From: Longimicrobiales bacterium
GTDB lineage: Bacteria > Gemmatimonadota > Gemmatimonadetes > Longimicrobiales > Gaopeijiaceae
Assembly: GCA_965116905.1 (NCBI GenBank)
Contig: OZ220732.1
Location: 4,143,121-4,207,120, forward strand
DNA: 64,000 bases
Reading direction: 5' to 3'
Each line of letters begins with the position of its first letter. The first letter of the stretch is position 1. Below the pieces are notes generated by a model, which searched no databases, was not told where the DNA came from, and saw nothing but the letters and a program-made list of their open reading frames with translations. Shown here piece by piece: positions 1 through 64,000 of this stretch. The position numbers and the translations under genes were made by a program.

Positions 1-1266
<1,266 letters not shown>

Positions 1267-1347
1267 GATCGTACTCTTGTAGCAGTTCGGGTGTTGCCTG
1301 CGAATGGCCCGTGCAAGGGCCGAGTGAACCGACGAAAGATAGCAACG

Positions 1348-2067
1348 ATGACTCGAGTCGCCCTTGTGACCGGTGGGGGTGTGAGGTTGGGAAGGGCGAT
1401 CGCCCTGGCGCTGGCCGATAGCGGTTACGACCTGCTGGTGGGCTACAATACGTCGCCTGCGGGTGCCGCCGAGGTCGAAGCGGCTGCCCGGCGGGCCGGC
1501 AGACGGGCCCACGCGGTGAGCGCCGACCTGTCACGCGAGGAAGACGTGCTCCGCCTCGCGCGCGTCACCCGTGAGCGGTTCGGCCGCCTCGACCTGCTGG
1601 TCAATTCGGCGGCCAGCTTCATCGCCAACGACCTGCTCGATGTCACCGCCGACGAATGGGACGCGGTCATGGCGGTAAACCTGCGTGCGCCGTTCCTGCT
1701 CATCCGCGAAACCGCCGACCTGCTGCGGCAGGCGCGGGGCGCGGTCGTCAACGTCGCCGACCTGTCGGCGCTGCGGCCCTGGACGACCCATCCCCACCAT
1801 GCGGTGTCGAAGGCGGGACTGCTCCACCTCACGCGGGTCGCGGCCAGACGCCTGGCGCCCGACGTGCGCGTCAACGCCGTCGCGCCCGGCTTCGTGCTGC
1901 CCCCGGACGACTACGGCGCGGGCAAGATCGAACGGACGCGGCGGCGCATCCCGCTCGGCCGGGTCGGCACGCCCGACGATGTCGTGAACGCGGTGAAGTT
2001 CCTGGCCACCGCCGACTACGTCACCGGCGAGGTGCTTGTCGTGGACGGCGGCCTGGGGCTCGACTAG
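1348..2067 (+). CDS. SDR family oxidoreductase (pteridine reductase-like)
   Basis: MTRVALVTGGGVRLGRAIA Rossmann motif, LVNSAAS, HAVSK in place of YxxxK, VRVNAVAPG, VDGG. The real start is internal to track ORF 484..2067. Confidence 0.85.
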   Translation: MTRVALVTGGGVRLGRAIALALADSGYDLLVGYNTSPAGAAEVEAAARRAGRRAHAVSADLSREEDVLRLARVTRERFGRLDLLVNSAASFIANDLLDVTADEWDAVMAVNLRAPFLLIRETADLLRQARGAVVNVADLSALRPWTTHPHHAVSKAGLLHLTRVAARRLAPDVRVNAVAPGFVLPPDDYGAGKIERTRRRIPLGRVGTPDDVVNAVKFLATADYVTGEVLVVDGGLGLD

Positions 2068-2453
2068 CCCTCGTGGAGCACCTTCGCCACCACCATGCCG
2101 GCGATCCCGTACATCACGATCGAAACCACGGCGTCGCCGACCACGGTGGTCACCGTGTACATGCCCTCGGTGGTCCCGAACATGGTCAGCCCCATCGAGA
2201 GGCTGAAGAGCAGGCCCACACCGGCCCCCGCCTTGAAAGCCGCGGCGGGCCCCCCGGCGGCGCGCCAGCTCAGCACGAGGGCAAGGAGCGCCCCGCTGGC
2301 CAGCTGGCCAGCCCCGATGGCCCAGTACGCCGGCGACTCCGACATGGCGTCATTGGCGAAGAAGTCCGCCAGCAGCACCCCATAGATGACGAACCCGAGC
2401 ACGAACAGGGTGACGCCACCGGCGACGGTCGCAAGTATGCATTTCTGGTTCAC
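2064..2453 (-). CDS. Small membrane protein with about 4 transmembrane segments
   Basis: 129 aa with four hydrophobic segments. GTG start with an AAGGAG ribosome-binding site. Confidence 0.7.
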   Translation of the reverse strand: MNQKCILATVAGGVTLFVLGFVIYGVLLADFFANDAMSESPAYWAIGAGQLASGALLALVLSWRAAGGPAAAFKAGAGVGLLFSLSMGLTMFGTTEGMYTVTTVVGDAVVSIVMYGIAGMVVAKVLHEG

Positions 2454-2548
2454 GGGATCTCCTTGGTGGGCGAGAACGGTTCGCTGATGCGGTCAACGTG
2501 GGGGTCAGTGGTTGGATCCGCAAACGGGCCGGCTCTGTCCGCGAACCG

Positions 2549-3514
2549 CTACTCCCCGTGCGCCAGAAATCGCTCCGCCTCCAGCGCCGCCATGCAGCCC
2601 GTGCCCGCCGCCGACACGGCCTGGCGGTAGTAGTCGTCCATGACGTCGCCGGCCGCAAAGACGCCCGGGACGTTGGTCTCGGTGCGCCACGGGGTGGGCA
2701 GTTGCACGTAGCCGTTGTCCTTGAGATCGATCTGACCGCGCAGGAAGGCCGTGTTGGGGTCGTGGCCAATCGCAACGAACATCCCGCCCACGGCCAGCTC
2801 CGAATCTTCCCCCGTCACCGTGTCCCGGACCCGGATGCCGGTGATGACGTCGTCCCCGAGCACTTCGACGACGACCTTGTTCCACAAAAATCGGATCTTT
2901 TCGCTGGCAAGGGCACGATCCTGCATGATCCGGGAAGCCCGCAACTCGTCCCGGCGATGGATGACCAGAACTTGACTAGCAAACTTGGTCATGTAGAGGG
3001 CTTCCTCCATGGCGCTGTCGCCGCCACCCACGACGGCGATCACCTGGCCGCGGAAGAACGGCAGGGCCCCATCGCACACGGCACACGCCGACACGCCGCC
3101 GCCGCTCTGCGCAAGCCGCTCCTCGCCGGGGACGCCCAGCCAGCGCGCGTTGGCTCCGGTCGCGAGCACGACCGTGCGGGCCCGAACCTCCTGCCCACCC
3201 GACGACCGCAGCAGGAACGGCCGGGCGGAGAAATCGACCTCGGTGATGTCCTCGGTGAAGACGCGGGTGTCGAAGCGGAGGGCCTGGTTCTTGAAGTGCA
3301 TCATCATGTCGATGCCGCCGATGCCGTCGGGAAAGCCCGGATAGTTCTCCACGTCCGTGGTGAACATGAGCTGGCCGCCCGGGATCATGGTGCGGCTTCC
3401 GGCGCCCTCGAAGACGAGCGGGGCGAGGCTCGCGCGGGCCCCGTAGATGGCGGCAGTCCAGCCGGCGGGTCCGGAACCGACGATCACGAGGTTCTCGATA
3501 CTGTTGTCGGACAT
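2549..3514 (-). CDS. trxB: Thioredoxin-disulfide reductase
   Basis: GSGPAG, VENYPGF, CAVC redox centre (SACAVCDG), [18 protein letters not shown]. Confidence 0.97.
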
Positions 3515-3562
3515 GGGGGTTCAGGGGTTGAGCGTGAGAAGTTGTGCAGGCGACCTGCCCGC

Positions 3563-4837
3563 CTATTGGGACGGGACTTCTTCCTCCGTGTACAGCGTGG
3601 AGCTTCGGTAGCGGTCCAGGCCCCGCACGAGAAGCAGCTTCGCGCCCACCGCGACCGGCACGCCGATCAACAGGCCCGCAAAGCCGAAGAAGAAGCCGCC
3701 GAGAGACAGCGACAGAACGATCCAGACGGGGTGCAGCCCGACCGACTCGCCCACGATCCGGGGGCTGATCACCGTGCTCTCGAGCGCCTGTGCGGCACCG
3801 TACACGGCCGCGACCTTGACGAGCGAGAGACCGATGTTATCGCTGACCAGCGCGATGATGATCGCCGGCACGAGCGACACCCCCACGCCCAGATAGGGCA
3901 CGATCCCGAGTACGGCGACGGTCGCGCCCAGCAGGAAGGAATACGGAAAGCCGACGATCAGAAGGCCGAGCCAGGTGATGGCACCCGTCAGGAGCGACGC
4001 CGATACCTGGCCGCGCAGGTAGCGGGACAGCAGCGCGTCGTACTCGCGCAGGAAATCGGTCGCGCCGGGGCGGATTCTGGCTGGAAGGAGGTCGCCGACG
4101 CGCGCCACGATGCGGTCGTAGTCGCGCAGCACGTAGAACATGAGCACGGGGGTCAGGACGATATAGCCGAGGATCACGAGCAGGGAGCCGAAGCCACGCC
4201 CGAGCCCGAGGACCGTGGCCCAGGCCCGTTCGGTGAGGTCGGCGCGCCTCGATTCCAGGAATTCGGCAATCATCTGTCCGTCGATCGCCTGGACGCGGGC
4301 CAGCAGGGTCGCCTCGTCGACGAACGGGATGTCGAACCCCAGCGACGCTGCGGTCAGCCCCTGCATCCAGGTGGTGAACGCGTTGAGAGCCCGGGGCGTC
4401 TCGCCGATCAGCGCGCGCACCTGCTGCACGATCTCCGGCACGCCGAAGACGACCGCCAGGGCGCCCACAGCCAGGAACGGGACCAGGATCAGGAAGATGG
4501 CGAGGGTGCGTCCAATGCGCGGGTGCGCGGAGACCCGGTCCGCCAGGGGGTCCAGGATGTAGGCGAGGACGAAGGCCAGGAAGAACGGCGCGAGGAGTGA
4601 GCCCGCCGTGTCGAGCACCCACAGGGCCACGAGGATCGTGGCCACCGTGACCGTGAGGGCGTGTCCGCGCACCCCGCGAAACGGAGCCAGCAGCGCGATG
4701 AACACGCAGTAGATGAGGAACGGGTTGAGGAGGGTGCGCAGGCTGTACAGGAAGTAGCCGGCGACCAGTACCAGTACCGCCGCCTGCGCGATCCGCCAGG
4801 ATCCTCCGGTGCCGCCGCCCGCATCGTTGCTCACCAT
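3563..4837 (-). CDS. AI-2E family transporter
   Basis: Multi-TM protein with LAYILDP, YLRGQ, IVPYLG and PRIVGESVGLHP motifs. Start is ATG 4837 or GTG 4834, overlapping the NUDIX stop. Confidence 0.9.
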   Translation of the reverse strand: MVSNDAGGGTGGSWRIAQAAVLVLVAGYFLYSLRTLLNPFLIYCVFIALLAPFRGVRGHALTVTVATILVALWVLDTAGSLLAPFFLAFVLAYILDPLADRVSAHPRIGRTLAIFLILVPFLAVGALAVVFGVPEIVQQVRALIGETPRALNAFTTWMQGLTAASLGFDIPFVDEATLLARVQAIDGQMIAEFLESRRADLTERAWATVLGLGRGFGSLLVILGYIVLTPVLMFYVLRDYDRIVARVGDLLPARIRPGATDFLREYDALLSRYLRGQVSASLLTGAITWLGLLIVGFPYSFLLGATVAVLGIVPYLGVGVSLVPAIIIALVSDNIGLSLVKVAAVYGAAQALESTVISPRIVGESVGLHPVWIVLSLSLGGFFFGFAGLLIGVPVAVGAKLLLVRGLDRYRSSTLYTEEEVPSQ

Positions 4838-5271
4838 CCCGCCTCCGTGATCTTCGCGTCCGAACGCAGCACGACATCGCGGGTCTCCTTGTAGCGGACC
4901 CGGGACGCGGCATCCGGGATCGGGAGCCACGCACAGGCGCTGATCCCTTCGTCGCGCTGCGGGACGGGCTGGCCCAGTCGGCTGCGCATGAGAAAGAACG
5001 TACAGTACTTGTGAATGGTTCTGTCCCCCTGACGGAACTTCCAGTCGATGGTGTCGATTTGCGGGCCAACGACCTCCGGCGTGATCCCGGTTTCCTCCGC
5101 AACCTCGCGCAGAGCCGCCTCGCGCAGACTCTCGCCGCCCTCAATATGACCCTTCGGCAACGACCAGTGACCATAGGGGTCCCTGATCAGGAGCGCGTGC
5201 CATACGCCGGCCACAGGGCACACGACGACGCCGCCCGCACTGCGCTCGACCGTCGCCGTCTCGCCTGACAT
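4831..5271 (-). CDS. NUDIX hydrolase
   Basis: Nudix box LPKGHIEGGESLREAALREVAEETG. Confidence 0.93.
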   Translation of the reverse strand: MSGETATVERSAGGVVVCPVAGVWHALLIRDPYGHWSLPKGHIEGGESLREAALREVAEETGITPEVVGPQIDTIDWKFRQGDRTIHKYCTFFLMRSRLGQPVPQRDEGISACAWLPIPDAASRVRYKETRDVVLRSDAKITEAGW

Positions 5272-5275
5272 CGGG

Positions 5276-6265
5276 CTACTGGAAGATCGAGAAGCTCAGG
5301 TAGCGGCGCGGGTTCTGCTGGATGTCCCGCAGCAGGTCACGCATCTGTACGACCGCGTCCAACGCGCCTTCTGCCAGCGTCGGATCCGCCAGCAGGCGGC
5401 CCAGCGATCCGCCCTCGTCCTGCACGGCGGTCAGCAGGGCGTCCAGGCTCGCAAAGGTCGCGTCGGCCTGACGCGCGGCGGTCTGGAGGTCCGAGAGCGA
5501 GGCGTCCATGGTCTCGGTCAATCTCCTCAGGTTCTCCACACCGGCGCCCGCGTCGGCCAACAGCTTCTGGACCTGGCCATCCGCGACGATGGCGTCGACC
5601 CGCTCGAACGACATCCGGGCCGCGCGCGCGGCGGCACCCAGCTCACGCGTGGATGCGTCGACGCCCTCTGCAAGCGCGTCGAAGCGCTCGGCCTGCTGGT
5701 CGATGATCTCGGAGAACTGGTCGCTGACTTCGCCGAGGTTGTCGATCGCCCTGCCGAGATTCTGCGCCGTCTCCTCCGTGAACGCGACCTCGAACCGCTC
5801 CGAAATGGTCGTCAGGTTCTGCGCGATCTCGTCCGCGGTGGCCGTGAGGCGCGAGAAATCGGGAAGCGCCACTCCGGGGAGCACACCCTCTTCCGGGTAT
5901 TCCAGGTAGGGATGCGTACCGTAGTCGTCCCGCCGGATGATCTCGGCCTGCCAGTCGCCGAACATGGATTCGGGCGCGATCAGGACCGCCGCGTCGGGAG
6001 GAATGATCAGGTCCGGGCGAACCGACATGTCGATGAGCACCGCCTCGCCGCTCGGCACCACCGCCACCGACTCCACCCGACCGACCGCGACCCCGCGAAA
6101 CTTCACCGACGCTCCCTCGACAAGCTGCCCGACGCCGGTCGACGCCGCCCGCAGCGATACGCGGTCCCGGCCCCATCCGTCCTGCAGCCAGATGGTGCCC
6201 ACCACGCCGACCGCGATCCCGAGCATCACCACCAGTCCCACCATGATCTCTCGTCTACGGTCCAT
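5276..6265 (-). CDS. mlaD: MCE/MlaD family substrate-binding protein
   Basis: N-terminal TM, GASVKFRGVAVGRV MCE domain, helical stalk, C-terminal DIQQNPRRYL. Confidence 0.88.
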   Translation of the reverse strand: MDRRREIMVGLVVMLGIAVGVVGTIWLQDGWGRDRVSLRAASTGVGQLVEGASVKFRGVAVGRVESVAVVPSGEAVLIDMSVRPDLIIPPDAAVLIAPESMFGDWQAEIIRRDDYGTHPYLEYPEEGVLPGVALPDFSRLTATADEIAQNLTTISERFEVAFTEETAQNLGRAIDNLGEVSDQFSEIIDQQAERFDALAEGVDASTRELGAAARAARMSFERVDAIVADGQVQKLLADAGAGVENLRRLTETMDASLSDLQTAARQADATFASLDALLTAVQDEGGSLGRLLADPTLAEGALDAVVQMRDLLRDIQQNPRRYLSFSIFQ

Positions 6266-7025
6266 GATCTCCCCGTCCTTTCAGTCCATAGTACAAGCCC
6301 GGGTCACCCTCAACGAACCCGCGCAGCACGTCGTCGCGCGCGGCGCGCACCTCCGCAGGTGTACCCGTGAAGCGGGCCTTTCCTTCATGGAGAAGGGTAA
6401 TCCTGTCGGCGACGCGGAACGCGCTGGTCATGTCATGCGTCACGACGAGTCCGGTTACCCCCAGCTCGTCGCGCATCCGGAGCACGAGCTGGTCGATCAC
6501 CGAAGTGGTGACCGGGTCCAGTCCGGTCGTCGGTTCGTCGTACAGCAGGTACTTGGGCGAGGCGGCGATCGCCCGCGCGAGCCCGGCGCGCTTCTTCTGG
6601 CCTCCGCTCAGTTGCGAGGGGTAGCGCTCGCCCATCCCCTCGAGGTCGACGAGCGCCAGACACTCTTCCACGCGCTGACGGATCCTGTCGGGACGCCAGC
6701 CCGGCAGGCGCTTCAGCCCCATTCCCACGTTGTCGGCGACCGTCATCGAATCGAACAGGGCCGCGAACTGGAAGACGTAGCCGACGCGTCTGCGAAACCG
6801 CGCGAGGTCCCGTCTGCCCAGGTCGGGAACCGATTCGCCGTCCACGAAGACGGATCCCGTGTCCGGTCGCACCAGTCCCACCAGGTGCTTCAGCAGGACT
6901 GACTTGCCGCTTCCCGACGGCCCCACGATCGCCGCGGTCGCGCCCTCGGCGACCTCCAGCGAGAAGCCGCGCAGGACCTCCTTCGGGCCGAACGCCTTGT
7001 GGAGTTCGGCGATCTGAATGCTCAT
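6255..7025 (-). CDS. mlaF: ABC transporter ATP-binding protein (MlaF/Mkl type)
   Basis: GPSGSGKS, LSGGQ, YDEPTTGLDP, VTHD. ATG 7025 overlaps the permease stop. Confidence 0.9.
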   Translation of the reverse strand: MSIQIAELHKAFGPKEVLRGFSLEVAEGATAAIVGPSGSGKSVLLKHLVGLVRPDTGSVFVDGESVPDLGRRDLARFRRRVGYVFQFAALFDSMTVADNVGMGLKRLPGWRPDRIRQRVEECLALVDLEGMGERYPSQLSGGQKKRAGLARAIAASPKYLLYDEPTTGLDPVTTSVIDQLVLRMRDELGVTGLVVTHDMTSAFRVADRITLLHEGKARFTGTPAEVRAARDDVLRGFVEGDPGLYYGLKGRGDHGP

Positions 7026-7804
7026 AGCAACGTCGCCGCCCAGAAGGCGTCCAGGCAGAGGATGATCATGCTCGCGATCACCACGGTCTGGGTCGCGCTG
7101 CGCCCGACACCCTCGGCACCGCGCTCGGTCTGAAGTCCGTAGAAGCAGCCCACGCCGGTCACGACCGCACCGAAGGAAACGGACTTGATCACGGCGAACC
7201 ACACGTCCCAGGGCTCGAAGAGGAGGCGCAATCCCTTCACGAATTCGGGAGACGACATGTCCAGCAGCTGGAGTGCGGTGAACCAGCCGGAGACGATGCC
7301 CGTGGTCATCGCGAGGATCACCACGATCGGGAACATCACGATTCCGGCAATGATCCTGGGTACCACCAGGTACGCGAGCGGATCGTAGGCAAGCGTCTCG
7401 AGCGCGTCGACCTGCTCCGTGACGCGCATCGTCCCCAGCTCGGCGGAGATGTTCGCCCCGACGCGTCCTGCCAGCGTGAGCCCCGTGAGGACGGGGCCGA
7501 GCTCCAGCATCATCGTCTTGCCCACCAGGGTGCCGACAAAGTAGAGCGGTATCGTACCCGTCAGCGTATAGGACGCCTGGAGGGACATGACAATGCCGGT
7601 GAAGGTCGCGATGAAAAGCGCGATCGGGACCGACGCCACCCCAATACGCGCCAGCTGGGGGAACAACTGCGGACCCCAGATGCCCGGATGGCGCAGTGCA
7701 CCGGCCGTGCCGGCGAAGAGAATCCACGCGCGCCCCACCGAACCGAGGGCCCCGACCGTGCCGCGTCCGGCCGAGGCGAGGGGTCTCGCCACAAAGTCAA
7801 GCAT
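7022..7804 (-). CDS. mlaE: ABC transporter permease (MlaE family)
   Basis: ELGPVLTG, AELGTMRVTEQVDAL, YLVVPR, GAEGVGRSAT. Confidence 0.92.
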   Translation of the reverse strand: MLDFVARPLASAGRGTVGALGSVGRAWILFAGTAGALRHPGIWGPQLFPQLARIGVASVPIALFIATFTGIVMSLQASYTLTGTIPLYFVGTLVGKTMMLELGPVLTGLTLAGRVGANISAELGTMRVTEQVDALETLAYDPLAYLVVPRIIAGIVMFPIVVILAMTTGIVSGWFTALQLLDMSSPEFVKGLRLLFEPWDVWFAVIKSVSFGAVVTGVGCFYGLQTERGAEGVGRSATQTVVIASMIILCLDAFWAATLL

Positions 7805-7866
7805 TGAGAATAATAATGGATGTGGCGGTCTGGCCCCGCCGTGGGCTCGGCCGGCCGGCCCGCCTG

Positions 7867-8211
7867 CTAGCGAAACGCCGTCAGAGTGAACGAGACGCGG
7901 TCCAACAGGGGATCGGTTCCCTCCGCGCCGCGCCACTGCACCTCGATCTCGCCGACCTGACCCGCCTCCGCCCGGAAGACGATCTCCACATGCAGATCCT
8001 GCTCCCGGCTCTCGATCATGGTCCTGACCAACCCTACCTCGGGTCGCTCCCGGACCCTCGCCGGGTTCCGGAAGAGCGTCCTGGTCGACTGCCGCCCGGT
8101 GGGGAGGCGGCGCGTCACGCGGATCCGGTCCAGCCAGTCCGGTTGATAGCTGATGCGGTAACGGAAGCCGCGCTGATCAACGCCCGTGGCATCCCGATTG
8201 TGTCTGGCCAT
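7867..8211 (-). CDS. Hypothetical protein (114 aa)
   Basis: ATG 8211 lies immediately after the protease stop at 8213. Protein-like composition (MARHNRDATGVDQRGFRYRISYQPDW). Confidence 0.6.
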   Translation of the reverse strand: MARHNRDATGVDQRGFRYRISYQPDWLDRIRVTRRLPTGRQSTRTLFRNPARVRERPEVGLVRTMIESREQDLHVEIVFRAEAGQVGEIEVQWRGAEGTDPLLDRVSFTLTAFR

Positions 8212-8212
8212 T

Positions 8213-9364
8213 TCAGAGCTGCAACGGTGCGGGTGAAAAGCTGAGGAAGAAGATCGCAACGGCGACCCAGCCCAGGATCGTGCGGCCCGTTTCCAGCGGC
8301 ACTTCCTCCATCAGCACCGGCGGGTGGGCGAGCCTGCCCCGGCCGACCACCAGCGCGACCGCGCCCCAGAGCCACCATCCCCACCATACGAACCCCAACG
8401 GTATCATCAAAAGCACGAAGGCCATCGCGAAGGCACGCTGCCTCGGTCCCGCGAGCGCGTAGAGGATGTGCCCACCGTCCAGCTGCCCCAGGGGCACCAG
8501 GTTGAGCGCCGTGACGAAGATGCCGAGCCAGCCGGCGAACGCCAGCGGATGCAGCAGCACGGTGTTGCCGCTCTCGAATCCGGGCACGGCAATCAGGGTC
8601 GCGGCATGGAGAACGACGTTGCTCCCGATCTCGATCGGCGTATCCAGGAAACGCACCAGAAACGGATGGAGGCCGGAGTCGGTGGTGGCAACGGTTTCCG
8701 ACAGGCCCAGGCCGATCAAGAGCAGCGGCAGCGACAGCACAAAGCTCGCCACCGGCCCGGCGACGCCGATGTCGAAAAGCACCGATCTCCGGACCATGGG
8801 GCCGTGCAGCCGGATGAATGCCCCGAGGGTGCCGATAAGCGAAATGTAGGGCGGGCAGGGCAGGAAATACGGGAGTGACACCGGGATCCGATGCCGGCGT
8901 GCCGCAAAGTAGTGTCCGAGTTCGTGACCGAGAAGGACGCCGATGAACGCCACCGCAAAGGGCAGCCCCGCACCCAGGGCCGAGACCCTCACACTCGTCG
9001 GCACCGGGAACCACTGTCCACCGATCTGCCGGGAAACCGTATCGAGGACATCGGTGCCGGCGAGGAATCCGCCCGCCACCATCGTGCTGGCGAAGGCCAG
9101 CAGAAAGAGGGCCGCGTGCAGCACCAGGCGCGTCGGAGGCGCAGGTGTCTCGCGGCGCAATGCCACCAGCCGCGCGGCGTCTCCTTGCCGGTGGGTGTGG
9201 ACTTGGTCGGCCCACTCCGCCACTTTTAGCATATCTTCCTCGGAGACATCGTCCCGCACCTGCCCGCGCACGACCTGGTACCCGCCAGCTCTGCCAGCCC
9301 CGTGGTTCGTCAGAATGCTCGCCCACGGCGGATCGGGATGGGGAACTTTGGCCTCCACGGACAC
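8213..9364 (-). CDS. Site-2 protease (peptidase M50)
   Basis: HELGH zinc motif, DIGVAGP, NLVPLGQLDGGH, multiple TMs. Confidence 0.93.
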   Translation of the reverse strand: MSVEAKVPHPDPPWASILTNHGAGRAGGYQVVRGQVRDDVSEEDMLKVAEWADQVHTHRQGDAARLVALRRETPAPPTRLVLHAALFLLAFASTMVAGGFLAGTDVLDTVSRQIGGQWFPVPTSVRVSALGAGLPFAVAFIGVLLGHELGHYFAARRHRIPVSLPYFLPCPPYISLIGTLGAFIRLHGPMVRRSVLFDIGVAGPVASFVLSLPLLLIGLGLSETVATTDSGLHPFLVRFLDTPIEIGSNVVLHAATLIAVPGFESGNTVLLHPLAFAGWLGIFVTALNLVPLGQLDGGHILYALAGPRQRAFAMAFVLLMIPLGFVWWGWWLWGAVALVVGRGRLAHPPVLMEEVPLETGRTILGWVAVAIFFLSFSPAPLQL

Positions 9365-9439
9365 GCTTCAGTCTTTTCGGACCCCGGTGCGGGTGCTCCT
9401 TCTCGAGCCATCGATGCCGGCTCCATTCCCGACTTCCCG

Positions 9440-10693
9440 ATGGAAATCGCCGACCTCAAGAACAGAACGGTAGCGGAACTCCAGGGGTATGCGGAAGCGC
9501 TGAACATCCCCAACGCCGGCAGACTCCGCAAGCAGGATCTGATCTTCATGATCTATCGCGGCCTCGCGGAGCAGGATCAGGTCCCGCAATCCGAGGGCGT
9601 GCTCGACATCCTGCCGGACGGGTACGGCTTCCTCCGCTCCGCGAGCTGGAACTACCTGAACGGTCCCGACGACGTGTACGTCAGCCCCGCCCAGATCGCG
9701 TCGCTCGGCCTTCGCCGGGGCGACACCGTGGCCGGCCCGGTTCGTGCACCCGGCCGCCGGGAGCGGTACGTGGCCCTGGTCAGCGTCGACACCGTCAACG
9801 GGCTTGGGCCGGCGGCCGCGAAAGAGCGCCCCAAGTACGACGACCTGCGTCCGTTCTATCCCCAGCAGCGCCTGTCGCTCGAGGTGCCGGGCGGCGAAAT
9901 GGACATGCGCATCATGGATCTGATCGCACCGGTGGGACTGGGTCAGCGGGGCCTCATCGTTTCTCCGCCCAAGGCCGGCAAGACCACGATCCTGCGCAAC
10001 ATGGCCAATGCCATCAGGACGAATCACCGAGACGTGGAGCTCGTGGTGCTGCTGATCGATGAACGCCCGGAAGAGGTCACGGAGATGGAGGAGACCGCCG
10101 GCGCCAGCGTCTTCGCATCCACGTTCGACGAGCCGGCCAGCCGCCATCGGCAGGTCGCCGAAATGGTCCTGGAGCGAGCGAAACGGCTGGTCGAACAGGG
10201 GCGCGATGTCGTGATCCTCCTGGACTCGATCACGCGCCTCGCCCGGGCCTACAACATCCTCGCGCCACACTCCGGGAGGATCCTCTCGGGCGGCGTCGAC
10301 GCCTACGCGCTTTCGAAGCCAAAGCGGTTCTTCGGGTCGGCCCGCAACATTCACGAGGGTGGATCGCTCACCATCATTGCAACGGCGCTGGTGGAGACCG
10401 GAAGCCGCATGGACGAGGTGATCTTCGAGGAGTTCAAGGGAACCGGGAACATGGAGCTGGTCCTGGATCGCGAAATCGCGGACAACCGCGTGTATCCTGC
10501 GATCGATTTGAACCGGTCGGGCACCCGGCGGGAAGAGTTGCTGCTCTCGGAGACCGAGCTGAACCGCGTGTATCTGCTGCGCAGTTTCCTCGCCGACATG
10601 CCCGCTCCCGATGCGATCCAGTTTCTGATGGACCGCATGAGGCGCCACCGCACCAACGCCCGGTTCCTCGACGCGATGGTCGCGGGGGAGTGA
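9440..10693 (+). CDS. rho: Transcription termination factor Rho
   Basis: EGVLDILPDGYGFLR, DVYVSP, PPKAGKT, LIDERPEEVT, DSITRLARA, EEFKGTGNME. Confidence 0.98.
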   Translation: MEIADLKNRTVAELQGYAEALNIPNAGRLRKQDLIFMIYRGLAEQDQVPQSEGVLDILPDGYGFLRSASWNYLNGPDDVYVSPAQIASLGLRRGDTVAGPVRAPGRRERYVALVSVDTVNGLGPAAAKERPKYDDLRPFYPQQRLSLEVPGGEMDMRIMDLIAPVGLGQRGLIVSPPKAGKTTILRNMANAIRTNHRDVELVVLLIDERPEEVTEMEETAGASVFASTFDEPASRHRQVAEMVLERAKRLVEQGRDVVILLDSITRLARAYNILAPHSGRILSGGVDAYALSKPKRFFGSARNIHEGGSLTIIATALVETGSRMDEVIFEEFKGTGNMELVLDREIADNRVYPAIDLNRSGTRREELLLSETELNRVYLLRSFLADMPAPDAIQFLMDRMRRHRTNARFLDAMVAGE

Positions 10694-10731
10694 TGGCCGC
10701 GGGGGAGTGATGGCCGCAGGGGAGTGACGGC
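10681..10731 (+). repeat. 3 x 17-bp tandem repeat spanning the rho stop codon
   Basis: CGCGGGGGAGTGATGGC twice, then CGCAGGGGAGTGACGGC. Confidence 0.95.
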
Positions 10732-10752
10732 CGCGCGGGCTGCGACCGCCCG

Positions 10753-10794
10753 CGGTTGCTGGCCGTCCAGATCCGGTTGCTAGCCGTCCAGATC
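10753..10794. repeat. 2 x 21-bp tandem repeat spanning the phosphoribosyltransferase stop codon
   Basis: CGGTTGCTGGCCGTCCAGATC followed by CGGTTGCTAGCCGTCCAGATC. Confidence 0.92.
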
Positions 10795-11316
10795 CTCGTA
10801 GCGGGGGTTGACCACCAGGCTGTCGCCCTCGAAGACCTTGCGGTCCCACGGATAGACCAGCGTGGCATCCGTAACGAGCGCATGGTAGTCCGGCGCGAAG
10901 CCCCGGGTTCGCGCGAAGCTCGTGGCCGTGCGCACCTCCGCCGGGCCGACGTCCCGGACCGCGGCCAGAGCCAACCGCAGCGTTTCACCCGAGGTCGTGA
11001 TCTCATCGACGATCAGTATTCGCTTGCCGCGCGCCTGCCTTGGAGCCGCGGACAGGATGGAGGGACGGTGCCGCACGACGCGGCCGCCCTCGCGCCGCGT
11101 GATCTTCAGGGAGAAGAAGTCCCGGCGCATGATGGAGGCGATGACCGCCCCGGGAATCACCCCCGCCCTCGCAACTCCGATGACGATCTCGGGGTCGTAG
11201 TCGGCCGCTACCTTGAGCGCCAGTGCGCGGCAGAGTTCGCCGAACATCTCCCACGAAAGCTCCATGAAGTCTTCGGACGGCATGACGTCGCGCTGGTCGA
11301 AGGAACGGCTCAGCAT
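10780..11316 (-). CDS. Type I phosphoribosyltransferase
   Basis: IGVARAG, PRPP loop ILIVDEITTSGETL, VYPW. GAGGAG RBS upstream of ATG 11316. Confidence 0.88.
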   Translation of the reverse strand: MLSRSFDQRDVMPSEDFMELSWEMFGELCRALALKVAADYDPEIVIGVARAGVIPGAVIASIMRRDFFSLKITRREGGRVVRHRPSILSAAPRQARGKRILIVDEITTSGETLRLALAAVRDVGPAEVRTATSFARTRGFAPDYHALVTDATLVYPWDRKVFEGDSLVVNPRYEDLDG

Positions 11317-11350
11317 TGTGTTCTCCTCTCCGCGCTTTAGACTTTCCGCC

Positions 11351-11797
11351 ATGACGACCGATCTCCAGGAGAAGGCCGACGCCCGCTTCGCCGCAGCTCT
11401 CGCCGCCAGCGGTGCCCGCGACCCCAGGGAATACTATCGCACGCAACTTCGGGAGTTGAAGCGATCCAACCCCGAGGGGTACGATCAGGCCGTCGGATAT
11501 TATCAGGACGAGCTGGTCCCGTCCATTGCCGAGCGGGACGCCGATCCCATGCAGGCATGGCAAGCCTACGGTCTTCTCATCGCCCAGCTGGCCGCTCCCG
11601 GGCGTGCCGTGGCGATCGATCCCAGCGGCCGGTCACAACCCCTGGAGTCCTCCGCCGGCCTCGAAGACATGGTTCTGCACCTGCCGGATGCCCGAAACGC
11701 GCCGGCGCTCCTGGTGGGGCTGCCTCCGAAGCCATCGCCCGCGCAAATGGCCACGCACAGATGGCTGGTCTCGGGGCGCCGGGCTCTCGGAGACTAG
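11351..11797 (+). CDS. Hypothetical protein (148 aa)
   Basis: MTTDLQEKADARF..., globular composition, TAGACT box 7 nt upstream. Confidence 0.7.
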   Translation: MTTDLQEKADARFAAALAASGARDPREYYRTQLRELKRSNPEGYDQAVGYYQDELVPSIAERDADPMQAWQAYGLLIAQLAAPGRAVAIDPSGRSQPLESSAGLEDMVLHLPDARNAPALLVGLPPKPSPAQMATHRWLVSGRRALGD

Positions 11798-11849
11798 CCG
11801 CACATTCACGCTACACGGCGCCCGTCCGACGCGGCGACTTGCCCCCAGG

Positions 11850-13706
11850 CTAGTCCTCTACCATGTAGGCAATGCCCCACGCCCCCGGTCCCAGGTGGGT
11901 CGAGATCGTGGGCGTGATCGGCGAAACCAGCGTCTCGGCGTCGCCATAGCGCTGCCGCAATTCCTCGCACACCTGGCTCGCGATCTCGGGCGCCGCAACA
12001 TGCACAACCCCGAAGCGGACCTTCCGGACGCCGGGCGGGATCTCGGCCGCGACCTTCTCCATCATCAACCTGCGGGCGCGCGTGGGGCCCCGGGCCTTGC
12101 CGTAGGCCTTGATCCTGCCGTCCGGGCCCACCCCCAACACCGGCTTCAGGTCCAGAATGCCTCCGAACCAGCCGGCGAACTGGCTCACCCGCCCGGACGC
12201 GATCAGCCGGTCCAGGTTTCGTACCGTGAACAGAATACCCGACTGGCGCCGGACCCGCCGCACCTCCGCAACGATGTCGTCCGCGGACCAGCCCGCCTCG
12301 GCCAGCTCCGCGGCTTTCAGGGCCAGCAGTCCGACCAGCAGAGAGGCCGCCTCCGAGTCGACAAGCCGGATATCCAGCTGCGGAACCATGCGCGTCGCAT
12401 TCTCGGCAGACCGGTAGATGCCACTCAGCGCCGCGGCCACCAGCACCCCGATCACCACCTCCGATTCGCTCGAAGCGCGTTCGAACGCGGCCATGAAGTC
12501 GCCGGGAGGGGGTTGCGACGTCGAGGGCAGCGTCCGACCGCTCTCCAGCCGCGCGTGAAACTCCTCGGCGGTCACGTCGATGCCGTCCCTCAGGGTCTTG
12601 CCGTCCTCGATGAGAAGCAGCGGGACCACATGGATCCCGTGCGCCCGAACCACCGTCTCGGGAAGATCCGAGCCCGAATCGACCAGGATCCCGACGGGGC
12701 GCCGCACGGCGTCCTCCCCCGCGCGCCGCGCCGCTTCGAACTGGGCCAGCATGTCTTCGGCCTTGTGGGCGGTCACGGTCCCCACGGTCGCGCAGTAGTC
12801 GATCGCCGCCTGCGGTTCGTCCGTGTGCAGGTGGACCTTCAGGATTTCCTCGCTCCGTATGACCAGGAGCTCCTCCGTGCCCTCGGACAGCGCCGCGCGC
12901 ACCGTCTTCCCGGAGGGGAGGTTCGGCCCCTCGACCAGGATCTCGGTGCAGTAGCGCCTGCTGCCGTGCGCGAAAGGATGCGAGACGCCTCCGATCGGGG
13001 ACCAGTCGGCGCGCGACAGGTCGGCGACGAGATCCTCGGCGACCTGCTCCTGGACAGCGGCCTCGTGATCCCCTTTCTCGATCAGGCTCACGACGCCTTC
13101 CAGCATCTGCACGAACCCCATCGCACCCGCGTCCACGACGCCAGCCTCGGCAAGAACCGGAAGCAGGTCGGGGGTGCGGGCAAGCGACTCCCGGGCCGTC
13201 TCGAGCACGCGAGCCATCGAGTCGGCGAAGTCTCCCGCCCCGTCTTCGCCCCCTTCCTCGACCGCCCTGGTGGCCGAGTCGCGCACCACGGTGAGGATCG
13301 TGCCCTCGACCGGGTCCTCGACCGCGCCGTCGAGCGAACGCGCGCCCGCCATCAGGGCCAGCGAAACGTCGGTGAGGGACGCGCGCGCCCGCCCTTCCAG
13401 TCCTCCGGAAAAGCCCAGGAGGAACTGCGACAGCATCATCCCGCAATTGCCGCGAGCGCCCAACAGGGCCGAACGGGCAACGGCCGCCGCGACCTTGTCC
13501 ACGCGCCGTTCCAGGGATCCGGCCAGGTCACTGGCGACGGCGTCCAGCGTGAGCGACAGGTTGGTACCGGTGTCGCCGTCGGCCACGGGAAAGACGTTGA
13601 TCCGGTTGAGCTCGGCCTTGACCTGCTGTCCATGGTCGCACGCTGCCAACACGGCGCGCCTTAGACGGCGACCATCCACGTAAGCGATCTTGGACCTGTC
13701 GGACAT
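11850..13706 (-). CDS. DAK2 (FakA-like) and DegV (FakB-like) fusion; putative single-chain fatty acid kinase
   Basis: N-terminal INVFPVADGDTGTN, GARGNCG, VDAG and YCTE...KVHLHT, then DegV motifs ILVDSGSD, STSQP, LSG, GRVS, HLGPG. Confidence 0.9.
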   Translation of the reverse strand: MSDRSKIAYVDGRRLRRAVLAACDHGQQVKAELNRINVFPVADGDTGTNLSLTLDAVASDLAGSLERRVDKVAAAVARSALLGARGNCGMMLSQFLLGFSGGLEGRARASLTDVSLALMAGARSLDGAVEDPVEGTILTVVRDSATRAVEEGGEDGAGDFADSMARVLETARESLARTPDLLPVLAEAGVVDAGAMGFVQMLEGVVSLIEKGDHEAAVQEQVAEDLVADLSRADWSPIGGVSHPFAHGSRRYCTEILVEGPNLPSGKTVRAALSEGTEELLVIRSEEILKVHLHTDEPQAAIDYCATVGTVTAHKAEDMLAQFEAARRAGEDAVRRPVGILVDSGSDLPETVVRAHGIHVVPLLLIEDGKTLRDGIDVTAEEFHARLESGRTLPSTSQPPPGDFMAAFERASSESEVVIGVLVAAALSGIYRSAENATRMVPQLDIRLVDSEAASLLVGLLALKAAELAEAGWSADDIVAEVRRVRRQSGILFTVRNLDRLIASGRVSQFAGWFGGILDLKPVLGVGPDGRIKAYGKARGPTRARRLMMEKVAAEIPPGVRKVRFGVVHVAAPEIASQVCEELRQRYGDAETLVSPITPTISTHLGPGAWGIAYMVED

Positions 13707-13787
13707 GCGGAGTAGACTCCCACAAGGAGCCGCGGCCGGAGGAACACTGCCTGCACAGTACTACCGACCCCGAAAGAGTGCCAAGGA

Positions 13788-14501
13788 GTGCCGAACTTGA
13801 AACCACTGCGCGACGGAATCGCCTGCGTCTGGGAAGGACGGCTCGACGCCGGACCCGCAGTGACGGCGGCGGCCCGGGCGCTGCTGTCTCCCAGGGAGCT
13901 GGCGCGCGCCGACCGGTTCGTCTACGACCACCACCGTCGGCGGTACACGGTCGCGCAGGCCCACCTTCGGCGTGTGCTGGCGGACCTGACCGGAGACGAC
14001 CCGGCCGCCATTCGCTTCCGGTACGGAGAGCACGGCAAGCCGTTTCTGGCCGGTGGACCCGTGTTCAACCAGTCCCATTCATCGGAGAGGGTCATGATCG
14101 CCGTTGCCACCGAAGGCCGCCTGGGGATCGACATCGAGAAGAGGAGGACGGTGCGCCTGATGTCCGAGATCGCCCGCAAGAACTTTGCATCGGCCGAGGC
14201 CGAACTCTTCCGAAGGACTCCCGGCCCCGACCGCCAGCACGTCTTTTTCCGGCTGTGGACGTGCAAGGAGGCCTTCCTCAAGGCACTCGGGGTCGGGCTC
14301 ACCGAACCACTTCGTTCCTTCTCGGTCGATCCGTCCCGACATCCGCGGAGCGCCCTCGTCCAAGCAAGCGCCCACGGGGAACACCCGGCGGACTGGCACG
14401 TCGCCAACATTCCCTGCTCAGGCGGCGCCACGGCGGCGATCGCGATCGACCGCCCGGACATCGCAGTGGAGCCGCTCGGCTACGATCCCGCCGGTCTCTA
14501 G
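13788..14501 (+). CDS. Sfp-type 4'-phosphopantetheinyl transferase
   Basis: GKPFL, FNQSHS, LGIDIE, WTCKEAFLKALGVGL. Confidence 0.93.
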   Translation: MPNLKPLRDGIACVWEGRLDAGPAVTAAARALLSPRELARADRFVYDHHRRRYTVAQAHLRRVLADLTGDDPAAIRFRYGEHGKPFLAGGPVFNQSHSSERVMIAVATEGRLGIDIEKRRTVRLMSEIARKNFASAEAELFRRTPGPDRQHVFFRLWTCKEAFLKALGVGLTEPLRSFSVDPSRHPRSALVQASAHGEHPADWHVANIPCSGGATAAIAIDRPDIAVEPLGYDPAGL

Positions 14502-14528
14502 GGCGCCCACGGACTCCCGGGCGCGACG

Positions 14529-15500
14529 TCAGCCGCAGGTGTCGACGGTGCCTTCGCCGCAAGCGCCCACCGCCACGGCACCCTCATCGCACGGACTCGA
14601 GCCGCTCGATTCGCCCGTGCCCGTGGTCGCATTCGAGCAGATCGCGCCGTTCTCGTAGCAGGTGTAGCAGGCCGATTCCGCCAGCGGCGCGCGCATTCGG
14701 ACCGCCTCCGCGAGCGTGTCGGCGAGGCGCGCACTCGGATAGTCGAGCAGGATCGGGCAGGCGTAGACCCCGGCCGCCGTGACAAGCCGCGCACGCGTGC
14801 AGAGCAGCTGGTCGAGATCGTAGCCGTGCAGCATCTCGTGGGTGACACGCTCGGACGCGCGGTACGGCCGGTTCCGCTTCGCCTCCTCGCCGATCAGGAG
14901 CGGCGGCAACACCTTCAGCCGCGGCTCATCGTACCCGACGGTGCCGAGCGCGTCCCGAAACGCCTGCAGCATGCAGGGCATCTCCTCGCAGGGCCAGCTC
15001 TGCATGGTCGTGATGATGGGCCGGAAGCCGGCAGCCACCAGATGCCCCACGCCCTCCATGGCGCGGTCGAAGGTGCCCTCTCCCCGGATCGGGTCGTTGA
15101 TCTCGGCCGACGGGCCGTCCACGCTCACGCGCAACTCGAGCGCGTGCGCACTCGCGTCCTGGATCCGGCGAAGCTCCTGCACCCGGCGCGGCGGGAAGAG
15201 CGTGGCGTTGGTCAGCACCGTGGCCGGCCCATAGGCCAGCGTGTCCTCGAGAATGCCCTCGATCTCGTTGTTCATGAAGGGCTCGCCGCCCGTGAAGTAG
15301 TACTCCTTCACCCCCATGCCGGCGGACTCCTTCAGCGCGACGCGCACCTGTTCCCTGGTCATGAACCAGAAGGAGTGGTTGTCGGGCGAGCACGAGATGA
15401 AGCAGTGACTGCAACGCAGGTTGCAGACCGTACCGCTCACCTGTATCCAGAGCTGGTCCAGCGAAGCGAGCGGGACGGTGGGGGTCAGGGGCGCAATCAT
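14529..15500 (-). CDS. Radical SAM protein with Cys-rich C-terminus
   Basis: CNLRCSHC (CxxxCxxC), FTGGEPF, LTNAT, VSVDG, and additional C-terminal cysteines. Confidence 0.9.
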   Translation of the reverse strand: MIAPLTPTVPLASLDQLWIQVSGTVCNLRCSHCFISCSPDNHSFWFMTREQVRVALKESAGMGVKEYYFTGGEPFMNNEIEGILEDTLAYGPATVLTNATLFPPRRVQELRRIQDASAHALELRVSVDGPSAEINDPIRGEGTFDRAMEGVGHLVAAGFRPIITTMQSWPCEEMPCMLQAFRDALGTVGYDEPRLKVLPPLLIGEEAKRNRPYRASERVTHEMLHGYDLDQLLCTRARLVTAAGVYACPILLDYPSARLADTLAEAVRMRAPLAESACYTCYENGAICSNATTGTGESSGSSPCDEGAVAVGACGEGTVDTCG

Positions 15501-15546
15501 GACCCGAAACTAGCCCTGATCAATCGGAGCGGATAGGGTATTCCCC

Positions 15547-16917
15547 ATGGGATTCACGACGATCAACCCCGCCAGCGGCGAAATGCTGCGCAGGTACCCC
15601 TTCATGTCCGGCGACGCGCTGGACACCGCCCTCACCACCGCGCAAAAAGCCCAGCGGGCCTGGGCCGCGATACCGGTGGAGGAGCGCGCCCACACCGTAG
15701 CCGGTCTCGCGGCACACCTCCGCGCTCACGACAGCAAGCTCGCCCAGATCGTCACCATGGAGATGGGCAAGCCCCTGGGCGAGGCCGTGATGGAGGTCGA
15801 CAAGTGCGCCTCCGGGTGCGAGCACTATGGCGAGATGGGTCCCGGCTATCTGCGCGACCAGGCGGTCGAGACCGAATCGCACCGGAGCTACGTCACCTTC
15901 CAGCCCCTCGGACTCGTTCTGGCGATCATGCCGTGGAACTTCCCCCTCTGGCAGGTGATCCGGGCAGCCGTCCCGGCCCTGATCGCCGGAAACGGCGTGC
16001 TCCTCAAGCACGCGCCCAGCGTCCCCTGTTGCGCGCTGGAGCTCACCGGGCTTTTCCGGGCGGCGGGGCTCCCGGAAGGGCTGTTCACCAACGTCTTCAT
16101 CGACCTGCCGGCCACCGCCGACCTGATCCGCGACGCACGCGTCCAGGCGGTCACCCTGACCGGCAGCACCCGCGCCGGCCGCGAGGTCGCGCGCCTTGCC
16201 GGATCGGAGATCAAGACGTGCGTGCTGGAACTCGGCGGCAGCGACCCCTACATCGTGCTCGAGGACGCCGACCTGCCCCGCACCGTCGAGGCGTGCGTGA
16301 CCGGCCGCCTCATCAACGCGGGCCAGAGCTGCATCGCGGCCAAGCGCATGATCGTCCACGAGACGGTGGCGGACGAGTTCACCGAAATGGTGATCGCGCG
16401 AATGGGAGCCACCCGCGTGGGCGACCCCATGGCCGAGATGACCGATGTCGGGCCGCTCGCGCGCGAGGATCTGCGCGACCACCTTGCCGGACAGGTCGCC
16501 CGCAGCATCGAGGCCGGTGCCGAGTGCCCGCTGGGCGGCAAGGTGCCCGACGTGCCGGGGTGGTACTACCCGGCCACGGTGCTGGCGGGCGTGAAGCCGG
16601 GGATGCCCGCCTACGACGAGGAGATGTTCGGGCCGGTTGCCTGCATCATCCGCGCCGAGTCCGAGGAGGAGGCCATCCGCATTGCCAACGACACCGCGTA
16701 CGGGCTCGGAGCCGCGGTCTTCACGCGGGATCTGGAGCGCGGAGAACGCATCGCGCGAACCGGAATCGAGGCCGGGTCCTGTTTCGTGAACGACTTCGTG
16801 AAGTCCGACCCGCGACTGCCTTTCGGGGGGGTCAAGTCCAGCGGCTTCGGGCGCGAGCTGGCGGATTTCGGGATCCGCGAGTTCGTCAATGTGAAGACGG
16901 TAAGGGTCGAGCGTTAG
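15547..16917 (+). CDS. NAD(P)-dependent aldehyde dehydrogenase (succinate-semialdehyde dehydrogenase type)
   Basis: IMPWNFP, LKHA, LTGS, LELGGSD, NAGQSCIA, EEMFGPV, PFGGVKSSGFGRE. Confidence 0.93.
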   Translation: MGFTTINPASGEMLRRYPFMSGDALDTALTTAQKAQRAWAAIPVEERAHTVAGLAAHLRAHDSKLAQIVTMEMGKPLGEAVMEVDKCASGCEHYGEMGPGYLRDQAVETESHRSYVTFQPLGLVLAIMPWNFPLWQVIRAAVPALIAGNGVLLKHAPSVPCCALELTGLFRAAGLPEGLFTNVFIDLPATADLIRDARVQAVTLTGSTRAGREVARLAGSEIKTCVLELGGSDPYIVLEDADLPRTVEACVTGRLINAGQSCIAAKRMIVHETVADEFTEMVIARMGATRVGDPMAEMTDVGPLAREDLRDHLAGQVARSIEAGAECPLGGKVPDVPGWYYPATVLAGVKPGMPAYDEEMFGPVACIIRAESEEEAIRIANDTAYGLGAAVFTRDLERGERIARTGIEAGSCFVNDFVKSDPRLPFGGVKSSGFGRELADFGIREFVNVKTVRVER

Positions 16918-16969
16918 ACGCACGCCGCGGCCCGCATCCCCACCTGGCGAACGGGCGCCTCGGCCCGAA

Positions 16970-18520
16970 CTACCGTCGTTTCAGCACGCTCCCGGGCGTC
17001 GCACCCGTCACCGCACCGGCCTCGTACACGACCACGCCCGCCACCCACACGCGCTCGATGCCCTCGGCCGTCAGGTGCGGCTCGGAGGTCGTCGCCCGGT
17101 CGATCACCGTCGCCGGGTCGAAGAGCACCATGTCCGCGGGCGCTCCAGCCACGAGAACCCCCCGCCCCGACAGCCCCACGTGGGCCGCCGCCAGCCCGGT
17201 CATCTTGTGGACCGCCTCCTCCACGCCGAGCCGCCCCTCCTCGCGCACGTAGCGTCCCAGCACCCGCGGGTAGGCCCCGAATCCACGCGGGTGCGCACCC
17301 CGCAGCCCCCCGTCGCTCGACACGTTGGTATGCGGCCAGGCCATGAGCGTGGCGATGTCGTCGAAGGTCATGCTGGTCCCGACGATACTCTCGCCCCCAC
17401 GCCCGCTCTCCCGCCCGGCCCGCGACTCCGCGATCAGATCGAGGTACGTCGTGACCGCGTCCGTCCCGCGCTCTTCGGCGATCTGCGCCAGCGTCTTCCC
17501 CTCCAGCGCCGTATCGGCCTCGAAGCGCCCGATCAGCATCCCCTCGGGCGCGACCAGCTCCTCCAGCGCGTACCGGGCAGCTTCCCGATCGGTAAAATCG
17601 CGCTCCGGAAACAGCACCGTCATCGTCGACTGCCAGTACTCGTACGGATAGACGTCGGCCGTGATGTCGAGGCCCGCAGCACGCGCCTCGTCGAGCCGCG
17701 CCAGCACGTCGGCCGCCTGCCCCCAGAGCCCCCGCGCCGCCAGCTTGAAGTGCGAGATCTGCACGGGCAGCCGCGCCCGCTCCGCAATCTCGATCGTCTC
17801 CTCGATCGCCTCGTGCAGGGCCCGGTCCTCGCTGCGCATGTGCGAGATGTAGCGGCCCCCGAGCGCGGCGGCCGTCTCGGCAAGCGCGACCACCTCGTCC
17901 GTCGACGAATAGATCCCCGGGTCGTATTCCAGGCCGGTGGACAGCCCCAGCGCGCCACTCGCCAATTCGATCCCCAGCAGCATCTGCATCGCCGCGATCT
18001 CCTCCGACGTGGCCTCCCGGCGGAAGTCGTCGCCCATGATCTCCCGCCTGAGCGTGCCGTGCCCCGCGTACGACGCCACGTTGACCGCCGCCGGCGTCGC
18101 CTCCAGCGCCGCGAAGAAGTCCGCTACGGGGAAGCGCGACCCCCCGTCCTGCCCCGCGACAATCGTCGTGATCCCCTGGCTGACCGCGGCCAACGCCGTC
18201 AGCTCCTCCAGCAGCCCTCCGTCGTGGTGGCTGTGGGTGTCGATAAAGCCGGGCGCAAGCACAAGTCCGCCGCCGTTGTGGACCGGCTCGCCGTTTTTGG
18301 GGGAGAGAGCGTCGTCCGCGTCGGCGGCGGCCACCTCGACAATGACCCCGCCCTCCACGCGCACGGCGCCGAGGAAGCCGGGGCTCCCCGTCCCGTCGAC
18401 GATCGTGGCGCCCCGGACCAGGAAGGACTCGGCTTCCGGCGGCGCGGCCGCGTCGCCACAGCCGGACAGAAGCGGAAGCCACGCGGTCACCAGCAGGGCC
18501 AAACCGGCACGCCGACCCAT
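16970..18520 (-). CDS. N-acyl-D-amino-acid deacylase family amidohydrolase, lipoprotein
   Basis: Lipobox LSGC, PGFIDTHSH, SHMR, ISHFK, ADVYPY, HPRGFG. Confidence 0.88.
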   Translation of the reverse strand: MGRRAGLALLVTAWLPLLSGCGDAAAPPEAESFLVRGATIVDGTGSPGFLGAVRVEGGVIVEVAAADADDALSPKNGEPVHNGGGLVLAPGFIDTHSHHDGGLLEELTALAAVSQGITTIVAGQDGGSRFPVADFFAALEATPAAVNVASYAGHGTLRREIMGDDFRREATSEEIAAMQMLLGIELASGALGLSTGLEYDPGIYSSTDEVVALAETAAALGGRYISHMRSEDRALHEAIEETIEIAERARLPVQISHFKLAARGLWGQAADVLARLDEARAAGLDITADVYPYEYWQSTMTVLFPERDFTDREAARYALEELVAPEGMLIGRFEADTALEGKTLAQIAEERGTDAVTTYLDLIAESRAGRESGRGGESIVGTSMTFDDIATLMAWPHTNVSSDGGLRGAHPRGFGAYPRVLGRYVREEGRLGVEEAVHKMTGLAAAHVGLSGRGVLVAGAPADMVLFDPATVIDRATTSEPHLTAEGIERVWVAGVVVYEAGAVTGATPGSVLKRR

Positions 18521-18527
18521 GTCGCCC

Positions 18528-20105
18528 TCAGCCCCGATCCACTTCCGGCACCGCCCTGTCCATCTCGGCCGCCACGTCCTGCGGATCACGCATCTGCGTC
18601 AGGTCCAGCTCGTAGTCCGGCACCTCGCGCGGCACGAGTTTCTCCTTGAGCTCGCGGATCTCGCGGCCCGACAGGCCCAGCCCGGCGAGCTCGGCGTTCG
18701 TCAGCCCGGTCCCGCTGCGGGCGGCCAGCCCATCGTCACCGACCGACACGAGCCGGGACAACGCCGCGATCTCGGCACCGGAGAGCTTGTCGCCCATGAC
18801 CTGGTAGTCGACCCAGGCCTCGTAGCTCAGGGGCGCGACGCGCTTCACCATCCCGGCCATGACCCGGCCGTACTCCTGGATCTCCCACTGCGCGTGGTCG
18901 TCGACCCGCAACGTGAGGAAGTGGAGCAGGTTGTGGAGGTCGATCTTCCAGTACCACTGCGTGTACGTGGACAGCGGCAGGTCGATGCGGGCCAGCTCCC
19001 GGGCCACGTTCTCGCCCACCAGCCAGCCGTAGTCGTCCGCCGCCCGGGCGCGAACCTCCTCCCAGCGGCGCATCGCTTCGCGGTAGAAATCGGGATCGAC
19101 GGAACCCGGCGCCCTCCCCTGGTTGCTTGTCGCGCTCTGCAGCGAGAACTGGTCCTGCTCGGGGCTGTAGAAGAGGAGCGGCATGAGGCTGTACCTGCCG
19201 CTGTATTCGTTGACTGAGTTGTGCGTCACGATGCCGTTGGCCACGAAGTTGTGGTGCGGGCCCTCCACCTCGAGGTCGTAGGTTTCCCGTTCTCCCACGT
19301 ATTCGAAGCGGGCGATGCGCACGAGTTTGGCCTTGTAGCGGACCTGGTCCCAATCGAGCTTCTCCGCCGCCCCGTTGACACACACGAAGTAGTCGCCGTG
19401 CCGCCACACCGCGCGTCCGCGTGTCTCCCGCACCCCCGTGGCCCCCCGGAGCGTGTCCCAGCCCCCGGCAAACAGGAACTGGTGATCCGCCGTGGCCTCG
19501 ATCGACTTGCCGTCTTCCAGGACCATGCGGAACACCGGCTTGACGCCGTTTCGGTAGACATCCACGATGCGCGTGTGCTGGAAAGTGAGCGTGTCTTCGT
19601 CGACCTGCCTCAGCTTCATCCGCTGCACGCGGTCGCGGCGGAAGAAGGGATTGCGCTGCTTGTCCGGCCGGGTCCTGTTGCGGGTCGGCTGAAAGCGCCG
19701 CCAGATCTCCTCGATGGGCAGCTTGTACAGCTGCCGCCTCCCTCTCGCCTCGGCGCCAGGCAAGTCGAAGTAGACTTCGGTGCCCTCCGCCAGACACGCC
19801 GTCCGGTGCCGTATCCACTGCCTCGCCACGAACATCGGCATCGCGCAGTGGAACTTGAACTCGACCATCTCGGACGGCGTCGTGTGGAGGTGGCGGCGCA
19901 GGTAGCGGATCAGCCCCCGCGTGGCCGAGACCTTGCGCGTGCCGTAGCCGTAACTCACGCGGGCCGCGCGCTCCACCGAATCGTCGGTCCCCATGTAGTC
20001 GACCAGCGCGACGAAGCCGTGGTCCAGCACGGGGAAGTAGCCCCCCAGGATCTCTTCGGCGGCGGGGACGGTGGGGCGGCGGGTGGGGTGCGAGGTCGGT
20101 TCCAT
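18528..20105 (-). CDS. thyX: FAD-dependent thymidylate synthase ThyX containing an intein
   Basis: AARVSYG, HTTPSE, ARQWIRHRTA|intein|SVNEYSGRY, ARELARIDLP, NLLHFLTLR, AQWEI. Confidence 0.96.
   Translation of the reverse strand: MEPTSHPTRRPTVPAAEEILGGYFPVLDHGFVALVDYMGTDDSVERAARVSYGYGTRKVSATRGLIRYLRRHLHTTPSEMVEFKFHCAMPMFVARQWIRHRTACLAEGTEVYFDLPGAEARGRRQLYKLPIEEIWRRFQPTRNRTRPDKQRNPFFRRDRVQRMKLRQVDEDTLTFQHTRIVDVYRNGVKPVFRMVLEDGKSIEATADHQFLFAGGWDTLRGATGVRETRGRAVWRHGDYFVCVNGAAEKLDWDQVRYKAKLVRIARFEYVGERETYDLEVEGPHHNFVANGIVTHNSVNEYSGRYSLMPLLFYSPEQDQFSLQSATSNQGRAPGSVDPDFYREAMRRWEEVRARAADDYGWLVGENVARELARIDLPLSTYTQWYWKIDLHNLLHFLTLRVDDHAQWEIQEYGRVMAGMVKRVAPLSYEAWVDYQVMGDKLSGAEIAALSRLVSVGDDGLAARSGTGLTNAELAGLGLSGREIRELKEKLVPREVPDYELDLTQMRDPQDVAAEMDRAVPEVDRG
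19218..19796 (-). mobile_element. Mini-intein (193 aa, no homing endonuclease) in thyX
   Basis: Starts CLAEGTEV, has block B TADH, ends YDLEVEGPHHNFVANGIVTHN followed by +1 Ser. No LAGLIDADG or HNH motif visible. Confidence 0.95.
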
Positions 20106-20212
20106 GGCTCCCAAGCTAACCCGTTGCTCCGAGAACGGGCGAGACCGGTTTGCGTCCGCACGCGGGGTGCGAGTATGGGTACTTCCACAACTCGGAACCC
20201 GAGGAGGATTCC

Positions 20213-21952
20213 ATGGCATTTGTCACGCCGCCCATTCGGCGGACTCCGACCGCCGTAGTAGCCGCGGTCGCCGCCGCAGCCATCGCCCTGCTGTCCTGCA
20301 GCGCACCACCCGAAACCCCCGCGCCCCGCGGCATGGTCACCGGCACCACCGGAGCGCAGGCCATCGAGGGGGGCGTCGAGATCCTCAGGGCCGGGGGCAG
20401 CGCCGCCGACGCCGCCATGTCGACCGCGCTCACCCAGATCTGCATGGCCGCCGGCTCGTGGGTCAGCTACGCCGGCCTCATGACGATGGTCTACTACGAC
20501 GCAGAGAGCGGCGAGGTGCACAACCTGAACGCGGCCTACAACACGGTGGCCGCCGAGACCGACCCCCTGACCATCCCCGGAATCGACCTCAGCGGCGGAT
20601 TGGGCGGCTTCGAGGCCGAGCCCAACGGCCGCACCGTCCTCGTTCCGGGGTTCATGAAAGGCGTCGAGGCCGCCAACGAGCGCTTCGGCAAGCTCCCCTT
20701 CCAGGACCTGTTTACGTCGGCCATCGCGTGCGCCGAAGATGGGTTCGAATACCAGGACGGCAACGCGGGTCAGTATGCTTATCGAGAACAAGTGTTGAGT
20801 CGTCTGCCCGAAACGAAGGCAATCTTCACAAGGGCAGACGGATCGCCCTACGAAGCCGGCGACATGTTCACCCAGCCCGCGCTGGCCGAAACGCTGCGCA
20901 GGGTGGCCGAACAGGGCGCGGACTACATGTACAGGGGTCCCTGGGCGGAGAAGCTCGTCGAATTGGTCGGCGACATCGGCGGGCGGATGACCGTCGAGGA
21001 CCTCGCCAACTACGAGGTCGTCTGGAGCGAGCCCGCCCGCGGCAGCTACCGCGGCTTCGACCTCTACGCCCACGGCAGCCCGGCCGAAGGCGGCATCGGC
21101 CTGATCGAGGCCATGAACCTGGCGGAGCTGGCCGGCGTCTCCGACCATGGCCACTACGGCGACTCGCCCGAGGCGCTCTTCTGGCTGACCCAGATCGCGC
21201 GGCCCGGCCTCACCTTCGCGATCGGCGGCAAGGAGGCCGCGGACGGCATAGCGGCGATGATCGGCGCCGACCTCACGCACGAAACCCGCGTGCAGAAGGA
21301 GACATCGGCCAGGCTCTGGGGGGCCATCCAGGACGGGTCCTTCCCCGGCGTGGTCGTCCCGGGGGGTGGTGCCGCCCCGCATTCGGACGCCGTCGTCGCC
21401 ATCGACCAGTGGGGCAACATCGCCGCGGTCGTGCACTCCATCAACACGGTGAGCTGGGGCACCACCGGCATCTTCGTGGACGGCATCTCGATCCCGGACT
21501 CGGGCATCTTCCAGCAGGGCATGATGGCCCAGATCGAGCCCGGGAGCCGCCTTCCCGACCCCACCAACCCGGGCCTGGTCCTGAAGGACGGCAGGCCGTT
21601 CATGGGGTTCAGCTCGATCGGGTCGGGGCTTCACCAGCGCACCATCGGCGGCCTCATCAGCGTCCTGGATTTCGGGCTGACGCCGCGCGAGGCGGTCGAC
21701 AAGCCCGCCCTGGGATCGTTCTCGTTCAGCGCGCTCGTGGAGGGTGCGACGGGCCCCGCCGCGCAGGAGGTGGGCGTGGGCGACTACCCGCCCGAGTTCA
21801 TCGCCGAGGTCGAGGCGCTGGGCCAGCCGATCGTGGAGAACGACGCCACGCGGGGCTACTGGATCGCGATCATGATCGACCCCGCGACGGGCGACTTCCA
21901 CGGCGCCTCGATCCGGGGTCTGGAGCTGGGTGGGCGGGCGGTCGGGTACTGA
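20213..21952 (+). CDS. Gamma-glutamyltransferase family (Ntn hydrolase) lipoprotein with atypical active site
   Basis: GGSAADAA, VLVPG, QPALAETL, DLANYEV. The processing site reads PHSDAVVAIDQWGN. Lipobox LLSC, GAGGAGG RBS. Confidence 0.85.
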   Translation: MAFVTPPIRRTPTAVVAAVAAAAIALLSCSAPPETPAPRGMVTGTTGAQAIEGGVEILRAGGSAADAAMSTALTQICMAAGSWVSYAGLMTMVYYDAESGEVHNLNAAYNTVAAETDPLTIPGIDLSGGLGGFEAEPNGRTVLVPGFMKGVEAANERFGKLPFQDLFTSAIACAEDGFEYQDGNAGQYAYREQVLSRLPETKAIFTRADGSPYEAGDMFTQPALAETLRRVAEQGADYMYRGPWAEKLVELVGDIGGRMTVEDLANYEVVWSEPARGSYRGFDLYAHGSPAEGGIGLIEAMNLAELAGVSDHGHYGDSPEALFWLTQIARPGLTFAIGGKEAADGIAAMIGADLTHETRVQKETSARLWGAIQDGSFPGVVVPGGGAAPHSDAVVAIDQWGNIAAVVHSINTVSWGTTGIFVDGISIPDSGIFQQGMMAQIEPGSRLPDPTNPGLVLKDGRPFMGFSSIGSGLHQRTIGGLISVLDFGLTPREAVDKPALGSFSFSALVEGATGPAAQEVGVGDYPPEFIAEVEALGQPIVENDATRGYWIAIMIDPATGDFHGASIRGLELGGRAVGY

Positions 21953-21977
21953 GGGCAGGAACGGCAAGGAGGAGGAC

Positions 21978-22916
21978 ATGAGCAGGGGAATTCTCGCGGG
22001 AGCGGCCGCGGCGGCCATCGTGGCCCTTGGCCTGGGTTGCGTCGGTGCCCGGACCGACGCCCCGCCGGGCGAAGCGGATCCGTCTGGAGGCCCGGGGCAC
22101 GATGCCTTCGAGATCTACGACTCGGAAGCCTTCGTGATGAGTTCGACCAACGTCGGGGACGACTTCCTCATCGCGGTCAGCCTGCCTGCCAGCTACGGTA
22201 CCGGTGAACAGTCCTACCGGCTCGTCTACGTGCTGGACGCCAACATCTCGTTCGGAATGACGGCCGAGATCGCGCGCCTGTTCCAGGTGGATCTGATCCG
22301 CCCGGGAGTGCCCGAGATGGTTCTCGTCGGCATCGGCTACCCGGACCCCGCTCGCGCCGGCACCCTGCGTGCGCGCGACCTGACCCCGGAGGGCTCGCTC
22401 TCGGACGAGTTCGACCAGCTCCTCCGCTCCGCCCCGGTCTTCGACGGCCTGGGAGGCGCGGCCGCGTTCCTGCGCTTCATCGAAGACGAACTGCACCCGC
22501 GCATCGTCGGCGACTACCGTGTCGAGACCGAGGGGGTCGGATTCCTGGGCGATTCCTTCGGCGGACTGTTCACCGCATACGCCTTCCAGCAACGGTCTCC
22601 CGTCTTCGACCGCTACTGGATGGGCAGCCCCGGACTCCTTCCGGCCAACGAGCTTCTCGAAGGGCTCCCCGCCGCGATCGAGCAGGGCTTCGAGCGCGAC
22701 ACGCGCGTGTTCATCACGCTGGGCGAACTGGAGGAGACGGGAGCCGTCGACATCTACAACGATCTTGCCGTGGGTACGCGACGACTCATCGAGATCTTCG
22801 AGGCCAACCCCGCGAACAACCTGACGGTCACATGGAAGGTCTACCCCGACGCGACCCACATCACGACCGTGCCCCCCGCCCTGACGGACGCGTTTACGGC
22901 GTTGTTCATGAACTGA
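21978..22916 (+). CDS. Alpha/beta hydrolase (IroE/BesA-like esterase), lipoprotein
   Basis: YVLDAN, VGIGYP, RARDLTP, GDSFGG nucleophile elbow, YPDATH. Confidence 0.85.
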   Translation: MSRGILAGAAAAAIVALGLGCVGARTDAPPGEADPSGGPGHDAFEIYDSEAFVMSSTNVGDDFLIAVSLPASYGTGEQSYRLVYVLDANISFGMTAEIARLFQVDLIRPGVPEMVLVGIGYPDPARAGTLRARDLTPEGSLSDEFDQLLRSAPVFDGLGGAAAFLRFIEDELHPRIVGDYRVETEGVGFLGDSFGGLFTAYAFQQRSPVFDRYWMGSPGLLPANELLEGLPAAIEQGFERDTRVFITLGELEETGAVDIYNDLAVGTRRLIEIFEANPANNLTVTWKVYPDATHITTVPPALTDAFTALFMN

Positions 22917-23001
22917 GGGGCGCGACGTTGCTCGGGCTCGCCAGCCCGGCGTCACCGTGGTCCCCGGACTCGCCAGCCCAGGCTTTCGCGTCCGAATTGC
23001 G

Positions 23002-23025
23002 TAAAATACATAAAATACGTATTCT
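23002..23025 (+). promoter_or_regulatory. Putative TA promoter/operator
   Basis: TAAAATAC twice, perfect palindrome AATACGTATT (23014-23023), and -10-like TATTCT 6 nt before the ATG. Confidence 0.55.
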
Positions 23026-23031
23026 CTCGGC

Positions 23032-23334
23032 ATGCCCAAGCCATCGAATTCGTCCAGGGATCGCGCCGTCAGCGCCACGTACGCGGCCAGAAACTTTGCG
23101 TCCCTGGTCAACCGGGTTCGGGAGGAGCGCGCGGCCTACGTCGTCGAGCGTAGCGGTAAGCCGGTCGCCGAGATTCGTCCCGTGGAGGACCGCGATGTCA
23201 CCGTGCGCGAATTCGTCGGGCTCTTCCCCTCGGACGCTCGCCGGCCTGCCGACGAGGAATACCTGCGGGCAGTGGAGGAGGGGATCGCCTTCCTCAACCG
23301 GGCAGAGATTCCGGAGAATCCGTGGGACTCCTGA
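23032..23334 (+). CDS. Phd/YefM family antitoxin
   Basis: VSATYAARNFASLVNRV...VVERSGKPVAEI; overlaps the PIN gene. Confidence 0.85.
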   Translation: MPKPSNSSRDRAVSATYAARNFASLVNRVREERAAYVVERSGKPVAEIRPVEDRDVTVREFVGLFPSDARRPADEEYLRAVEEGIAFLNRAEIPENPWDS

Positions 23335-23723
23335 TCGACTCGAGCGTGCTGATCGCGGTGGAGCGCGGCCAGCTCCGGGCGGATGACGTTGCGGGGGCCG
23401 CACGCCCCGACGAGCCCGTGGCGATCGCGGCAATCACCGCTTCCGAACTGCTACACGGCGTTCAGCGGCTGGCTGGGGCGCGGCGAGTCCGGACCGAGCG
23501 GATTGTCACACGATGGCTTTCAGAGCTTCCGGTCATCCCCTTCAGCATCGACGTGGCGAGGGTCCACGCGGCTCTCGCGGCCCAGCACAGGCGCCGCGGG
23601 AGGCCCGTCGGAAGCCACGACCTGATGATCGCGGCAACGGCGGTGCACCTGGACTACCGGGTGGCCACGCGCGACCGCCGCAGCTTCGCGCGCATCGACG
23701 GGCTGGCGGTGGAGTACCTGTAA
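23322..23723 (+). CDS. vapC: PIN-domain toxin (VapC family)
   Basis: LIDSSVLI, SELLHG, HDLMIAATA, ATRD. Confidence 0.92.
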   Translation: MGLLIDSSVLIAVERGQLRADDVAGAARPDEPVAIAAITASELLHGVQRLAGARRVRTERIVTRWLSELPVIPFSIDVARVHAALAAQHRRRGRPVGSHDLMIAATAVHLDYRVATRDRRSFARIDGLAVEYL

Positions 23724-23729
23724 ACCGCC

Positions 23730-25592
23730 TCACCCCCGCCGCGACCGCGCCGCCTTCCTCCGCCGGCTCGCATCCAGTTCCCGCTTTCGCAACCGGATCG
23801 CGTCGGGTGTGATCTCGATCAGTTCATCGTCGTCGATGAAGTCGAGGGCCTGTTCGAGCGTCATGCGCAACGGCGGCTCCAGGCGGACGTTCTCGTCGGC
23901 GGCGGTGGTGCGCATGTTGGTGAGCTTCTTGGTGCGGGCGATGTTCACGTCCATGTCGCCGGGGCGCGCGCACTTGCCGACGATCATGCCGCCGTAGCAG
24001 TCCAGCCCCGGCTCCACGAACATCGTGCCTCGCTCCTGCAGCCCGAAGATGGCGAACGCGACGGCCTTGCCCGCGCGATCCGCGACCATCGCCCCGCGTC
24101 CCCGCCCGCGGATCTCGCCCGCCCATGCATCCCACCGGTCGAAGCGATGGTGGAGGATGCCGTCGCCCTTCGTGTCGGTCAGGAACTCGGTGCGATAGCC
24201 GAAGAGTCCCCGCGCGGGGACGCTGAACTCGAGGCGGGTCGTGCCCGAGTCGCCCATCGGCTTCATCGAGACCAGCTCGCCGCGGCGCCGCGCGAGTTTG
24301 TCGATCACGGTGCCGGCCAGCCCTGACGGGACCTCCGCCATGACCTCCTCGAACGGCTCCAGGCGCGCCCCGCCGCCATTCTCACGCGTGATCACCCGCG
24401 GACGCGACACCTGAAACTCATAGCCCTCGCGCCGCATGGTCTCCATCAGGATGGTCAGGTGCAGTTCGCCGCGGCCGCTCACCGCGAAGGTGTCGGGACG
24501 GTCCGTAGCCTCGACGCGCAGGGCCACGTTGCGCTCCAGCTCACGCCGCAGCCGATCCCGTAGCTGCCGGGTCGTCACGTACTTCCCCGCCCGTCCCGAA
24601 AAGGGGGAATCGTTCACGACGAAGTCCACCGAGATCGTCGGCTCCTCGACCGTGATGCCGCCAAGCCGCTCGGGGAAGCGTGGGTCGGTCAGCGTATCGC
24701 CGATCTCGACGCCGTCGGTGCCTGCCAGTCCGACAATGTCGCCCGCCAGGGCCTCCTCGATGTCGATCCGGTCCAGGCCGTTGAAGGTGTAGAGTCCGGT
24801 GACACGCGCCGTACGTCCGGCATCGGCCACCGCTGCGCTCTCGGCAGCTCCACCCCCCGTGTCCCCATCGGCCGGCGACAGCCGCGCCACCCGGTGTCCC
24901 ACGCTCACCACCCCCCGCTCCACGCGCCCGATCGCGATCCGTCCCACATAGGACGAGTGGTCCAGCGTCGAGACCAGCATCTGGAAGGGCCCGTCCGCAT
25001 CGACCGGCGGCGGCGGGATGTGCTCGACCACCGCCTCGAAGAGCGGCGTCAGGTCGGGCCCGCACGCCGCGGGTTCCTCGGCGACCCAGCCCTCCCGCCC
25101 CACTCCGTAGAGAAACGGCGCGTCGAGCTGCCCGTCGCTCGCCTCCAGGTCCATCAGCAGCTCCAGGACTTCGTCGTGCACTTCCTCCGGGCGCGCGTCC
25201 GTGCGGTCCACCTTGTTGATCACGATCACCGGCGCCAGCCCGAGCACGAGCGCCTTGCGCGTGACAAAGCGCGTCTGCGGCATCGGACCCTCGGCGGCAT
25301 CCACCAGGAGGAGCACGCCATCGACCATGCGGAGGATGCGCTCCACCTCGCCGCCGAAGTCCGCGTGGCCAGGCGTGTCGACGATGTTGATCTTGGTTTG
25401 TCCCCACTCCACCGCAGTGTTCTTGGCCAGAATCGTGATGCCGCGCTCGCGTTCCAACGGGTTCGAATCCAGCACCCTCTCCATCACCTCCTGCCCCGCC
25501 CGAAAGACCCCGGCCTGTCGGAACATCTGGTCCACGAGCGTCGTCTTGCCGTGGTCCACGTGCGCGATGATCGCGACGTTGCGCAGTCTCAT
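23730..25592 (-). CDS. typA: Translational GTPase TypA/BipA
   Basis: [58 protein letters not shown]. Confidence 0.98.
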
Positions 25593-26836
25593 CCGTCCAT
25601 TCGCGTGAACGTGTACGTCCCGATCGGCTCGTCCGAGAACGGACTGACGCCCTTGAGGCTGCTGATCGGCTGCTTGGGGGACGAGTCGGCGTTCGCGGAG
25701 CGGTAGGACGCCCCGTCGTCGGTGCCGGAATCGTAGGGGTAGAGCACGACCTCCAGCTCGTCGACCCACTGCCCGAACTCGTCCTGCAGCGACTGGCCGG
25801 CCACGCCCACGAACCAGTCCGGACTGGGCGCGATCATCGTGACCAGCGTGACGAGGGGGTGGTCGAGGCTGACTTGAACGTTGCTGATGGTGGTGCTCGC
25901 CGGGCTGCCGATCCCGCGGCCGTTGATGACGGACAGCGCGTTGCCGGGGATGTGTGCGCGTATCTCCCGGGTCAGGTTGCTGGTCCCGCCGGTCTCGGCC
26001 ATCTGCTCGATGCCGGGGCTGGCGATCTCGCCCGAAGCCCAGAAGCTGACACTGTCGTTGTGGACCGCCCCGATGAGCGGGGAGAAGTGCGGACCCGGCG
26101 GGAAGTCGGTGGGGTGCGTCGTCGCGCTCCAGGTGGCGTTGAAGACGATCCGGTAGACGGCGGTTTCCGATGGCGGGGGGACTTCACCCGCGACGGCCCT
26201 GACCTCTGTGGAGACGTCGGCGGCCGCGGATGCCACAAGCGACTGAATCCCCGATACCTCGCCGAGCGTCCAGCGGGTGCTGGCCATTCCGGCCGGATCG
26301 GTAACGGCGGACGGCGGATCCGCGGCGCCGTTCCCCTCGGCGGCCGCAAAAGACACCGTGACATCCGCGACCGGCGAGCCGCCCGCGTCGTCGACGCGCA
26401 CGACAACGGGTTCGGGCAGCGGGCGCCCCGCGAGGCCCTCCTGCGCACCTCCCGACGTCACCGCCACCGCCGCCGGCGCCTGCGCCACCGTGACCTGCGC
26501 CGTCGCGCTGAGCGCCTCGACGGTCGCCGTGAGCGTTCCCGACCCGTTCGCGACCGCGGTGACCTCGCCGACGAAGGACACCGTGAAGACCCCGTCGTCG
26601 CTGGTGGACCAGGTGATGGGGGCGGCGAACGGGTCGCCGTACTGGTCGGTGACCGCCGCGGTGAACGAGGCCGTCTCTCCCAGCGAGGAAAGCGTCGCCG
26701 ACTGGGGCGATATCGCGACCGCCGCCGCACGGGGCGGATCGCGAACCGGCTCGCTTCCGGACTCGCCGCACGAGGCGAGTGTGCACAGCGCCAGGGTCAC
26801 CAACGTTGCGTGGCGCGTTGAATGGTAAATCTGCAT
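25589..26836 (-). CDS. Lipoprotein with Ig-like domains and a C-terminal Spondin_N domain
   Basis: Lipobox LASC and Big-type repeats, then YRIVFNATWS..HPTDFP..HFSPLIGAVH, MIAPSPDWFVG, YPYDSGTD. Confidence 0.88.
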   Translation of the reverse strand: MQIYHSTRHATLVTLALCTLASCGESGSEPVRDPPRAAAVAISPQSATLSSLGETASFTAAVTDQYGDPFAAPITWSTSDDGVFTVSFVGEVTAVANGSGTLTATVEALSATAQVTVAQAPAAVAVTSGGAQEGLAGRPLPEPVVVRVDDAGGSPVADVTVSFAAAEGNGAADPPSAVTDPAGMASTRWTLGEVSGIQSLVASAAADVSTEVRAVAGEVPPPSETAVYRIVFNATWSATTHPTDFPPGPHFSPLIGAVHNDSVSFWASGEIASPGIEQMAETGGTSNLTREIRAHIPGNALSVINGRGIGSPASTTISNVQVSLDHPLVTLVTMIAPSPDWFVGVAGQSLQDEFGQWVDELEVVLYPYDSGTDDGASYRSANADSSPKQPISSLKGVSPFSDEPIGTYTFTRMDG

Positions 26837-27014
26837 CGAATCCTGACTCCTGACCGTGGGACCGGCGGCAAAAGCTAGCGTGATTTCGAGCCCGGCGGCT
26901 ACGGGCTCCCCTTGCGATACACGGAGCCGGCGGCGCGGATCCCGCTTGCCCTACCCGGCGGTTCATGGCATATGAGTGGGCGACGCCACGAGCACTCAAG
27001 CCCAGAGCACCGCC

Positions 27015-29162
27015 ATGTCCACCAGGTCCAGACCGTCCCGCCGCCGGCAGAGCCTCCTTTTTGCCACAGCCGCTGTCCTCGTCGCGGCCCTCGCCCTTTA
27101 CGCCACCACCCGGCAACCCGCCCTGACCGGCTTCACCGGCGACCGCGCAGAGCAGCAACTGGCCTGCGAGGCCCGCTTTCTCGAACTGCCCCGCAGCGAG
27201 TCCTTCCGCGAGCATCTCCGCACGATCACCGCGGAGCCCCACCCGGCCGGGTCCGCCGCGCAGGCCCGCGTCGGGGATTACATCGCGGGCGCCATGGAGC
27301 AGGCGGGCCTGGAGGTCACCGGTCATCCCTACGACGTGTACCTGCCCGAGCTCACCGACGACGTCGAGGTCCATATCGTCACGCCCGTCGCGATGCAGCT
27401 CTCCAACCGCGAACCCGCGCTCGCCGAGGACCGCTTCTCCGGCCATCCCGGCCTGCTCAACGGCTGGAACGCCTTCTCCGGTTCGGACGACGTGACCGGG
27501 GAAGTCGTCTACGCCAACTTCGGGCGCCGCGAGGACTACCTTGCGCTGGACTCGATGGGCGTCGCCGTCGCCGGCAAGGTCGTGATCGCCCGCTACGGTG
27601 GGAATTTCCGCGGCTACAAGGTCAAGTTCGCCGAGGAGCGTGGCGCGGCGGGCGTGGTCATGTTCAACGACCCCGGATTCTCGCAACTCGACGCCTACCC
27701 GGAAGGCCCGATGATGAACGGGCAGACGATCCAGCGGGGTTCCGTTCTGACGCTCCCGTGGACCGGCGATCCGCTCACCCCCTTCATCCCCGCCCTGCCC
27801 ATCGACGGGGACGTACAGGTCGAGCGCCTCGATCCGTCCGAAGTCCCCCTCCACACCATCCCCGTGCTCCCCATCGGCTACGAGGCGGCAAGCGAGATCC
27901 TGTCGCGCATGACCGGCAGGGAAGTTCCGCCCGGATGGGACACCGGCATGGAGCTGGACCACCGTCTGACCGGCGGCCCGGACCTTACCGTGCGCGTGCG
28001 CGTCAACCAGCCCAAGAAACTCACGCGCGCGACCAACGTGGTCGGCACCCTGCGCGGCACCGAGTTCCCGGACGAGTGGTTCATCCTGGGCGCGCACTAC
28101 GACCCCTGGGGATTCGGCGCGATCGACCCCAACGGCGGCACGGCCATGCTCCTCACCCTTGCCGAAGCGCTCGGCGAACTGGCCCGGGACGGTGCGTGCG
28201 CTCCCCGCCGGTCGATCATGATCGCCCACTGGGACGCCGAGGAATACGGGATCATCGGGTCCACCGAGTGGGTGGAGGAGTTCCGGGACGAGCTGGAAGC
28301 CAACGCAATCGCCTACATCAACGCCGACGCGGCGGTCTCCGGGGCCAATTTCGGGGGGTCGTCGTCTCCGTCGCTCAAGGGGCAGATCCTCGAGGCGACC
28401 AGGGCGGTCACGTACCCGGAAACCGAGCAGTCGCTCTACGACTGGTGGTTTGAGCGGGCACCGGCCGATGCCGACGAGCCGGCGCTGGGCAACCTCGGCG
28501 GGGGATCGGACCACGTCGCCTTCTACACCCACGCCGGCGTACCCTCGGCGGGCCTCTCCACAGGCAATCCCAGCGGCGTCTACCACTCGAACTACGACAA
28601 TTTCGCCTGGTACGAGCGCTTCGGAGACAGCACCTTCGTCTTCGGGCCGATGGTCGCCCGCGTCGACGGGATCATTGCGCTGCGCTTCGCCAACGCCGAT
28701 GTGCTGCCCTACGACGCCGCGCGCTACGCCACCGACACCCGCACGCACGTGGAAACCCTGTACCGCATCGCCGAGTCGCGCCGACTCGACGTGGATCTCT
28801 CGGCCCTGGTGGAGGCGAGCCGGGAACTGGACGGGGCGGCCGCCAAGTTGGTGGCGGCCCGCGACCGCTGGATCCGGTCCGGTAATATCGACTCCGAGGC
28901 CGCCGAGGCCGTGAACCGTGCACTCATCGGGCTGGAGAAGGCGTGGCTGAACGACCGCGGGCTGCAGGGACGCCCGTGGAGCCGCTCCATCTACGTGTCA
29001 CCGGATCCGTTCAGCGGCTACGCGTCGTGGATGCTGCCGGGCCTGCGCTACGAGATCGAGACCGACGACCGGGCGGACCTTCCGGGCTGGGAGCGCGTCT
29101 ATGTGAACGCGATCGGGGACCTGGCACAGCGGATGCGTGGCGTGGCGGAGATGATGCGGTAG
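27015..29162 (+). CDS. M28 peptidase (glutamate carboxypeptidase II-like, with PA and TFR-dimer domains)
   Basis: PHPAGS, VYANFG, IARYG..FRG.K, QRGSV, GAHYD, AIDPNGG, WDAEEYG, GGGSDH, YHSNYD. Confidence 0.92.
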   Translation: MSTRSRPSRRRQSLLFATAAVLVAALALYATTRQPALTGFTGDRAEQQLACEARFLELPRSESFREHLRTITAEPHPAGSAAQARVGDYIAGAMEQAGLEVTGHPYDVYLPELTDDVEVHIVTPVAMQLSNREPALAEDRFSGHPGLLNGWNAFSGSDDVTGEVVYANFGRREDYLALDSMGVAVAGKVVIARYGGNFRGYKVKFAEERGAAGVVMFNDPGFSQLDAYPEGPMMNGQTIQRGSVLTLPWTGDPLTPFIPALPIDGDVQVERLDPSEVPLHTIPVLPIGYEAASEILSRMTGREVPPGWDTGMELDHRLTGGPDLTVRVRVNQPKKLTRATNVVGTLRGTEFPDEWFILGAHYDPWGFGAIDPNGGTAMLLTLAEALGELARDGACAPRRSIMIAHWDAEEYGIIGSTEWVEEFRDELEANAIAYINADAAVSGANFGGSSSPSLKGQILEATRAVTYPETEQSLYDWWFERAPADADEPALGNLGGGSDHVAFYTHAGVPSAGLSTGNPSGVYHSNYDNFAWYERFGDSTFVFGPMVARVDGIIALRFANADVLPYDAARYATDTRTHVETLYRIAESRRLDVDLSALVEASRELDGAAAKLVAARDRWIRSGNIDSEAAEAVNRALIGLEKAWLNDRGLQGRPWSRSIYVSPDPFSGYASWMLPGLRYEIETDDRADLPGWERVYVNAIGDLAQRMRGVAEMMR

Positions 29163-29169
29163 GACGGGA

Positions 29170-29652
29170 TCATGTGAACAGCCGTTCGTCCCACCACACC
29201 GGCTCTTCGGGACCGGGTGCGAGTCGTGAGAACTCCGGGTGATTCGCATTGATGATGATGTTCCGCTCCAGCCGAACGACGACGGAAGGGACGATCAGGA
29301 CAAGGCTCCGCCCTTCGGCGTACCATTGGTGGCCAAACCTCCGGGCCGACGGGCTGTCCGGAAGCTGCCAGCCTGGCAGCGTATCGGTATCCGCGATTTC
29401 GCAGCTCGTACCCGCAGGGATCTCGGTCCTGACAAAATGCTGGTTTCCGGGCGGAGGACCGTTCCATCGGACCAGCGTCTCGAGCATTGCCGTGGAGTAG
29501 CGCTCCGAGGCGTAGATGACCTCGTCGCCCACATCGTGCCAGCGTCCGGAGACCCGTCTGGCACCTTCGGGACTGAAGACGGGCCACCGGCCCTGCGAGT
29601 CACCGATTCGATAGGCAGTGAGCGACTCCGTGAGGCGATGTCGAACGGTCAA
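29170..29652 (-). CDS. RES domain toxin
   Basis: AYRI...GRW...IYASE...LE...VPSVV..ERNIIIN.HP..DERL. Confidence 0.92.
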   Translation of the reverse strand: MTVRHRLTESLTAYRIGDSQGRWPVFSPEGARRVSGRWHDVGDEVIYASERYSTAMLETLVRWNGPPPGNQHFVRTEIPAGTSCEIADTDTLPGWQLPDSPSARRFGHQWYAEGRSLVLIVPSVVVRLERNIIINANHPEFSRLAPGPEEPVWWDERLFT

Positions 29653-30116
29653 ACGGCGACGCCGGCCTCGGCCCGCCAGACCAGATTCAGCACGGCGTCC
29701 GCACCGGGCGAAGACGCGAGTGCCAGTTCCAGGGGTGATTCGCCACCCAGCAGTGGATGGGGGCGAAAGAGGAAGTCGTGGATCCTGGGCACGTCCCCGT
29801 GAAATGCCGTTCCGATCGCATCAAGCACCCGCGCCAGGTCGTAAAGCCGCTCGCTGTGGGACCGGGACAGGGTCCGACCGCTTTTCCTGCGCCGATGAAG
29901 CGTGGCCTCGGAAGCGACCTTCCCCTCGATGCGGGCGCGCCCGACAAGTTCTCCAAGTGCATTCACGGCACTGACCGGCAACCCCTCGGCGACCATTCCT
30001 GCAAACGCCAGCTCGTCGAGCTGTTCCGATTCGTCCAGATCCAGAAGCCGGGCAAGCCTGCGGGCGGAAGTCGCAGGCAGGCGGCCCGGTTCAGCGTAGG
30101 CGGCAAGGGCGTTCAA
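29649..30116 (-). CDS. Xre/MbcA/ParS-type antitoxin
   Basis: GLP...ATLHRRR...LSRSHSERL...FLFRPHPLLGGESPL...GADAV. TTG start with GGAG RBS; overlaps the RES gene. Confidence 0.88.
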   Translation of the reverse strand: MNALAAYAEPGRLPATSARRLARLLDLDESEQLDELAFAGMVAEGLPVSAVNALGELVGRARIEGKVASEATLHRRRKSGRTLSRSHSERLYDLARVLDAIGTAFHGDVPRIHDFLFRPHPLLGGESPLELALASSPGADAVLNLVWRAEAGVAV

Positions 30117-30136
30117 TTCGCGCTCCGATCTTTCAT

Positions 30137-30159
30137 ATGACTAGCAAAATACCAGTCAT
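30137..30159. promoter_or_regulatory. Inverted repeat in the AT-rich TA promoter (putative operator)
   Basis: ATGACTAG-N7-CCAGTCAT (7/8 match). Confidence 0.45.
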
Positions 30160-30209
30160 TTGACAATCATGCAACCTGCGCACCGCCCGCCTGCGGCGCC
30201 GGCTCCGAG

Positions 30210-30594
30210 TCTGAGCGCGAGTGCTTTGTCTTCGTCGTCCTGCCGGACACGACCGACTTCGTGGTCGCCGGCCGCTTCCGGGTGTCGGCAACATCCGATG
30301 GCGTCCCCGTGGGCGAGTTCGTCTATGGGCGCAGCTACCTGAGCCGTGGCATCGCGGCGGGATCTGGCCATGACCTGCGGTCCCGACGGCCGCTGGGCCA
30401 ACCGGGCCAACCTGCTCGGCGCCGCGGGCCGCTTCCTCCTGGATCGCGCTCAGGCCACGGCCGTCTTCGACCGGATCACCACGACCATGCGGTCCTCCTG
30501 GCGGTCGGTCATGCGCGACGCCGGCGTCAGCGAACGGGACTGCGACCGGGTCCGCCACGCCATCCTCTACGACGGACTCTTCCACGAGGCGTGA
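30210..30594 (+). pseudogene. hipA: Internally deleted HipA-family toxin remnant
   Basis: One frame reads SERECFVFVVLPDTTDFVVAGRF...GEFVYGRSYL (HipA N-terminal-like). The frame shifts near 30345 to RRDLAMTCGPDGRWANRANLL...RFLL...GVSERDC (C-terminal-like). The kinase core is absent. Confidence 0.7.
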
Positions 30595-30666
30595 CATAGC
30601 GGCGAGCCGAGAGCGCCCCTACACTACCACTCCGGATCCGCTTGTCCCCCACCCGAGAGGTCTCCC

Positions 30667-33486
30667 ATGTCCGGCACCCGCGCCGCCATCGCCCTCACGA
30701 TCCTCGTTGCGACCGCGCTCATGCCCCGCGCCGTGGTCGCCCAGGAGGATGAACGTCTGGTGAACCGGAGCGACGACCCCATCCTGCGGGCGTTCTCGTG
30801 GCGTTCGGTGGGTCCCTTCGGCCAGGGGGGGAGGGTAGACGACCTCGCGGTGCACCCCGGCGACCCGCACACGTACTACGTCGGCTTCGCGACGGGCGGA
30901 CTCTGGAAGACCACGAACAACGGCACCACCTTCGAATCCATCTTCGACAGCTACGGCACGCACTCGGTCGGAGACCTCGCAATTGCGCCGTCTGACCCCG
31001 ATATCGTCTGGGTGGGCACGGGCGAGCCGAACAACCGGCAGAGTTCGTCGTTCGGCGACGGGATCTACAAGTCCACCGACGGCGGCGACACCTTCACGCA
31101 CATGGGCTTGCGCGAGACACAGACGATTTCGCGCGTGATCGTACACCCCGAGAACGCCGACGTGGTCTGGGTCGCGGCGAACGGTCATCTCTTTGGGGCC
31201 AACCCCGAACGCGGCGTCTACAAGACCACCGACGGCGGCCGCACATGGACCCTGACGCTCGGCGTGGACGACGACACCGGCGCGACGGACCTCGTCCTCA
31301 ATCCCTCCAACCCCAACACACTCTTCGCGGCCACCTACCAGCGGCGCCGGACCGCGTGCTGCTTCGTCGGCGGAGGACCCGGCAGCGGCATCTGGCGCTC
31401 GGACGACGGCGGCGACACCTGGACCCGGCTCAGGGGCAACGGGTTGCCGCGGGGGACCATGGGGCGCGTGGCGCTGGCGGTGACCCCCGCCGATCCGGAC
31501 GTCGTGTACGCCCAGATCGAGGTCGCGGCGGACAGGGAGGAACCTCTGACAGCGGATGAACGGCGCGAACTCGAGAGCCTCGCCGAGCAGGACGAGCCGC
31601 TCCCCCTGGACCCCGAATACAACGGCATCTGGCGGTCGACGGACGGGGGCGCCAACTGGGAGTTCCGCAGCAACGAAAACGGGCGGCCCATGTACTTCAG
31701 CCAGATCCGCGTGGACCCGAACGATCCGGACCTTGTGTACGTGGTCGATCAGCGCGTCCACAAGTCGAGGGACGGCGCAAGAACGTTCGAGGTGCTGAGC
31801 GGCTACGGGCACGTGGACCAGCACGCGCTCTGGATCAATCCCGCGGACAGCGACCACATCATCCTCGGCAACGACGGGGCGATCGACGTCAGCTACGACC
31901 AGGGCGAGACGTGGGAGGCGTTCCGGCGCTGGGCGGTGGGGCAGCCCTATCACGCCTCGGTGGACATGCGGCGCCCCTACTACGTGTGCACGGGACTGCA
32001 GGACAACGGCAGCTGGTGCGGGCCGAGCGCCGTGCGAACCGGCGACATCCTGAGCGAGGACTGGTACCGCGTCGGCGGCGGGGACGGCTTCTACACCGCC
32101 GTGGACCCGACCGACCACACGGTCGTCTACTCGGAGTCGCAGAACGGCAACCTCCGGCGGCTCAGCCTGGCGACCGGCGAACAGGTCAGCATCAGGCCGC
32201 GTGCACCGACCGACAACAACTCGCGCACGAACATCGTGCCGGTGCCGGAGATGAACACCGAGATCCGCTGGAACTGGAATACGCCCCTCGTGTTGTCGCC
32301 GCACAACCCCGATGTCGTGTACGCGGGCGGGAACCGTCTGTTCCGGTCGTTGGACCGCGGCGAGACGTGGACGATGAGCCCGGATCTGACGCGGAACGTT
32401 GACCGCGACAGGGTAGAGATCATGGGCTACGCGAACGCACTGGGCCGTTGCAACCGGCTGGATCGGGGCCGGCAGTGCATTCTGTCGCGGAATGATGGCG
32501 TGAGCCGCTTCAGCACGATCGTGTCGCTGGCTGAGTCCCCCCTGGTGCCGGGGCTGCTGTGGGTCGGCACGGACGACGGGAACATCCAGGTCAGCCAGGA
32601 CGGCGGGGCGACGTGGAGCGAGGTGGGCCGCAACATCCGGGGCGGGACGATGGGCTACTACATCTCGCGCGTCGAGGCGTCGCACTTCGACGCGGCGACC
32701 GCATATGTCTCGGTCGACGGTCACAAGAGCGACGACCTGAGGCCCTACGTGTACGTGACCCGCGACTACGGCCAGAACTGGACCAACATCACCTCGAACC
32801 TGCCCGAATACGGCAACGTGAACACGGTCCGGCAGGATCCGGTGAATGAGCGCCTGCTCTATGCGGGCACCGAGTTCGGGTTCTTCGTGTCGCTCGACGA
32901 AGGCGGCACGTGGCGGCCGTTCATGAGCGGCCTGCCGGTCGTGCGCGTCGACGACGTGGTGGTGCATCCGCGCGACAGCGACCTCGTGCTCGCAACGCAC
33001 GGGCGCAGCGTGATGATCATGGACGACGTGACGTCGCTCCAGCAGCTCACCGACGAGGTGATGGCGGCGGACATGTTCCTGTTCGAGCCCCGGGAGGCCG
33101 TCCAGTGGAAGCAGGACCGCCGGCTGTCACGCTCGGTGACGGGCGACAAGGTGCTCCGCGGCGACAACGCCGCGCCGGGCGTGGCGATTCAGTACTGGCT
33201 GCGCGAGGCGTCCGGTGACGTGCAACTCACCGTGACCGACGTTGCGACGGGCGAGCTCTTCCGCGATCTCACCCCGATCGGGAACTCGGGGATCAACCGC
33301 GTGCAGTGGAATCTGCGCGGGAATCGCCGCGAGCGGCCCGGTGGGGGCGGCCCGTTCCGCCAGTTCGGCGGCGGCCAGGGGCCGATGGCCCAGCCGGGGC
33401 TGTACCGGGTCACGCTGACGGTGGACGGACTCGAGACATCGCGCGTGGTGACGGTGCTGGAGGATGTCTGGATGGAGGTGCGGTAG
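30667..33486 (+). CDS. Exported BNR/Asp-box repeat (VPS10/sialidase-like) beta-propeller protein
   Basis: Signal peptide, WRSVGP..GGRV, many SxDGGxTW Asp-boxes, GLQDNGSW, GGGDGF, LATHGR. Confidence 0.9.
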   Translation: MSGTRAAIALTILVATALMPRAVVAQEDERLVNRSDDPILRAFSWRSVGPFGQGGRVDDLAVHPGDPHTYYVGFATGGLWKTTNNGTTFESIFDSYGTHSVGDLAIAPSDPDIVWVGTGEPNNRQSSSFGDGIYKSTDGGDTFTHMGLRETQTISRVIVHPENADVVWVAANGHLFGANPERGVYKTTDGGRTWTLTLGVDDDTGATDLVLNPSNPNTLFAATYQRRRTACCFVGGGPGSGIWRSDDGGDTWTRLRGNGLPRGTMGRVALAVTPADPDVVYAQIEVAADREEPLTADERRELESLAEQDEPLPLDPEYNGIWRSTDGGANWEFRSNENGRPMYFSQIRVDPNDPDLVYVVDQRVHKSRDGARTFEVLSGYGHVDQHALWINPADSDHIILGNDGAIDVSYDQGETWEAFRRWAVGQPYHASVDMRRPYYVCTGLQDNGSWCGPSAVRTGDILSEDWYRVGGGDGFYTAVDPTDHTVVYSESQNGNLRRLSLATGEQVSIRPRAPTDNNSRTNIVPVPEMNTEIRWNWNTPLVLSPHNPDVVYAGGNRLFRSLDRGETWTMSPDLTRNVDRDRVEIMGYANALGRCNRLDRGRQCILSRNDGVSRFSTIVSLAESPLVPGLLWVGTDDGNIQVSQDGGATWSEVGRNIRGGTMGYYISRVEASHFDAATAYVSVDGHKSDDLRPYVYVTRDYGQNWTNITSNLPEYGNVNTVRQDPVNERLLYAGTEFGFFVSLDEGGTWRPFMSGLPVVRVDDVVVHPRDSDLVLATHGRSVMIMDDVTSLQQLTDEVMAADMFLFEPREAVQWKQDRRLSRSVTGDKVLRGDNAAPGVAIQYWLREASGDVQLTVTDVATGELFRDLTPIGNSGINRVQWNLRGNRRERPGGGGPFRQFGGGQGPMAQPGLYRVTLTVDGLETSRVVTVLEDVWMEVR

Positions 33487-34021
33487 GCGGAGGCGGAATG
33501 CCAGGGCTGACTATGTCCTTCTTCAACAGGAAGAGGTATTCGCCGCCCAACCGGTATTCGCTCGCGAAACAGTCCCCGCGCTGTCCCGCCGGGCGTACCA
33601 CCCGGTACGGCACCGGGTCCTCGTTGAAGTCGTCCCCGTCCACCAGGTCTCCCTGCAGCCAGAACTCTCGATTGGGGAAGGGACCGCGCAGGATCTCGGT
33701 CGGACGGAAGCGGATCCAGCCACGATACTCGTAGGGCAGTGCCGCGATCGAGTCGACCGCGACCGCGCGCACCACGGCATCGGTCTGGCTCACGAACTGA
33801 CGGATCTGTCCTTCCGTGTAGCGGTAGCCGTCCTGATACCGAAGCACGACGACGCTGCATCGGCGCTCGACGGGCTCGACAGCCGCACCCGAGACGGACA
33901 TCGGCAGCAGGGACTCGCTGCCGCCGGATAAACGAACCTGCGCGGAGAGCGGGGTGGCTGCCACCGCCACGGCGGCGATGGCGACCACCCCTGCACTCAG
34001 GTGTCTAGGGCTCCCGCTCAC
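33410..34021 (-). CDS. Exported hypothetical protein, possibly C-terminally truncated
   Basis: Signal-like N-terminus and globular core up to YLFLLKK, then a Pro-rich tail overlapping the convergent gene by 77 bp. Confidence 0.55.
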   Translation of the reverse strand: MSGSPRHLSAGVVAIAAVAVAATPLSAQVRLSGGSESLLPMSVSGAAVEPVERRCSVVVLRYQDGYRYTEGQIRQFVSQTDAVVRAVAVDSIAALPYEYRGWIRFRPTEILRGPFPNREFWLQGDLVDGDDFNEDPVPYRVVRPAGQRGDCFASEYRLGGEYLFLLKKDIVSPGIPPPPTAPPSRHPPAPSPRAMSRVRPPSA

Positions 34022-35210
34022 CCCGCCGCTCCGGTGCGGCGCTCGCGGTGTCTCCGCTATTGTCCCGGAGGACCGTGATCGAGGCTCGGCCGATGTAGTT
34101 GCCGCCCGCGCGGGTGGCCCGGACCTGAATGGTCCCTGACCCCGTTCCGGTCGCGGTCACGAGACCATTGCTGTCCACCGTCACCACGTGCGGGTGGCGG
34201 GCGGTCCAGATGTAGTCGGTGTCCTCGACTTCGTTGCCGTTGGCGTCACGCGCCACCGCGGTCAGCCGGATGGTGTCTCCGACGACCTCCAGGGTGTCCA
34301 CTTCCGGCGTGACATCGACGCCGACTGCCAGTTGCGCCACGCTGATCGACGCCGAGTCGGCCAGCGCTCCTGTCTCTGCATAGATATTCGTGCTTCCGGT
34401 ACGCACCGACGTAACCAGCCCGGACATGTCGACGGTTGCAATCCCGCTGTTTTCCGAAGCCCAGGTGACGCTGATGCCGGGAACCGCATTTCCGTTGGCA
34501 TCGAGAACTTCGGCCGACAGACGCACTGTGTCGCCGACCGAGAACATCGTGTGGGCGGATGGCGACACGTCCAGTGCGACGGCCTCCACGGTCACCATCA
34601 AATCCGCCGTGGCGCGAACCCCTCCGGCCCCGGCCGCAATCTCCGCGCTTCCAATGCCCGTGGAGGTGGCCAGGCCGGTCGCGTCCACGGTCGCGACGGA
34701 GGTGTTGGACGAACTCCACGTGAAGCTGGCGTCGGCAACCGCGTGTCCGTTGGCGTCGAAGGCCTCGGCCGTGAACTGCACCGTCTGACCGATCGAACTG
34801 AGCGACGCGGTGCCGGGCGAGACATCGATCCGGACCGGCTGCTGCGCAACGGTCACGTTGGCGCTCCCGGAGGCACTGCCGGAGGTCGCCGTGATCGACG
34901 CGGGTCCGTTCGCGACCGCTGTCACGGTCCCGTTGGAACCCACACTGGCAACCGCAGGGTCACTGCTTCCCCATGTCACCGATACGCCCGCCATGGGCTG
35001 CCCACGCTGGTCCAGCACGGTAGCGGTCAGCTGCACCGTCGCCCCGATCGATGCCAACTGGGCAGTCGCGGGGGTGACGTTGATGGTCGTGGCGACCGGA
35101 GGGTCGACCGGGTCCGTTGGTGTTGGCCCAGGTTCGTCGCCGCCGCACGCGGCGTTGAAGATCAGCACGGTGACGGCAAGTGCGCCGGTCCACGGCTCTA
35201 GTCTACGCAT
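34005..35210 (-). CDS. Lipoprotein with about 4 bacterial Ig-like (Big_2) repeats
   Basis: Lipobox AACG and repeated VxP...GxTVQLTA..D.NG...W.SS...VATVD..G.VT. AGGGG RBS. Confidence 0.9.
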   Translation of the reverse strand: MRRLEPWTGALAVTVLIFNAACGGDEPGPTPTDPVDPPVATTINVTPATAQLASIGATVQLTATVLDQRGQPMAGVSVTWGSSDPAVASVGSNGTVTAVANGPASITATSGSASGSANVTVAQQPVRIDVSPGTASLSSIGQTVQFTAEAFDANGHAVADASFTWSSSNTSVATVDATGLATSTGIGSAEIAAGAGGVRATADLMVTVEAVALDVSPSAHTMFSVGDTVRLSAEVLDANGNAVPGISVTWASENSGIATVDMSGLVTSVRTGSTNIYAETGALADSASISVAQLAVGVDVTPEVDTLEVVGDTIRLTAVARDANGNEVEDTDYIWTARHPHVVTVDSNGLVTATGTGSGTIQVRATRAGGNYIGRASITVLRDNSGDTASAAPERRGEREP

Positions 35211-35518
35211 GCCCTTATCCCCCTGGTGATGAGACGTCACGGGGTTCGCAGGTTGCGCCCCTTTATTATAACCCCCACGCCCAGACGTGTGCCCCCTCCA
35301 GTTGTGCCGGTGATCGGCAGGAGAGTCCGGGCCGTCGATTTCGGGGGTTCCCGATGGAGCCGGGGGATCGTGTCACCTCCGCGGGTGGCAAGCGCGTGAG
35401 CGTCGGCGCGATGTAGCTGACGGTCCTGGCGGGCGGGCGCCAAGGCTCGCGGCAGCGGGCAGGCCACCCCTGGTTGGCGGGCGGCGTCGAGTGGGCAGAC
35501 TGGGGGCGCCCATAGGAG

Positions 35519-35555
35519 CATGCCGGTGTCCCGGGATTTGCCGCGGAAACGTGGG
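35519..35555 (-). repeat. Left 37-bp inverted repeat
   Basis: CATGCCGGTGTCCCGGGATTTGCCGCGGAAACGTGGG; its reverse complement matches 37418-37454 at 34/37. Confidence 0.93.
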
Positions 35556-35966
35556 GTGACGATCCGAGGCAGCCGCCACCTCGGTGCCCCGCCAGCGGCA
35601 GGCCAGACTGAGGCAACATCCGTTAGCCCACTGGCCCATCTCCGCAGCCCATCGCCGGACCGATCCCGGGACCGCGCTTTCCAACCCCCCGCTGTCCCAA
35701 ACCGTCGAAACACAGGCCGATCCTGCTATAGACGGGTTTTGAAACGGCGGTTTCGGCGAGGTCCGGGACCCGCTGGCGGATGACCCCCAGGAGCCACCGG
35801 CGGCCCGCTGGCGGGCGATCGGGCATCGGCGACCCTTCCACGTCATCCCGACCCGAGATCGTGCGTCCTGGGCCATCACAGAGGGCCGGAAATCGGCCGT
35901 TATCTTTCAGGTGCACGGAAGCACAATTCACATAAGCCGTTGCCGGACTTGAACCTGGAGGATCAC

Positions 35967-37415
35967 ATGAACACCACGCAACTCGGAGAACGGATCGCCG
36001 AACTCGCCGCCCGGATCAACATCGCCACCCACGAGATGCTCACCCTCGTCGCCGAGTTCGACCGCCGCGAGGGATGGGCCGACGCCTTCGACTCCTGCGC
36101 CGAGTGGCTCGCCTGGCGGACCGGACGCACGGTCGCCACCTGCCGCGAGAACGTACGCGTCGCGCATGCGCTCGAGGACCTGCCCGCCACCTCGGCCGAG
36201 ATGAAGGCCGGGCGCCTCTCCTACGCCAAGGCGCGGGCCATCACCCGGGTGGCCACGCCCCGGACCGAGGCCGAACTCCTCGACTACGCCCGCAAGGGCT
36301 CGGCCGCGGCGGTGGAGCGCATGGTGCGGGGGGTGAAGCACCTGTCGCGCGACGGCGAGATCGGGGCCGAAGAGGCCCGGCACCGGGCCCGCACGTTGTC
36401 GGTCGTCATCGCCGCGGACGGGACGTACGTGGTGCGGGGCCGGCTCGAGCCCGAGGCCGGAGCCGTGCTGATGCGGGCCATCGAGGCCGCGAGCGACGCG
36501 CTGTACCGGGGCGAGGACCCCGATGCGCGGCCACGGAGCCGCCAGCGCAGGGCCGATGCGATGGGGCTCGTCGCCGAGCGGGCGCTGGCGGCGGGGCTGG
36601 GAGCGGGGGCCGATGCGAGAGAGGAGGCCGACGCGGGGGAAGCGATCGCGGAAGCGACGCCGAGCGGGACGCGGGCCGAGCGGTACCAGGTGACGGTGCA
36701 CACCGAGATGGCCACGCTGGAGGAGGGCGGCGCGGGGGGCCGGTCGGAGCTCGACGGGGTGCGGGTGAGCGCCGAGACCTCGCGGCGCATGGCGTGCGAT
36801 GCGTCGCTGGTGGGGATGCTGCACCGGGAGGGCAAGGTCGTCAGCGTGGGGCGGAAGACGCGGACCATCCCGCCGCACCTCCGCCGGGCGCTCGAGGAGC
36901 GGGACCGGGGCTGCCGGTACCCGGCCTGCGGGAGCCGGTTCACCGAGGCGCATCATGTCCGGCACTGGGCCGACGGCGGCGAGACGAGTCTGGCGAACAC
37001 GGTGCTGCTCTGCCGGCGGCACCACCGGCTCGTGCACGAGGGCAGGGTCCGGATGGCGCTCGACCGGCACGGCCGGGCGGTGTTCTTCGCGCGCAGCGGG
37101 GCGGCGGTCGCGAGCGCGCCCCCGCTGCCGGAGCCGAAGCTGCCCCTGCCGCCCCCGCCCCCGCTTGGGCCCGGCGAGATGTACAACGGTGCGGCACGAC
37201 TCCTGGACTCGGCGATCCCATGGGAGATCGAGGCCGCGGCACGGGAGGCGGTGGAGGCGGCACCGGAGGCGGGCGAGGTGGGCGAGCAGGCCGGCGAGCC
37301 GGGCGAGGTGGTGGAGCAGGCCGGCAGGGCCGACCGCAGAACCGACCGCAGACGCGAGGACCCGGACCGCCGCAGACGCCAGGACAATCCGCCACCACCC
37401 GCCCAGGCCGCCTGA
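35967..37415 (+). CDS. DUF222 domain and HNH endonuclease protein
   Basis: AEFDRREGW, SCAEWLAWR, GRLSYAKARAI, RRADAM, RRMACDA, then RDRGCRYPAC...AHHVRHWADGGETSLANTVLLCRRHHRLVHEG. GGAGG RBS. Confidence 0.93.
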   Translation: MNTTQLGERIAELAARINIATHEMLTLVAEFDRREGWADAFDSCAEWLAWRTGRTVATCRENVRVAHALEDLPATSAEMKAGRLSYAKARAITRVATPRTEAELLDYARKGSAAAVERMVRGVKHLSRDGEIGAEEARHRARTLSVVIAADGTYVVRGRLEPEAGAVLMRAIEAASDALYRGEDPDARPRSRQRRADAMGLVAERALAAGLGAGADAREEADAGEAIAEATPSGTRAERYQVTVHTEMATLEEGGAGGRSELDGVRVSAETSRRMACDASLVGMLHREGKVVSVGRKTRTIPPHLRRALEERDRGCRYPACGSRFTEAHHVRHWADGGETSLANTVLLCRRHHRLVHEGRVRMALDRHGRAVFFARSGAAVASAPPLPEPKLPLPPPPPLGPGEMYNGAARLLDSAIPWEIEAAAREAVEAAPEAGEVGEQAGEPGEVVEQAGRADRRTDRRREDPDRRRRQDNPPPPAQAA

Positions 37416-37417
37416 GT

Positions 37418-37454
37418 CCCGCGTTTCCGCGGCAAATCCAGGGACACCCGCATG
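37418..37454 (+). repeat. Right 37-bp inverted repeat
   Basis: CCCGCGTTTCCGCGGCAAATCCAGGGACACCCGCATG, separated from the HNH stop codon by 2 nt. Confidence 0.93.
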
Positions 37455-37526
37455 TCGGGATGGGACAGGGACCGGCCGCACAACGACCCCGGAAGCCGGC
37501 AGCCGGGCAAGCGGTGCCACGCATGA

Positions 37527-37607
37527 TCGGCCCGCCACGGACGCTCGGCCCGCCACGGACGCTCGGCCCGCCACGGACGCTCGGCCCGCCACGGACGCTT
37601 GGCCCGC
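37527..37607. repeat. 18-bp tandem repeat, 4 perfect copies plus a partial copy
   Basis: TCGGCCCGCCACGGACGC four times, then TTGGCCCGC. Confidence 0.97.
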
Positions 37608-37656
37608 TGCGGGCCCACGACCTCTGCGGGCGACCGGGCCTGACCCCGTAGCTCGC

Positions 37657-39198
37657 TTACCAGCTCCAGGCCGGGTCCACCGCCTTTACCGCGAGCCCAA
37701 GCGCTTCCAATTCGCGGTCGCGGCGGTCCGACGCATAGGCTGCGGGGGAGCGGTGGCTTTGCACCACCATGACCAGGTCGCGCGACGGAACGATATAGGT
37801 GCTCTGGTTCCCGGCACCGAGCGCGAAGTACGCATCGAGCGGCAGGGTCGGGACCCGATCGCCGCGACCGCTCTCGTCCGGCGTATTCACCCAGAACTGC
37901 CCGCCATAGACCGGCGGGTCCCAGGCCGGCGCCGGCGAACTCACGAATTCGACAAACTCCTCCGGCAGCAGCCGCTCGCCGTTCCACATGCCACGCTGCA
38001 GGTAGAGCAGCCCGAGCCGCGCCCAGTTCCGGGGCGTGCCGTAGTTGTACCCGGTCAGGATGAAGTTGCCGTGAATGTCAGTCTCCATGATGAACCGGCG
38101 GATTCCGATCTTGTCGAAGAGCGCCCGCTGGGGCCAGGACAGGTATTCCTCGCCAAGCTCGTTTTCGACCGTGCGCCGCACGATGTACCCGAGTGTCCAC
38201 GGGTCCGAGTTGCGGTAGCGGCCGACCGTATTGGGCGGGAACTCGGGCTCTCGCGTCGTCGAGAACCTGAATACGTCGATCGGCGCTTCGTAACCCATCC
38301 AGTGATCCCACTGCCCCGGCACGAACGCCGACGCCATCTGTTCCGGGGTTGCTCCCGAGTTGGTGAAGCGGAGGCCGCTCGACATTCGAAGCAGGTCCGC
38401 AATCCGGATCACGGCGCGCGGATCGCCGGCTGAATTCTGCCACTCCGGCACCGGCGCCGCCTGCCAGAGCTCGAGATGGCCCATCTGGATGAGACGGCCG
38501 ATAAGCGTGGCCGTCATGCTCTTCCCCATCGACCAGCTCTCGAGCTGCGTGTCCTGGTGCACGCCGGGACCGTACTGCTCGGCGACGAGACGCCCGCGAT
38601 GCACCACCACAAAGCCGGCCCGGTTGTCCCCGGGAGTGAGCATGACCCGCACCGCTTCCGCCAGCAGTCCGCCGTCCACATCGTCGGGAAGCGGCCCTTC
38701 CGGGAGAAGATCGCCCATCGGCCACGGCGTGGACGCCGCGTCGGGCAACGCGCTCACCACCTCGCGCGGGGTGAAGAACACGTTATCGGTCCAGGGTGGC
38801 AGGATGACGCACCCCTGGTCGCCAACGTGCCGCGCTCTGCCGGACACTCTGCCGGACGCTCTGCCGGACGACCTGCCGGACCCTCCATCCCGCGTCGTGG
38901 TCACGATGCGCCGCTCCTCGTCCACTTCGAAGGCAAAGTGGCCGGCCTCGTAGTCGCTCACGTCTTCATCGGTGAGGAGAACGCTCTGGTAAAGCGCGTC
39001 ACTCCGGTCGCGTTCCGAGACCCAGATGGCCGAGCAGAACCGTTTGGCGAATCCGTTGAGCGCAAACTCGGGCGGCGGCACGGGGGACGCAGCGACCGTA
39101 CCAGCGACCGCGCCAGCCCCGGGCGCTTCAGCCGCCTCGCAGGCAAAGCCGACGACGGCCAGAGCCGCAACCGTGCCGAGACTTGTGATCGTCTTCAC
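37657..39198 (-). CDS. Serine hydrolase (beta-lactamase class C-like), lipoprotein
   Basis: SWSMGKS (SxxK), LLRMSSGL, YRN, WARLGLLYL, YGGQFW. GTG start with GGAGG RBS. Confidence 0.9.
   Translation of the reverse strand: MKTITSLGTVAALAVVGFACEAAEAPGAGAVAGTVAASPVPPPEFALNGFAKRFCSAIWVSERDRSDALYQSVLLTDEDVSDYEAGHFAFEVDEERRIVTTTRDGGSGRSSGRASGRVSGRARHVGDQGCVILPPWTDNVFFTPREVVSALPDAASTPWPMGDLLPEGPLPDDVDGGLLAEAVRVMLTPGDNRAGFVVVHRGRLVAEQYGPGVHQDTQLESWSMGKSMTATLIGRLIQMGHLELWQAAPVPEWQNSAGDPRAVIRIADLLRMSSGLRFTNSGATPEQMASAFVPGQWDHWMGYEAPIDVFRFSTTREPEFPPNTVGRYRNSDPWTLGYIVRRTVENELGEEYLSWPQRALFDKIGIRRFIMETDIHGNFILTGYNYGTPRNWARLGLLYLQRGMWNGERLLPEEFVEFVSSPAPAWDPPVYGGQFWVNTPDESGRGDRVPTLPLDAYFALGAGNQSTYIVPSRDLVMVVQSHRSPAAYASDRRDRELEALGLAVKAVDPAWSW
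38835..38882. repeat. 4 x 12-bp in-frame coding repeat (GSGRSSGRASGRVSGRA)
   Basis: CTCTGCCGGAC(A/G) three times plus ACCTGCCGGACC. Confidence 0.9.
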
Positions 39199-39355
39199 AA
39201 TGTTCCTCCGGTATGCGCCGACGCCGGGCCGGGTGTGCGCCAGGTGGCGCCGGGTGGCGCGGAACCCCGATCCGAGCGGTGTGGCGCGTCTGTAGGCGGT
39301 TTGATTTCTGCGGTGAGGCCATCAACATTGGCACCCCACCCTGCCTTGAAGCCAG

Positions 39356-39406
39356 CCGGGACATCGCACTACCCGGGACATCGCATTGCCCGGGACATCG
39401 CAAGCC
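39356..39406 (+). repeat. 3 x 17-bp repeat directly upstream of the S9 peptidase RBS
   Basis: Core CCGGGACATCGCA at 39356, 39373 and 39390. Confidence 0.93.
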
Positions 39407-39421
39407 CGAAGGAGGCCCTCG

Positions 39422-41452
39422 ATGCAAACACCGCGCTCGCTCCTCACCACCTCTCTCCTCTCCGTCGCACTTGTCCTGCCGACCGGAGCATCCGCCCAGC
39501 AGCCCACCGGCCTCCTCGACATGGACACCTACATGGAGATGGAATCGGTCGGCAACCCGCGCATCTCGCCGGACGGGAACCACATCCTGTTCACGCGCGG
39601 CAGCGTGGACAAGATGAACGACCGGAACCAGAGCCACCTCATGCTCATGGACCTGGCCACGCGCCGGATCCGCGAGCTGGAGACCGGGAGCTTCGAGGTG
39701 TCGTCGCCGATCTGGTCGCCCGACGGTACCAGGATCGCCTTCCTGTCCGACAAGGGCGGGACAAACCAGATCCACATGATGTGGCTCGACACGCGCGAGA
39801 CCGTGCAGTTGACCAACGTCGACCGCGCTCCGGGCGGAATCCGGTGGTCGCCCGACGGCACACGGATCTCGTTCACGATGTTCCTGCCCGAGACGGGATC
39901 GCCGCTGCCGATCAAGATGCCGGCCTTCCCGAGGGGTGCGAACCTCGCCAAGCCGGCCGTCGTCGAGGACCGCATGGGCTGGCAGCGCGACGGGCGCGGG
40001 TACACGCGCAGGGGGAACACCCAGATCTTCATCGTCGACGCGGAACTGGGCGGAACGCCCCGCCAGATCACCTCCGGCGAAAACTCGCACAACAACCCGC
40101 GCTGGGCGCCCGACGGCACGAAGCTCTACTTCAGCGCCGACCTGATCCCCGAGGAGGGCTATGAGCGCGGCAACTCGGAAGTGCACGCCATCGACCTCGC
40201 AACCCTGGAGATCACGACGCTGACCCACCGGCTCGGCCCCGACAACGGCCCGGCCCCGTCGCCCGACGGCAGCATGATCGCCTACACCGGCTACGACCAG
40301 AACGAGAACTACAGCAACCTGTCGAACCTGTACCTGATGGATGCCGACGGCCGCAACAGCCGCATGATCGCCGGCAACCTCAAGAACTCGCCCAGCGGCA
40401 TCACCTGGGCGCCCGACGGCTCCGGCCTCTACTTCACGCTCGGCGAAGAGGGCTCGTCGAACCTCCATTTCGTGTCGACCGACGGGCAAATGGAGCAGGT
40501 CACCCACGGCGTCCACTACATCACGGGCGTCTCGATCGCAAAGACCGGGCGGGTCGCGGCCACGAACTCCACCTTCTATCGACCCAACTACCTGATCACC
40601 TTCGACCTGGACGACGCGAGCGAACTCGAGACCCTGGTCGACTACAACGAAGATGTCCTGAGCAACATCAGGCTCGGCGAGGTCGAGGAGATCTGGACCG
40701 AGTCCAGCGACGGCTGGCCGGTGCAGGGCTGGCTCATGAAGCCGGCCAACTTCGAGCCCGGCCAGAAGTACCCGCTGCTGCTGTGGATCCACGGCGGGCC
40801 GGTCGCGATGTACACCGTCCGCTGGAACTGGAATTGGCAGAACTTCGCGGCCGACGGCTACGCGGTCCTGTGGATGAACCCCCGCGGCAGCACCGGATAC
40901 GGCCAGGACTTCATCAACGGCATCAACTACCTCTACCCCGGCAACGACTTCCACGACCTCATGGCCAGCGTGGACGCCGCCATCGACCGCGGCTTCATCG
41001 ACGAGGACAACATGTTCGTCACCGGAAGCAGCGGGGGCGGCGTTCTCACCGCCTGGATCGTCGGCCACACGGATCGTTTCCGCGCCGCCGTGTCCCAGCG
41101 GCCGGTGATCAACTGGCACTCCTTCGTCGGCACCACCGACGGATCGGGCTGGTACCGGCGCTTCCGCTCCTTCCCCTGGGAGGACCCGATGGAGTACGCC
41201 GAGCGCTCTCCCCTCCACTACGTCGGCAACGTGACCACGCCGACCATGCTGCTCTCCGGCGTCGAGGATCTGCGCACCCCGATGCCCCAGGCCGAGGAGT
41301 TCTACCGGGCGCTCAAGGTCCTGGGCCAGGAGACCCTGCACGTCAAGATCCCCGACGAGTATCACGGATCCCGCTCGGTATCACACAGAATCATGACCCA
41401 GCTCTACCTGAAAGCCTGGTTCGACAAGTTCCGGGACAAACCGGTGGCGTAG
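39422..41452 (+). CDS. S9 family peptidase (acylaminoacyl/dipeptidyl peptidase), exported
   Basis: WSPDG propeller repeats, IHGGP, NPRGSTGYG, GSSGGG, DLRTP, EYHG. Confidence 0.94.
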   Translation: MQTPRSLLTTSLLSVALVLPTGASAQQPTGLLDMDTYMEMESVGNPRISPDGNHILFTRGSVDKMNDRNQSHLMLMDLATRRIRELETGSFEVSSPIWSPDGTRIAFLSDKGGTNQIHMMWLDTRETVQLTNVDRAPGGIRWSPDGTRISFTMFLPETGSPLPIKMPAFPRGANLAKPAVVEDRMGWQRDGRGYTRRGNTQIFIVDAELGGTPRQITSGENSHNNPRWAPDGTKLYFSADLIPEEGYERGNSEVHAIDLATLEITTLTHRLGPDNGPAPSPDGSMIAYTGYDQNENYSNLSNLYLMDADGRNSRMIAGNLKNSPSGITWAPDGSGLYFTLGEEGSSNLHFVSTDGQMEQVTHGVHYITGVSIAKTGRVAATNSTFYRPNYLITFDLDDASELETLVDYNEDVLSNIRLGEVEEIWTESSDGWPVQGWLMKPANFEPGQKYPLLLWIHGGPVAMYTVRWNWNWQNFAADGYAVLWMNPRGSTGYGQDFINGINYLYPGNDFHDLMASVDAAIDRGFIDEDNMFVTGSSGGGVLTAWIVGHTDRFRAAVSQRPVINWHSFVGTTDGSGWYRRFRSFPWEDPMEYAERSPLHYVGNVTTPTMLLSGVEDLRTPMPQAEEFYRALKVLGQETLHVKIPDEYHGSRSVSHRIMTQLYLKAWFDKFRDKPVA

Positions 41453-41474
41453 GGTCACAGCGAAAGGAAGCACC

Positions 41475-42002
41475 ATGACATTCCCAACCATGGCCATTGC
41501 AACGCTTGCCCTCCTCGCCGCCGCCTGCGCGCCACAGCCGGAAGCACCCGGGGCCGAAGCCGAGACCGAAGCCGAGCCCGAGACCATGCCCGACCCCGAG
41601 GAGGCCGCGGTCGTGGCCGCCGTCGAACAGCTCTTCGAGGCGATGCGCACCGGCGACAGCGAGATGGCGAGAGCGGTGTTTCACCCCGACGCCCGACTGG
41701 GCCGCGCCGGCGAGGACGGCATCAGCTTCCGGCCCGCCGACGGCTTCATCGAGATGATCGGCCAGCCCCGCGACGAGGTCTACGACGAGCCCGTCTGGGA
41801 CTGGACCGTCCAGATCGACGGCCGCCTCGCCCAGATGTGGACCCGGTACGCGTTCTACCGCGACGAGGAGTTCTCGCATTGCGGCTGGGAAGGCTTCCAG
41901 CTCTACAAGGGAGACACCGGCTGGCAGATCACCCAGCTCATCGACACGATGTACCGTGGCGAGGACTGCTGGTATCCGCCGGGACGCGAGCCTGCGGCGT
42001 GA
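41475..42002 (+). CDS. NTF2-like / lumazine-binding family lipoprotein
   Basis: Lipobox AAAC, LFEAMRTGD, VQIDGRLAQMW..Y.F, SHCG, WQI..LIDT. Confidence 0.8.
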   Translation: MTFPTMAIATLALLAAACAPQPEAPGAEAETEAEPETMPDPEEAAVVAAVEQLFEAMRTGDSEMARAVFHPDARLGRAGEDGISFRPADGFIEMIGQPRDEVYDEPVWDWTVQIDGRLAQMWTRYAFYRDEEFSHCGWEGFQLYKGDTGWQITQLIDTMYRGEDCWYPPGREPAA

Positions 42003-43825
42003 GAAAAGAACTCCCGGCCACCAATCCCGTCCTTTCGGCGGCCGCCGCCGCGCTGGTCGTGTCCGCGTGCGCGGCCCCGTCGGTCGCGCCCACCACCGCA
42101 GAGGTCGAAGCCCTCGCACAGTCGGTCAAGGACGCGATCACCACCGACGCGCTCATGACCTTCTCCGCGGCGATCACGGAACACGTCCGCCCGTCGGGGA
42201 GCCCCGGCGAGAACGCCGCGATCGACACCATCGTGGCCACGCTGGAGGCACACGGCGTTCCCGTCGTTGTGCACGAGCTCGACGCCTACGCCAGCGACCC
42301 CGTGTCGGCCTCCGTAACCATTCCCGGCACCGATTTCGCGCCCGCGGCGATCACCATGTCCTACTCGGCCCCGAGCGCCGGCACCGTCGGCGAGGTCGTC
42401 GACATGGGAACGCTCGCGGATCTGCCGCGGCTCGAGGTCGGCACCGGCGAGCGCCTCGTGATCGAGGGCGAGGAGTTCGGCGCCGAACTAACCGATTTGA
42501 ACGGCAAGGTGGCCATCGTCGACGGCCAGCCGCGCAACGTGCCGACCATCGCGATGGAACGCATGGGCGCGGCGGCGGTCGTCTTCGTCAACCCCGAGGA
42601 GCGCCTCAACGAACTGATCGTGACGTCGACCTGGGGCAGTCCGTCCCTGATGAACCACCACCGGCTGCCGACGATCCCCGTGGCGCAGGTGGCCCGCAGC
42701 GCGGGTGAGGAGTTGCGCGCCCGCATGGCGGCAGGCCGGGTCGAGCTGCGCGTCGAGACCGAGGTTGCGACCGGGTGGAAGCCGATGCGGCTGGCCGTGG
42801 CCACGATCATGCCCGCCGGCGACGAGGACGCGCCGTACGTGGTTCTGGGGGGGCATATCGACGGGTGGCACCACGGCGCGACCGACGAAGCCGCCTCGAA
42901 CGCGGCCATGCTGACGATGGCGCTGGCGTTTCACGAGGTGCGCGACCGGCTTCGCCACGGTCTGGTGGTCGCGTGGTGGCCCGGGCACAGCAACGCGCGC
43001 TACGCGGGGTCGACCTGGTTCGCCGACGAGTTCTTCACGGATCTGCGCACCCGCGGACTCGCCTACATGAACATCGACGGGGTCGGTCAGATCGACGCCA
43101 AACGCTTCGGGGCCTCCGCGTCCGAGGCGTTCGGGCCCTTCGCGGTGCGCGTGGTGTCGGAGACTCAGGGCGAAGCCATCTCACCGACGAGGCCGGGGCG
43201 CAATTCGGACCAGGCGTTCAACGGCGTCGGACTTCCCCTGCTCCAGTTCAACCACACCCGGCTCGCGGAAGACGGCGGCTACTGGTGGTGGCACACAACC
43301 GAGGACACCTTCGACAAGATCGACCCCGAGGTCCTGAAGACCGACACGGACATCTACGCGCACGCGCTGGCCGAGATGCTGGCCGGGGCGGCCTACCCGG
43401 TGAGTCTGGGCGCGCAGGTCGAGGCGCTGGCGGCGGCGACCGCGGCCCGTGACGAGGCGGCCGGTGGGGCCCTGCAGCTGGCAGGGCACCTCGGCGATCG
43501 GATGGAGCGCCTCCACCGGGTCGCCGCCGAACTGGACGAGCGCGCCGCCGCGGGTACGATCGGGCCTCTCGATCAGCTGGCCTTCCTGCGGCCTCTTCAC
43601 CGCGTCATGTACGTCCCCCTGAACAACTACCACCCCGATCCGGGCGTCAGCCTGGGCCCGCTGCCCGGCCTGGCTCCGGCACGGATTCTCGCCGAGGAAG
43701 ACGCTGGCGGCGACCGACGCGGCTTTGCGCTGCCGGTGCTGGTGCGGGAGCGGAATCGCCTGATCGAAGCGGTGGACGAGGCGTTGCTGGTCGGCGGTTC
43801 GATCAGAGGGGAGCGCGCTCGGTAG
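41999..43825 (+). CDS. M28 family peptidase with PA domain, lipoprotein
   Basis: RPSGSPGE, GGHIDGW..GATD, WPGHS, NSDQAF, WWWHTTEDT. GTG start overlaps the upstream stop. Confidence 0.85.
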   Translation: MRKELPATNPVLSAAAAALVVSACAAPSVAPTTAEVEALAQSVKDAITTDALMTFSAAITEHVRPSGSPGENAAIDTIVATLEAHGVPVVVHELDAYASDPVSASVTIPGTDFAPAAITMSYSAPSAGTVGEVVDMGTLADLPRLEVGTGERLVIEGEEFGAELTDLNGKVAIVDGQPRNVPTIAMERMGAAAVVFVNPEERLNELIVTSTWGSPSLMNHHRLPTIPVAQVARSAGEELRARMAAGRVELRVETEVATGWKPMRLAVATIMPAGDEDAPYVVLGGHIDGWHHGATDEAASNAAMLTMALAFHEVRDRLRHGLVVAWWPGHSNARYAGSTWFADEFFTDLRTRGLAYMNIDGVGQIDAKRFGASASEAFGPFAVRVVSETQGEAISPTRPGRNSDQAFNGVGLPLLQFNHTRLAEDGGYWWWHTTEDTFDKIDPEVLKTDTDIYAHALAEMLAGAAYPVSLGAQVEALAAATAARDEAAGGALQLAGHLGDRMERLHRVAAELDERAAAGTIGPLDQLAFLRPLHRVMYVPLNNYHPDPGVSLGPLPGLAPARILAEEDAGGDRRGFALPVLVRERNRLIEAVDEALLVGGSIRGERAR

Positions 43826-43947
43826 CCACGCGGGTCCCGCCCGACGGGATCACCCCGGCCCACCCGGTTGACCCGCACAGTTGCCCCGTCTCGGCTCGGG
43901 CACACTATTGGTGCAGGTGCAGTCACACACACGAACGCATTGCCGCA

Positions 43948-45912
43948 ATGCCGCGAACGAGATCGAAGACGAAGCTCTCCAGGCTCCTCTCCAGGCTCCT
44001 TCCCCGTTTGCTCCCGGCCCTCGTCCTGGCAGCATCCGCCGGCGCCTGTACGTCGGCCGATGCTCCATCCCACGGAACCGGCGACTGGCCCGCGTACGGA
44101 CGCGACGCGGGCGGCACCAGGTTCTCGCCGCTCGACCGGATCACTACGGAAAACGTCGGCGCCCTCGAGGTCGCGTGGCAGTGGGAGACGGACGAGGTGC
44201 CCATCGCGGGTCCGGTCGCTCCGATTCGGGGTCAGCAGGTGCGGCCCGGCAACTTCGAGACGACCCCGGTCGCCTACAACGACACGCTCTACTTCACGAC
44301 TCCGTACAACCGCGTGATCGCGCTGGACGGCAGCACCGGCGAGACGATCTGGGACTACGACCCCCGCACCGTCGAGTGGGGGCAGCCCCCGAACGGGACG
44401 GGCTTCGTGCACCGCGGGGTCGCGGTGTGGAACGGGCGCGCGGGACGCCGCGTTTTCCTCAACACGCGCTGGCGGCTGATCGCGCTGGACGGAGCCACCG
44501 GCGAGCCTGTCGAGTCCTTCGGGCACCGGGGCGAGATCGACCTTACCGAGAATCTCCTCTGGCGCACGAACCGGCTCCATTACACGCAGACGTCGCCGCC
44601 GGTCGTCTTCGAGGACCTGCTGATCATCGGCAACGGCGTCTGGGACGGCTTCGTCTACCCGCGCGACCCGCCCGGCAACATTCAGGCGTTCGACGTTCAC
44701 ACCGGCGAGCTGATCTGGTCCTTCAACCTGATTCCGCAGCCCGGCGAAGCGGGGAACGAGACCTGGGAGGACGGCAGCTGGGACTACACGGGTCATACCA
44801 ACGCCTGGGCGCCGATGGTAGTGGACGAGGAGCGGGGGCTGCTCTTCGCCGGGATCGGGACGCCGTCCAACGACTACTACGGCGGCCACCGGAAGGGCGA
44901 CAACCTCTACGCGGAGGCGCTGGTCGCGCTCGACGCCCGCAGCGGCACGCTGGCGTGGCACTACCAGACGGTGCACCACGGGCTGTGGGACTTCGACCTT
45001 CCCGGCGCGCCGGTACTCTTGACGATCGAGCCGGACGGCGCGCCGCTCGACGCGGTGGCGGTGGCCGGCAAGACCGGCTTCGTGTACACCTTCGACCGCG
45101 ATACCGGTGAACCCGTCTGGCCCATCGAGGAGCGCCCCGTGCCGGCGAGCGACGTGCCCGGCGAGGTCGCCGCCGCCACGCAACCCTTCCCTACCCGTCC
45201 GCCCCCGTTCGCCCGGCAGGGATTCACGCGCGACGACCTGATCGACCTCACCCCCGAGTTGCGCAGCCAGGCGGAAGCCCTGACCGCGGGATACCGGTTC
45301 GGCCCCCTCTTCGAACCGCCGTCCCTGGAGGGCACGATCACGATGCCGGGCATTCTCGGGGGCGGAAACTGGGGCGGCGCGGCCTTCGATCCCGGCACGG
45401 GCGTCCTCTTCGTCAAGTCGTCGGAAGACCCGAGCCTGCTGACGATCGGGCCGGCCGATCCCGAGACCACGGTCGCCGACTACGCCATCGACCGGGGCGC
45501 GCCCCGCACCCTGCGGATCGGCAACGTCCCCATCACCAACCCGCCGTGGGGCACGCTGACCGCCATCGACATGAACGCCGGCGAGATCCTCTGGCAGGAG
45601 GCAGTGGGCGAGCGGCCCGAGGTACGGAGCGACCCGGCGCTGGCGGGGGTGGCGTTGCCGGCGCGGCTCGGCGTTGTCGGTCCGCCCGGCCCCTTTGCGA
45701 CGGCCGGCGGGCTCGTGTTCCTCACCGGAGGATCGGACGTGCTGTACGCGTTCGACGCAGCCGGCGGCGAGGTGCTGTGGGAGGGCCGGCTGCCGGCACG
45801 TGGCTACGCGAACCCGATGACCTTCCGTACGCGGCAGGGGCGTCAACTCGTGGTGATCGCGACCGGTGGCCCCGAGGGCGGCACGCTGATCGCGTTCGGT
45901 CTGCCGGAGTAG
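43948..45912 (+). CDS. PQQ-dependent dehydrogenase (glucose/quinate type)
   Basis: DWPAYGRD..GTRFSPL..I, FETTP, HRGVA, QTVHHGLWDFD, GGGNWGG, PPWG.L.AID, ANPMTF. Confidence 0.92.
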   Translation: MPRTRSKTKLSRLLSRLLPRLLPALVLAASAGACTSADAPSHGTGDWPAYGRDAGGTRFSPLDRITTENVGALEVAWQWETDEVPIAGPVAPIRGQQVRPGNFETTPVAYNDTLYFTTPYNRVIALDGSTGETIWDYDPRTVEWGQPPNGTGFVHRGVAVWNGRAGRRVFLNTRWRLIALDGATGEPVESFGHRGEIDLTENLLWRTNRLHYTQTSPPVVFEDLLIIGNGVWDGFVYPRDPPGNIQAFDVHTGELIWSFNLIPQPGEAGNETWEDGSWDYTGHTNAWAPMVVDEERGLLFAGIGTPSNDYYGGHRKGDNLYAEALVALDARSGTLAWHYQTVHHGLWDFDLPGAPVLLTIEPDGAPLDAVAVAGKTGFVYTFDRDTGEPVWPIEERPVPASDVPGEVAAATQPFPTRPPPFARQGFTRDDLIDLTPELRSQAEALTAGYRFGPLFEPPSLEGTITMPGILGGGNWGGAAFDPGTGVLFVKSSEDPSLLTIGPADPETTVADYAIDRGAPRTLRIGNVPITNPPWGTLTAIDMNAGEILWQEAVGERPEVRSDPALAGVALPARLGVVGPPGPFATAGGLVFLTGGSDVLYAFDAAGGEVLWEGRLPARGYANPMTFRTRQGRQLVVIATGGPEGGTLIAFGLPE

Positions 45913-45918
45913 CGCGCG

Positions 45919-47160
45919 ATGGTCGGGGTCAGGCACCGCACGAAGGCCGGGTTCGCGGCGGGAGCGCGGCTGGCGGCCTGTGGACTGCTCGCCCTGACCG
46001 TCCCGGGCTGCGGGGGCGACACGGCGGTCTCCGCGCCGGATGTCGCCACGGTCGATATCGAGCCCGCGGAGATGCTGCTGGTCGGCGTGGGCGACGGCGC
46101 GAGCTTCACCGCGACCGCGCGCGACGCCGACGGCTTCTTCGTCGCGGCCACCGCCGAGTGGTCGATCGACAGGCCCGCGGTCGCGACCATGTCGGAGGCC
46201 GGCTTCGCCTCGGCGATCTCCGCCGGCACCGCGACCGTCACCGCCACGATCGGCGGGGTGAGCGCCACGGCCCGGCTCGAGGTCTACGTTCCCGCGAGGA
46301 TCGGTCACTACACGGTCGGCCAGAGCTACTACGGCCGCCGGGACTACGTGGAGTACATACCGGGCACCCTGCCCGTGATCCTGTCATCGTCGCACGGCGG
46401 CGCCATGACGCCGACCGAGATCCCCGACCGGAGCTACGGTGTCGTTCGCAATGACCTGAACTCGCTCGAGCTGACCGTGGCCATGCGCCAGGCGCTGATC
46501 GACCTGACGGGCCAGGCTCCGCACGTCATTTACTCCCACCTGCACCGCAGCAAGCTCGACGCCAACCGCGAGATCGTCGAGGCGGCCCAGGACAACCCGT
46601 ATGCCGAGCAGGCGTGGGAGGAGTTCCACGACTGGATCATGGTCGCACGGACCGCCGTCGCCGCGGACTACGGCAAGGGCATGTACTTCGATATTCATGG
46701 TCACGGCCACGACATCGAGCGCCTCGAACTCGGCTACCTCCTGACCTCGGAGGAACTGAACCGGCCCGACATCGCCCTCAACTCGCTCGCGGTGGTCGCC
46801 GAGACGAGCATCCGGGATCTGGGCCGCACCTCTCCGATCCCGTTTTCGCAGCTGCTGCGCGGACCGAAGTCGCTGGGGGGTCTTTTCGCGGAGGAGGACA
46901 TCCCGTCGGTGCCCAGTCCCACCGACCCCGGGCCCGGCGATGCCCCGTATTTCCGCGGGGGATACAACACGCGCGAGTACGGCTCGTTCCAGGACGCCGA
47001 AGTGGTCAGCGGCATTCAGATCGAGCATCACTACCGCGGCGTGCGCGACACCCCCGACAACCGGTTCGTCTACGCGGCCAGGGCCGCAGGGGTCATCCGG
47101 GATTTCATGCTCGAGCACTACGGGTTCTTCGAGACGGGAGGCGTGGCGCCGGCACGGTGA
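45919..47160 (+). CDS. Lipoprotein: Ig-like domain plus N-formylglutamate amidohydrolase-like domain
   Basis: Lipobox VPGC and a Big_2-like segment, then SSSHGG, LHRSKLDANR, DIHGHGH, GGYNT, IQIE. Confidence 0.8.
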   Translation: MVGVRHRTKAGFAAGARLAACGLLALTVPGCGGDTAVSAPDVATVDIEPAEMLLVGVGDGASFTATARDADGFFVAATAEWSIDRPAVATMSEAGFASAISAGTATVTATIGGVSATARLEVYVPARIGHYTVGQSYYGRRDYVEYIPGTLPVILSSSHGGAMTPTEIPDRSYGVVRNDLNSLELTVAMRQALIDLTGQAPHVIYSHLHRSKLDANREIVEAAQDNPYAEQAWEEFHDWIMVARTAVAADYGKGMYFDIHGHGHDIERLELGYLLTSEELNRPDIALNSLAVVAETSIRDLGRTSPIPFSQLLRGPKSLGGLFAEEDIPSVPSPTDPGPGDAPYFRGGYNTREYGSFQDAEVVSGIQIEHHYRGVRDTPDNRFVYAARAAGVIRDFMLEHYGFFETGGVAPAR

Positions 47161-47232
47161 CGCGGCAACCTTTCCCGGTCCATGGTGTCCTACTTAACAG
47201 AGCCCGTGCCCCAGGTACCAAAGGTCCGACCG

Positions 47233-49119
47233 ATGCGATCCTTGATAGCCGCCGCCCGAAAACCGTACGCCGCAGTCGTCACCGCACTCGCGTTGGGGCT
47301 CGTACCGCCTGCCGCCCATGCGCAGACGGGCGGCATCGTGGGACAGGTCACTGAAGCGAGCACCGGACAGCCGCTCTCGGGTGCCCGGGTGGCGGTGGAG
47401 GGAACCGGGCATCTGACCCTGACCAACGATGCCGGACGTTACATGCTGGAGGGTGTGCCCGCCGGCGAGCGAACCGTGACGGTCGAATTGTTCAGCTACG
47501 CGCCCCAGCGAATGCAGGTGACGGTCTCAGCGGGCCAGACGACCGTGCTCAACCTCGTGCTGAGGCCGCAAGCGGTGGAGCTGGACGAACTCAGAATCAG
47601 GACGGGACAGCCCCGGGCCGAGGCGCTGGAGCGCGCGCGGACCGACCCGTCGGTGGTGGCCGTCCAGTTCGCCAGGGCTCTGGACTTCAACACGGAATCG
47701 TACGCGCACATCGAGGAAAACGACTTCCGCCTCGTCAGCGCGTCTCCGCTGTCCACCTTCTCGATCGATGTCGACCGTGCGTCCTACGCGAACATCCGCC
47801 GCTTCATCCAGGCCGGCGACCGGCCGCCGATCGACGCGGTGCGCATCGAGGAGATGATCAACTACTTCCCCTACGACTGGGGCAACGTGACGGGTGATCA
47901 TCCCTTCTCGGTAACCACCGAGGTGTGGGAGGCCCCCTGGAAGCGCGACCACCGGCTGGTCCGCATCGGTCTGCACGCCGAGTCGATCGACACCGCGGAC
48001 CTGCCGCCCGGCAACCTCGTTTTCCTGCTCGACGTCTCCGGCTCGATGACGCCGCCGGACAAGCTGCCGCTGCTCAAGAAGGCGTTCGGGCTGCTGGTGG
48101 ATCAGCTGCGGCCGGTGGACCGGGTCGCGATCGTGGTGTATGCGGGCGCGGCGGGACTCGTTCTGCCGTCGACCCCCGGCGATCGGAAGGGCGAGATCCT
48201 GGCAGCGCTGGACGATCTGCAGGCAGGCGGCAGCACCGCGGGTGGGGCCGGGCTCAGGCTGGCATACGACGTGGCGCGCAAGCACCACATCGACGGTGGG
48301 AACAACAGGGTGATACTCGCGACGGACGGCGACTTCAACGTCGGCGCGTCGAGCGACGCCGAGATGGTACGCCTGATCGAGACGGAGCGTGAGAGCGGCA
48401 CCTTCCTCACGGTTCTCGGGTTCGGCACGGGCAATCTCAAGGACTCGAAGATGGAGCAGATCGCCGACCACGGGAACGGCAACTTCCACTATGTGGACGG
48501 GCTGCTCGAGGCCCGCAAGGTGCTTGTGGAGGAGATGGGAGGGACGCTACTGACCCTCGCGAAGGACGTGAAGCTCCAGATCGAGTTCAACCCGGCCCGG
48601 GCGGCCGGGTACCGGCTGATCGGCTACGAGAATCGCCTGCTTGCCGACGAGGATTTCAACGACGATACAAAGGACGCGGGCGAACTGGGGGCCGGGCACA
48701 CGGTCACGGCGCTCTACGAGGTCGTGCCCGCGGGGGTCGAGGTGCCGCGGGGCGATGTCGATGCCCTGCGATACCAGCCGCAGCCCGACGACCCGCCGCT
48801 ATCCGATTTCGACGACGAACTGATGTACGTGAAGGTGCGCTACAAGGACCCCGACGGCACGCTGAGCAAGCTCCTGCAGCAGGCGGTGGCCGACCGGCCG
48901 CGGTCGCCTTCGACGGACTTCCGGTTCGCGGCGGCGGTGGCGGGCTTCGGCATGCTGCTGCGCAATTCGGAGCACGCGGGCGACCTTGACCTGGACGACG
49001 TGGTGACGCTGGCCGAGAAGGGCAAGGGCGACGATCCGCGTGGCTACCGGGGCGAGTTCATCCGGCTCGTGGAGGCGGCTCGCGATCTGAGATTGCTGAA
49101 GCCTACCACACCCGGCTGA
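47233..49119 (+). CDS. VWA domain protein (YfbK-like) with N-terminal carboxypeptidase-regulatory-like domain
   Basis: Signal peptide, GQVTEASTGQPL.GA, PLSTFSIDVD.ASY, DVSGSM MIDAS, ATDGDFNVG, YRLIGYENR. Confidence 0.9.
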   Translation: MRSLIAAARKPYAAVVTALALGLVPPAAHAQTGGIVGQVTEASTGQPLSGARVAVEGTGHLTLTNDAGRYMLEGVPAGERTVTVELFSYAPQRMQVTVSAGQTTVLNLVLRPQAVELDELRIRTGQPRAEALERARTDPSVVAVQFARALDFNTESYAHIEENDFRLVSASPLSTFSIDVDRASYANIRRFIQAGDRPPIDAVRIEEMINYFPYDWGNVTGDHPFSVTTEVWEAPWKRDHRLVRIGLHAESIDTADLPPGNLVFLLDVSGSMTPPDKLPLLKKAFGLLVDQLRPVDRVAIVVYAGAAGLVLPSTPGDRKGEILAALDDLQAGGSTAGGAGLRLAYDVARKHHIDGGNNRVILATDGDFNVGASSDAEMVRLIETERESGTFLTVLGFGTGNLKDSKMEQIADHGNGNFHYVDGLLEARKVLVEEMGGTLLTLAKDVKLQIEFNPARAAGYRLIGYENRLLADEDFNDDTKDAGELGAGHTVTALYEVVPAGVEVPRGDVDALRYQPQPDDPPLSDFDDELMYVKVRYKDPDGTLSKLLQQAVADRPRSPSTDFRFAAAVAGFGMLLRNSEHAGDLDLDDVVTLAEKGKGDDPRGYRGEFIRLVEAARDLRLLKPTTPG

Positions 49120-49489
49120 CGCCGTACCGGTCGAACACTTCGTCCCGCGAGACCAGCACCAGTCCGTGCGAGGCCGCCTGGGCCATCAGCATCCTGTCAA
49201 ACGGGTCTCGATGGGGACCCGGCAGGCGCCCGGCCAGGGACGCGTCCTGCACGCCGATCGGCAGCTCCCGGAACCCCTGGCCGACAATGGCCCCGGCCAT
49301 GTCGAAGGCCGCCTCTTCGGGCAGCGGCAACTTCCCGAGCCGGTATTTGGTGGCGAGCTCCCAGGCAGTGGCGGCACTCACGAAGATTTCGTGCGCCTCG
49401 TCGGCGATGAGCCGGTACGCCCTGGTCGAAAGTCTGTCGCTGTCGGCGATCCACCACACGAACGCATGCGAATCCAGGAGGAGCCGCAA
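49103..49489 (-). CDS. vapC: PIN-domain toxin (VapC family)
   Basis: LLLDSHAFVW, VSAATAWE, HRDPFDRML.AQA, LVSRD. Confidence 0.93.
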   Translation of the reverse strand: MRLLLDSHAFVWWIADSDRLSTRAYRLIADEAHEIFVSAATAWELATKYRLGKLPLPEEAAFDMAGAIVGQGFRELPIGVQDASLAGRLPGPHRDPFDRMLMAQAASHGLVLVSRDEVFDRYGVSRVW

Positions 49490-49490
49490 G

Positions 49491-49724
49491 CTATTCTCCC
49501 TCCCACGCTTTCAGTTCCTTCTCCGGGAGCGGATCGAAGAAGTTGTCGGGAATGACGACCTTGCCCTTCAGTATGTCGGGTTGCCGCTTGACGCGCGGAT
49601 TGTAGGACACGAGACGCGCAACCGGCCTGCCTCGACGGGCGATGATGACCTCATCGCCAGCCTCAACCTGAGCCAGCAGCCGCGAGAGGTTGGTCTTCGC
49701 TTTGTGGACGTTGACGGTCGGCAT
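49491..49724 (-). CDS. Phd/YefM family antitoxin
   Basis: VNVHKAKTNLSRLL..VEAGDEVIIARRGRPVARL, FFDPLP. Confidence 0.93.
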   Translation of the reverse strand: MPTVNVHKAKTNLSRLLAQVEAGDEVIIARRGRPVARLVSYNPRVKRQPDILKGKVVIPDNFFDPLPEKELKAWEGE

Positions 49725-49751
49725 GCGGTATGTCCGGGTGGGAAGTACATA

Positions 49752-49773
49752 TCTAGCTAGAAATCTAGCTAAC
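49752..49773. promoter_or_regulatory. Putative antitoxin operator
   Basis: Perfect palindrome TCTAGCTAGA (49752-49761) and a second copy TCTAGCTAAC (49764-49773). Confidence 0.6.
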
Positions 49774-49797
49774 TTGACCGCTCAGTCAATCCTGCGG

Positions 49798-50934
49798 CTA
49801 GCCCTGGGCTGCCCAGGCCGCCAGAATCTCCGCCTCCATGTCGGCAGGCAGCCCCGCCCTGGGCTCCGCGCGCCGCTCCTCCGGCAGCGTGTTCCACCAT
49901 TCGACGGTTTCGCGGGCCGTGTCGCCGATGGGCCTGAATGTGAGGCCGGCTTCGACCGCGGCCGCGACCGAGACCTGGTTCATGCCGATCGTCTCGCCCT
50001 CGGGCGGCACCCAGTTGGTCATGTGGCCCCACGGGCGCACCTCGTGCTCGGCCATGAACTCGGTGGGCACCCAGGTGAAGGTCGCGTCCGAGCCCAGGGC
50101 GGCGCGGATCTCCTCGAGCATTGCGCCGAACTGCTGCACCTCGCCCGTGGCGTTGTAGGTGCCGGCGTTGCCGGACGTCTCGACCAGCCGCACGATCCAC
50201 TCGGAGAGGTCGCGCGCATCGATGTTCTGCACCGGGTCCGAGGTTGAGTTCGGCGCCATCATCTCGCCGCCGCGGGCGACCCGCACCGGCCAGTAGGTCC
50301 ACCGATCCGTGTTGTCGCCGGCGCCGACGATCAGCCCCGGCCGCACGTTGATCGCGCCTTCGCCGAACACTTCCGTGTTGATCGCCTCGCACCGGGCCTT
50401 CATCGGCCCGTATTCGCGCATGTCCTCGACGTCCGGGGCGGACAGCTGCCCCACCGGGTAGCTCTCGTCGATGCCCACCGCGGCGAAGTCCGCGTAGGCC
50501 GAGATCGAGGACACGAAGAGGTAGCGGTCGACCTGGCCGCGCAGCACGTCCGTCGTCATCGCCACCCAGCGCGGGATCGACGCCGAGTTGTCGATGACCG
50601 CGTCCCACTCGCGTCCTTCGAGCGCGCTGAGGTCGTTGTCGCGGTCTCCGATCAGGTGCTCCACGCGCTCGAAGTAGTCGTGGAAGAAGGGCGGCTGCGT
50701 GCGGCCGCGTGTGAAGATCGAGACTTCGTGGCCCCGGTCGAGCGCGTACTTGACCTGGTAGGGGCCGATGAAGCGCGTGCCTCCGAGGATGAGGATCCGC
50801 TGCGGCCCGGGCGAGTCCCCGCCACCCTCGCCCGCCGGGGCGCAGGCCAGCGGCCCGAACGCGCCGAGAACGCCCAGCGCTCCACCGGCTCGCACTGAAT
50901 TCCTCACAAAATCACGTCGTGTCTGGTTCCACAT
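49798..50934 (-). CDS. NAD-dependent epimerase/dehydratase family protein with Tat signal
   Basis: TRRDFV twin-arginine motif, ILGGTRFIG, VSSISAY, YGPMK, RPGLIVG. Confidence 0.88.
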   Translation of the reverse strand: MWNQTRRDFVRNSVRAGGALGVLGAFGPLACAPAGEGGGDSPGPQRILILGGTRFIGPYQVKYALDRGHEVSIFTRGRTQPPFFHDYFERVEHLIGDRDNDLSALEGREWDAVIDNSASIPRWVAMTTDVLRGQVDRYLFVSSISAYADFAAVGIDESYPVGQLSAPDVEDMREYGPMKARCEAINTEVFGEGAINVRPGLIVGAGDNTDRWTYWPVRVARGGEMMAPNSTSDPVQNIDARDLSEWIVRLVETSGNAGTYNATGEVQQFGAMLEEIRAALGSDATFTWVPTEFMAEHEVRPWGHMTNWVPPEGETIGMNQVSVAAAVEAGLTFRPIGDTARETVEWWNTLPEERRAEPRAGLPADMEAEILAAWAAQG

Positions 50935-51181
50935 CTTCAGCCGTCCCTTGTGTAGTCGTCCGTGGGCGATCCTTCGCCGCCGTGAAGTCATCGTATCCGT
51001 TGTGAAGCCGTTCTCGCCACTCACGCCTCCGTCCGCGGGGCCGGCAACCGTGGCCCATCGCCGCCGTGCCCTTGCCCCGCCTGCCTCCGCAGCCGTACTA
51101 ATGTCTCCTGGATCCAAGGCTCTCGTGCGCCGCCGAGGATCGGTGGCGGAACGAGCCGCCGACCCCTGGCTGGAGGTCACG

Positions 51182-51997
51182 ATGGTGGAAGTTGATCGCA
51201 AGACCTTCCTCGCAAGCCTTCCCGCTGGTGCTCTCGCCGCCATGTCGCACGAGGACAAGGCCGAGGAACTCGAGCACTACATGGAAGAAGAGCTGGACAA
51301 GAAGATCGCCGCCCGGCGTGGCGAAGCGGACGGGGAGGCCGGCTCGATCATCACCCTTGAGGAGCTGGAGGAGCAGGAAGCCCGGTCTCCTCGCGGCACC
51401 GGCCGCCTCTTCATGCCGCGCGAGGACGAGTTCCCGCCGCTCCCCGACAAGCCGACGGTACTCGACTTCTTCAAGCTGCGCTTTGCACCGGCGAACCACG
51501 TGCTGCAGAGCGCCACCCACGCGCTCAGGACGGGGCAGCCAGAGCGCACCGTCTTCGCGTGCCTCATGCACGACGTGGTCCTCAACCTGATCAAGGTGGA
51601 CCATGGCTGGTGGGGCGCCCAGCTCGTCGAGCCCTACGTGGACGAGCGCGTCGCCTGGGGCATTCGCTACCACGCCGCGCTGCGCTTCTACCCGGATGAG
51701 GAGTACGGGTACGAGTATCCGGAGATGTACAACCGCATCTTCGGGCACGACTACGTGCCGGAGCCCTACATCAAGCAGGCCTACGAGTACGCGCGCAACC
51801 ACCGCTGGTACGGCGAGGCGCGGCTGATCACGGTGAACGACACCTACGCGTTCCAGGACGACATGGACGTCGACATCAACGAGTTCACCGACATCATCGG
51901 GCGCCAGTTCAAGCAGCCGAAGGAGGGGCTGGGCTACGACAACAGCCCGGTCGCGCACATGTGGCGCACCATCGCGTTCCCGAACAGGCCGCTGTAG
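51182..51997 (+). CDS. HD-domain metalloprotein
   Basis: HVLQSA...LMHD...DHG...IRYH...ND ligand pattern. GGAGG RBS. Confidence 0.75.
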   Translation: MVEVDRKTFLASLPAGALAAMSHEDKAEELEHYMEEELDKKIAARRGEADGEAGSIITLEELEEQEARSPRGTGRLFMPREDEFPPLPDKPTVLDFFKLRFAPANHVLQSATHALRTGQPERTVFACLMHDVVLNLIKVDHGWWGAQLVEPYVDERVAWGIRYHAALRFYPDEEYGYEYPEMYNRIFGHDYVPEPYIKQAYEYARNHRWYGEARLITVNDTYAFQDDMDVDINEFTDIIGRQFKQPKEGLGYDNSPVAHMWRTIAFPNRPL

Positions 51998-52139
51998 GGG
52001 GACCGCTCAGGCCGGGAAGGGTATGGCAAGTCAGGGCCGCGGTAATTGATTTCCCACTGACACACCTTTATTTAATCGTTTCGCCACCCTCCTAACCGTT
52101 TTTCCACGACGGTATCCGTGAGTAGTAAGGAACCACGCC

Positions 52140-54131
52140 ATGAAGACACGCAGCACGATCCCGCCGACCCTCCTGATCCTGGCGCTGGCGGCCCTCGGCG
52201 CCACGCAGGCCGCCGCCCAGGAAATCGCACGGGTCGAGGTCAGCCCCGCCACGCTCTCCCTCGAGGTCGGCGAGACGGCCACCGTTTCCGCCACCGCCTA
52301 CGACGCCGGCGGCAACGTCGTCGAGGTCCCCTTCCTCTACTTCTCCCGCGGCGGCCGCGGCAGTCTGGCCGTCAACCGCACGACCGGCGAGGTCGAGGCG
52401 TTCAAGGGCGGTGAGTTCGAGGTGATGGCTCGCGCGCTGGGCCCCACACGGATCAGCGGCACCATGATGGTCACCGTCGCCTTCCCGCCGCTCGACCGGA
52501 TCGAGATCTCGGAGGACGGCGGGCGCTACTACGTGGGCGTCACGATGCGCCACAAGGCCACGGTCATCGACCAGGCCGATGACGCGCGCGACGTGCCGGT
52601 CACCTGGAGCACCTCGGACGCGTCCGTCGCCATGGTCGACCGTTTCGGCGTCTTCTCGGCACACACACCCGGCGAAGTCACCCTCTCGGCCACCGCCGAG
52701 GGCGTGGTCGGCAGCATCACCTACCAGGTCGCGGACAACCCGGTCAGGGCAATGGCTGTGGAGGCCAGCCAGGCCCGCGGACGGACCGGCGATGTCATTC
52801 ACTTCGCGCCCACAGCCAGCGACGCGGGCGGCGGGACCGTTGCCGACATCCCGGTCACCTTCGGGCTGATCTCCGACCCCGACATGGTCGCCACCGCCGA
52901 CTTCCCGCCGGCCGAGGTCGACGACAGGGGCCGCTTCGTGGCCTACAAGCCGGGTGTCTACACGGTCACGGCGAGCGTCCCGGGCCAGACCGCGCACGCC
53001 ACGGTCGAGATCCTGCCCCGGCACGTCGCCGAGGAGGTGCAGCTGGTCGGCCACGCGCCGGTGCGCAACGTGTCCACGTCCGATCTCTGGGTGTGGGAGG
53101 GCGTCGATGGCCGCGACTACGCGATCACCGGCACGCACAGCGGCCACGGCAGCACGTATTGGTGGGATGTCACCGACCCCGCGAGCCCGGTGCTGACCGA
53201 TTCGCTCATCGTCGATGCCCGCACGACCAACGACGTCAAGGTCTCGGAGGACGGCGAACTCTGCGTGATCTCACGCGAGGGCGCGTCCAACCGGCGAAAC
53301 GGCATCGTCATCGTGGACTGCACCGATCCCCGCAATATCGAGATCATCTCCACCTACGACGACGAGCTCACCGGGGGCGTGCACAACCTCTTCATTTATG
53401 ACGACCACGTGTACGCGGTGAACAACGGGATTCGCTTCGACGTGATCAACATCGAGGACCCGGCCAACCCGCACCGCGTGGGCCGCTTCGAGCTCGACAC
53501 GCCCGGGCACGCCATTCACGACATCTGGATCGTCGATGGCATCGCCTACACGTCGAACTGGAACGACGGCGTCGCGGTCATCGACGTCGGCGGCGGGGAC
53601 CGGGGCGGCAGCCCCTCCAACCCGGTCGAGATCGCGCGCTTCCGCGACATCGGGGGCGCCACCCACGCGGCGTTTCCGTACCGGAGCCCCACGGGCAAGT
53701 TCTACATCTTCATGGGCGACGAGATCGGCGCACCCGCATTCGACGGCCAGGAGGACGGCCGCACGCCCGAGTTCATGTCCGGCTACATCCACGTGGTCGA
53801 CTTCACCGACCCCGAGAACCCGGAGGAAGTAGCGCGCTACGAGATCCCGGAGGCCGGCTCGCACAACATGTGGATCGACGAGGACCGCCTGTACGCGGCG
53901 TTCTACCAGGGGGGCCTGCGCGTGCTCGACATCTCGGGCGAGCTGAAGGGCAACCTGTACCACCAGGGCCGTGAAATCGCCGTGTACAAGTCGTACGATC
54001 CCGACGGCGTCGTGGCCAACGCGCCCTTTACCTGGGGACCGCAGATCCACAAGGGCAACCTGTTCTTTTCCGAGTACTTCTCGGGCATGTGGGCGGTGAA
54101 GCTCCAGCCGCGGCGGACGCTGATTCCGTGA
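52140..54131 (+). CDS. Exported Ig-like and LVIVD-repeat beta-propeller protein
   Basis: Signal peptide and Ig-like repeats, then repeated (V/I)DxxDPxxP units, VHN/IHD/SHN motifs, YQGGLRVLD. Confidence 0.82.
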   Translation: MKTRSTIPPTLLILALAALGATQAAAQEIARVEVSPATLSLEVGETATVSATAYDAGGNVVEVPFLYFSRGGRGSLAVNRTTGEVEAFKGGEFEVMARALGPTRISGTMMVTVAFPPLDRIEISEDGGRYYVGVTMRHKATVIDQADDARDVPVTWSTSDASVAMVDRFGVFSAHTPGEVTLSATAEGVVGSITYQVADNPVRAMAVEASQARGRTGDVIHFAPTASDAGGGTVADIPVTFGLISDPDMVATADFPPAEVDDRGRFVAYKPGVYTVTASVPGQTAHATVEILPRHVAEEVQLVGHAPVRNVSTSDLWVWEGVDGRDYAITGTHSGHGSTYWWDVTDPASPVLTDSLIVDARTTNDVKVSEDGELCVISREGASNRRNGIVIVDCTDPRNIEIISTYDDELTGGVHNLFIYDDHVYAVNNGIRFDVINIEDPANPHRVGRFELDTPGHAIHDIWIVDGIAYTSNWNDGVAVIDVGGGDRGGSPSNPVEIARFRDIGGATHAAFPYRSPTGKFYIFMGDEIGAPAFDGQEDGRTPEFMSGYIHVVDFTDPENPEEVARYEIPEAGSHNMWIDEDRLYAAFYQGGLRVLDISGELKGNLYHQGREIAVYKSYDPDGVVANAPFTWGPQIHKGNLFFSEYFSGMWAVKLQPRRTLIP

Positions 54132-55243
54132 TGCACAAGGCTGGACTTGCGGTCGCGGTCGTATGGGCCGCGGCCGCGCTGACGGCCATCGCGCCGCCCG
54201 CCCGGGCCACCGCCCAGTCGTATTGGGTCTACGTCGCCGCCGAATCCGAGGACGAGGTTTCCCTGCTGCGCTATGACGCGGGCGGCGACCTCGTCGTCGA
54301 AAAGACGATCACCACCGGGTGGCTCGCGGCCGAGATCGAGGCGCCGCACGGCCTCGCCATGGACCCGGCCGGCGAGTACTGGTACCTCACCCTGGGACAC
54401 GGCTTCCCGAACGGCCGCCTCGTCAAGTACGAGACGGGGTCGGACACCATCGTGGGCGTAGCCGACCTCGGCCTCTTCCCGGCCACGATCGCCATTCCGC
54501 CGCACGGCGCCCTGGCCCTCGCGGTCAACGCGAACTTCCACGGCGACCACGTGCCGTCGACCGTCACGATCGTCGATCTCGAGACCATGTACCCGATCGC
54601 CGACGTGGTCACGTGCACGATGCCCCACGGCTCCCGCTTCAGCGCCGACGGCTCGAAGCACTACTCGGCGTGCATGATGGACAACCAGCTCGTCGAGATC
54701 GACGGCGCCACACTCGACGTGACCCGCCGCCTCGACCTCATCGCCAACGAGCCCGCACACGCCCCGATGGACGGACATATGGCCATGGCGCCGCCCGGCG
54801 GCGCGGACTGCTCGCCCACCTGGACGACCCCCCACCCCGACGGCACGCGCGTCTTCGTTCCCTGCAACAAGGGCGACGCGATCCTCGAGATCGACCTCGC
54901 CACATGGCGCGTCACCCGCCGCATGGAGGCCCCCGGCGCGCCGTACAACCTGGACCTGACGCCCGACGGCTCCACGCTCCTCGCCACCCTTAAGGGCAGC
55001 GCGAAGCTGGGCATCTGGGATGTCGATTCGGGCGAACTGCTTCACCTCATCGACTCGCAAATGCGCGTCACGCACGGTGTCGTCGCCACCCCCGACGGCC
55101 GTTACGCCATCGTGTCCGTCGAGGGCATCGGCGGCGATCCGGGCACCGTGGAAGTCATCGAAATCGCGTCGGGCACCCGCGTCGCATCCGCCGAAATCGG
55201 CAAACAGGCAGGAGGGATCGCACTATGGAGGATGGAAGGATGA
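54131..55243 (+). CDS. YncE/YVTN-type beta-propeller protein, exported
   Basis: VYVAAESED.V, PHG repeats, CSPTW, TPDG. Confidence 0.82.
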   Translation: MHKAGLAVAVVWAAAALTAIAPPARATAQSYWVYVAAESEDEVSLLRYDAGGDLVVEKTITTGWLAAEIEAPHGLAMDPAGEYWYLTLGHGFPNGRLVKYETGSDTIVGVADLGLFPATIAIPPHGALALAVNANFHGDHVPSTVTIVDLETMYPIADVVTCTMPHGSRFSADGSKHYSACMMDNQLVEIDGATLDVTRRLDLIANEPAHAPMDGHMAMAPPGGADCSPTWTTPHPDGTRVFVPCNKGDAILEIDLATWRVTRRMEAPGAPYNLDLTPDGSTLLATLKGSAKLGIWDVDSGELLHLIDSQMRVTHGVVATPDGRYAIVSVEGIGGDPGTVEVIEIASGTRVASAEIGKQAGGIALWRMEG

Positions 55244-56199
55244 ACAAGCGCGCCGTTCTGCTCGCGGCAACCCTTGCCGCGTGGGCCTGCCAGCCGGCTC
55301 CCCCGGAGAGTGCGGAGAACGAACCCGGCTGGCGCTGGTCCGATGAGCGGGTCATGGAAACCGTCAACGCAGTGCGGGCGGGCCGCAGCCTCCAGCCCGA
55401 GTCGTGGCCGGACGGCGCGCGCGTCGCGGTGCTGCTTTCCTTCGACGTCGACAACGAGACCGTCCTTGGCCTGCGCTACGGCGACGCCACCGTCGGCTCC
55501 CTGTCGCAGGGACAGTACGGCGCCCGCGTCGCCCTGCCGCGCGTCGTCGACCTGCTCGACCGCGAGGGCATCCCGGCTTCGTTCTTCGTCCCCGCGGTCA
55601 GCCTCATCCTCAATCCCCACCAGATCGACGTTATCCAGGCTGCGGGACACCACGAGTTCGCGATCCACGGCTGGATCCACGAACTCAACTCCAGCCTCGA
55701 CGCCGAAACCGAGCGCGCCCTCCTCGAGCGCGCGGTCGACTACATGACCGAGGTCACCGGCACCCGCCCCCTGGGCTACCGCGCCCCGTCCTGGAACTTC
55801 AGCCCCAACACCCTGGACATCCTCCGCGACATGGACTTCTTCTACGACTCGTCGCTGATGGCCGACGATCGTCCCTACGAGATCAACGCCCACGGCGAGC
55901 CCACCGGCATGGTCGAGTTGCCCGTCGAGTGGATCATGGACGACGCGCCGGTCTTCAATCCGCGCGGCGCCAGCTACTCGCACCCGCGCGACGTGCTCGA
56001 GGTGTGGAAGGACGACTTCGACGGCGCCTACGAGGAGGGCACGATGTTCCTCCTCACCATGCATCCGCACGTGATCGGGCACCGGTCGCGGATCGTGGTG
56101 CTGGAAGAGCTGATCGAGTACATCCAGGGGCACGAAGGGGTGTGGTTCGCCACGCACCTGGACGCGGCGCGGTACGTCGCCGAGCAGGCGGGGCTGTAG
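55240..56199 (+). CDS. Polysaccharide deacetylase (PuuE-like) lipoprotein
   Basis: WPDGARVAV.LSFDVD, HGWIHE, GYRAP, YDSSLM.DD.PY, MHPHVIG.R. Confidence 0.9.
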   Translation: MNKRAVLLAATLAAWACQPAPPESAENEPGWRWSDERVMETVNAVRAGRSLQPESWPDGARVAVLLSFDVDNETVLGLRYGDATVGSLSQGQYGARVALPRVVDLLDREGIPASFFVPAVSLILNPHQIDVIQAAGHHEFAIHGWIHELNSSLDAETERALLERAVDYMTEVTGTRPLGYRAPSWNFSPNTLDILRDMDFFYDSSLMADDRPYEINAHGEPTGMVELPVEWIMDDAPVFNPRGASYSHPRDVLEVWKDDFDGAYEEGTMFLLTMHPHVIGHRSRIVVLEELIEYIQGHEGVWFATHLDAARYVAEQAGL

Positions 56200-56211
56200 G
56201 GAAGGTATGAT

Positions 56212-56234
56212 TGCTAGCACAAAATGCTAGCATT
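56212..56234. promoter_or_regulatory. Putative ribbon-helix-helix antitoxin operator
   Basis: Palindrome TGCTAGCA at 56212 and 56225; the second lies within the perfect AATGCTAGCATT. Confidence 0.65.
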
Positions 56235-56296
56235 ACATTGTCCTGGCACCGGATTGGACCGACAACCTGTTTTCGAGAGGAAGGGCACCGAGTCCC

Positions 56297-56548
56297 ATGG
56301 GTTCCACGATCACCGTTCGGCGCATCCGCCCGGGTGACAAGGCCTGGCTGAGGCGCGAGGCGCACCGCGCCGGCATTTCCATGGAGGAGTTCGTCCGTCG
56401 GCTCATTCGCGAGGAACGAGAGAGGTCCCCAGGTCGCGTCAAACCGTCCGAGGCGTTTCGACGCCATTTCGGTCCTGAGCATGGTGTCGAACTTCCAGCG
56501 ACCCGTGGCTACGGCTACAGGACGGTCCAGTTCCGGGACGGGGAGTAG
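56297..56548 (+). CDS. FitA-like ribbon-helix-helix antitoxin
   Basis: TITVRRI....KAWLRREA.RAGISMEEFVRRLI, FGPEHGVEL. Confidence 0.85.
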   Translation: MGSTITVRRIRPGDKAWLRREAHRAGISMEEFVRRLIREERERSPGRVKPSEAFRRHFGPEHGVELPATRGYGYRTVQFRDGE

Positions 56549-56553
56549 CAGCG

Positions 56554-56991
56554 GTGTCGTGGCTGCTCGACACGAATGTCGTCTCGGAGATGATGCGACC
56601 CCACCCGGAGCCGAGGGTCGCGCGGTTTCTGGACAGCGCCGGGGGCGGGGGACTTCATGTCAGCGCGATCACGGTGTTGGAGATTCTCAACGGCATCCGC
56701 AACCTCGCCCGTAACCCGCGTCGAGACGACCTTGGACGACGCTTCCGCAACATCATGACGCTGATCTTCGAAGACCGTGTACTCGATTGGACCGCGGCCG
56801 ATGCCGAGGAAAGTGCCCGCATCATGGAGGAAAAGCGACGGCTGGGAGAGCCCCTGGACAGCCATTTGCCGGACGCAATGCTTGCCGGCACGGCGGCGAA
56901 CCGCGGGCTGGCGCTCGTCACGCGCAACACGCGCGACTTTCGCAACACGGGTATCGCCGTGATCAATCCGTGGGACAATGCGCTCGCGTAA
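56554..56991 (+). CDS. vapC: PIN-domain toxin (FitB/VapC family)
   Basis: LLDTNVVSEMMRP.P, SAITVLEI, DAMLAGTA, LVTRNTRDF, INPW. Confidence 0.93.
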   Translation: MSWLLDTNVVSEMMRPHPEPRVARFLDSAGGGGLHVSAITVLEILNGIRNLARNPRRDDLGRRFRNIMTLIFEDRVLDWTAADAEESARIMEEKRRLGEPLDSHLPDAMLAGTAANRGLALVTRNTRDFRNTGIAVINPWDNALA

Positions 56992-59269
56992 CGGGAGACC
57001 TGCGGCGGCAATCGCGGTCGGCGTGGCGGTCACGGTTGTCGGCTCGGGCCTGGACGCTCAGGCGCCGACCGATACCTACGCCACCACCTCGCCCTGCGAC
57101 GACACCCCACCGCCCGCCGGCGCCACGCTCACGCCCAGCCGCGACCTGTATTGCGTCTTCCTCACCGCGCGGCCCGGCCTCGAGGGCATGTCGGGCCGCC
57201 TCGAGCTGCGGACGCCGCATTCGCCCTTCGGCGTAGCGGTCAACGCCGCCGGAAACCACCTGTACGACGGGATCCTCACGCTCGACGGCCTCCCCGACCC
57301 CGCCACCCTCGGCGACTACGACCACATCGTCGCGTGGTTGGCCACCCCCCTCTTCGACACGGTCGTCAACCTCGGCCCCGTCTCGAACGGCACCCGCAGC
57401 ATCGGCGAGGTCAGCCTCAACAAGTTCATGATCCTGGTTTCGGCGGAGCCGCGTCCCGACGCCCCGGAGTGGGAGGGTCGGCTGCTCCTCCGTGCGACCT
57501 CTCCCAGCGCGCGGATGTCGCCTCCCGACCTGCAGGAGTACATCATCGGAGCGGGGGCGGGCGGAAGCGGCACCGGAATGGCGGGCCACGACCATGCCGG
57601 AATGGGCACCGACGCGGCCAACGGTCCCTGGCCCCGCCCCTCCATGATGCCCGGTCTCACAATGTTCCCCGCGCTCATGGCGCTGGATCCCCCCACCGCC
57701 GCCCCGTACCTGCCCGGCACCGACATCGACCCGGCCACCCTGCCACTCGCGAGACCCCGCGACCTGATCCAGCTCGGCGACGGCGACGAGATCGACCTGG
57801 AGGCGGGGCTCGTGCGGCGCCGCATACGCAGCCGCGACTACGTCATGTACGGCTTCAACGGCCAGTACCCGGGACCGCTGCTGCACGTGCCCGAAGCCGC
57901 CACGATCACCGTCAACTTCACGAACTCGATCGCCTGGCCCACGACGATCCATTGGCACGGCCTGCGTCTCGACAACGCGTCCGACGGCGTCCCCGGAGTC
58001 ACCCAGGAACCGGTCGAACCCGGCGAGACCTTCCGATACGAGATCCACTTCGCGGACCCGGGGCTCTACTGGTACCATCCCCATCACCGCGAGGATGTCC
58101 TGAAGGACCTCGGCCTCTACGGCAACATGCTGGTCGAGCCCAGCGCACCCGACTACTTCGGGCCCGTGGACCGGGAAGAGTTCCTCATGGTGGACGACTT
58201 CCTCATGACCGGCGACGACCCCCTGCCCTTCGGCCTCGAGCGCTCCACCCACTCGTTCATGGGGCGCTTCGGCAACCTGATGCTCACCAACGGCGAGCCC
58301 GACTACGAGCTGGAGGTCACCGAGGGCGAGGTGATCCGCCTGTACCTGACCAACGTGTCCAACACGCGGACGTTCAACCTGTCGTTCGAGCGGGAAGGGG
58401 GAGGCGGCGGCCAATCGCCGGCCGCGCGTATCAAGGTGGTCGGCACGGACATCGGCGCCTTCGAGCGCGAGGAGTGGGTCGAGAGCATCGTGCTGAGCCC
58501 CGCCGAGCGCTACATCGTGCACGTGCGCTTCGAGGAGGCGGGCGACTATGCGCTGGTCAACCGCGTGCAGGGGATCGACCACCTGGCGGGCGCCTTCTTC
58601 CAGGAGACGGACAGGCTGGGAACGGTGCGTGCGGCATCGGCCCCCACCGGGCCGGACGCCGGACCCTCACCCGCTTCGCCCGCCTTCGACACGCTGCGCA
58701 CCAACCTCCCCGCCGCTCGCGAGATCGCCCTCCTGCGCGAGCACTTCGACGACCCCATCGACCACGAACTCACCTTCACCCTGGAAGCCTCGGGCATCCC
58801 CTTCGTGGTGGACCGGCTGATGCGCTTCGATTCCGCCTATTTCCACCCGGTGGAGTGGAGCGGGACGATGCCGATGATGAACTGGAACTCGTCGTCCGCG
58901 GAGGTGCGCTGGATCGTGCGGGAGCCCTCGACCGGCCGCGAGAACATGGACATTGCGTGGCGGTTCGAGGTAGGGGACGTGGTCAAGATCCGCCTGCACA
59001 ACGAGCGGCGCTCCTTCCACGCCATGCAGCACCCGTTCCATATCCACGGCCAGCGCTTTCTGGTGCTCAGCCGCAACGGGGTCCCCAACGAGAACCTTGC
59101 GTGGAAGGACACCGTGCTGCTGCCCACGGGAACCACGACCGACATCCTGCTGGAGGTCACCAACCCCGGCAGCTGGATGGCGCACTGTCACATCTCGGAG
59201 CACCTGGAGGCCGGGATGCGGATGCTCTTCGAGGTGACCGAACCGGCCGAGCTGGGGGGAGGCGGTTAG
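56978..59269 (+). CDS. Multicopper oxidase with N-terminal extension
   Basis: All four copper motifs: IHWHG, YWYHPH, HPFHIHG, HCHISEHLEAGM. Confidence 0.95.
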   Translation: MRSRNGRPAAAIAVGVAVTVVGSGLDAQAPTDTYATTSPCDDTPPPAGATLTPSRDLYCVFLTARPGLEGMSGRLELRTPHSPFGVAVNAAGNHLYDGILTLDGLPDPATLGDYDHIVAWLATPLFDTVVNLGPVSNGTRSIGEVSLNKFMILVSAEPRPDAPEWEGRLLLRATSPSARMSPPDLQEYIIGAGAGGSGTGMAGHDHAGMGTDAANGPWPRPSMMPGLTMFPALMALDPPTAAPYLPGTDIDPATLPLARPRDLIQLGDGDEIDLEAGLVRRRIRSRDYVMYGFNGQYPGPLLHVPEAATITVNFTNSIAWPTTIHWHGLRLDNASDGVPGVTQEPVEPGETFRYEIHFADPGLYWYHPHHREDVLKDLGLYGNMLVEPSAPDYFGPVDREEFLMVDDFLMTGDDPLPFGLERSTHSFMGRFGNLMLTNGEPDYELEVTEGEVIRLYLTNVSNTRTFNLSFEREGGGGGQSPAARIKVVGTDIGAFEREEWVESIVLSPAERYIVHVRFEEAGDYALVNRVQGIDHLAGAFFQETDRLGTVRAASAPTGPDAGPSPASPAFDTLRTNLPAAREIALLREHFDDPIDHELTFTLEASGIPFVVDRLMRFDSAYFHPVEWSGTMPMMNWNSSSAEVRWIVREPSTGRENMDIAWRFEVGDVVKIRLHNERRSFHAMQHPFHIHGQRFLVLSRNGVPNENLAWKDTVLLPTGTTTDILLEVTNPGSWMAHCHISEHLEAGMRMLFEVTEPAELGGGG

Positions 59270-59311
59270 CGCCAAAGGAGGCGTCTAGCGCCAGAGGAGG
59301 CGGCTAGCGCC
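59258..59311. repeat. 3 x 19-bp repeat joining the stop codons of two convergent genes
   Basis: GGAGGCGGTTAGCGCCAAA / GGAGGCGTCTAGCGCCAGA / GGAGGCGGCTAGCGCC. Confidence 0.92.
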
Positions 59312-59693
59312 GCCCTTCCCAGGCCGCAGCCAGGCCACGGTCGAAGGTCATGAGGTCGCGGGGCTCGTGGCGGATACAACACGCGAGGTGGACGAGGTCG
59401 CGGGCTTCCAGGCCGGGATAGCGATCCGCGAGACCACGGGCCAGTTCGATATCGACCCGCTCGACGGACCAGACTTCCGACACGCTGCCGTCGACGAGTG
59501 CGAAGGCGGCCGAGGCAGTGCCCCGCCTGCCCAGCTTGACGTATCGGTGCAGGATTTCCTGGAGAACTTCGACCGAGGTCACCAGCCTGAGGTTTCGAAG
59601 CCGCGCATCGCGGAAGAAGCCGCGCGCCTGGCCCTGCAGAGGATGCTCCGCCCCCACGTGGTACATGAACACGTTTGTGTCAACGAAGATCAA
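59304..59693 (-). CDS. vapC: PIN-domain toxin (VapC family)
   Basis: TTG start overlapping the antitoxin stop. IFVDTNVFMY, EVLQEILHRY, LEARDLVHLA, TFDRG. Confidence 0.92.
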   Translation of the reverse strand: MIFVDTNVFMYHVGAEHPLQGQARGFFRDARLRNLRLVTSVEVLQEILHRYVKLGRRGTASAAFALVDGSVSEVWSVERVDIELARGLADRYPGLEARDLVHLACCIRHEPRDLMTFDRGLAAAWEGRR

Positions 59694-59962
59694 TCGACCT
59701 CCAGGTCCGGATATCGCGTCTCCACGAGCATCCGCTTGACCTCCGTCCAATCCGGTTCCCGAGCCCCGGGGGGATGCCGTGCATCGCACTCGGCGGTAAA
59801 CCGCTCCAGCTCCTCGACGGTGAACAGGCGCGGACGCGCCGACGCCAGCTTCTCCTCCGCCGCCTCTCGCATCCACCGTCCCAGCGACTTGCCTTCGCGT
59901 TCGGCCTGGGCCCGGTACCGGGCCTTGGCGGTTTCCTTCACGACAAAATGTATGCGTGACAT
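59690..59962 (-). CDS. Ribbon-helix-helix type antitoxin
   Basis: MSRIHFVV....KARYRAQAEREGKSLGRWMREAA, EPDW; coupled to the PIN gene. Confidence 0.8.
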   Translation of the reverse strand: MSRIHFVVKETAKARYRAQAEREGKSLGRWMREAAEEKLASARPRLFTVEELERFTAECDARHPPGAREPDWTEVKRMLVETRYPDLEVD

Positions 59963-59972
59963 GACCAATCCT

Positions 59973-60014
59973 GTGCAATGAAGTGGCGCATGGTGCAATA
60001 TTATGGTGCAATAT
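59973..60014. promoter_or_regulatory. Direct repeats in the TA promoter (putative operator)
   Basis: ATGGTGCAATAT at 59990 and 60003, plus GTGCAAT at 59973, in an AT-rich island. Confidence 0.6.
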
Positions 60015-60051
60015 AATAATCCACTTTACCGGGTCAAGGCGACGCCGGCGG

Positions 60052-62511
60052 CTACCGCGCCAGCTCCAGCCTCCCGTCCACGAACACCCGGCGCGGCACC
60101 ACCCGGTAGTCGAACGGGTGCCCCTCGAGGATCACGAAGTCGGCATCCTTGCCCACCTCGATGCTGCCGATGCGGTCGTCCATGTCGAGCATCTCTGCCG
60201 CGTTCAGCGTCGCCATCTTCAGCGCCTCGACCTCGGGCACCCCGTTTCGGAACGCCCACGCCGAATTGAGGATCGGTTCGCCGCCCAGGCGCCCGATCGG
60301 CGAGGCGCGGCGCGATGCACCCGGGCCATAGAACGCCACCTTCACGCCCGCGCGGGTCAGGATCGCGGGTCCCTCGACGCTCCAGCCCTCGCCGCCCCCG
60401 CGGATATCCGAGGCGTAGCTTCCGGAGTTGCCGAGTATCACGCCGGCGCCGAGCGACGCGAGTTCGTCCGCGAACCTGTGCGCCTCGACCCCTCCAGTGA
60501 GGACGAGCCGCAGGTCGTAGAGGCTCGCCAGCGAGATCGCCGACCTGATCTCCGGTTCCCGGTCGGCGTGGACGACCGCCGGCACCTCACGCCGCAGCAC
60601 CGGCAGGAGCGCCTCCATGCGCGGGTTGTACCCGGGGTCCGTGGGACTGGCGCCGGGGCCCCGGGTGCTGGCGTAGGCGCGCGCCGAGTCCAGGGTCAGC
60701 ATGACCACCGTGGGTTCCGTCAGATCCCAGCGGTTGTGCGCCTCGAACGTCATCGAGAACGCCATGCTCGCCGGCTCCCGCCGCACCATCTTCTCGAAGT
60801 CCATCCCGGGCGTCTTGATCACGACCCCGCTGCCGCCGATCAGGTTGGCGGTGCCCGGCGTCACGTGGATCGCGGTCACACCGATGTTCGTGTTGACCCT
60901 GTACGACGGGAACCATGGATCGACCGCATACAGCGCGTTCATCTCGGGCACGACCGGCCCGGTCAGCTCGTCGTTCTGCACCTGCCACTTCAGGTCGCCG
61001 ATCCAGTCGTTGGGGAAGGCGCGCGCGATGATCGTTCCGGGCATGACGACACGGCCGCCGACATCCATGACGGGCATGTCCGACGGCGGGTCGGCCCCGG
61101 CCTCGACCATGGTGAACCGGCCGTCGTCGACCACCAGGGTCGCGTTCTCGATCGCTCCGTCGCTGATCGTGAAGACGTGTGCACCGGTGATCGCGAAGGT
61201 CACGTCGTCCGGCCCGATCGCCCCCGTCACCGGCCCGAACGGCCCCACGGCCCTGGGTTCGTCCGGCTGAGGCAAACGGGCGCGCTCATACTCGATTCGG
61301 CCATCCACGAACACCCGCTCGATCCGGTCGGCGGTCAAGTCCAGGAAGTGGCCGTCGAGGAGCACCAGGTCGGCGTCCTTGCCCGCCTCGATGCTGCCCA
61401 CGCGGTGCTGCAGCCCCATCGCACGCGCGCCGTTGATGGTCATGACCTCGAGCGCCTGCTGGTCGGTCAGCCCGTGGCGCGCCAGGAAGGCCCCGTATTC
61501 GCGGAAGTCCTTGAGGTGCTGCCGCGACATGTCGGTCTGGATGCTGGCGTGGACGCCCGCGTCGAGCAGCACCTCGAGCAGGTTGATGGGCTCGGGATCG
61601 TTGAAGTACTGCACGATCATCATCGGGCCGATGACCGGGATCACATTCGTCCCCGCGAGAAGCTCCGTGAGAGGGAACACCTCTTCGGCGTGGGCGAGCG
61701 CCAGCCGGTCGACGAAGCCGTACTTCCGCGCCAGCCGCAACACCATCATGACCTCGCTGGGGTAGTGCGAGTGCGCGTGCACCATGACGTCTCCGCGGAT
61801 CACCGCCGCGAAGGCCTCCAGCCGCTCGTCGACCTCGGGCGCCGGACCCAGGCCTGACTCGTGGGCCTCCTGCCGATCCAGGTATTGCCTCGCCCGCCGG
61901 AAATGGTCGTCCGCGGTGGCGTACCACCCCATCACCGTCTGCGGCGTCTCGCCCGGCCGCAACCTGACGAGCGGCCGCACCGCCATCTTGAGGTCGACGT
62001 ACGGCTTGAGGATCATGTCCGGACCCGGCTCGCGCTTCATCTTGAGGGCCACCGACTGCCCGCTGGAGATGACGCCGCTGCCCGAGCGCGTGATCACCGA
62101 AGTCACCCCGCCGGAAAGCGCGACCTGGATCGTGGGGTCGTTCAGATCGAGGTTGTCGACCGCCTTCCACTCGGCGGTGACGGGCTCATCGGGCCGCGAC
62201 CAGCTCATCCGGTCCAGCGCGAAATGCACATGCGCGTCGATCATCCCCGGAATCACTACCTCCGCTTCGTAGACGCGCGCATCGGGCGGTGCCGCGACGG
62301 TCGGCCCCACCGCGGCGATGACCCCGTCCCGAATCAGGATCTCGCCCGGCGTGAGGGTGCCGTTGGTGACAGTGTGGACCGTGCCGCCCCGGATGAGAAT
62401 CGGCGCGTCCTGCGCGGATATGGGCGCCGGCGCGCCTGCGAAAAGGGTCAGGGCCGCCAGCGCCGCAAGGGTGGCGGGGCCTGGCTGCCGGAACGCGCGT
62501 TCCCGGCTCAC
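60052..62511 (-). CDS. Exported tandem amidohydrolase (two amidohydrolase-like domains)
   Basis: Domain 1 has PGMIDAHVH...GSIEAGKDADLV. Domain 2 has PGTIIARAF...GSIEVGKDADFV. GTG start overlaps the upstream stop. Confidence 0.85.
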   Translation of the reverse strand: MSRERAFRQPGPATLAALAALTLFAGAPAPISAQDAPILIRGGTVHTVTNGTLTPGEILIRDGVIAAVGPTVAAPPDARVYEAEVVIPGMIDAHVHFALDRMSWSRPDEPVTAEWKAVDNLDLNDPTIQVALSGGVTSVITRSGSGVISSGQSVALKMKREPGPDMILKPYVDLKMAVRPLVRLRPGETPQTVMGWYATADDHFRRARQYLDRQEAHESGLGPAPEVDERLEAFAAVIRGDVMVHAHSHYPSEVMMVLRLARKYGFVDRLALAHAEEVFPLTELLAGTNVIPVIGPMMIVQYFNDPEPINLLEVLLDAGVHASIQTDMSRQHLKDFREYGAFLARHGLTDQQALEVMTINGARAMGLQHRVGSIEAGKDADLVLLDGHFLDLTADRIERVFVDGRIEYERARLPQPDEPRAVGPFGPVTGAIGPDDVTFAITGAHVFTISDGAIENATLVVDDGRFTMVEAGADPPSDMPVMDVGGRVVMPGTIIARAFPNDWIGDLKWQVQNDELTGPVVPEMNALYAVDPWFPSYRVNTNIGVTAIHVTPGTANLIGGSGVVIKTPGMDFEKMVRREPASMAFSMTFEAHNRWDLTEPTVVMLTLDSARAYASTRGPGASPTDPGYNPRMEALLPVLRREVPAVVHADREPEIRSAISLASLYDLRLVLTGGVEAHRFADELASLGAGVILGNSGSYASDIRGGGEGWSVEGPAILTRAGVKVAFYGPGASRRASPIGRLGGEPILNSAWAFRNGVPEVEALKMATLNAAEMLDMDDRIGSIEVGKDADFVILEGHPFDYRVVPRRVFVDGRLELAR

Positions 62512-64000
62512 GGCAACCCCAGCCGGTCCAGGAACGGCGCCACCTCGAGCAGCACGATGTCGTCCCGCTTCCGCAGTTCGTGCAGGAACGGCCCTTTGTG
62601 CCCCGCGCCGTAGGTGAGCAGAAAGCGGGCGCCCTCGCCGGCGTGCTCGTCGAGCGCGCGTTCGATGTTCGTCCAGTGCGAGGCGTTGATCGGGTCCCAG
62701 CCGCCGGGGCCCAGGTCCTCGTCGAACAGGCGGGCGTACACCTGCATGCGGATGTCGTATGCCTCGTCGTAGGCATCCGTGTGGATCCAGCGGGGGTCGT
62801 CGCCGGCACCGCCCGCCGCAAGCGCCTCGGTCGACTCGGCGGCGGCGACCCGGTACTCGGCCCATTGCTCCGCCCGCTCCGGGTCATTCGCGTAGGCGTC
62901 GAGGTAGACGGCGCGGAAGTCCGACATCGGCTCGGTCCAGCCCGCGGTCGGGATGACCACGAAGTCCAGCTCGCCCGACAGCGGGAACAGGCCCTCCATG
63001 TACTCGGGGAATCGCCGTACCCGGGGCTCGTCCACGGTGCCGGTTTCCCGGTACTCCGACCAGGCGCGCTCCCACCGGTTGGGCGGGATCTCGGTGAGCC
63101 AGTAGTCCGGGTCGATCTCGCGGACGAGGTCGCGGACGATCTCGAGGCTGAACAGGTCGCTGGTGTTGTGGCCGCTGTGGATCACGCCGACAACCACCAC
63201 CTCGTTGGGCGCGGTGCCACCGGGGGCGGCCTCGGTGGCCCCCTCGGGGCCCGGGGTCGCCGGTGACTCGTGCGGAACCAGCTCGACCAGCGTGCCGGCC
63301 ACCTCGTTCGCCACGAAGACGCGCTCTCCGTCCGGGTGGACGCGCACGACGATGGGCTGCTCGCCGACTTCGATGGTCTGCGCCACCGTGCGCGCCTCCA
63401 GGTCCACGACCGAGACGGTGCTGCCACCCGCGTTGTTGACGATGGCGTAACGGCCGTCGCCGGGAACCGCCACCGAGAAGGGCCGGGGACCGAGACCGGG
63501 GACGCGGCCCGTCACCTCGAACGACGCCGTGTTGATGAAGGCGAGCTCGTCGGAGCCGCCGCAGGCCACGACGTAGGTGACCTGGTCGGGGGTGAGCGCC
63601 CCGCCGGGCGGACCCAGGCAGACGTCGACGGTGGCGTCGGTTTCCGCGTTGAGGAGGTCGATCGCGGAGACGGTTCCCGCGTCCATGTTGGGCACGAACG
63701 CGTGCGAACCGTCCCACATCACGTCGGCGGGGTAGGGCCGGTCGCCGGTCTCGTGGGACGTGACCGGGACCCCGGTGCCCGTGTCCACCACCCAGAGACG
63801 ATCAGCGAACTCGCTTGTGACCCAGGCCTGGCCGCGCACGGTGCCGGGCGTGAAGAGCGACGGACCCGCGCCCACGTTCCAGACCGCACCGGGGATGATT
63901 CGTCCGTCCGCGCCGAGTGCGATCAGCGTGGAGTCCGTGAACTGGGTGACGAGCCAGCCGTCCCCGGCGCGGATGAGGTCGAGGGGCGTCGTGCCGGCGT
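62508..64000 (-). CDS. YncE/YVTN beta-propeller protein with an extra C-terminal domain (5' end outside the window)
   Basis: The frame is open to the window end. Repeats such as TVSVVDL...IEVGEQP...HPDGERVFVAN. C-terminal domain with GVIH, TEIP and GAGH. Confidence 0.8.
   Translation of the reverse strand, partial: AGTTPLDLIRAGDGWLVTQFTDSTLIALGADGRIIPGAVWNVGAGPSLFTPGTVRGQAWVTSEFADRLWVVDTGTGVPVTSHETGDRPYPADVMWDGSHAFVPNMDAGTVSAIDLLNAETDATVDVCLGPPGGALTPDQVTYVVACGGSDELAFINTASFEVTGRVPGLGPRPFSVAVPGDGRYAIVNNAGGSTVSVVDLEARTVAQTIEVGEQPIVVRVHPDGERVFVANEVAGTLVELVPHESPATPGPEGATEAAPGGTAPNEVVVVGVIHSGHNTSDLFSLEIVRDLVREIDPDYWLTEIPPNRWERAWSEYRETGTVDEPRVRRFPEYMEGLFPLSGELDFVVIPTAGWTEPMSDFRAVYLDAYANDPERAEQWAEYRVAAAESTEALAAGGAGDDPRWIHTDAYDEAYDIRMQVYARLFDEDLGPGGWDPINASHWTNIERALDEHAGEGARFLLTYGAGHKGPFLHELRKRDDIVLLEVAPFLDRLGLP

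Follow-up and report, generated by a model that had tools for sequence, protein, structure and literature searches.

A dispersed DUF222-HNH gene unit with inward-facing end repeats in a Longimicrobiales genome

How does a gene enclosed by inverted repeats become dispersed when no transposase is found with it? This question is raised by a locus in a 64-kb stretch of a Longimicrobiales genome (64,000 nucleotides, hereafter the window), for which a reading made from the letters alone (the sequence-only reading) had proposed a candidate novel element made of a DUF222-HNH nuclease gene, a long leader and 37-bp inverted repeats. DUF222-HNH genes abound, and to our knowledge no mechanism has been established for them. 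The family comprises about 25,000 clusters at 50% identity.

The unit and its end repeats

The two 37-bp arms are identical at 34 of 37 positions, both end outward in CATG and, at E≤1e-3, form the sole inverted match within the window (E 3e-7). The right arm begins 2 nt past the stop codon of the single DUF222-HNH ORF, which is preceded by GGAGG at 35957, and the non-coding leader, claimed to be about 410 bp, measures 411 bp. The layout described by the sequence-only reading is thus confirmed. No other long ORF lies between the repeats in the window copy, whose neighbours are an Ig-domain gene on one side and a PF00144 serine-hydrolase gene on the other. Two homologues carry a Gemmatimonadota label.

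The conserved repeat extends 12 bp outward of each 37-mer, giving an end unit of about 49 bp that combines an imperfect dyad with a pair of GTCCC cores at a distance of 21 bp (Table 1). In the left unit, a degenerate GTCCC core is followed by CATG, by the second core 21 bp on (35528) and by the imperfect parS/NBS-like dyad (35537-35550). In 28 of 29 copies, the 100 bp outside the left repeat are strongly skewed towards G (mean 0.26; genome sd 0.14), and GGG runs are frequent there; the same 29-copy comparison showed no G-skew in the 100 bp outside the right repeat.

Table 1. Features of the element, in window coordinates
Feature	Coordinates	Strand	Basis or remark
G-rich low-complexity left outer arm, variable length	35407..35506	+	outer boundary blurred; common to copy B from 35473
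Left end-repeat unit, about 49 bp, contains 37-bp arm 35519-35555	35507..35555	+	repeat comparison
Variable spacer, mosaic among copies	35556..35692	+	mismatch counts in a 100-bp interval
Conserved promoter-like block	35693..35735	+	GTCCC core, degenerate core 21 bp on, extended -10-like TATAGA (35727); putative promoter role
Degenerate counterpart of LexA-like direct-repeat box	35751..35766	+	aligned with box of 62-65% identity copies
DUF222-HNH gene, 482 aa	35967..37415	+	Pfam; last ~90 aa variable, low-complexity
Predicted ParB/Spo0J/KorB/Noc-like HTH DNA-binding domain, residues 16-126	36012..36344	+	structure model, fold comparison
Zinc-binding HNH nuclease domain, residues 303-372	36873..37082	+	Pfam and McrA-/IscB-like fold matches
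Right end-repeat unit, inward-pointing, contains 37-bp arm 37418-37454	37418..37466	-	four genome copies alike to 37466
18-bp tandem repeat in right outer arm	37516..37622	.	replaced in other species by arrays of unlike ~18-bp units, some GTCCC-built

The genome holds four close and two distant DUF222-HNH copies. When the 4.2 Mb were searched with the 37-mer at up to 11 mismatches, 8 matches were found, every one within 3 mismatches, and all 8 belong to four inward-facing pairs that each enclose a gene copy, the arrangement that the sequence-only reading had named as support. In five relatives, a consensus pattern of the repeat gave 94 matches, and the reversed control 0. By hand tally, 78 of these lie beside the gene or a remnant ("beside" reaching up to 5.6 kb where an IS intervenes), a further 2 make up an inverted pair with no gene, and the remaining 14 occur singly. 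With 8/8 matches here and 78/94 in the relatives adjoining the gene or a remnant, the 37-mer is not a generic REP-like repeat.

Across 53 genomes of the genus, gene and repeat were found together in 29 and neither was found in 13; the gene stands alone in 5 and the repeat in 6. These counts are given as such, with no statistic, and include non-independent kin. All 22 genus genomes whose best gene copy reaches at least 69% identity carry the repeat. Five of the six repeat-only genomes are fragmented assemblies with several matches, and the remaining one has a single weak match; the gene-only genomes hold a subfamily at 62-66% identity with a diverged repeat and a changed recognition helix. The gene was not found with this query in 19 of the 53 genomes, and the repeat pattern was found in none of the 281 genomes examined outside the genus.

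The commonest GTCCC spacing is 21 bp (79 counts), and one to three units are found per end. All 73 scored end sites point inward, 36 of them being right-end sites. The end repeat is not a clean palindrome, half of the dyad being missing in one subfamily, and relatives have not retained the CAT-N6-ATG dyad of the four local copies. A reading of the ends as a tyrosine-recombinase/dif module was rejected on this ground and because a dif-like site lies elsewhere; this site, identified with a dif consensus, is at G000:C1:2929977, near the GC-skew maximum (2932715). Tandem arrays of the end unit with a period of about 50 bp, resembling iteron or centromere arrays, are present in other genomes (5 units at G056:C1:2926043-2926328 and 3 units at G060:C1:31985-32126).

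Occupied and empty sites, boundaries and orientation

Empty sites, also sought by the sequence-only reading, exist between species. The window site in 8 relatives holds the element or a piece of it in 4, is empty with a 17-bp gap in 1 and carries a DUF1028 gene instead in 3. The other three local sites are occupied in 3/13, 1/13 and 3/13 orthologous loci, and 14 of 25 copies from relatives have both flanks collinear in this genome without the element, the gap measuring 21-212 bp in 8 cases. From one species to another, many intergenic sites differ in whether they hold a copy, and we therefore read the DUF222-HNH unit as mobile. All these filled/empty comparisons are between species, with flanks 66-95% identical, so that age has blurred the details of the junctions. 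A PIN/MazE-type gene pair that two relatives have at site A is replaced here by the element, and part of the pair survives at the element's right edge.

Several sites are common to different species, and some copies are therefore old. Sites that are empty here and filled in two different relatives each were noted at G000:C1:2277970, 2351736, 654724 and about 3593000, in one case with different subfamilies in the two relatives. They are either hotspots or ancestral copies lost in this genome. No shared target consensus was noticed at empty sites.

The proposal that the inverted repeats are the element ends holds insofar as they form gene-bound, inward-facing pairs; as exact ends they fail, since homology runs raggedly from 12 to more than 130 bp beyond them. 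Among the four local copies, homology halts 12-15 bp outside the 37-mer, extending to at least 46 bp in subsets, and in the G014 copies it continues for about 130-200 bp. Of the two outcomes that the sequence-only reading had set against itself, homology that does not end at the repeats was thus observed, while a 37-mer unlinked to DUF222-HNH genes was not. As noted from the window, no target-site duplication is seen, either at the four local copies or at the cross-species junctions inspected. The combination of precise terminal repeats and target duplication that marks a TIR insertion sequence was not found.

Other definitions of the ends were tried and rejected. A palindromic target built from the two outer arms has one exact genome match, but no such motif lies at the inspected empty sites. 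A TCAA-type right end, of the kind known from IS200/IS605, occurs in only 2 of 4 copies. A MerR-type palindrome as the true left end is present in 6 of 9 G014 copies, in none of the G020 and G009 copies examined and at many unrelated sites. This MerR-operator-like palindrome (21-23 bp) was observed at 14 sites in G000:C1 (including 670393 and 1013277), in 13-29 copies in four relatives and in 2 copies in G010; one copy lies upstream of a MerR/TipAS gene, and in the six G014 elements it is placed in the left arm.

The ragged boundaries bear on whether the unit moves by genuine cut-and-paste or with a recombinase-like activity. In that case the DUF222 middle (residues 127-300) would be a new catalytic domain, or a host recombinase would act in trans, and once precise ends would have eroded. 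We consider this improbable: even the four local copies, whose ORFs differ by about 1-2%, share no fixed boundary or target duplication, no column is invariant across 143 homologues, and no recombinase fold is among the matches listed. What speaks for it is that several inward binding units per end recall the multi-site ends of Tn7, Mu and IS21, that the middle region has no confident match, and that an IS110 element targets the repeat, much as IS4321 and IS5075 reportedly target the ends of Tn21. In G001, this IS110-family element (Pfam DEDD + Transposase_20) interrupts the end repeat at 6 sites, always at one identical position (L142:441-2000, L133, L137, L143, L148 and L089); its copies are 99.6-100% identical, with one deleted remnant.

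MITE-like derivatives, anticipated by the sequence-only reading, were found only in the sense of short copies that keep both ends (four in G020, two in G001). The deletion junctions differ among all those examined, as would be expected if copies decay where they stand and not if MITEs were amplified. In copy B, the middle is replaced by 3.3 kb of other DNA (L002:5463-8800) whose two ORFs have no Pfam matches; one end of this DNA is another dispersed repeat family, like the 89-bp inverted repeat in a truncated G007 copy. In the assembled contigs of three read runs, a comparison of low power, there was no sign of a circle, of an end-to-end joint or of an empty allele in the same species, so the ragged ends may reflect age. 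The summed contig depth in X1 was 3- to 10-fold higher over the element than over its flanks (contigs, three runs).

Inversion of the unit, another earlier suggestion, finds no support in the end sites, as 0 of 73 are misoriented and the left and right outer spacers are unswapped: the bases just outside the 37-mer are of the left type in 35/37 left sites and in 1/36 right sites. Both orientations, as expected of an invertible element, were not seen among the 73 sites, and occupied orthologous sites have the same orientation throughout. For the leader-encoded RNA suggested for the same locus, a conserved structure is not supported either, since the consensus fold of 19 leaders reaches -4.3 kcal/mol with 0/12 pairs compensated, and an Rfam search of the leader returned no family at threshold. 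An invertible switch, or a nuclease guided by a leader RNA, is consequently hard to credit, despite the inverted repeats that enclose the unit and an HNH domain resembling that of IscB. One contig does carry an opposite-strand joint (35556/37267), but its short side is only 38 letters, the length of the repeat itself. The likeness to IscB/OMEGA systems lies in a similar zinc HNH domain and a non-coding leader; unlike them, the match here is confined to the HNH domain and the leader has no conserved RNA structure.

The encoded protein and its candidate binding sites

Pfam assigned DUF222 (E 4.5e-22, residues 11-313) and HNH (E 2.3e-6, residues 319-357), both above the curated cut-off. The HNH motif described as intact-looking is confirmed: C316, C321, H329, H330, N344, C349, H352, H353 and H357 are all present, and the nuclease site is predicted to be active. 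In structure comparison, residues 303-372 match the HNH domains of McrA and IscB. In agreement with the sequence-only reading, neither Pfam nor the fold matches listed contain a recombinase or transposase. The full model, made from 143 sequences, has a pLDDT of 88.8; the middle region modelled alone reaches 41.7. An Atlas search gave no named family, and a viral library nothing interpretable.

The best structural match of residues 16-126 is the ParB DNA-binding domain 6s6h (Z 9.1, rmsd 2.5 Å over 97 residues), a Z value in the range that the structure-comparison tool calls ambiguous for helical domains, and the top four matches are all of the ParB family (ParB 9.1, Spo0J 8.1, KorB 7.2 and KorB 6.6). 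Foldseek agrees with a ParB-like fold, though at E 0.05 or worse (Noc DNA-binding domain, TM 0.72 of target), and comparing its profile with that of the host ParB gave no significant match (probability 0.4, E 0.14). In view of these last two results, the ParB likeness is a fold-level prediction, according to which residues 16-126 would form a ParB/KorB-like HTH DNA-binding domain.

Given this predicted domain, it is plausible that the end repeats act as binding sites. The repeat sequence co-diverges with the recognition helix in the subfamily at 62-66% identity. Compared with the 7-base SopB half-site in the excerpted text of PMC3177203, the core agrees at 6 bases, its one mismatch being at a position called important there. 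The dyad resembles parS and NBS, compared with the sequences in the available portion of PMC7383237, and does so more closely in the diverged subfamily. We treat the likeness of dyad and core to parS, NBS and SopB sites as leads. The element may thus be set beside the ParB-parS, Noc-NBS, SopB-sopC and KorB-operator systems for the predicted fold, the parS/NBS-like dyad and the sopC-like tandem arrays of ~50-bp units. It differs from them by its fusion to an HNH nuclease, by end-repeat cores that are direct repeats 21 bp apart, and in that no CTPase domain match or ParA partner was found for this protein or element; the host's own parS lies elsewhere.

Binding might also serve another end. The repeats could be operators or protective marks only, acting in autoregulation or self-immunity, and a promoter-plus-ORF cassette could spread by host recombination during DNA damage and drag them along. 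G010 contains five dispersed copies of a sister subfamily (42-45% identity) whose homology begins at the promoter and which have no end repeat, so the repeats are not needed for the DUF222-HNH family to be multicopy. The core motif is found again in the promoter-like block, which carries a degenerate third pair of cores and whose GTCCC is invariant in 19/19 aligned leaders, a presence that is partly by selection because the leaders were cut at this motif. The variation from one to three repeats per end, and a second subfamily whose different dyad also lies at conserved host sites, point in the same direction. Yet an operator is unneeded 3' of the stop codon, where 36 right-end sites are found, all inward; short derivatives retain both ends, and the repeat sequence co-diverges with the protein. 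We regard a purely regulatory or protective role as unlikely, yet as the main rival of the reading favoured below.

The second subfamily (41-44% identity) is represented in this genome by L004 and L005 (G000:C1 about 1144370-1145907 and 3587612-3589208), with a 26-bp dyad (spacer 6 bp) on either side. The genome contains 22 occurrences of this dyad, some of them at positions conserved among species, and two shuffled versions contained none; searches of G009 and G010 gave no match. A 14-bp parS-like palindrome has 19 exact copies in G000:C1 (including 1144962 and 3588603), and in the second subfamily it lies within the codons for VSAET. Its sequence is not that of the two parS-like sites next to parB (873974 and 874018).

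Homogenisation, selection and a proposed route of spread

In a tree of 26 ORFs, which omits the interrupted copy B and the site-A copies of G048 and G062, the copies group by genome, with a separate clade for every one of five genomes (support 96-100/95-99). Even the G001 copy whose site is also occupied in this genome falls in the G001 clade. The local copies are mosaic when compared in 100-bp intervals; in one interval, copies D and A have 52 mismatches in 97 positions versus 4-5 in 100 for D/B and D/C. The copies are homogenised within each genome, and gene conversion among paralogues is encountered; repeated fresh insertion at the same site may be an alternative.

For the spread of the unit, we favour a self-recognising nuclease element that uses host break repair, a reading in which belief and doubt are about evenly balanced. 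The protein would bind the inward-facing end repeats through the predicted ParB-like domain and tether the two element ends, the HNH domain would nick or cut DNA, and host break repair would copy the element into new sites, by strand annealing or Ku-dependent joining (Ku is present in all five genomes searched). The same breaks would give rise to gene conversion among copies, to internal deletions that spare both ends and to loss of adjacent host DNA. We favour self-recognition with nuclease-triggered repair because ragged ends, lost host DNA, deletions and conversion are all explained by the two domains present. Purifying selection on the gene and the LexA-like boxes of distant copies, described below, also speak for it. 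Against it stand the repeat-free dispersed copies in G010, the age of copies at sites common to several species, the weak ParB match in sequence and the lack of a clean palindrome in the repeat.

Free-standing HNH homing endonuclease genes are nuclease-only, selfish and thought to spread by host break repair with flank loss or co-conversion. The element resembles them as a nuclease-only selfish gene whose spread would be repair-based, and departs from them in lying at many unrelated sites rather than at a cognate empty allele, in having end repeats and in being part of no intron or intein. With TIR insertion sequences and MITEs it shares one gene between inverted repeats, internal-deletion derivatives and ends targeted by an IS110 element; unlike these, it has no DDE domain among the matches listed, no precise ends, no target duplication and no amplified derivatives.

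The element is a member of the known DUF222-HNH/REP13E12 family. As in the REP13E12/13E12 repeats of mycobacteria, DUF222 (PF02720) is joined to HNH (PF01844) in dispersed, multicopy units with no transposase. The accessible sections of two papers extend the likeness to conversion among paralogues (PMC13061034) and, as a candidate parallel, to DNA-damage regulation in relatives (PMC4181829). The first, a 2026 preprint, counts REP13E12 regions with the leading hotspots of gene conversion and describes them as still having no defined function. What sets the present element apart is its occurrence in Gemmatimonadota-labelled relatives, defined inward end repeats, two-ended derivatives and mapped empty sites. 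The excerpted literature on DUF222-HNH, REP13E12 and HNH mobile elements (including PMC10589994 and PMC11187229) yielded no end repeats or mobility mechanism, nor was a ParB-like domain or such ends found described in the available extracts on REP13E12/DUF222-HNH.

A bolder form of the self-recognising nuclease reading, which we offer tentatively and with more doubt than belief, is that a domain of ParB descent brings the element's own end arrays together, breaks are introduced by the HNH domain and transposition is finished by host repair, which would define a new autonomous class of mobile DNA without transposase, recombinase or guide RNA. If true, it would give a mechanism to a family of some 25,000 clusters that includes the REP13E12 conversion hotspots. 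If movement occurs as proposed, it would represent a transposition mode without transposase and a source of local gene loss. The locus supplies material for testing this: a compact element, a candidate binding unit of about 49 bp whose sequence changes along with the recognition helix, naturally occurring derivatives that retain both ends, sites without the element and, as a control, sister copies that lack the repeat.

The dN/dS ratio was 0.11-0.34 in 10/10 pairs (simple counting method, GC-rich codons), which indicates that the DUF222-HNH gene is probably under purifying selection. Such selection, together with LexA-like boxes and the repair role proposed for 13E12 HNH genes in the portion of PMC4181829 available, would suit a domesticated DNA-damage repair nuclease kept by the host, with repeats and copy number as by-products of conversion or duplication. 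That the gene was not found with this query in 19/53 genus genomes, that its copy number ranges from 0 to 9, that many copies are broken and that its sites are specific to lineages and accompanied by loss of neighbouring genes makes this very unlikely.

The LexA-like box was deduced from lexA upstream DNA. The box occurs in 10/10 loci at 62-66% identity and in 0/5 at 71-87% identity, being intact in distant copies and degenerate in the window copy. Copy C lies directly upstream of an IMS-family polymerase gene (L003:3359-4993, -), which has a LexA-like box upstream.
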